From assembly GCA_010093705.1 (NCBI GenBank), contig MU006116.1:223424-262701 (forward strand): a DNA stretch of 39,278 nucleotides, in the 5' to 3' direction. Every line of letters begins with the position of its first letter. The first letter of the stretch is position 1. Positions 1 through 39,278 of this stretch are shown in pieces. The notes below the pieces were generated by a model, which worked only from the letters and a program-made list of their open reading frames with translations, was not told where the DNA came from and made no database searches. The translations under genes and the position numbers were made by a program. This DNA is from Patellaria atrata CBS 101060. Taxonomy: Eukaryota.

Positions 1-606
1 TTTGCGAATCCGTCGACTGATTTAGTGTGGAACCATACCCTGTATATGCCTTATGGCGAATCATACCTCGAACCCGATCCGAATATGGTTCCTACCGGCA
101 AAATCATCAAGGCTCCGAAAAACTCAACGAATGATTTCTGGAGCGAGCCTCATCAATTCGGCCGCGCCTTGAACAATTCCGACTTTGTCGGCAACTGTGG
201 AACGGCGTCAGGATGCGCAGGCTACAACAACCAATGGCTGATTAGGGGTAAGAAGCGGACCAAGCCTGTTGCAACCCTGCGCAGTGACTGGAGCGGAATT
301 TCGGCCAAGTTGAGCACAAATCAAGATGGTTTGGTCATCTACACTTGTTATTGGTTTGATGGCATGACCCCTGTAAAGAGTACTCAGGGTGTTCAAGGAC
401 AAGACAGGACGATTAAGAGCAGTGGATGTGTTGCTATTGAAGCTCATGATTGGGTGGATGGAATTAATCAGTGAGTATTATTCCGATGTGAATATGCATG
501 AATGCTAATGGTATCTAGCCCCGAGTGGAATAGAATGGATAAGCAAGTATTCGGTCCAGGACAATTGTACGAGTGGGACAGCACGTGGGCCTTCTCAGCT
601 TCCTAG
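1..606 (+). CDS. Aldose 1-epimerase (galactose mutarotase-like) family protein, 3' part only
   Basis: Frame is open from base 1 (FANPSTDLVWNHTL...). It carries mutarotase-like segments TNQDGLVIYTC and CVAIEAHDWVDGIN. Intron 471-518 (GTGAGT..GCTAAT..CTAG) joins to HPEWNRMDKQVFGPGQLYEWDSTWAFSAS*, stop 604-606. Confidence 0.85.
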
Positions 607-2019
607 ACGCGATGTAGAACCGCTCGTAACGTGTACGCTAAATACAAAAGGATTTTTTTTAAAAAAAATAAAAATATAAATGCAAGCACTGCATATATAC
701 TCTAATATCATACATTTGGCAGATAAGCTCGCTTATGTTATAACATGTACAGAGTAACAAATCTGCTAGAGCGAAAATCTGAAATGTAAGAGTATAGTAG
801 GTTTACGAGCCGCTGCAATACGAATATAGGTACTTCCGCGATCTCTTTCATTCTCGAAATTAAATTAGCCGTAATGTTCACCTTTTCATATGATATATCA
901 AGGTGTAAAATTTATAAGTTCAACTCTCCTGAAGTCAGAAAGCAAACATTTTCCAGCCATTATACATTGTAACATTCCCCTAGAAGCACCACTGTCAGGA
1001 TTGACTGAAAAGTGATATCTAACCCAAGATGAGACAACTTGCGCCCACACAGTGAGGCCCACGGAGAATGTTCTTCCAATTGCAGGAAGTGTCGATATCT
1101 GTGCCCGCAAGAGGTCTATCCAGGTCGGACAGATTCATGGCACGGGAGTTCAACAATAACTTTCCACCGTCCGTACGGGAAAGAGCTGACTCATCTGCAG
1201 CGAAGGAGCAGAGCCACACGGAGCCCTCTAGTAAGCAGCTCAGTAGTGAGAGCTACCTATACAGGATTCTTCTCCGCCGTCAAAAAGTGATACTCCTCGG
1301 GCTGAGGCTTAAGGTTATCTCAGTTTTCAGATTCTCTCCGAGGTGTGTCATCGTAGTCACGCTTTGCGCTCCTTTTAATCCGCGTTAACCGTATTTAAAT
1401 AACTATTAATACATTAAATTTAAGGTTACTATTATCAAGTTTTTAATTAATTAAAATATAACTAAATTTTTAGTAATTAATATTTTATAACAAGTTTTAA
1501 GATAAATAATATTGTTACTGACGGGAGATTTATACTTCTCTAAGCTGGAACCAGATAGGTATAAACACGCGCAAGGTTGCTCACAGGTGAGGACCTCCTT
1601 CCTAGAAGGGTAGGTTTCCGCTTCGTGATAGGACGTGCAAAGGTTGCACTTCGAGTTGACGATACAACTCGCTTCCCCTTAACTCTCTCTCAAAAGCTTC
1701 CACGGTAGAGACAAGTGATACTGTACGAACACAGTATAACAAAGGTGAGTTAAGTCAAAGATCGTAACATCCAGCCTTATAGTAAGATATGTGGGTAAGA
1801 AGAACTACGAAGAATCTAAATACATGCGTAAAGGAGCGTCCTTAAGTATTCCTTCCTCACAGTCCTATTTGATGTGCTCGATGCTCGCTGCTCGATACCC
1901 TTCGAGTCCTCCTTTGAAAGTAAACCACAGAGGGGAATGTTGAGGGAAGTGGAACTGAAAAGCAGAGGTATATTGCAAGAATCTTGATCATCCTTAGCTA
2001 GTGAGATGTAGACATGCAC

Positions 2020-2730
2020 ATTTATACCGAGTACATCTATATGATCTCATATGTATTCATTGTAAGTTAGCTTTGCTATATCATCCACTCTCATTGACTG
2101 ATATCTGCTCTTCCAGATTTTCCGAACGTTCTCCATAGTATGGCAGTAACTTATGATAAGTCAGTCAGGGTCACCAGTTTGAACTGTCTCTCTCTTGGTA
2201 TCAGCTTCGTTATCGGTCTACGAAGCTGTGCACCTTTCATTAAACGGGTAAGCTTCTTTACCATAGTGGTTGACTGAACGGGGCCTTTGAACCAACAATT
2301 CCTAGATCAACGTCTATCTAAAAGCTTGGTATTGTACAATACAATAACTCGTGACGTCCAGAGTTTACCCTCAGGTTCATTGCCCCGCAGACATCTTAAT
2401 CTATGACTGGAGACTCACTGTAGTGACGCACTAAATCTGGCCCAATATCGGCGCCCGATTGTTCGCGATGGGAAATAACATCGGCCTCTAGTGTGCCGAG
2501 ACGTACGTTGTTGACGCTTATACGGTGCACATAGCCAGCGCAACGAGTACGACATCCTTCGTGACAAACATGGCAAAGCTTCGGCATTTCCGTTATTCCC
2601 TCCAACCCTTTACGATAAGTTTGGACTGCACTGAGAATATTTTACTTGGGTTTGTGGGACTGGACTAGAGCATTGTGAGCTCCATTCTTCTGTGAATGCG
2701 GGGTCAGCGGTTGAGATTTAGAACACTTCC
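2020..2730 (+). pseudogene. Decayed MFS (DHA1-type) efflux transporter, C-terminal half
   Basis: Recognisable fragments: SLNCLSLGISFVIGL..APFIKR, RPEF, IWPNIGARLFAMG, ETYVVDAY..IASA, LFPPTLYDKFG and GQRLR. Introns at 2062-2116 and 2248-2305. Several stops and frameshifts. Confidence 0.75.
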
Positions 2731-3905
2731 TGCTGGGGATAAGCAATGGTTTCATTTTGAACTCATAATAGAAAAACCTGCACGGTTTTCAACTGGTATA
2801 CAGTGAGGGGCCCCCTCTAACTGTGTGGCCATGAGAGAATATCGTTCACGGAGTCTCATCTCCTCTGGTTCTCGAGTGAGTTAGCTTTTAGCTAAAATTA
2901 GAATGTTTCTTGCGTTCCCAGGTAAAGGTAGATGAGAATGTTCTGTGTCTCCTGAGAGACTGACTGAACTCTCGATTCTACTAGACAGTGAGTGATATCC
3001 CTTCCCCTACTACGACTGGCAGCCGCCTACCTCTATGCAATACGCTTATCAAACAAGTGCTGACAGTATGAACAGACCTCCATTAACTTCGCACTTGAGT
3101 CCTAGATATGGTTAGAAGCTGATCAGGTATGTCATAATTTTCATATAGTGCGCCCTAGAAAGGATAATCAGCAGTTATCATACTGAACGCTCAATCTCGA
3201 CTGTGAGGTTGAACTGCATATCGACCGTAGGCTACAGCCCCCAAATAGGCTCAAGCAAACCCAGTTGCGGTTATGGGGTCAGATGTCTTAGGGTTGTTAC
3301 CATGCTTCAAGCTCGACCTATCATAGGGGGGATGTTCCCAAATGCATGCTTGACCTGGCTGCAAAAGACCCGACCCCGCGTTCCCGTTCGCATTCAAGAT
3401 CCACCTCCACGGCACGTTGGGTAGATAGTCTTTTGTGGCGTTCAATACTGTGCTTTGCTTCGACGCCGGATTGCAAGGGAAAGCCCCTTGCGTTATATTC
3501 TTGAGAATTAAATTGGACCCAAAAATAGAAATTCTTCACCACTTCCTCATGTTCTGAAGCAAACAATAATATCTTATCATCCCTGGCAATTGGTCCGTGT
3601 CGAAATCGGTTCCCGAGACAAGATATTGTTCAGGTAGTGACGATTGAGACGATGAATATATGCCCTACGTGTATGCAATCAGCAGAAAGTGGAAGAGCTT
3701 TCAAAGTATGAAGCCATGGACGGTTACACTGAAAGAATGCACATCATGCAATCTACCATCGAGTACTGCCTGGAACCCAGAATATTTATATTTCATAAGT
3801 CCGCTTTATATTTCTGTTTTGTTTATTAACGCCCTCCTTTTGCAGCAGACATTGAGGATTTAAGTCGAACCAAAACATCGAGTCCAAGAACGTGAATCAT
3901 CCAAA

Positions 3906-4955
3906 ATGCGGTTTCTTGATTGGCTTATTGCTGCATCGTTTGCGGCGGCTTTACCTGCCGCTCAGTTGGTGAGATCGTCGGTTCTTGTAAGAGTTCTATT
4001 CATGTTCCCCTCAAGATGTCACGGCGCAAGTATAGGGTAGCTTATCCCCCTAGGTCAAACCACGAATAGTTTCGGCTGGGACTAAACTTCCTCTGCATGG
4101 AGAAATTGTACCTGTATGTAATGTAGCTCTACTTGCCAAAGGTTGTATTGCCGGAACTGACGGTACAAAATAGATCAAGGAGAGATGTTTAGACTCAGAG
4201 GATTCAGATAACTTCGTCCCAGTAGGTCTAACAGGCGCATACTGAGGTCCTGTATCTTACGACGACAATGTGGTAGATCAAAGCTCGTAACACCTTGGCG
4301 GAAGCCGATAGAAGTAAAAATGTCTCTTTACTAAGTGTGGATGAGAGTGGTGCCGTCCCTGTACGTACTTGTATCTTCGATCTATGGCGTTAATAACTGT
4401 GTGCATGGAGCTGATCGTATAGCTGTAGATCAAAAAGCGTTGTCTCGATACCGGAAGGTCGGATGATTTTGTACCGGTAAGTACATCGGTGCATGTGTCA
4501 AGGACAGGTATCTCATGACTGCACTGCGGTAGATCAAAGCTCGAAGTGATGTCGGAGGCGTTTCCTTGCTAAGTTTGGATGAGGACGGTGCGGTGCCAGT
4601 ACATAACCTCATTAGTAGTTGTTGGACAATTACAACTGACATTTCCGTAAGATCAAAACGAGGACCGAAGATAGTAGGGGGTCTCAACTAGTGAGTTTTC
4701 TTGCACCACTCAAATAAGCGAAGGTGGTAACAAAGCCTCTTCTAGTCTAAGGAGCGTTCTCCTTCGCCTTTGGACAGGGAATTTTGTGCCGGTATGTTAG
4801 GTTCGATATACCAGTAAAGGAATGAAGTTTGCTAAGGAGTCATAGATCAGCGTTCGCTCGGCCCAGTCTAAGGAAGGCAAGGATTTTGTCCCTGTACGTA
4901 AATTTCCAATAGTAGCCACGAAAGAGCTGGCCACTTACACATATTCTAGATCTAA
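3906..4955 (+). CDS. Secreted repeat-peptide precursor encoded by small phase-0 exons (one exon has a 1-nt frameshift)
   Basis: Exons 3906-3986, 4054-4113, 4174-4221, 4277-4360, 4429-4476, 4533-4598, 4652-4690, 4746-4791, 4846-4893 and 4950-4955. Nine GT-AG introns of 53-68 nt. Signal-peptide-like start MRFLDWLIAASFAAALPA; repeats of the form IKxR...VP. Confidence 0.75.
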
Positions 4956-5393
4956 AATATGTTCTTCGTCGTGGATTCCTATTATAGTAGGTTCTAAACT
5001 GGATGATTGTTATGGAGCGAGTGTTTACTCCGTAGAAAATACACATTTCTTTGTCACAGAAGCCGAGGACAGTTTCAGCGTGGGATATGGCGGTAGTTTT
5101 CTGATGGTAGATGAGTTTCCATTCTCTTGACATCATCTTCAACTATTTCAACCATCTACCCTTCAATCATATAATATAGGTTTATATCCTCCAGTTATAT
5201 TCAGATAGGAAGCTCTGAAAATTGGGCCTCGGACTCAGGAATATAATTAATCCGCCAGTTTCTTTCAGCAGAACTTGAACACTGAAGACGTAAATCAGAA
5301 CTATCGTATGTTGGTATATAAGGTATGGAGTACTGAACGTTTTGGAGCACCTACGTGATCACGAGGTTCGCGTCTGAGCCCGAGACTTACCCG

Positions 5394-5422
5394 ACTCGAC
5401 GCGTTTACCCAACGCGTCGAGT
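5394..5422. promoter_or_regulatory. Palindrome containing two MCB (ACGCGT) boxes upstream of the Pif1 helicase
   Basis: ACTCGACGCGTT-taccc-AACGCGTCGAGT, with 12-bp perfect arms. ACGCGT at 5399-5404 and 5412-5417, about 150 bp before the ATG at 5573. Confidence 0.6.
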
Positions 5423-5572
5423 TACTGCAACGCACTCTACCTTAATTTTTTATTCACAGATTACCATTATGTCCCCTTCAATTTAATACGACTTCAGGAT
5501 ACTAAAGATCTGTTTATCGAATCCTTTATTTATACTCAATATCTGCGACAATATCAATACTCAACATTTTTC

Positions 5573-7525
5573 ATGGACGACTTTCGTACTCATCGGAATC
5601 CTGTCCAAGTCCCTCCACTCGCTCGAAATCATTCCGGACAAGACTTGAAGAGAGATCGCTCTCAAGTCGATATTGGTACAGCGTACGATGCTTCATACAG
5701 CTTTAAACGGCGCTCGTGTAATTCTACACGTTCAGTTCCGAGGGAGGTAGAGGTGATTAGTCTCCTCTCATCAGACGAGGAAGATGAGTGTATTCCCTTA
5801 CCACACACCACTCTCCGATCATTCCGTGCTCAGATATCAGGCCAAGTACACGATATTACCTCGAGCCGAAAACCTTTGGGTGACATCAGCAATTTGGAAT
5901 CAGTACACAACTCCAGCCTGCCAGATGTGTCGCCGACATTGAAGACTGAAATTTACTTGTCTTCTAACGCCTCCCCTCGCGATCCAGCCGTTATACCAAC
6001 GGAGCCGAAACTGTGCAAAGAACAGCAGGATTTAGTGGACCTCATATCAAGCGGAAAGAACGTATTCTACACTGGATCTGCAGGGTGTGGAAAATCCACT
6101 GTCCTTAAAGCTTTCGTGAAGCGTCTGAGGAACGAAGGTAAACAAGTAAACATTATTGCACCTACTGGCCGGGCAGCGTTGGATATCAACGGGTCTACTA
6201 CTTGGACGTACGCTGGATGGACGCCGGATAGTCACAAGAAGGCGATCAAGAAACTACGGGAAGCAGCACACGGCAAATTCGTCATGAAACGGCTCAAGGC
6301 TACAGATGTTCTGGTCATTGATGAAATCTCTATGGTAGAAAATTTACATTTTGAACGTATCAACCACCTCATGAAAGAGGCTAGGCGTAGAGAGGACGCT
6401 TTCGGAGGCGTTCAGTTAGTCGTTACCGGTGACTTCTGCCAACTTCCTCCAGTTAAACCATTCCAACACTGCATCGAATGTGGGAGAGAACTGCAAGCCA
6501 ACCTAACTCAAACGGAGTATACTTGCGTAGAACATGGAAAATACTTTGACATCGATAAATGGGCCTTTAGGAGTAAAGCTTGGGGGGAGTGTCGCTTCGT
6601 CCACGTGAATCTGACAAATATTCATAGACAGAGCGACAAAGTTTTTATTGATCTTCTTCAGCGTTGTCGTCTAGGACTAAACCTCTCGCAGAAGGACGAA
6701 GATCTTCTCCTCAATCACCCCTCATCAACTGAGAATGCAGTGAAGCTGTATTCAACTCGGGAAGAAGTACGTCGGGTTAACCTAGAGGCATTTCAAAAGC
6801 TCCGAACTCCACCTATCCGTTACAGGTGTTACGATCACTTTAGGCACAATCCGGAGCACAAACATTTACGGTGGAAAACCGCGAGGAGCCCTTTCGATAA
6901 CTCATTAACTGCGCTCCAAGACCATCGATTCGATGCTTGGATTGAGGTGAAAGAGGGTATGTTAGTCGTATTACTAGTCAATCTCGACCTTCAAGCCGGT
7001 CTCGTCAATGGTAGCCAGGGCGTCATAGTTGGTTTTGAAGAGTACGACCCTGCAAAGCTCCCAAAGGCGCTTTCTGAATCCGAAAAACGGAGTAATGCTT
7101 CTATCCCTAATGTCCTCATTGGAGATCATGTTCATCTTCGCGAAACAAATATCCAAAGGTTCATTGACCAAGCAGATCGAAAAAAATGGCCAATTGTTCA
7201 TTTCGACAACGATGTGACTCGCACAATATATGCGGATTGTCGTGTGCATGAACTAGGCGACGAACTGCCGTATAGTCTGCTCTCGCGAACGCAGATTCCC
7301 TTGACAGCGGCATGGGCTATGACGATACACAAATCACAAGGTATGACTCTAAACAGAGTTGTCGTCAATTTGTCGAAGAACTTCGAAGAAGGTCAAATGT
7401 ATGTTGCGCTATCGAGAGCGCGGAGTCTTGAAGGACTGAAAGTTGAAGGATTGGGGAGTTGTATGGGTGGTGGGAATGAGCAGGTGAAGGAGTTTCTGAG
7501 GCAAAAGTTTGGAATAATGGGATAA
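5573..7525 (+). CDS. Pif1-family 5'-3' DNA helicase (650 aa, intronless)
   Basis: Motifs FYTGSAGCGKS, APTGRAA, LVIDEISMV, FGGVQLVVTGDFCQLPPV, HRQSD, GLVNGSQG, QIPLTAAWAMTIHKSQGMTL and GQMYVALSRA. Confidence 0.95.
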   Translation: MDDFRTHRNPVQVPPLARNHSGQDLKRDRSQVDIGTAYDASYSFKRRSCNSTRSVPREVEVISLLSSDEEDECIPLPHTTLRSFRAQISGQVHDITSSRKPLGDISNLESVHNSSLPDVSPTLKTEIYLSSNASPRDPAVIPTEPKLCKEQQDLVDLISSGKNVFYTGSAGCGKSTVLKAFVKRLRNEGKQVNIIAPTGRAALDINGSTTWTYAGWTPDSHKKAIKKLREAAHGKFVMKRLKATDVLVIDEISMVENLHFERINHLMKEARRREDAFGGVQLVVTGDFCQLPPVKPFQHCIECGRELQANLTQTEYTCVEHGKYFDIDKWAFRSKAWGECRFVHVNLTNIHRQSDKVFIDLLQRCRLGLNLSQKDEDLLLNHPSSTENAVKLYSTREEVRRVNLEAFQKLRTPPIRYRCYDHFRHNPEHKHLRWKTARSPFDNSLTALQDHRFDAWIEVKEGMLVVLLVNLDLQAGLVNGSQGVIVGFEEYDPAKLPKALSESEKRSNASIPNVLIGDHVHLRETNIQRFIDQADRKKWPIVHFDNDVTRTIYADCRVHELGDELPYSLLSRTQIPLTAAWAMTIHKSQGMTLNRVVVNLSKNFEEGQMYVALSRARSLEGLKVEGLGSCMGGGNEQVKEFLRQKFGIMG

Positions 7526-10307
7526 GATGGACAGACTATATTAGGGTTTTGCATATGTTGGGAAGGATGGTGAATTATTTTGGCTATGGAGTACTTACTA
7601 TCTCGAGTATCAAAAGAAATTTATCGCTAGGTGGACAGGGTCTATACTTACTATTGATTTCAGTTCATGCCCCAGGACAGGACTCTCTTGGGGAAGTTTC
7701 CCCTTTTCCTCGGTGACCCTGATTTCAATATTAGCTAACGTGTGGTCCATGGCTACTGATGGACTACGATTCTCACCATGATGGCTGCTCCCTCAACAAT
7801 ATCCTTCTCCATTTCTAGGTTCTACGATGAGATATCATCGACCTCACAACATACCCAAGACGACATCCCGCGTGATATATCGTCACTATGCGGACGCCTA
7901 CTATAAATCGAACGAAACGGTGGTAAACTGGTAATATTTTGATGTGTTTGCAACCCGATTCCCGAGGAATTGTTGGAGAAGATAGAAATACGACATACAG
8001 GAGAGATTGCTGTACAATAGGACCAGTTATGATTCGCGTTCCCCGGTCTCTACGACTTAAGGTAATCAAAAGAGCTAGGAAATATGCCAGTACGTCTTGC
8101 CAGATGCCTCTACTTGACGTGATGCCGGGAAATAAAATCAATTGCATGCATATTCTTAATATGCGGCGGAAGGGATGTTTTGTGTGGGGTAAAGACCAGG
8201 GAGTGATAGAGCATATTGACACTTTGCAACGACACAGCGTCCAAGGTCACAGCCATCTATGAGCGCATCGAGTCAAGTAGAGAAAATTAGAAGAAGCAGC
8301 TGATCAATCGTACTTCTACATCTCGCACTCGGCTAATATAGGAAACGGCATTCGTCCAGTAAACGCTCCTGGTTTTCCGGTTGATGTTGGATTGCTTGAA
8401 TATCATGAAGGAAGCATCTTCGCCCTGGGAAAAGGCGCAATTAATTAATATTCAAAGAGTTCTTTGGAACCCATCTTGCAAGGTTCACAGCACAATCCTC
8501 CTATCGAAGCATCGACGCTTTTCCTTTGTATTTGATTGATACCAGCACGCGTCTCATAATGGAGCTTTAAGAGTGGGATGGTGCCAGTCGTAACTCCATC
8601 CCAGTCGCACTGATATCCAAAAAGGCTATATTAAGAAGGTCAAAGTGGAGAATTCGAGGATTTCGGCTTTCGACAAATAAATACCCCTAAGAGCCGGCCC
8701 CGTCGCGATGGCGCCGGATCTAGCTCTGGCTTTCGAATACTGTACAGTACAATAATAATGGAAGCAGATTGACTGCTCCCAGTGTCTCTCGGGTTGTACT
8801 TTTATTCGCTCGAACCATGATTGACAATGGATGGAGATCTCAAGAGTCCAAACGGCCTTCTGTTTTAGAACTTCCTTCTACTATCGTCGATGGATCTAAA
8901 CTATCCCTCATTTGATTCGCTTGAAGCCCATTATTCGCTCTTCGCTATAAGGTTTCACGTATATCTCACAGTTCCCATACTGGAACTGGGACTCTCATCA
9001 GCACTACTAAAATCATGACATAGTTGTACAGAAACACAACCAGCGATGATGGCAACTTTTCGTCTCCCTTATTTGACCCAAGACTGTTGAGTCACTTCTA
9101 GATTCCCGCGATAGTCATTTGGTCCTTCGCTGTGGAACTTGCGAGCTGTGAGGTTCAGCCCTGAGCTTGCATGTGAATATCGACTTCGTGATCTTCTTGA
9201 ATTCTCATCACACTGGCATCATAACAAGACTTTAGAGGAATTTGATACTACAATGACGAGAATTCATTATAGAGATAACCGATCAAATGTCCGCTCCAAA
9301 CCCGACCATTATTATATTACGACCCTTACTCCAAAAGAGAATTTCCATGAATCATTTTCTTTCCATCCGCCCGTTTCCCCACAGACACTATTGAAAATAA
9401 GAATAAGTAGAGGCTCAAATGAACCAGGCCAGATCTCTTAGCCGTCTAATATCGAGTCCCGGTCAAGGGTTAGGCACAATATCTGCTGTACGATTCCTAG
9501 ACTTGTTCCATACTACGAAGCCGATTTGATGCGATCTTAACCTGGTAAAGAGGAGAAACGATTCCAGGGCTCTCTCGTGCTTATATTCCTTTTATTCCCA
9601 CACCACCAGCCCCAACAACGGTCTCGGTGGCGAGAGGACCTAGCGAGGACATGGTAATCAAGAGAATTCCACGAATTGCACTACTCGACGCAAGATACTA
9701 CTTATTGTTTTAGCTCTCAAACTTGGCTTTGTACGATTTGCGGAGTGCATCTCTTGGCTGCTCTTGATATGGGGTTGAGGTTTAGGCTATTCAATCCTTG
9801 AGTGCCGAGTGGCGACCGTTTTGTGTCTTGTATCAAACCACTGCCGCCGTTCCGCCGCTCCCCTTAACATCACTTTCTTCTTGAGCAGTTTAACACCAAA
9901 GTCTTATTATTATTACAGTAGTACATTTCCGCTCGCTTCAACCTGGATCCGCATAGGGGTTCAGAAGCGGCACACTTGGCAACAGATCATCCACTACAAG
10001 TACAGTACCGCTTAATCGGATAAATATTGGGTTGTTCAATATGAGCCAACGAGGAATCCTTCTAGAAGGCATAGATGCTAAGATCACCCAGTGAGGTTAA
10101 TTAAGATTAGCAAAGCTGTAAGGCTTGACCTGCTATTCGAATATATCTTATTAGTGTCCGGGGCATTGCTAATGAACACTCTATAGTGCAATATCAGATT
10201 GTATCAAAAAAAGAGACCCTCAGACGTACTCAGATGACACTGCGTGTGTATAAAAGCTCGTCTCCGACCAACTCCAAAGATGGGCCCTTTCAACAACTAT
10301 CGACAAG

Positions 10308-11477
10308 ATGAAGTACCAAACTGCGTCCGCCATCCTTGCGCTCGTAGCTACGGCTACCGCACAGTCCTGCCCGGCGACCCCCTCGGGCATGGGAACGTCG
10401 ACAAGCGCCCTCCCTGACCCTTTTAAGTTTCACAGCGGCGCTGATGTGACCACAAAGGACGAATTCATATGCCGACAGGCCGAGATGTCTCAGCTCTTAC
10501 AGAAATACGAGCTCGGCACGATGCCACCAAAGCCCCAGACCGTTACCGGATCCATGTCCGGCAGCAACCTTCAAATTTCAGTCACCGACAACGGAAAATC
10601 CATCTCGTTCTCCGTTGGTATCAGGAAGCCATCCGGAAGTGGTCCATTCCCAGCTATCATCGCTTATGGTGCGGCCAGCATTCCCGTTCCTAACAACGTT
10701 GCCACAATCACCTTCAATAATGATGATATTGCTGCCCAGGCAAATACCGGCAGCCGAGGAAACGGCAAGTTCTATACCCTTTACGGAAGAGATCACTCCG
10801 CCGGCGCCACCACCGCATGGGCTTGGGGTGTTGCTCGTATCATTGACGCTCTTGAGTCGACTTCCGCAGCTGGTATCGACCCCAAGCGTGTCGGTGTTAC
10901 CGGGTGTTCCCGCAATGGCAAGGGAGCCTTCATCGCCGGTGCTCTCGAGCCCCGTGTGGCTCTCACCCTCCCTCAAGAATCTGGCTCCGGTGGGTCCGCA
11001 TGCTGGCGTATCTCGAACTGGCAAAAGTCCAACGGTCAGAATGTCCAGACCTCCACTCAAATCATTACCGAGAACGTATGGTTCTCTAAGAACTTCGACC
11101 CATATGTCAACAACGTCAACTCCCTCCCAGTGGACCACCATTTCTTGGCCGGTTTGGTCGCTCCCCGGGGTTTGTATGTCATTGAGAACACATCTATGGA
11201 ATGGCTCGGCGCTACGAGCACATATGGATGCATGCAAGCGGGCAAGAAGATCTACAAAGCTCTCGGTGTCCCGGAGAACATGGGTTACTCTCAAGTCGGT
11301 GGTCACAACCATTGCCAATTCCCATCTGCACAGAACTCTGAACTCACTGCTTTCATCAACAAGTTCTTGTTGAACCAATCTGCTTCGGGCACCGATCTCT
11401 TCAGGACCGATGGCAGCTTCAGCAACTACAAGGAGTCCCAATGGAGCGGTTCATGGGCCACCCCAAATCTGGCTTAG
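10308..11477 (+). CDS. 4-O-methyl-glucuronoyl methylesterase (CE15, Cip2-like), secreted, no CBM1
   Basis: Signal peptide, LPDPF, catalytic motif GVTGCSRNGKGA, PQESGSGG, LPVDHH and HNHCQFP. TATAAAA about 60 bp upstream. Confidence 0.95.
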   Translation: MKYQTASAILALVATATAQSCPATPSGMGTSTSALPDPFKFHSGADVTTKDEFICRQAEMSQLLQKYELGTMPPKPQTVTGSMSGSNLQISVTDNGKSISFSVGIRKPSGSGPFPAIIAYGAASIPVPNNVATITFNNDDIAAQANTGSRGNGKFYTLYGRDHSAGATTAWAWGVARIIDALESTSAAGIDPKRVGVTGCSRNGKGAFIAGALEPRVALTLPQESGSGGSACWRISNWQKSNGQNVQTSTQIITENVWFSKNFDPYVNNVNSLPVDHHFLAGLVAPRGLYVIENTSMEWLGATSTYGCMQAGKKIYKALGVPENMGYSQVGGHNHCQFPSAQNSELTAFINKFLLNQSASGTDLFRTDGSFSNYKESQWSGSWATPNLA

Positions 11478-12287
11478 AAAAGCCATGTCTTCGTGGAATT
11501 GTACGAGCTGGGATGCCGTATTGGGTGATAGGGGTTATAAGGACACTGGTAGTATGCGAGCATTTCTTGTCCTCCTGCTAAGTGTATCAGTATAGCCCTT
11601 ATTCTAGTAGCACATTCAAAATACCATTCACTGTTATTACTTGAAGAACATTGCCTTTGAAGTGTTTGACTTGTTCGATGATTCGTGACTCGTGATGTCT
11701 GTTTGATCTTCTTGCAACTGCATTTCTTCAAGAGTGGAAATCATAAAATTTCGACTAATGTCGGTAATCTAGTGAGTCCAAGACGCACAAGCGCCGGCAA
11801 GAGTAAAAAAACATCGTATCCTAGCCTCGTTCACCATAACCCGCAGTATGCTCACTGGCCTCTCGTTAAGGGTAGAGAATCAAGAGCACTTCAGACTATC
11901 TAAGGTCTGGTGTTAATGCAGCTCATATGCCTGAGTGGAGTTCGTGACTTGGGCATGGGTTAGGACCCTTTCTAAGAGTGGGCCTATGGCTAGCTAGGGA
12001 CAAGAGTTCAGCGGTTTCATGTAGCTTATAATCGCGTGTGGATTTTCGGTCGTGACAAGCTGGAGGGATTTCCTGAGAATTGTACAGTCATTCGGTCCTA
12101 CAACGACATAAAAACAGTTATAACATTAAGAGATGTAGTACGTCATATCGATGGTCAGTACTGAATTTGAATGATTGAGGATCTAGTATGAGGAGTTGAA
12201 TAACGGAAGGTTCTAATCTTACGGTGGCGCATGTATTTTCTTGATGGCTTAGTTGTCTTCTATAGACTCGAAGTTACCTACTTAATT

Positions 12288-13522
12288 CTAATCTGCTTTC
12301 GGACTAACGAGAATCTTGATATGCTCATCTTTATTTTCAATGAGTTCCTTGTATCCCTTTTCCAAAATGTCTTCCAATCGGATCCGACTAGTCACCATTT
12401 GCTCAAGCCCTTTGAATTTACCTGATTTATCTTAGTTAAGATCAATTTCCCGAGATCGGATAGACAATACCTTCATTAAATGCTTCCATAGTCTCGGAGA
12501 AATCTACATCATCATACGCAAATGACGGTTTGATAGTCACCTCTTTAAACATGAATAAGCCAAAAGGAACTGTGAACTAAATACACATTAGCGCATTTGT
12601 CTCTCTACTATGAAAATTCTTACTCACTGGACTCTCCCAGCCAGCGACGTTGATATAAGTTCCTTGATGTGCCAAAGAATCAAAACCATCGTAGCATCCC
12701 GCTGGGATTCCGGCGGCATCAAAGACGAATTCAACGCCCTTACCACCCGTCAAAGCTCTGCATCTGTCCCCGACTTTCTCTTGAATCGGATCGAAGACGG
12801 CATCTGCAAGCTCCTCGTTCTGTGCACGTCGTTTTGTCGTTGGCTCAGACACGTAAATTTGGTCTGCACTGCGAGCACGTAGAACGAGAATTAATGCTAT
12901 GCCAATAGGTCCACCACCTAGAATGAGGACTGCCCGACCGAGGAAGGAGTCTATGGCTGCGCTCTTCACTGCTCGCCAGGCCACTGCTAGTGGTTCTACC
13001 AATGCAGCAAACTCTAAGTCTTCGGGGTTTCTCAAGGCATAGCACATACTCTCTTTGACAGCGACGGTTTCAGAGAAACCGCCACCGCCTCCACCGGAGA
13101 AACCAAGGAATCCCCACTTCAAGCAGGTGTTGGTCTGTGACTTCATACATCGAGGGCAAGAAACACAGTAAAGTCTTGGATCAACCACCACGGATTGACC
13201 TACTTCTAGCTTGGAATTTGCAGGAGCTTGAAGGACGCGACCGCAGAATTCGTGTCCTAAGGTTACGGGTAGAGTATCGTTGGTGAGAGGATGAGGATGT
13301 CCTTCAATAGGAATATTCTGAGGGCCTGCATAGTAATTTCAGTCCCCTACGATACGGATGTAGTGTTGAAAAGGATAACATACCCACGAGATATTCATGT
13401 AGATCGGTTCCACAAATTCCACACCATTCTACAGCTATCAAAGCTTCGTCATCTTTCGCCTGGGGAACCTCGACATCTCTGATTCTAATATCCTTTTTTC
13501 CGTAAAACTGGGCAGCTTTCAT
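12288..13522 (-). CDS. Zinc-dependent medium-chain dehydrogenase (2,3-butanediol/threonine dehydrogenase-like)
   Basis: Exons 13522-13384, 13325-12628, 12576-12471 and 12421-12288. Motifs CGICGTDLHEY, LGHEFCG, structural-Zn CxxCxxC..C, EPLAVA and GGGPIG. Confidence 0.92.
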
Positions 13523-13900
13523 TTCTTCTTCACGATCCTCTCTACTTAGGGATCTTTAGACTGTAATCTGAAGACTATCGGTCATGTATCCAATGTATTA
13601 TACAACGAGCGGTTTTCCACTTGCTGAACCGATTGGCTAACATTTTCCGACGGGCTGGTCAATGGTGCGTTAATATCAGCTTCAAGTGAAGGTCGAGGTT
13701 CAAGGTCGGGTATTCTAAACGGGTATTCTGCTGCAGTTCTCCAAAGGTATTCTAAAAAGGGCATTGTAAAGAGGGGAGAACCTGCTGATTAATCGTGTCA
13801 TATTTTAACCTCAACCTAGTTCTACCGTAAGCAGTGACCGAAAAGAAGTGCATCATACAAAATACTGGACGCCGTACTTTGACTGACTGTTTTCATTTCA

Positions 13901-14629
13901 ATGTCACTGAAGCGCCCTCGGTCGTCTTCATCAGCTAGCAGTATCTATGTCTCATCTTCGATAGAGGACCGAAAGTCAACGTTCCTGGCCCACTATTCGC
14001 CTTCTCCAACGGCTGACGTTCGTGCAATACAAAATCAAACCGTCCTGAAGACTGCGTCGCATCGTGTCGCAGCTTGGAGAATACCTTCCACCCAGCAAAC
14101 ACTTGATTCTAGAAATCGCATCTATAAAACTGGGTACGATGATGATGGTGAGAATAATGCGGGAAGGAAACTACTCAGAGTACTTGAAGAGACGGATGTT
14201 GTTGGCGCAGTCGTTGTTGCGCGATGGTATGGGGGGATATTATTGGGCCCGGTAAGATTCACTCATATCGAGCGCTGTGCACAAGACGTAATATCGACAT
14301 GGAAACATAAGCAGAGGTGTGCTGAATCGGAAAATCCTAAACAAAAAGCGCAGAAAATTGTGGATGATAAGAAAGAAAAAAACCGCTTGACTCATGAATT
14401 AATCGAACGTGATGGGAATATTGTAGTCTTGAGAGAGCTTTTGAGAGACACATTGGCAAAAAAATTGAACAGTCCAGGATCACGCAAAACACAGACACCT
14501 ACGAAGATACCGGACTATAATAAGCTGGGACTTGAAGCTCTGATACGGTTGAATAAGGCCAAAGACGCTACAATCACTTGGCTGTTGAAAGAGATTGAGG
14601 AAGCAGAATCTTCCCTTCAGATAGGTTGA
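13901..14629 (+). CDS. IMPACT/UPF0029-domain protein lacking an RWD domain
   Basis: DRKSTFLAH, ASHRVAAWR, DDDGENNAGRKLL and VARWYGGILLGPVRFTHI, followed by a helical C-terminal extension. Confidence 0.88.
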   Translation: MSLKRPRSSSSASSIYVSSSIEDRKSTFLAHYSPSPTADVRAIQNQTVLKTASHRVAAWRIPSTQQTLDSRNRIYKTGYDDDGENNAGRKLLRVLEETDVVGAVVVARWYGGILLGPVRFTHIERCAQDVISTWKHKQRCAESENPKQKAQKIVDDKKEKNRLTHELIERDGNIVVLRELLRDTLAKKLNSPGSRKTQTPTKIPDYNKLGLEALIRLNKAKDATITWLLKEIEEAESSLQIG

Positions 14630-16018
14630 CGACATAGTGTCTTCTGTTGGGATACCTGATGGTGCATTCTTTCTCCTTACTGGATAGCCCTTGGTTAAGA
14701 CTTTCCTTTGAGACTATCAACGGCCCGTCGTATCTCCTTAGTCAACCTTATTATTCTTTCTCCAATCTGTCGTCGCTTCCGCCGTTGTGTTGTTCCTCGT
14801 CTGCTATAGCTCGCTCTCAACGTAGTTTTCTGCTCTCAATATCGGAAAGTCGAGACATACCAAAGATGACCGTCTATGTGTAGGATTTTACCGTACGAGG
14901 ACGAGCAGCGGAGGCGGTTGTGTTATAAGATCCACGTCCCCATCCGTCAGGAGTTGTTTTGAAAGCGTACGGAGGGCCATGAAACAACAAACCCGACCTC
15001 GAGGTTGTATACATAGCCGCACTCTCTTAGATACGACAAGTGGCAAATTTCACTGGTTCGCTGTACATAATGGACCACAGATATTCTGACCTAGTGAAGG
15101 TAAGATAAGCTACGAAATGCGCTATAAAGGCAACGGCTAATGCTGTTTAGTTCAGATATGAAATGCTTGTAGGACATATTATTGTGGACGGAGCCTCTGG
15201 GATAATCTTTATCTAGAATTGGAGTAATTTCATGAGAAAGCCTTAATGGGCCCCTCATCTGCCTCAATCATTTGGTGGTGTGTTGCAGAATATTCTCCCT
15301 CTTCAAACAAGAGCTCCCGATAGTTCAACTCAAGGTCATCACACCCTTATACTGTTCCTAGGGAACATGTATATCATTTGAATACAACACGATTTTTCAA
15401 CCAACAGTACCTGGAGAGACTCTTTGATTCAGTGCAGATGTCTATAAAGTCTATGGAAATATAACATATGTTCAATAATGTTACCAAACAATATGAAGAA
15501 TTTTCGAACGAATGATGGGTACGTTGTACAGTATCTAACGGAATAAATCCGTACGGTTTAATATAGATTCCGGTTAAAGTTAGCGCAGTCTATTTGTAAG
15601 TTTCAGTGTTAACTATGTATCCCACATAGTATAAGTACGGTACCTTAAGTAGGTACCTTAGCGAGCGTAAAGTAAGGTACTGAACGGTACTGGTGATGGA
15701 TGTCGGGTTGCCTCATTCCTCCAAGGGCTCTCCTTTTAGATAACTGGTACTAGAGCTGTTCAAGTAACGTTCAAGGTCTCATGCTCTTTGGTAAGGTACC
15801 TCAAGCCGCTGCCTTACTATTATCACCTATTAGTCAGGCAGTAGTGATTGAGGTGATCTGCAACTTCTCCATGAACCACTGAAACTACTCCATGACGTTA
15901 TTCAGTTATATTTCATTATGTTTATATATTTCTACCTTGTGTGCAATATACATGACCTGCAGAAGGGGCTAGCCCTGACGGGCGCCTCTACCTTCTATCA
16001 AAGCGGTAATCTACGTCG

Positions 16019-18121
16019 TCACGGCCATAACCCCCCTTGACCGAAACCCTCCGTCTTGACAATCCATTCTGAAGGCCAGGATGTTCTATCAGCTGCCATC
16101 ATAGCAACAGCAAGTAGTAAACCTCCGCTCGCTGGAAAATATGGCGTTGGAACTCTCGTTCCGCCAACCGGCATCCCTACATCATCAAATTTGTATTCAT
16201 CGTGCAACAAGAACCCTACAGCGCGTTCCGCGTCTCCAAACTTAGCGGCAGCCATGGAAAACAGTGGAAAATCCCAACCGTATGAAAAGGTGAAGTTCCA
16301 TGTTTCGAAGATCTTATCAAGTGTAGCTCGCATGATCGTATTGTTAATATTCAAACCTGACGGCAGTAGGGCAATGGGCATTAACATGGTAGGATGGTCT
16401 TCTGTGTATGCTGACGTATTCCACATGTCCCCGATGCCTTCGTAAGTCACATACATCCCGTCCTGTATGGGTAAAGGAGCTAGGTTGCTTGCCACTTCTG
16501 TCCACGTTGCCGGTACCGGTTTGCCTTGACGTCGTTGCCATTTCGACGCAACGTCCAGACCAAATCGCCAGTACGCTAATTCATACATTGGGTTTCGAGT
16601 GGCGTTTGGGGGTGTATTTTCCGAAGCCGGATACATGGGGGGGCCAAGGTCATAGAAACTGGTCGTCTGATTGAAGAAGGCGTAACTAGTCATAAAGTCG
16701 GCAGTCCCTTTGATAATCGCATCCCATTTTTTCAGCGTACGATGCTTGTTCTGTGACCTAGAGTACTCTAGCTCTGCAAAGAAGATTGGATGTGGTTGCT
16801 GCCAGATGAGGAGACTGTTAATTTCTCCTGGGGCCGATCGACCCGTTGGATCGCTCATTTTCCCCCATCTAGCTCCGGTGTAGCCTTGATTACGAGCTCT
16901 AGGGAAGCTAGCAGCAAGGAATCGCTCGTAGACCCCTGGTACATGAAGGTTTAGTATCTGTCTTTTACCCCAAAGGATCCAGTGGGTGGAATGCCAGATA
17001 ACCATCTCAAGGTGAAACTTCCCGTACCAGCCGTTGTTGACCAGACCTGATTCTTGCGGGGGGTCTCGGGAGGCTCCATTCACGGCTAGAAGGTATTGAG
17101 AGAGTATGATGCGGCGTTGTAGCTCTGTAGCAGACTGATTAGCGCTGGAGGTGAGATCAACGAACGCGCCCGTTGACCAATACTCTTCCCAATGGTCAGA
17201 TGAAGCAGATTTGACGTTTCGAAAGTCTGGTAAATGAGCAGGCTCGGAGGGCGAGAAGTTGACGGTAAAGGTTAGAGTATCACTAAACGGCGACCTTAAC
17301 ATAAATCTGTGTCTAGAGGATCCAAGGCGGTCTAGTTTCGCTTGTCCTTGCCATCTAATGCTGGTGAAATACGTTGTTGTGTCGAGATTATGCCTGATAT
17401 GAGCCTCCTGATAGGTCTTTTTGAGGGTGGTTGTGTGCTTCTCGGTCGCATTCCATACGCCAACAAAGGGGGCCTCGAACTTTGTTTTACCATCTTGACC
17501 ATAAGGGAAATCGATAAATATTGACAACTGACCCAAGGACAGAAGTGATGTCTTCACCTGAACGGCTATGGCATCTCGATTCGGATCTGCAATGGTTTGC
17601 ACAGTAACTTCATGCGCGCCTAATTTGAAAGACGAATGAATCACTCCAGAGTAAAGATCTAAATACTGTTTTGTCTTAGTCAAATCCTTCTCTGTTACGT
17701 TACTCGAGAAATCAAAGCCGACCCTGGCGAGGTTGATTCTATGTGGATTTCCTATCAACCATTGGGATATATCTCGCTGCGCGGGATTGGGCTGATTGTA
17801 GGTAACAAGTCTCCCATGGGTCCACCATTGTAGTCCAGTAAAATCATCTATCGATGTCTGACCCGGAGTTGTTGGTAAGGAGACATTGTGCCAACCCCAC
17901 GAGGATAACGTGTTGAAGGGACGGAAGGTTTGGAGCCCAGTTATATCTGCGCCGAAACCCAAATTTCCATTCCCAACCTGCATAGGTGTATCATCGGAAG
18001 ATGCATTGCGGTAGGGGTTGAAACGAGTAACAACTCTACGTCGGTCGATGGTAGTACTCGTACATATTGTAGGAAGAATGGCGTGCCATAAAAGCAGCAA
18101 GCTAGTCAGGGAAATCAGCAT
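16019..18121 (-). CDS. Secreted six-hairpin glycosidase-like protein of unknown substrate (700 aa, intronless)
   Basis: Signal peptide. IDR..VV.RFNP and VGNGNLGFGADITGLQT at the N-terminus; ELQRRIILSQYL, PPQESGL..N.WYGKFHLEM, LIWQQPHPI, GWDFP and YFPASGGLL resemble (alpha/alpha)6 glycosidases. Confidence 0.75.
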   Translation of the reverse strand: MLISLTSLLLLWHAILPTICTSTTIDRRRVVTRFNPYRNASSDDTPMQVGNGNLGFGADITGLQTFRPFNTLSSWGWHNVSLPTTPGQTSIDDFTGLQWWTHGRLVTYNQPNPAQRDISQWLIGNPHRINLARVGFDFSSNVTEKDLTKTKQYLDLYSGVIHSSFKLGAHEVTVQTIADPNRDAIAVQVKTSLLSLGQLSIFIDFPYGQDGKTKFEAPFVGVWNATEKHTTTLKKTYQEAHIRHNLDTTTYFTSIRWQGQAKLDRLGSSRHRFMLRSPFSDTLTFTVNFSPSEPAHLPDFRNVKSASSDHWEEYWSTGAFVDLTSSANQSATELQRRIILSQYLLAVNGASRDPPQESGLVNNGWYGKFHLEMVIWHSTHWILWGKRQILNLHVPGVYERFLAASFPRARNQGYTGARWGKMSDPTGRSAPGEINSLLIWQQPHPIFFAELEYSRSQNKHRTLKKWDAIIKGTADFMTSYAFFNQTTSFYDLGPPMYPASENTPPNATRNPMYELAYWRFGLDVASKWQRRQGKPVPATWTEVASNLAPLPIQDGMYVTYEGIGDMWNTSAYTEDHPTMLMPIALLPSGLNINNTIMRATLDKIFETWNFTFSYGWDFPLFSMAAAKFGDAERAVGFLLHDEYKFDDVGMPVGGTRVPTPYFPASGGLLLAVAMMAADRTSWPSEWIVKTEGFGQGGLWP

Positions 18122-20174
18122 GGTGTAATTTCTTCAGGAGAGAAAACATACCGTGAAGTCACAGGCCATGGCTATGGGCTTTAAGTCGTTGTCGATATGA
18201 CGATATTAAGGTGATACCAGGTTTAGAGGAGTGATTTCAGCCGCGATAGGTTTTACTGTAGTTCTACTGTATGAAGCCCCGCAGCTACCTTCTTATATTA
18301 CTGCCACCTCACTACCTTACCTCCCCGCGGTCATACATCAGTCTTATATTTTCTGTATCTGGAGTAATTCATGTCAATCGAGTGCATGGAGAAGACTGAG
18401 GCCATCGAAATGTTGGAGAGTCGTTTATCCAGTAGTTCTACAGTATCTATTAGTGCACAGTTTCGCACCAATTGCTGTAGTACTGTAAAAGTCAAAGAGA
18501 AAATACAAGTCTTTCCAATTTTCGTTTCCAACCAGCAGATTAAATATCAATGCTAACGGAGTAGAACTACAGTACAATATGAAGCGTCTCAATTTCCCCC
18601 CCAAAAAAGGCAGGTTCAGCGTCAACTCCCTGAACCTATTTCCGCATGTCTGTATCCTCTCTCTCCACTTCTTTAGAGTGCTGTGAGCAGAGTTTAAAGG
18701 TATTGTTTATTTTTGTTCGCTCATAGCAAAATTCGTGAAAGGTCAATTTCGATGTGTCCTCCTTTTAACGTATTTCCTTATGGATTACAGCACTACGCCC
18801 GATTTTGGGCTTCATGCCAGTCGGACAATGGAGGCCTGACTTTCTAGAACTAGAAATGATCCCTCTAGTTTCCTCGTTCACACACCTGGAGATTTCCCCA
18901 TCCCAAATTCCAGTCATAATGGGTTGCTGTCGAGGTATTTGGACATATAGAGAAGATTGCAGTTGTTGTAAAGAGTCTCGTCGAGAACGGGCATCCAGTC
19001 CAAGTTATACGTGGAAGACAGTTCGAAGAAATGGATGAGAAAACAGGGGCTACGTTCGTTCGAGTATACACAGTATGGTCCCTACGGTTTGTTCGAGGTG
19101 AAACAACTAGAGCATCTGCAAACACTCAACGGGGAGGAGAAGCACCTTTCGGCAATCATGCTTGATCAGATGAAGAGCAAATATAACACAGTGCAGTGAG
19201 TACTTCGGGATTCCCGTCGCGATGATCGACGGGGAGCATTCAAAATTATTCCTCGACTTCTAAGTTCCGTTTCTATGGTAGGTCGGCGAGTTTTGGGACC
19301 TCTACTTGTAGTTCTACTGTACTGGACTGTACGTACATAAGAAATCAAGCAACATGACTCCCTCCTATTAGCTCTACTCCTACTCCTACCAGGCGAATCA
19401 ATATGCATTGCACCGCAGTTTTCGGTGTTGGATTTGGGGTTTTGCGATGCTAGTTCTCTATCTGACTGGCTGCGAGACAATGCTTCTCGCTCCTTCGTGC
19501 TGGGTGCAAGGGGCGGGACTTTTGGGGGCCGCAGTGATCTCCATCTCCCGGTTTTCCAGAAATTGTTCCCTGGAATCTTTTTCTTCCACCTCATAGTCTT
19601 TCCAGAACGATGACAATAGTTTCTTCGTAAAAGGGAGCTCGTCCTATACTTCCTCGCATGAATCTATGACCCGATCCAATGATCAAGCAGTTGCAAAGAA
19701 GCAACTTGTAACGCGAAGAGACTAGATACTAGACGATGTACCAAATCTGATTCAATGACAGAAGGCCCAAAAAAACACCAATGTAGGACGGGGGCGGAGC
19801 CATCCATCGCACAGATCCTATCCTGTCCAGATACACCTGCAGCTATTATCACGTACCTACCTTAGTCCTAGGACTGCACTATACTCGGCAAACTTCGAAC
19901 GTTGGTGGCTACCTCCAATGGAACCTCCATCAAGTCCCCGATGGACGTTACCACGTTTTCTAGTGTCTGTCCACACTTAATGCCTGCTTCTCTCCTGCTT
20001 TTCATTTCTATCATAATACGGTAGTCATTCTGATACTATACTACTAAGCACTGTCATTACTTGGTTAACCCCCTTCCACTACCTAGATTCTGAGGTATCA
20101 ACAAACACTACTACTTCCACTTATCTCTCGCCTACTATAATAGGACCCCCTTTTCTACAAAGAGCTTAGGATTT

Positions 20175-23100
20175 ATGGCTGGATGGTTGAGGGAAAATGG
20201 ACCGTCTCCAACCTTCTTGCACAGTCCCTCGGAAATCTCGGAGGTTTCTCTACCTGAGTCTGAACGATGGCCACAACCTCTTAGCAAGGCTCACCTCTCC
20301 ACATTCTCTACTCCCATAGAGGGAAAGGACCTTGCCACTCCCGATCTATGGCAACCAGACCAAACTCTCTCAGATGGAATAGGGGTTGCATTTCGTAACC
20401 TTACCGTCCAACGGTCTCACTGTTCAGGATACCTGCCCACGTTTGGGAACCTGCCGCTACGCGCGGCTAGGTATTTGGCTAAAAGTTTAGGTGGAGAAAG
20501 ATCAAAAGTGACTATTTTGAGACGTTTGGATGGATTGGTCAATAAAGGAGAGCTGCTTTTAGTCCTTGGTAGGCCTGGTAGCGGGTCCTCGACCCTTTTG
20601 AAGGTCCTGGCGGGATATACTCATGGCACGCATCTAGATTCAGACTCAAAAATGAATTACAAAGGTACATAGTCTCTTTACTAGACCCCAAACCGTCTCT
20701 TCCCCCGTCGTGGTATTTCTCACCTACTATACTATACACCACTTGCTTGACTCCCTATACAGGGAAGTTGGCACTGTACGAATAATCGCCCGACCGTACT
20801 GAGAACTTTAACATATCGATAATGGAGACTGGTTGATACCGCAAAATAGCGGTACCATAGACGTTATGTGCTAAGTGTACACGAACTCTCCTCAGTCTAG
20901 GAATGTCAACAGTGAGGGGGGATGTGATGTGGTTGATGCTTTGTTGGGTTCGAATTGCTTAGTTTCTCACTGACAATCTTTCAAGGTATTGACGCAAAGA
21001 CTATGCACTCCGAGTTCAAGGGTGAGTGCATCTATATAGGAGAGGAAGATTCCCATTTCCCCGAACTTTCCGTCTCGGAGACCTTGAGTATTGCTGCGAG
21101 ATTCAAATTCCCAAAATTCAAACCGGAGGCGACACTGGAAACTCAAGAAGCACATTGTCAATATGTTCGCGACCTAGTGCTTGAAGAATTCCGCCTTTCA
21201 AGCTGCAAAAGTTCTCTCTTAGGAAGGCTTACTGATGAGGAAAGAAGAAGACTTACCATCGCGGAGGCCTATATGGGGTACAGCGCCTTCCAGTGCTGGG
21301 ATAACGTATCGAGGGAGATGGATACCAGCACGTCTTTTCGATTTGTCAAAAGTCTGAGATCATCGGCGGAATCACATGGTACTACTAGCATAATTACGCT
21401 CTATCAGATGTCACAAAATATGTACCAATTATTCGATAAGGTTACCCTACTCTACGAAGGCCGACAAATATTCTTTGGGGGAATACATAATGCGAAAGAA
21501 TTCTTCGAACGTCTGGGCTTTCGATGTCCGGACCGTATGTCAACCCCAGAGTTTTTAACGGCCCTGACCCACCCCGAGGAAGCGCGATACCTTATCAGTC
21601 CAGGACAAGATAATATCGTTCCTCGTACCGCCGAAGACTTTGAGCACGTGTGGCTGGTAAGTCAGGAACGAAGCGCATTGCTAAATGACATAGTTCGCTT
21701 TGAACGGGCCTTTCCGCTAGGAGGGTTAGCGTTATCGAGATTTCGTGATCTCGTGCATGTCAAAACTGGTGATAGGAGGCGCTCGACTAATCGGTATGCT
21801 AGACCATTTATCTTCTCCTTGCCACGGTACTTCTAGGTCAACGTACGCTTGCTTCAAATTCACCTCTGACTACGTTATACGGACTAGATCAGAGTATGCA
21901 GGTAAACTATGAACGTGTACCATGTATACATCGCACAGTACATTTATGTTCGAGTATCAACTAAGAATCATATAGCAAGCGTACGACAACTGAGTGTTGC
22001 TAACCAAATGGACCGAAGGGCACAGATACTTCATGAATACTGCTAATTTGGATCTTAGACTTGATGAATCTCCTTATGCGAGTTCTTTCTCGCGACAACT
22101 ACGACTTTGTATTGTTCGATCGTTCCATCGTTTCGAGAGTGATATCATACGCCAGTTACTATCAGTAGCCATATACGTACTATTATCTCTACTTATGGGA
22201 TCACTGTTCTATGATCTTTCTGGTGATACGAGCAGTCTCTACACGAGAAACAATCTTTTATACCTGTGTACAGTATTCTGCTCTTGCGTTTGCTTCACTG
22301 ACGTCCGTCCCCCTTATTCCCACCCCAAACCTTTAATATATGCGCATTTTTTGTTTTACCTGACAATAAACATAGATCAATATGCTATTACTAAGGCGAC
22401 GTATCGTCACCAAACATTCAAGCCTTGGATTCTACCATCCGGCTGCGGAATCAGCCGCATGTATGATATCGGATCTTCCTCTCAAACTTTTGCAGTCTGG
22501 TATCTTTAGCACCATCATATACCATTTAACACACCTTAGGAGGACCTTTTCAGCTTTCTTAACATTTTGGCTATTTATCTTTATGGGAGCAATCACTATG
22601 TCATCGTTGACTAGTCTGCTTTTCTCCATCTCGAAGACCGACACACAAGCTACATTTTCCATTAGTATTATAATGCTTGTATCAATGATGTGGATAGGAT
22701 TTCCAATCCCGAAAAACGACATGCCACAATGGTTAGAATGGGTCATAACAATAAATCCTTCTGCGTACGTTTACCGAAGCTTGATTCTGAACGAGGTATG
22801 TTTTTCAAAGGTCATCCGAGGGTCCAGATATTGATATCTCAATTAGTATCAAGATCGTCAGTTTCCTTGCAGTTCATTCGTACCTAGAGGGCCTGAGTAC
22901 TCTTTTGTTCGCTCGAGCGAACAGACTTGTTCCGTGTTCGGCTCACAAACTAATAGTTCCGAGATTGATGCAAACATCTATATTGCAGACATGTTCGGTT
23001 TCGAGACCTCACAGTTATGGATGTAAGCTAAACATCTCTCTCTTTCGTCATAGTTGACATTTCTAATCCCCTTGTTCACTTGCGGGTCAACTCACACAGA

Positions 23101-25956
23101 CTGCTATTAACAAAGTCTCAACAGCCGTCAATTATTTGTACGGTGCAGTTTTGACATATGTTTACTTTTCTTCTCTTATGTTAGACTTTACTGTAAATAA
23201 GAGTCGAAGACGATTTTAAGAGCGAGCCGTACGTGTACAACCGTATTGTTTGAGGGTGATCATACTGTTGCGGACGTTCCGTGTATTCTCCACTTATATT
23301 TACAATAGCATTGCCCCGTACAGCGGACGAGGGGTGTTACGACGGGAAAGCATAAGATATTCTGTTTCACCTGCTAATCATGTGTAGCGCCCTCCCTATA
23401 TTGTTCGGGATGACGTTACTGTTTAGCATCGCACACCTCATTTCCTCCGAAAATATATTGTTCAAAAGACAGGTTAGCGGGGTCCTAAAATTTCCGCGGT
23501 CTAGACGTCCGATCAAGAGATCTATGTCTGATGAGGAGGCACGGTTCAGTGCTAGATCTTATATGACTAGCCCGGCAACAAAGAAAGGTATGGTGCGTTC
23601 TGAAGTTAGTCTAAATGCTTTCAATGACCTAGCAGAGACACCGCGGCATAAACACATACTCCATTGGAAAGATTTAGCCTATGAAATACCAGTTGCTGGG
23701 CGCAATAAGAAAATTCTCGACGAAATAGAAGGCTGGCTTAAACCTGGGACGCTAACCGCACTTATGGGCGCAAAAGGTGTGGGAAAGACCAGTCTCATGA
23801 AAGTCCTTAGTGGCAGAGCCTCCATTGGAATCATCAGTGGCCAAATTCTGATACATGGCCGACCACGAGATGTAGGTTTTCAAAGAAAAGTTGGTTACGT
23901 TCAACGAAATTGCCTTCAATCGCATAGCACAACTGTGCGAGAAGCTCTTCTGTCAAGTGCTGCTTTAAGACAACCGGCTTCAGTCTCAACAGAAGATAGG
24001 AGAACTTATGTTGAGGAGATTATCAGAATGATGGATATGGACGAATTTGCAGATGCCGTGATTGGTGTCCCTAGCCAAGGTATATGGATATGATATCGAC
24101 CCTGTTATGACTGTACAGTTATGTTGACAGGTTGTAGACCATCTTAACGTCGAACAGTGCATCAAGACTACCATTGCTATAGAGTTAGCTGCGAAGCCAC
24201 AGATGTGCCTCTTCTTGGGTAGGTTATGATCCTGACTCTTCTCATATAATGGCTCACTATATATGGAAGACGAACCAATTACTGGTGTTGATGAGGAGAC
24301 TGCATGGTCCATATGCCTACTCTTACGAAATCTTGCGAACCATGGGCAAACAATTTTATGCTCAATCTCCCAGCCATCAGCTTTTCTATTTAGTGCATTT
24401 GATAACCTTCTTCTTCTTGGACGAGGCGGTAAGCCGCTCTACTTTGGTGATATTGGGCGTGATTGTGCGATAATGATTGCGTACTTCGAGAACCATGGTG
24501 GAAGAAAATTCAATCACGGAGAAAATCCAGCCGATTGGATGTTGGACATAACAACAGAAACTTCAACCTCTCGTAGTACAATTGATTGGGCCAAAAAATG
24601 GCGAGACTCGATGCAAAGGGAAGCTGTTCATAAGCAACTGGATAACCTAAGGCGGAACCTGGCTCTAACTGGCCTACTCAATAATCAACAGCTACTGAAC
24701 CCGCCCCAAGAATTTGCTAACCCAATTGTCATTCAGTTGCGGTCTGTAGCTACACGTCGGTTCCGCGAATACTGGCGTATGCCTGGTTATTCTTGGGCAC
24801 TTGTATGTTTGGGACTTGGTTTTGTAAGTTGAAGTATTTGGAAGTAAAGATTTACTATCTAACGTAATTGTTATATATATATATAGGCTACTGCTACTGG
24901 GATAACGTTTTTTCAGCAACCAAATGACATCCGAAGCTATAACAGTCGTCAATTCGCTATCCTTTTCATCCTTATCTCCGCACCTTGTTCCAGTCGCATT
25001 CAAATACCTCGGTATCTCCATGACCTGAGAATATTCAAGTTTCATGAGCAGTCGTTAAAGACATATTCATGGACTGTCCACATATGGAGCGGAATAATTG
25101 TTGAGGTGTGTTGGAATACCATCATAGCAACTATCACATTCGGAACATGGTATCTTGCAGTTTGCTTTGATAGCAAATCACACCATAACGGAAGAAGAGC
25201 TGGCTTGACTTTTCTCCTCATTTGGGGATACTACATTTTTGTGGCCAGTTTGTTCCTTTTAATTACTATTGGTGTTAACAGCCCTCGACTTGCGACGAGG
25301 ATTACAGATATTCTCTTCTGTATATTCTTCCTATCCAGCGGGTAAGTTTTGCCTGTTGAAATGCACTCCCTGTAGCTGAATGCTTTAGGGTATTTGTACC
25401 TCTCCCTCATGTCTCGCGGTTCTGGATTTTTATGTACCGTATCTCACCTTTGAACCATGTGGTATCTGCGATATTCTCAACAATTTCATTCGGAACGCCT
25501 GTGTCTTGCCGCCCTAACGACGTTGTGGTCTTCAATTCTCCACCCACAACAACATGCTTAGAGTATCTAGCGCCGTTTATACAAGAATTTGGAGGGTCAC
25601 TAGTAGGGGTAATGGGGACGGGACGCTTAGAGGAGGGTAATCGGTGCAGTTTTTGTCCTATTACCGATTCGAATAGTATATTGAGGGAGTTCGGCATCGA
25701 GCCCAGTCGGCGATGGTGGAGTATCGGGTTTATGGCCATCTACATCGGGTTTAATACTGCTGGAGTATTTGCACTGTACTGGTTTCTAAATGTGAGGGGA
25801 CAGAAAGTAAAGGTTATTAACGAGTGGGAAATTCCAGATCACGCCGTCAGCGCAACGAGAAGCCTCCGGAAACGGTTAGAGGTCGATCTTTACGGTGTGT
25901 TGTCTGGTGAAAAGCAGACAACAAGATTCGATACAAAGGACAAGTTGAGGATATGA
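20175..25956 (+). CDS. Highly divergent full-size PDR/ABCG transporter (NBD-TMD-NBD-TMD)
   Basis: Spliced frame appears open. Introns 20665-20985, 21794-22058, 22303-22375, 22796-22846, 23023-23387, 24080-24137, 24219-24269, about 24824-24887 and 25342-25388. Motifs [44 protein letters not shown] and [10 protein letters not shown]. Confidence 0.9.
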
Positions 25957-26774
25957 TTTACACGTAACAGTTAGTGAACCTCAGAACTTCAGGGAATGAA
26001 ATACATTGCTTATATTCAACTCCATTAGTTCATCTATATCACTTCATCCCGTAGGTGTCATATCCCAAATCCTGAAAAACCTGCGCTACAGGTCCGGGGC
26101 CTTATGCCTAAAAGGGACCTGAACACTACATAGAAAGGGAAAAACAGGACTATAGAGTTTTGATGGTACATGAACCGTTGAGTATAACATGTGAATTACA
26201 AATAGACAAACCCAACACCTGGGTCGAGTAGAGGAATGGGAATGGGAAAGAGAATTTCCTAGAGAATAAAAATATATGATTGAGTTTCTGATACGGTAGT
26301 CTGTTAAAAACTGCGTATCAATATGAAGTAATGAAGGTGATTTCAAGAATGACTCAAGGGTAGATATATATGTGTCAATTAGATGGCACATTGTAAAAGA
26401 GAAAGGGATGTGAAGTCAAACTTTGAACCTCAGGGACCTAGCTGATGTTGACGCCTATTGGGGTATCGATGTTAGCTCAGATGGGTGTTGAGTATCTTCA
26501 AGGAGACGAAGTGGTAAAGGGTCCATTGAAGAGGTATGTGCCAATGTTGCCGCGTCGGCTACCGTAGAAAGAGCCATAAGTCCCTCGTAGGAAGTACACC
26601 CAGCTTTTGTACCCCTATTCAAGTTGATAGACATGAACAAGACAAATCAGATATTAAAGTATAGTTTTTGTTCATGTTTTAACTACTTTTTACTTCTACC
26701 GAGGAGATTCTTTGGTGTCTCTCCTTCTGTCCTGGAATGCTACCCAAAGAAAGAAAACCTCCTACTCCTCCTAC

Positions 26775-28056
26775 TTACGACGCAGGCGAAGGTGCAGCGT
26801 TGATCGCATCTAAGGTAGCTTGGTATGCAGGTTTCTTCTGGTAGTTGTCATTCCATAGCAGAGCTGCGCCCTCACCGGGGAATGTTTGAGGGACCCAGGA
26901 ATATCTGTCGGAAATACCCTGGAAGAAGTAAAACGATGTGTCAGCAAAATTCTCATTATATGGACTTGGGCCCCGTCCCAGAAGGATTGACTTACCCAGA
27001 CGGTGAAACCAACACATCTTTCAACATTCATACAGCTGGTCATAACTCTGGCATAAGCTTCAGCGTGTAACTGCAACTTCGCGGCAGTCGCTGGGGTGTT
27101 CATGCGAATATCAATTTCGGTGTAAGCGACATCAACATTGAGATCCGTATACAACCTCAGTGTAGTCTCTAGCACCTCCACACTTGGCGTGGCTACATCC
27201 TGAGTCGGAGTCTTTTCGATGGTGAGATGTCCCTGTAAGCCAACACCGTCGATCTTGACACCCCACGATTGAATGAGCTGAACAATACGCTGGGCTCCCA
27301 GTGCTTTGGCTTGTCCATATTCCAGGTTGTAATCGTTGTAATAAAGTTTTGCATTCGGGTCGACTTGAGCAGCGAGTCTGAAAGCAATGGGAATGAAAGC
27401 TTCGCCGATTACACGATAGAAAACGGAGTTACGATACGTGCCATCCTCGTTCAGCGCTATATTCAGTATTTAGCACAGTTTTATACAGCTAAACTATCGG
27501 AAGAGGTGGCGTCACTGACCTTCATTGACAACATCCCAATGTGTACACTTCCCTTTATATCTTCCCGCTACCTGTCTGATATGATTCTCCATAACTTGAA
27601 TCAACGTTGCATTATTGTTGATATTGTTGACCCAACCAGGTAACTGACTGTGCCAGACGAGGGTATGGCATCTCATCTCTAAGTTGTTCTGTTGTGCGTA
27701 GTTTGCGACCTGGTCAGCTCCCCCCCAGTTGAATTGTCCGCGGTTTGGTTCTGTCGCATCCCACTTCATTGCATTTTCAGGGGTGATAGACTTGAAGTCC
27801 GCTTTGTTATTGATGATATTGCGCTCAGAGTTATCGTTGCGAATAGTTAACGAGGTGCCAATGTATTTACGACCCTTTGCGGCAAAGGCAGTCTGTAGAC
27901 CCGCGGCTTGACGAGATTCGATTCTACGAGTCGTATATTAGTGCCTGCCCCTGAAAGTAGAGGTGGAGGTAGAGAGGATTACGGTTCAGCAATTGGCACT
28001 GGACTTGCGGAGGCAATGGCACTGAGGGCCAAAATGGCAGACGAAAGGAAACGCAT
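26775..28056 (-). CDS. Endo-1,4-beta-xylanase, GH10, secreted
   Basis: Exons 28056-27983, 27923-27520, 27456-26996 and 26918-26775. Motifs [30 protein letters not shown] (acid/base), YYNDYN, GLQGH, TEIDI (nucleophile) and WGISD.YSW. Confidence 0.96.
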
Positions 28057-29255
28057 CTTGACTACGTTCTGTAGCTGAACCTGGATTTCGGTAGGAAGAT
28101 CTGAGGTAGAATGTCCTATTGACTTTCATTGTCGTCGATGATTGAGGTCTTTATAGTGGCCTCATCCCTATTCTCCCATATACAACAAATACCCGGCTTG
28201 GGGTGTTTTTACAAAACCCACGAAACAAGGCCATGGCTCAAATTCATCAATGTATCTAGTAGCTATACAAGCTTCAAGATCTCGGAATCCAGTAACACGC
28301 GGCCGCGATAACATATTAGTATTAAAGGCATCCAGATTCCATTGGCCGTGATTCATTAGGACAGATGGGATCGTTTTACCCATCGGATGAGACGAGGGAA
28401 ATGAGATGCTGTGGGCAACTGCTTACTGACAAAATCCCGGAAGTACCTGCAGCAATGCGGGGGAGGTTTCTATTAGGAATTAATTCAAAATCCATCGTGA
28501 GGCGTCTCGTGGTGCAAGACACGTAGAATTTAGATGAGATCATTAATCATGGTGTGAAGATGTAAATAGGCAAAATTCTAGTGTCGATATTGTTGATGGG
28601 GTCAAGGCGTAGGGCAGGTGGAGGTCCTGGGCTGGATTTCCTGTTTGCATGATTTGCAGACGAGAAAATAGTAGTCTAAGTACATTGGTTTCAACTACAC
28701 TTCACATTAATTGCTCCAACTATTTTTTTACTCTCGAGTTGGATCTCTCCACCAACTCAAGAAGAGCAGCAGACATGTTAGGGAGGAATAACTTGATCAT
28801 TAGGTCGACTCTACCTCGGCGCCGAACCATAACTATTCCATTTGAGTCAATGCCTGTAGTTCTACTATACCACGGTCTCCAGGAGCCTGTAAATACAGTA
28901 GAGTAGTAGTGTAATTGAAGTATTTGCTTGATAAGCGCATTCTCTGAACCTTTTACAATTTTAAGAAGGAAACTCTCTCTTCACTGTACTATACAGCTAA
29001 GGCCGGGATCTTGAAAGGAGTCCTTCTGTGCGTACGGTAAGCGCATCGTGAGTAGAGGACACACGACTGCGCGCGACAAAGCGGAAGACATCGTACGGTA
29101 GTCGTGATAAGTAAGAGAGGTCACAACAAATTGAAAGTATTGTCCTCCTCTTTGCGTAATAGCTCTTGGATTCATCGTTTGCTTACACTCAATACTCATT
29201 CTCCACCCTGCGTATCTCAAACTATCCATCCGCTATCGATCATCAGCAGAGGAAA

Positions 29256-29717
29256 ATGCGTCTAACAGCTATTACATTCCTAACACGATGGCATGCAATG
29301 CTGGGTCTTCCGCGACAATTTCCTCCTACCTGGTACCGAGACAGGCTTCGAGAAGAACTACGGGAACGTCGTACCGCGAGGACACCCTGGGAGAAGCTCA
29401 GCGAGACTTCAGATGTGTTCTTTTCCATTAGTAGGGCTCGGTACGACGGATATCCTGTCTGGAACATGAACCCTTTCATCGCGTTTCGATACGGATTTGT
29501 GTACATGTACATGTTGACGAAGTACACTTCACGCTGGCAATTCTATCGGACGACGGCCATCTTTTGCAACATTCCTCATTACGATTCGGTTCGCGAGGTG
29601 GTGAATCCAAGTAAAGATAACAAAATGAAGGAAGTTGCTTCCCGTCATAACATCAATCCGGAGAAATTTCATCGAATCGGTAGTCGCTTACGGCGAGTCT
29701 GGCCCCTTCTTCCCTAG
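29256..29717 (+). CDS. Small hypothetical protein (153 aa) with a MazG-like all-alpha NTP-pyrophosphatase pattern
   Basis: ATG at 29256 and an open frame. LREELRE-x10-SETSDVFF resembles the EExxE...ExxD metal-binding pattern. Function is inferred from this motif only. Confidence 0.65.
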   Translation: MRLTAITFLTRWHAMLGLPRQFPPTWYRDRLREELRERRTARTPWEKLSETSDVFFSISRARYDGYPVWNMNPFIAFRYGFVYMYMLTKYTSRWQFYRTTAIFCNIPHYDSVREVVNPSKDNKMKEVASRHNINPEKFHRIGSRLRRVWPLLP

Positions 29718-30728
29718 CAATTGATACGCTGCCAAGGTCTTTTAAAAACCGAAGTCAAAAAGTATTTCATGTTCTTATTTCTACTACTGAGAGAAATAGC
29801 TAACCTGTCTACACAGATAGTGGGCTGGTTGTTCGACTGTTTGATCTATGCAACGATCGCGCTGGACTTGCGATTGAAATAGGCCCTCCACCATTTCTTC
29901 TTTACGGTTTAGATAGAGATATTGGTCTTTATAACAATAATTTAACCAGTTCTTCAATCTCGAAATGACTTTGCTTTATCGATCAGCATTGATCAGTTCT
30001 ATAGCTTTGTTAATCGAATTGTTTTTTTCCCCGGCAAGGGGAAAGGCAAGCTTTGATCGAAGCACGGGAAATTTTTTGCACCGTTTTAATAGAGTGAATC
30101 TGCTTGTGATAAGCATGAGTTTGAGCTCTATTGAATTATCACGGCGGTAGCAATTCAAGGCCCCATTAAAAGGTTCAAAAGGTTTGCTCGCCACGGCTAA
30201 TTACATATTGCTTTAATACATACCTTGGAGCTTGCTCTTTGTTTTCCGTCGAAAGACAGAGGAAACACAATCAGACCATATATGACGTACGATGTCCTGA
30301 TAGGTGCTATTGCCTAGTCAATCATTAAGCAAAGTATAACATGAAATATAAGTTTGCAGTTCCCAGATTAAGCAAACTAAGCCTCCTTCCTTTCTTCTGG
30401 TTCAAGCTATCCTCAACTATCTCATACAATCAATCAGTTTGCTTTCTACCCAAAAGCTCTTTGCTATCTTCTTATACTTCCCTATCAATCGAACAATCAC
30501 TTGGTGTAAAGCATATATAGTTGGAGAGAAAGCTGTCATGCTGTTAATTAATTCCCTTAATTCGAACTTGGCTAATAGAAAAGATATTTTTCCAACCGCC
30601 TAGAGTTCATCTGTCCTCTGCCTACGCATACTTCTCGTTACATAATACGGTGAGTCCAACAACGAAAATAAGGCGGTGTAGCCACACCTAAGTTGACAAT
30701 GGTCATGTTATTACCACCAGTTGCTCCC

Positions 30729-32711
30729 ATGTCCAATTTGAAACAAATAGTTATCGGGTTATATGGTGTTCCTGGTGTGGGGAAGACGTTTCTACTCGCT
30801 GGCTTAAAAGAAAGCTTTGGAGAGGAGGAGTACGATTTCTACGAGGGATCTGAGATGATTTCCAAGGTTGTCCCTGGCGGCCTCAACGCTTTCCACAAGC
30901 TAGAGAAGGAAGAGAAGGCCCATTGGCGCCAGGTTGCTATAGACAAGATTCGTGAAAGAAGTGCCAATAACAGGAAAGTCGCAGTGGTCACTGGACATTT
31001 CATGTTTTGGGACGAGGAAAAAGAAGCTGGATATACAGTTATGACGCGCAAAGACTTGGAGGTGTATTCCCACATAATCTATTTAGATATTCCCACGGCT
31101 ATTGTGCTGCGACGTCGGTCGGCCGACAATGATAGAGCTCGAGCCCCGGTTTCTGAAGCGCATTTAAGTAAATGGCAACAGGATGAAAAGACTCAGCTTC
31201 GAGATCTATGCCGAAGACATGGCATTCTGTTTTTAGCCATGTCCAAACCTTCACCAAGAGCTGTCTTAACGCTTTTGCGTGATTTTGGCAAACATTCTGA
31301 GTCCTACAATACATCCGTCGCAGTGAGGGAACTGGACAGCGTGATTACCGCTGAACAACCTGGCTTAAACACAGCAGTAGTTCTCGATGCCGATCGGACT
31401 TTGGCCCCGGAGGACACGGGTTCCCTGTTCTGGAAGAAACTCAAGGGTAGAGAATCTACTTTGAAGGAGTTATTTAGTGGCCCTTTGCAATACTCATATA
31501 CCGCTTTCCGTCAAGCTTCATTACTGCATGAAGAGGTTACTGATGATGACCAATTCGAAGCTTTGTGCCGCACAATAGCAGGAGAGGTAACAATGTACCC
31601 CGAGTTTAAATCTTTGTTGAAGGTGGTAGCAGAAGAAAACCACACTCAAGCGGTGGTGGTTAGTTGTGGTCTGCGCAGAGTTTGGGAAATGGTGTTGGAG
31701 AGAGAAGGTGTCTCTCACTCAGTAAAAGTCATCGGTGGGGGACGTATTTCAGACGGTTTTGTCGTGACAGCAAATGTAAAAGCTGCTCTAGTCCGCCAGT
31801 TGCGAGCTACCCATGGCATGCATGTTTGGGCCTTTGGAGACAGTCCGTTGGATCTCGAGATGTTGAAAGAAGCCAATCACGCCGTAGTAGTGGTTGGCGA
31901 CGAGACAAGCAGAAGTAAGACGATGGAGGCAGATTTAAGGTCCTCTATCGCAAAAGGACTACGTACCCGTCAGGCTTTACTCCCCCCTGATGTTCTTCCT
32001 CGTCTGGACCCCATGATTCTTCCTATAGTTAGCTTTTCGGAAAGGGGATTCATTGATTCTATCATAAACAATCATCGCAAGCCTGATATACGGGTTATCG
32101 AAGCGACGAATACGAATGCTGCTAGATTACTCATGACCGCCACACGTGATGAGAGACATTGTGGACCAATGCTAAGAGAAGCTCACCGTCGTATTGGAGC
32201 TTACTTGGCAACACATTTCCTTACGGAATTGATTGGCATTGAAGAGTATTTGATCCCACATGTACAAGGCCACAAGACAAGCGGTTACCGGCTGTTAAAT
32301 GAAGACAAGACATCAGTTGTTGCTCTAATGCGGGGTGGTGAACCAATGGCTTTGGGTGTCAACGATGTGTTCCCGCTCGCCATGTTTATCCATGCTAGAT
32401 GTCCAGTTGACATTGAACTTCAGCACCTTGCGGGTCAAACTACCGTTTTGCTGGTGGACTCAGTGGTGAATAGCGGGAAAACGGTGGTTCAGTTTATTGA
32501 ACGGGTACGTGAATTAAATCCTACTATTCGCATCGTTGTAGTTGCAGGCGTCATCCAAAGTAGATCAGTCCGCGGTGAAAATCCTAATCAAGGACTAGCT
32601 AGTCAAAGAGATGTTAGTCTTGTCACTTTACGGTTATCTGAGAATGCATTCACTGGTAGAGGAACGACTGATACTGGTAACCGACTCTTTAATACCACAC
32701 ATATCTGTTGA
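30729..32711 (+). CDS. P-loop nucleotide kinase-like / HAD phosphatase / uracil phosphoribosyltransferase-like fusion
   Basis: P-loop GVPGVGKT; HAD motifs DADRT, VSCG, K and GDSPLD; PRTase motifs ALMRGG, VLLVDSVVNSGKT and DTGNRLF. A likely 5' intron at 30650-30720 (GTGAGT..CAG) places the start at ATG 30729. Confidence 0.88.
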   Translation: MSNLKQIVIGLYGVPGVGKTFLLAGLKESFGEEEYDFYEGSEMISKVVPGGLNAFHKLEKEEKAHWRQVAIDKIRERSANNRKVAVVTGHFMFWDEEKEAGYTVMTRKDLEVYSHIIYLDIPTAIVLRRRSADNDRARAPVSEAHLSKWQQDEKTQLRDLCRRHGILFLAMSKPSPRAVLTLLRDFGKHSESYNTSVAVRELDSVITAEQPGLNTAVVLDADRTLAPEDTGSLFWKKLKGRESTLKELFSGPLQYSYTAFRQASLLHEEVTDDDQFEALCRTIAGEVTMYPEFKSLLKVVAEENHTQAVVVSCGLRRVWEMVLEREGVSHSVKVIGGGRISDGFVVTANVKAALVRQLRATHGMHVWAFGDSPLDLEMLKEANHAVVVVGDETSRSKTMEADLRSSIAKGLRTRQALLPPDVLPRLDPMILPIVSFSERGFIDSIINNHRKPDIRVIEATNTNAARLLMTATRDERHCGPMLREAHRRIGAYLATHFLTELIGIEEYLIPHVQGHKTSGYRLLNEDKTSVVALMRGGEPMALGVNDVFPLAMFIHARCPVDIELQHLAGQTTVLLVDSVVNSGKTVVQFIERVRELNPTIRIVVVAGVIQSRSVRGENPNQGLASQRDVSLVTLRLSENAFTGRGTTDTGNRLFNTTHIC

Positions 32712-32733
32712 ACTTAGCGATCAGATCCAATAT

Positions 32734-33002
32734 TGTTTGAGTATTGGCAAGCAGGATCAACGTGCTGCTCGCTTATTTCTCCACGGACCACGGTATCAGA
32801 GTAACCAGGGTTACTAATCTGATACAGCACTACTGTGCTATCTTTTAGTTCTTACTGTTGGTACTATTTTCGTTATTTTCTAAGACGCAGATTTCATACT
32901 GTTCCGTTCTTTTTAGTACACACCTGCAGTATATAACAGCTAGATAGAACCACTCTTTAAGAATCAAGCATGCATCTTTTCAGCTACCGCAGCAATCCGA
33001 CA
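32734..33002. mobile_element. Solo LTR (same family as 34256-34518)
   Basis: Ends TGTTTGA...TCCGACA and aligns along its length to 34256-34518. Flanks read AATAT and gAATAT, an imperfect TSD. Confidence 0.7.
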
Positions 33003-34255
33003 GAATATATAAGATACAAAAGAAAGCTATCGGCATTCAGCCGTCTGACAAAATACTCTGCCCGCGTCTGGCCTTGAACAACCTCTGGCATGGCATATCT
33101 TTTTGCCATGGCTGACTGGAACCGTGTGCCTTCTGCCGCTGCACCAAAAACCCAGCTCGTCCTTACTTGTTGACCCAACCATGCTTCACCCGGTTATGCT
33201 TCTTAGTAGCGTTTCAAGCACCCTCTTTCTCGTCTCCATCACCTGCACCTCCAGCTCTTCAGCTTCCTTCCACCGCCCCTGATTCTTGTACATCGACAAC
33301 AGGTTGGCCATGCTGGTCAGCGTGTCTGGATGCTCGTCCCCAAGCACCCTCTTCCTCATCTCCATTGCTTGCACAAATAACTCTTCAGACTCGTTGTACC
33401 GTCCATCACTAAATAGTGTCGTAGCATACTTCTATGCCAAGGTTGATCTATTCCTGATCTCTTGCTCAACGAGACTATGTGATAAAGCGTATTTAACATG
33501 CGGAAGTAATCGTCTCCACTTACTTCTATTACCATGATTCTGGGAACACCCTGAGTAGCTGTTTGATAGCATTTCGGGTCCATTGGTCCAGCCTCTCCTG
33601 CTTTCGAAGCTACTCCCGTAGAGCGCGATGCACCAGTTGGTGAACATCGAGCGCGGATTCGGCAGGCCGCCTTATAATAAGCGCGTAGCTGCTGAGAACT
33701 TTTATTGCATCTTCCCTTTCACGAGGCAACGATGCTTGTAGATAATCCAGCGGGATGTCTTTTCGGTCTACGCAGGCGGCAAGAAACAGATAGTCTGCTG
33801 CTAGCGTATCTCTACGGCGGATCTGGTCCATGGAGATAAGTAGTGTGGTAGCTATAAAACTTTTTATACCGTACTCCTGTAGCTTGTACTTAGATAATTC
33901 GCTATCATGCTCGAGAGCTTCTTTCTTTCGTTTGACTAGTTGTGATCGGTACTCCTGTAACGTGACATTTCTGATATTAATATAGGCTGCTGCTTGGACA
34001 ACTGCTAAGGGGAGATATAATAGCTTTTGTAGTAAAAACTTCACCTCCTGCTACCGGAGTATCTAAATAGTTTTCTAACATCCTTTGGGCAGTATCTGGT
34101 GTCATTTCCCCTAGCTCTACAATATTTTGCGGTGATAAACCCTTGGCTGTGTCACTGTTAATTGTTGTGAAGATGATAGAACATAGTTCCGACTGTGGAA
34201 GGTAGTCCATTAAGTTAGTAGCTCGTGCCGTGTAAATTAGCAAACACTGCCTTGC

Positions 34256-34518
34256 TGTCAGAATATTGGTAACCAGGATAAACGTGGTGCTCGCTTATTA
34301 CACCACGGACTATGGTATCGGAGTAGCCAGGGTTACTAATCTGATACAGCACTATCTTTTAGTTCTTACTGTCGGTACTATTTTCGTTGTTTTCTAAGAC
34401 ATAGATTTCATACTGTTCCGTCCTTTTTGATACACACCTGCAGTATATAACACCTAGATAGTACCACTCTTTTGAGAAAAAAGCCATGCATCTTTTCAGC
34501 TACTGCAGCAATCTGACA
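34256..34518. mobile_element. Solo LTR inserted in the NB-ARC region
   Basis: TGTCAGA...TCTGACA termini; 5-bp TSD CTTGC at 34251-34255 and 34519-34523. Confidence 0.88.
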
Positions 34519-34808
34519 CTTGCACCCTTTCAATTTAGCTGAAATTTCACCAACTGCTTAATATTTGCATTTTCATCGTTCCAGCCAGGAACGTCGAGCT
34601 TTTGGGCAATACTTACATACGATTGATAGAGACTATCTATATTGCTTGTATCAATCCAGAAGATATAGTAATTCTTGTTTATTTGTCTTATTTCATACGC
34701 AAGCTCGAGTAATAGCTGTGATTTACCTACTCCTTCGGGTCCTACTATCGCTGATACTGTAGTTTGCTTGTCTCTGAGGAGATTTGCTTCCAGTTCCGCA
34801 AGCTGTGA

Positions 34809-35161
34809 TGTCAGATATATGAATAGCTGATAGATTGAAGGATGTCGCTTGATTCTACAAATGAGAGCTGCAGAGAGCTGATTATATACAACAGTATTGT
34901 TCCAAAACGAACGTTCCGTAACGGACGGGACGGAGACATACTAATCGTACTAAACACGACTAAATACGACTAAAACACGACTAAGAGACGACGCTATCGT
35001 GTTTTCTATCTCTTCGGTTAGACGATACAAAAGAGGGTAAGTGACCACGCTATGCTGGGGTCAGTGGTCGGCGATCAGCACGACCGATCACAACAGAGAA
35101 TAGAAGAAACAATACTGCCACCACTGCCACCACTGCCACCACCAGGATATCCAGTCTGACA
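34809..35161. mobile_element. Solo LTR (second family) inserted just upstream of the NB-ARC P-loop
   Basis: TGTCAGA...TCTGACA termini; TSD TGTGA at 34804-34808 and 35162-35166. Excision restores GRESQLAEL. Contains short tandem repeats (ACGACTAA; CTGCCACCA x3). Confidence 0.9.
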
Positions 35162-35393
35162 TGTGACTCTCGACCCACGAAATGATCGTTTCGGGAAAAC
35201 GGAATGATAGACGGTGCGCTAGTAGCTGCTTCCACTTCCATCTAGGGTCTTCCCAATGCTTTCTCCTTTCCCTCGCCATAGGAGGTTAGCATGGAGATAT
35301 CGAGAATTCTAAAAGGGCAGTATATATTGTCTTCTTCAGTTGTTTTGCGATTTTCGGCCCATTCCATTCGCTCGGATATAGTGAATCCGTCTA

Positions 35394-35489
35394 GAATAGG
35401 GATTTATGAAGATAGAAGAGTAGCTCCATAGCACAAGAGGCTGCATGCGCAGTATTGTAGATAATGCAATACAATGGATTAAAAAAAAA
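35394..35489 (+). mobile_element. 5'-truncated non-LTR retroposon (LINE/SINE 3' end)
   Basis: 96-bp insert ending in A9, flanked by GAATCCGTCTA and GAATTCGTCTA (11-bp TSD, one mismatch). It interrupts the HET frame at PLDEF/LDGF. Confidence 0.75.
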
Positions 35490-35654
35490 GAATTCGTCTA
35501 AGGGACAACCCGATATCGCTTTAAGTGGAACGCTACTGATATCACATACCAGCTGTTTAAGAGATATTTTATCGCCTATCCGACGTCCTTCACTGGAAAA
35601 GAACTCGACTGATACAGGAGCAATAAGTTCTTGAAGTGTCCAACCTTGAGTAAA

Positions 35655-35923
35655 TGTTAGATGGTGAGGCTCGCTACCGGGTAAATGTATGCTTACTAGT
35701 TCAAAACAGTAGTGAAAACAATGGTATGGAACGGTAGCTTGAGACAGAGCGTCAAACCGTATTAAAATAGATCTCTGACAAGAGCACGGATCTATGGTGT
35801 TTTATCTGTTCTCTTTCTGACCCAGTATCATTGTCAACTGTTCAGTAGATAGTCCGTATCTCTCTCAGTAGTTGCAAATCAAGCGATATATTCAATGCAT
35901 CTGCAGATCCAGTTTATCTAACA
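35655..35923 (+). repeat. 5' LTR of the Copia element, followed by the primer-binding site
   Basis: TGTTAGAT...ATCTAACA (8-bp inverted termini), then GTTACGAGCCC, which resembles the GGTTATGAGCCC PBS of fungal Copia elements. Confidence 0.88.
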
Positions 35924-38281
35924 GTTACGAGCCCGGACTTTGTGTTGTTTTGAAGCCGTACATCTTGCTCAATTTCGATCCGTTTATACTCATCTCATTT
36001 TGAATCGATATATTCGAATCTTTTGAAGTCAGCTGTGCTGCTCCACCGTTGTTTTTACCTATCTCTTGTGCTATCAATTTAGATATGTCGACTTCAACAA
36101 ATCCTTCGTCTCAAGTGGCCACAGTCACTCTGAAAGATGCCTCTGACTGGCACAATTGGTACTATCTTATCAAGAATCAGGCGGAAATGGAAGATATCTG
36201 GGAATATTGTGATCCAGATCTTCAAGAGAAACCTGAGTTACCATCATCACCGCCCAACCGGCCAATGTGAAAGAATGGCTCCGTACAGGCACTCCACCAA
36301 CTGGAGAGACCCAAGCATCTATGACCGGATTGTACACCTCGTTTAGAGCTAACGCCAGAGATCAATCAGAAAAGAGAGCCAAGATCGTGAAACTCTATTC
36401 TCTGATTACGAGTACTGTTCCAGCCAGCAACCTACCGTTAAGTGAGGAGACGAAAGAACCATACACCCTTTTAAAGAAGCTTAAGTCAAGATTTAAGCTT
36501 GAAGACCGGACGATTCGGAACGAAGCATACAGCAGGTATCTACATCATCTGCGAACAATTAGAAAGAGAGATATTGACGCTTGGTGTACAACTTACCTAG
36601 GCTTGTATGAAGACTGCATCCGTTTTAAAGTCCCCGAAGTGGCCGGAGAAGGTCCAATTAGGGATCTACTAAACACTCTAGCCAAAACCTATGAACAATG
36701 GGCAACAGCCAAAGCTGTCAACGTAAACGACCAGCTCGACGCAAATGAAAAGGTCGAAATTTCGATGATCATATCTCAATTCCGCAATTACCACAAAGCC
36801 CAGACAATCAAAGACCCAGTTGGAGGTGTGTTTGCTGCACTCCAAGGCCAGTCTCTCGATGAATCCACCACACAAGCTATTGTTTCCACGGCAAAGAAGA
36901 CGTCTAGAAATGGCCGTCTTAAGAAGTGCCTTTGTGGGAAAGACCACCGTTGGGGAGCCTGCCCTTATATCAATCCACGAGCTACAAAGCCAAAAGACTA
37001 TTCCGAGACCACCCAAAAGCTCGTTGATACCAAGATTTTGGAGCTAAATGAGTGGCAACGACTCGCAATCCAGAAAATTCGAACATCTAGGCCAGAGAAG
37101 GCTAAAGATGAGAAGGAAGACGCCTCTAAATCTGACGACAATCGAAAAGGAGACATTGGTATGTTCGTTGGAGCAAAGTTTTCGGGTCCTGCAGACATCG
37201 TGTTGGCAAATGCACGTTCTTCTAACAAACACTGGCTTCACGACTCCGTTCTTCTTGATTCGGGATCTAGCATCATATAACCAACGATCGGTCAAATTTT
37301 GAGATTGAAAGTTACTGCGATAATCGATGGATTGAAGTAGGAAAGGGGTCATGCCAGATATTAGCGAAAGGCAGGTGGACAATTGAAGTTGAAGGACTAG
37401 AGGGTACCCGAAGAATGATTTTCAGGGAAGCTTATCTCTGTCCGGACTTTAATGCCTCTGTTATTGGTCTCAAAAGCCTTAGAAAACGGGGAGAATTTTG
37501 GAACCACCGTCGTGGCTGTCTTGAGTACGAAAACGGAGATATGATGTGTAAAGTTTTGGAAAAAGGCGACCATTATCTATTGAACTATAAAGATGTTGTT
37601 CAAGTCGGATCAGTATTTACTGCTCACAAATCAACAGACCCAAACCCTCCAGTAAGCGCAACAAGTAGACGTTGGCATCGGATTATGGGCCATTCCGGGC
37701 CTGAGGCAATCAAGCATCTTACTACCGATGTAGTAGGAGCAGAAATAGATGGCAGAGGACCATCTACAATTGATTGCGAGGTTTGTGCTGTCTCAAAGGC
37801 AACAGAAATTGTCAGTCGACGCCCTTTAGACGAGCCGGCAACACGGATTTTCCAACGGGTATCCTATGATATTGTATCATTCCCACCGGGTTATAATGGC
37901 CATCGTTATCTCACCCACTACCATTGCGACTACTCTCACTGGATTGATCTAGAGACGTTAGCGACAAAGCTAGAGACGAATGAAAGTAATCGCAAGTATT
38001 TTAAACGCACCAGAACTCAGTTTGGAGTTGAAATTCAAAGATTCAAAAGTGACAACGAGACAGCGTTAGGAAAAGCTCACAATAGGCTTTTAGATGAGAC
38101 AGGTACGATAGCAGAGCCTTCAGCTCCGGATACTCCAGCCTAGAATGGTGATGCTGAACGATCTGGAAGGGTGATTATTACCAAGGCTCGTTCCATGTCC
38201 ACTGATTCTATGATCCCTTGGGAGCTTTGGACGGAAATTGTAGCAGCAGCAGTGTTTATTAACAATCGGACACCTCATCGA

Positions 38282-38444
38282 TGTGAGCGGCCTCTAGTAA
38301 TTGTGTTCCAACTATCTAGTCCAGATGCTATCTACAATCAAGATGAAGAAGAAGAGAAGAGTCTGAGGGTAGGTTTGAAGGAAATATTACTGGCTGATCT
38401 TCGGATGTAGGGCATCCCATACCACTAGGCTCTAGCCTGTTACA
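38282..38444. mobile_element. Nested solo LTR inside the Copia integrase region
   Basis: TGTGA...TTACA, 163 bp; TSD ATCGA at 38277-38281 and 38445-38449. Excision restores NRTPHRSLNWKTPFQ. Confidence 0.9.
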
Positions 38445-39278
38445 ATCGATCGCTTAACTGGAAGACACCGTTTCAAGTAGTAACAGGGCGAAAACCGAAT
38501 ATATCTCACCTTAAAACATACGGTTGCCGAGCATACGTCCTAGATAAGCACATTCCACGTCTCCAAAATCTCCGACCTAGAGCAATGATTGGATATCTTG
38601 TAGGCTACGATTCCACAAACATCTACAGGTTCCCAGCAGGAAACGGGTGTTCCGATCCAGAGACGTCAAATTCAACGAAGATCGGTTCTATGATCCAACA
38701 GTGCTGGATTTCGGTCATTTACTACGTGAGAGAGCTGATGAGGTGATCGTTATGCTTGAAGTTCCCCCTATGATCACTACAATTGAAGAAGTTGACGAAC
38801 CAGTGCTCCTTGAAGATATCGTGGACGCTGAGGCGACTCAAGTTTGCAATTTGAAGCAGACGACGCAAACAGCAGTTGGCAAGGCCAAAGATGGAAGGGT
38901 GGACCAGTCCGGGACATTTCCTACCCCCCCTCCAGACACACCTCCAACATCAGACTCACCGTCAAATTCGCATGTTTTAACACCAACTTCAACACCTTAA
39001 CTCTCAGCACAACCACAGCAACTAGATAGAACAACTGGAAATGCTGACGAAGCGCAAGAAACGAGTCTCAGTGGCCCTACGGATTCAGCTGATGCTATGG
39101 AAGACCCCGAGGCCGCGCCGCCAAGCGTATCACTCTCCGACCATCCACGACAGAGGCAATCGTCGTCTTCTTTAAGGACAGATGAAGAAGGAGAGGTAAT
39201 AGAGGTAGAGAGGGGGCAAGATAAACCCACACAGGAAGAGCTAGTGGAGCAGCAGATCCAAAGCGAGCTTCATACCAG

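Follow-up and report, generated by a model that had tools for sequence, protein, structure and literature searches.

The sequence at 3906–4955 on the + strand of the window, that is, of the whole 39-kb stretch of fungal nuclear DNA analysed here, appears to be a genuine small-exon gene that is apparently unannotated and is an orphan with a frame defect. The apparent coding nature of its exons is the strongest result of our analysis, and we consider it very probable that the locus is a coding gene or was one until recently. What the gene would make is a more tentative matter. Our best reading, to which we give a little less than an even chance, is an unannotated gene for a secreted multi-peptide precursor that resembles the fungal Kex2-processed repeat proteins (KEPs) and would use aliphatic-x-x-Arg sites.

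Exon–intron structure of the locus

The original prediction had read this stretch, which lies inside a region without any ORF of at least 120 aa (about 474–5378), as ten exons separated by nine introns. A script confirmed all of the proposed exon and intron positions, the nine intron lengths, and the donor hexamers, and nine exon peptides were found at the places and in the frames claimed for them. All features given below are on the + strand. By reading of the sequence, an A/T-rich, TATA-like stretch at 3780–3815, approximately 90–125 nt upstream of the ATG, is a possible core promoter.

Exon 1 (3906–3986, 81 nt) contains the start codon and encodes a 27-aa signal-peptide-like N-terminus; in the model frame it has a codon score of +3.1 bits, versus -8.0 and -7.4 in the others. 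It is followed by intron 1 (3987–4053, 67 nt, GTAAGA..TAG) and by exon 2 (4054–4113, 60 nt), which encodes VKPR plus 16 aa and has an IVP end. After intron 2 (4114–4173, 60 nt, GTATGT..CTGAC..TAG) comes exon 3 (4174–4221, 48 nt), a paralogue of exon 5 that encodes IKER and a 12-aa Cys-first core with an NFVP end, which we refer to as type A. Intron 3 (4222–4276, 55 nt, GTAGGT..TAG) is 79% identical in its 3' part to intron 5. Exon 4 (4277–4360, 84 nt) encodes IKAR and a 24-aa core with a GAVP end, referred to as type B, and its tail is paralogous to exon 6. Intron 4 (4361–4428, 68 nt, GTACGT..CTGAT..TAG) separates it from exon 5 (4429–4476, 48 nt), which is again of type A, with IKKR (the sole dibasic site), a 12-aa Cys-first core, and a DFVP end. 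Beyond intron 5 (4477–4532, 56 nt, GTAAGT..TAG) lies exon 6 (4533–4598, 66 nt), a second type B exon with IKAR, an 18-aa core, and a GAVP end, and a single gap of 18 nt (6 codons) relative to exon 4.

The 3' part of the locus is less regular. Intron 6 (4599–4651, 53 nt, GTACAT..CTGAC..AAG) leads to exon 7 (4652–4690, 39 nt), a degenerate repeat of IKTR and 9 aa that has no VP end and a codon score of -1.0 bits. Intron 7 (4691–4745, 55 nt, GTGAGT..GTAAC..TAG) is followed by exon 8 (4746–4791, 46 nt), which starts with SKER and has its FVP end in another frame; it is either a frame-breaking exon or a skipped pseudo-exon. Intron 8 (4792–4845, 54 nt, GTATGT..TAG) precedes exon 9 (4846–4893, 48 nt), where ISVR, 12 aa, and a DFVP end are read in phase 0 with a codon score of +2.9 bits. 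Finally, intron 9 (4894–4949, 56 nt, GTACGT..TAG) ends at the start of exon 10 (4950–4955), ATC TAA, which is like the usual ATC AAA exon start with a stop as its second codon.

Several claimed regularities of this structure were upheld. Arg at position 4 is invariant, occurring at codon 4 in all eight internal exons, and the lengths of seven of the eight internal exons are divisible by 3 (chance 0.0026). As a comparison, this is the case for two of the nine introns. Introns 1–7 are all in phase 0, and the acceptor is TAG in eight of the nine introns and AAG in one. Branch points like CTRAY had been claimed for several introns; the strict CTRAY form occurs 12–14 nt from the acceptor in three of nine, and NTRAY in five of nine.

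Evidence that the exons are coding

To judge how the repeats have diverged, we used Nei-Gojobori counts on the paralogous exon pairs (exon 3 with exon 5, and the head and the tail of exon 4 with those of exon 6). In the model frame, pS was 0.86 and pN was 0.16, a ratio of 0.19, whereas the other two frames had ratios of 1.13 and 1.30. The differences at codon positions 1, 2, and 3 numbered 8, 4, and 21 (binomial P = 3.5e-4), and comparison of synonymous with non-synonymous changes gave a Fisher P of 3e-9. Exons 3 and 5 have 11 of 16 residues identical, with third codon positions taking 12 of the 20 nucleotide differences between them; for the tail of exon 4 and exon 6 the identity is 11 of 13 residues, and third positions take 7 of 10 differences. 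The low pN beside a high pS indicates that the peptides were held while silent sites came near saturation. These data support the idea that the exon peptides have been kept under purifying selection.

Codon usage was scored with a table built from four long ORFs in the same window. The exons scored +19.7 bits in the model frame versus -40.1 and -89.3 in the other frames, and the introns scored between -73 and -85. Per codon, the score of the exons was 0.114 and that of the training genes was 0.156. Exons 7 and 8 had scores near zero (-1.0 and -0.1, respectively). The claimed gene, rich in introns and with a single repeat in each symmetric exon, is thus backed by the substitution pattern, the codon usage, and the exon lengths.

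Splice signals compared with chance

We also asked how often a chain of introns of this kind occurs in control sequences. When only phase-0 GT..AG pairs with introns of 50–70 nt were required, 10 of the 300 dinucleotide shuffles and 5 of the 58 other tiles of the window contained a chain of at least seven introns. On GT..AG alone, a parse this deep comes up by chance in 3–9% of controls and is not rare. With donors restricted to the forms seen at the locus, a rule that was set after the fact, the chain at the locus contained seven introns, and chains of more than two were seen in none of the 300 shuffles and none of 114 other tiles. The a-priori donor rule GTRNGT was uninformative, as the chain must begin at the ATG and the exon 1 donor, GTAAGA, fails this rule.

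The density of the signals was compared as well. The junction motif GTNCCNGTA occurs seven times in the region and four times in the other 76 kb, counting both strands, and TAGATCAAR occurs four times in the region versus once in the rest of the window. Intron-like candidates numbered 17.1 per kb at the locus compared to 1.87 per kb elsewhere. The lengths of the introns (53–68 nt) are near those of introns in the neighbouring ABC transporter (63 and 47 nt) and GH10 (63 nt) genes, which were themselves inferred by frame-joining and are unverified models.

Repeat units and their duplication

Exons 2–9 each contain one repeat that starts with [I/V/S]-[K/S]-x-R, and six of these eight have a VP end, usually in the form F/A/I-V-P. 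Because each repeat is one exon, the introns are in phase 0 and lie exactly at the P|I junction between repeats. There are two recognizable kinds of core. In type A, the core is acidic, 12 aa long, and starts with Cys, with copies in exons 3 and 5; exon 9 has nothing in common with it beyond the frame, the length of 48 nt, and a DFVP end. Type B is a core of 18–24 aa with a GAVP end, with copies in exons 4 and 6 only.

The similarity between units extends into the introns. Alignment of the unit at 4174–4428 with that at 4429–4651 gave 71 of 114 identical positions in the exons and 60 of 107 in the introns, and the sole exon gap was the one of 18 nt. A repeat search recovered two junction families, one at the exon starts (TAG|ATCAAA-type) and one at the exon ends (TTGTNCC|GTA-type), plus two longer pairs that connect exons 4 and 6 and introns 3 and 5, respectively. 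Tandem Repeats Finder returned 0 rows at the locus because the units are too diverged at the DNA level. The gene probably grew via tandem duplication of exon-plus-intron units. The two core types alternate, and duplication of a two-exon unit (exons 3–4) gave rise to exons 5–6. It is a property of the sequence that duplication or loss of any one of exons 2–7 or exon 9 leaves the frame unchanged.

The frame break in exon 8

The spliced product that had been proposed is not what the DNA gives, since exon 8 is 46 nt long and its SKER start and FVP end are in different frames. Splicing of all ten exons results in a frame shift and in a stop at a TAA (4869–4871) within exon 9, and the product is 165 aa. 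Exons 9 and 10 are read in the claimed frame only when exon 8 is skipped, which results in a product of 159 aa. With its frame broken in exon 8, the claimed gene is not intact. Exons 3, 5, and 9 are 48 nt each and exon 8 is two nt shorter, and a 2-nt loss in exon 8 would be the simplest account of its length. By reading the sequence, we identified neither a GT donor nor an AG acceptor with which this exon would regain a length divisible by 3.

Two DNA sequencing runs compared with the window had 0 differences over 3404–5421 at a word depth of approximately 320–480, so that a consensus slip is ruled out at exon 8. Both runs are probably the assembly's own data and hence provide no independent support. 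The contigs of both runs extend through intergenic DNA, with no joint within 3906–4955.

Searches for annotation and relatives

Because two of four neighbouring ORFs (a 389-aa esterase and a 700-aa ORF) have exact matches in the protein collection, on a 271-kb contig and with NCBI and UniRef as sources, the public annotation of this genome is represented there. By contrast, a profile of the exon ORFs had no match among proteins of 92–2000 aa (8000 candidates scored) or of 8–91 aa (132 candidates). A true gene model would have dozens of words in common with the query, so that this absence is a reasonable, though not a firm, sign of no annotation. The locus is apparently missing from a public protein set that has its neighbours.

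No relatives were found in further searches. No Rfam match was found over 3300–5500. No Pfam family was found for exons 2, 4, or 6 or for the exon 1 ORF, nor for the 94-codon open frame at 4846–5127 or the minus-strand ORFs at 4843–5142, 4281–4568, and 4053–4256. A 16-position repeat profile compared with 1.84 billion representatives had a single match, an 817-aa junk repeat in which only 'DGFVP' aligned, and a metagenome scan also had a single match, to a contig of 65% G+C that aligned only to an intron-encoded tail of the query; we rejected both. A limitation of these searches is that the queries were short, being single exons or exon ORFs and not spliced products, and for this reason the absence of relatives is weak evidence. 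No fungal precursor with one repeat per exon was described in the literature searched, which was a limited library, and neither 'intron' nor 'exon' occurs in the main texts of two genome-wide KEP surveys.

N-terminus and predicted processing

The claimed signal peptide is plausible by hand criteria only. The N-terminus carries a basic residue, Arg 2, and a hydrophobic stretch over residues 6–16 (mean KD 2.0), and it has small residues placed as the (-3,-1) rule demands for cleavage after residues 15 or 18. From these features we consider it likely that the product is secreted.

The eight junctions between repeats read VKPR, IKER, IKAR, IKKR, IKAR, IKTR, SKER, and ISVR, and as claimed there is one canonical KR among the eight (IKKR in exon 5). 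The protease was said to be uncertain, and this uncertainty is reduced, in that seven of the eight junctions fit an expanded Kex2 motif, and persists in part. According to excerpts of PMC8528282, Kex2 sites nearly always have Arg at P1, favour Leu or other aliphatic residues (Ile, Val, Ala, Pro) at P4, and leave P3 free. At the locus, P1 is Arg in all eight junctions and P4 is aliphatic in seven (Ile in six and Val in one), with Ser at the eighth. P2 is one of the favoured residues (Lys, Thr, Pro, or Glu) in five of eight and is Ala or Val in the other three; in the same excerpts, Ala and Val are absent from the residues listed as well tolerated at P2 (PMC8528282). The residues that follow the junction Arg are IV, CL, NT, CL, SD, TE, SP, and SA. 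Cleavage at these xxR sites is a possibility that we rate at somewhat less than one in two.

The route that we propose is as follows. The protein would enter the secretory pathway, a Kex2-type kexin would cut after the Arg of each [I/V]-K-x-R, and a Kex1-type carboxypeptidase would trim the basic C-terminal residue or residues. The outcome would be release of a small set of acidic peptides, predicted to consist of two acidic 12-mers that start with Cys and two longer peptides of the form ...VSLLS.DE.GAVP, each carrying a short C-terminal extension, plus unique pieces. With the frame of exon 8 lost, translation would either stop early in exon 9 (165 aa) or bypass exon 8 through skipping (159 aa). 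Several findings count against the precursor reading. The frame break in exon 8 means that the gene may be decaying, and exons 7 and 8 have codon scores near zero. Dibasic residues are present at one of the eight junctions, with Ala or Val at P2 in three of eight; each clear core type occurs in two copies; and XA or XP dipeptides of the STE13 type follow the junction Arg in two exons (8 and 9). The blank search for relatives (weak evidence), a signal peptide judged by hand, and the frequency of bare GT..AG chains in controls also count against it.

Comparison with known systems

KEPs are defined by a signal peptide and by cores flanked by dibasic sites, with Golgi Kex2 as the cutting enzyme and Kex1 as the trimming enzyme (excerpts of PMC9769878). 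Like these proteins, which include alpha-pheromone and dikaritin precursors, Ece1/candidalysin, and Rep1, the product of the locus would have a signal-peptide-like N-terminus, repeated short cores, and a conserved Arg-ending site before each core. The likely route, which is a prediction here, is also alike, with a Golgi kexin and a carboxypeptidase (excerpts of PMC9769878). However, the pipeline of a KEP survey cuts at KR or RR and otherwise at KK, and needs at least four fragments and at least three repeats (excerpts of PMC6339444). Membership in the KEPs does not hold by this operational definition (KR/RR/KK sites and at least three repeats), with one of eight sites dibasic at the locus. Published screens, as described in these excerpts, would miss the product (PMC6339444). 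The two alternating core types have two clear copies each, whereas the screens, as far as the excerpts go, want at least three. The locus also differs from KEPs in that each repeat is a separate exon.

The sites themselves are of the same type as those of Kex2-processed pro-domain (K2PP) effectors, which have an expanded LxxR motif. Both share an aliphatic P4, variable P3 and P2, and Arg at P1, the sites at the locus being I/V-K-x-R (excerpts of PMC8528282). By contrast, in the effectors a single N-terminal pro-domain is taken off a folded protein, whereas the site at the locus recurs eight times between short repeats. In excerpts of PMC9769878, XA or XP dipeptides for STE13 after the Kex2 site and identical copies of the mature peptide are features of precursors of the alpha-factor type. 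The locus is unlike these, as exons 8 and 9 are the only ones with XP or XA behind the Arg, and its cores are not identical copies.

The gene structure invites comparison with the micro-exon genes (MEGs) of schistosomes, whose exons are 3–81 bp and are inserted symmetrically (excerpts of 10.1101/2023.06.21.545858). Like the MEGs described in these excerpts, the locus has a putatively secreted product made mostly of short symmetric exons that could be added or dropped in frame. Its internal exons are 60, 48, 84, 48, 66, 39, 46, and 48 nt, and the 84-nt exon exceeds the 3–81 bp range given there. MEG introns are up to 5 kb, whereas those at the locus are 53–68 nt, and, unlike in MEGs, the exons of 39–84 nt each span one complete repeat that includes a putative cleavage site. 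We found no sequence relation between the locus and schistosome MEGs. The term 'micro-exon' is a loose label, apt for short symmetric exons and inapt for internal exons of 39–84 nt and introns this short.

There are further parallels in animals. Multipeptide precursors of the ant hymenoptaecin type and amphibian skin peptide genes are alike in having an arsenal grown by duplication of units (excerpts of PMC3415428 and PMC3731216), and the 'bicycle' micro-exon effector genes of aphids are alike in having small exons of the same phase in secreted proteins (excerpts of 10.1101/2021.09.24.461719). Unlike the fungal locus, all of these are from animals, and their sequences are unrelated.

Alternative explanations

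The product could also be a real secreted repeat protein that stays uncut, in which VP-IKxR would serve a structural or linker role. Such a repeat protein would be disordered and charge-balanced, for example wall-associated or effector-like, and conservation of the Arg would have another cause. The evidence for coding and for a signal peptide applies to this protein just as it does to a precursor. An uncut protein would be consistent with dibasic residues at only one of eight junctions, with the conservation of the core peptides besides that of the junctions, and with the composition of the 141-residue mature part, which has 21 Asp+Glu and 22 Lys+Arg. However, the most conserved element is the aliphatic-x-x-Arg at repeat starts (R in eight of eight, I or V in seven of eight), which is the published expanded kexin site. 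Secretory proteins with many kexin-type sites pass Golgi kexin, and a secreted protein as rich in such sites as this one would meet it. We consider an uncut product rather unlikely.

Decay of the gene has to be weighed beside both of these. The locus may be a recently dead or dying gene, formerly a repeat-peptide precursor, that became a pseudogene through the frame break in exon 8 and may be unexpressed. The length of exon 8 (46 nt versus 48 nt in exons 3, 5, and 9), the lack of a VP end in exon 7, and codon scores near zero in exons 7 and 8 all point in this direction, as do the absence from annotation in the protein collection and a gene-poor 5-kb setting next to a high-copy repeat. By contrast, exons 1–6 (125 of the 142 codons that precede exon 7) are free of stops and frame breaks, and all nine pairs of splice sites are intact. 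Exon 9 still starts with the consensus, ends in DFVP, has splice sites on both sides, and scores +2.9 in codon usage, and a 165-aa product with all four well-conserved cores is still encoded. On this balance, a dead gene seems improbable. It is hardly credible that the locus is a non-coding, decayed repeat and the exon–intron parse a chance reading of it. Such a reading could draw on the frequency of phase-0 GT..AG chains of at least seven introns in controls (10 of 300 shuffles and 5 of 58 tiles), on the blank from Tandem Repeats Finder, and on the finding of neither a homologue nor a family. It is contradicted by the frame-specific excess of synonymous changes, by frame-specific codon usage, by exon lengths that are divisible by 3 while intron lengths are not, and by an extended donor consensus far above that of controls. 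The secreted multi-peptide precursor remains our best reading.

Implications and genomic setting

If the locus is expressed, it would indicate that intron-dense genes with small exons can be absent from annotations, and that screens for KR, RR, or KK only are blind to precursors that use aliphatic-x-x-Arg sites. It is also a clear example of a gene that expanded as exons were duplicated along with their introns, in a genome where the genes nearby contain few introns. Peptides of both conserved core types are concrete candidates to synthesize and assay. A further idea is that this is a fungal peptide-cassette gene, each symmetric exon of which carries a peptide and the kexin site that belongs to it, and in which duplication, loss, or regulated skipping of exons, such as exon 8, alters the mix of secreted peptides in frame. 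We regard this as a long shot; were it true, the locus would be a fungal counterpart of schistosome MEGs and would belong to a class missed by gene finders and by KEP screens based on dibasic sites.

The gene-poor 5-kb stretch that holds the locus adjoins a high-copy repeat. Elsewhere in the window there are intron-free ORFs of 650–700 aa. Taken together with the similarities of the esterase given below, these suggest that the fungus is probably a filamentous ascomycete. Long ORFs match a fungal CE15 glucuronoyl esterase (PF22244, E = 8e-110) and GH10, and other ORFs match pieces of a PDR-type ABC transporter, a zinc alcohol dehydrogenase, a PIF1-like helicase, and a remnant of an rve integrase. 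When compared with PDB entries, the esterase scored 494 bits with 4g4g, 467 bits with 3pic, and 392 bits with 6rtv; the first two of these are ascomycete enzymes and the third is a basidiomycete enzyme.

Open frames in and beside the putative repeat-peptide gene

The phase-0 frame of exon 9 of the putative secreted repeat-peptide precursor gene contains no stop within intron 9 and forms an open frame of 94 codons (window 4846-5130, + strand). If intron 9 were retained, a 78-aa tail would be added to the gene product. On the opposite strand this frame is overlapped by an open frame of 100 codons (4840-5142, -), and a Pfam search returned no family for either of them. Immediately 3' of the gene is an open frame of 715 codons (5378-7525, +) with a partial Pfam match to PIF1-like helicase (PF05970, E = 3e-28). 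This helicase-like frame may be a transposon-related element, and its ATG-to-stop form is absent from the public protein collection (NCBI, UniRef).

Repeats and other frames in the window

Upstream of the gene, contig word depth in two DNA runs marked a high-copy repeat at 1335-2001 with its core at about 1580-1870. Word depth summed over contigs was 13,168 and 17,941 there, whereas the flanking sequence had depths of about 323 and 480, and this ratio suggests a copy number of ~40. Short variant contigs are numerous in this interval, and long contigs end there.

An intron-free ORF of 700 aa (16019-18133, -) matched no Pfam family at E ≤ 0.001 and was found in the protein collection as a singleton cluster. 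AAA_17 kinase-like, HAD, and uracil phosphoribosyltransferase domains are joined in a single 679-codon frame (30672-32711, +). Because its 670-aa ATG-to-stop form is absent from the collection, the public gene model is probably different. Open frames that lie next to each other at 36237-38143 (+) look like a retroelement remnant; in Pfam they match DUF6565 weakly and contain an rve integrase core.
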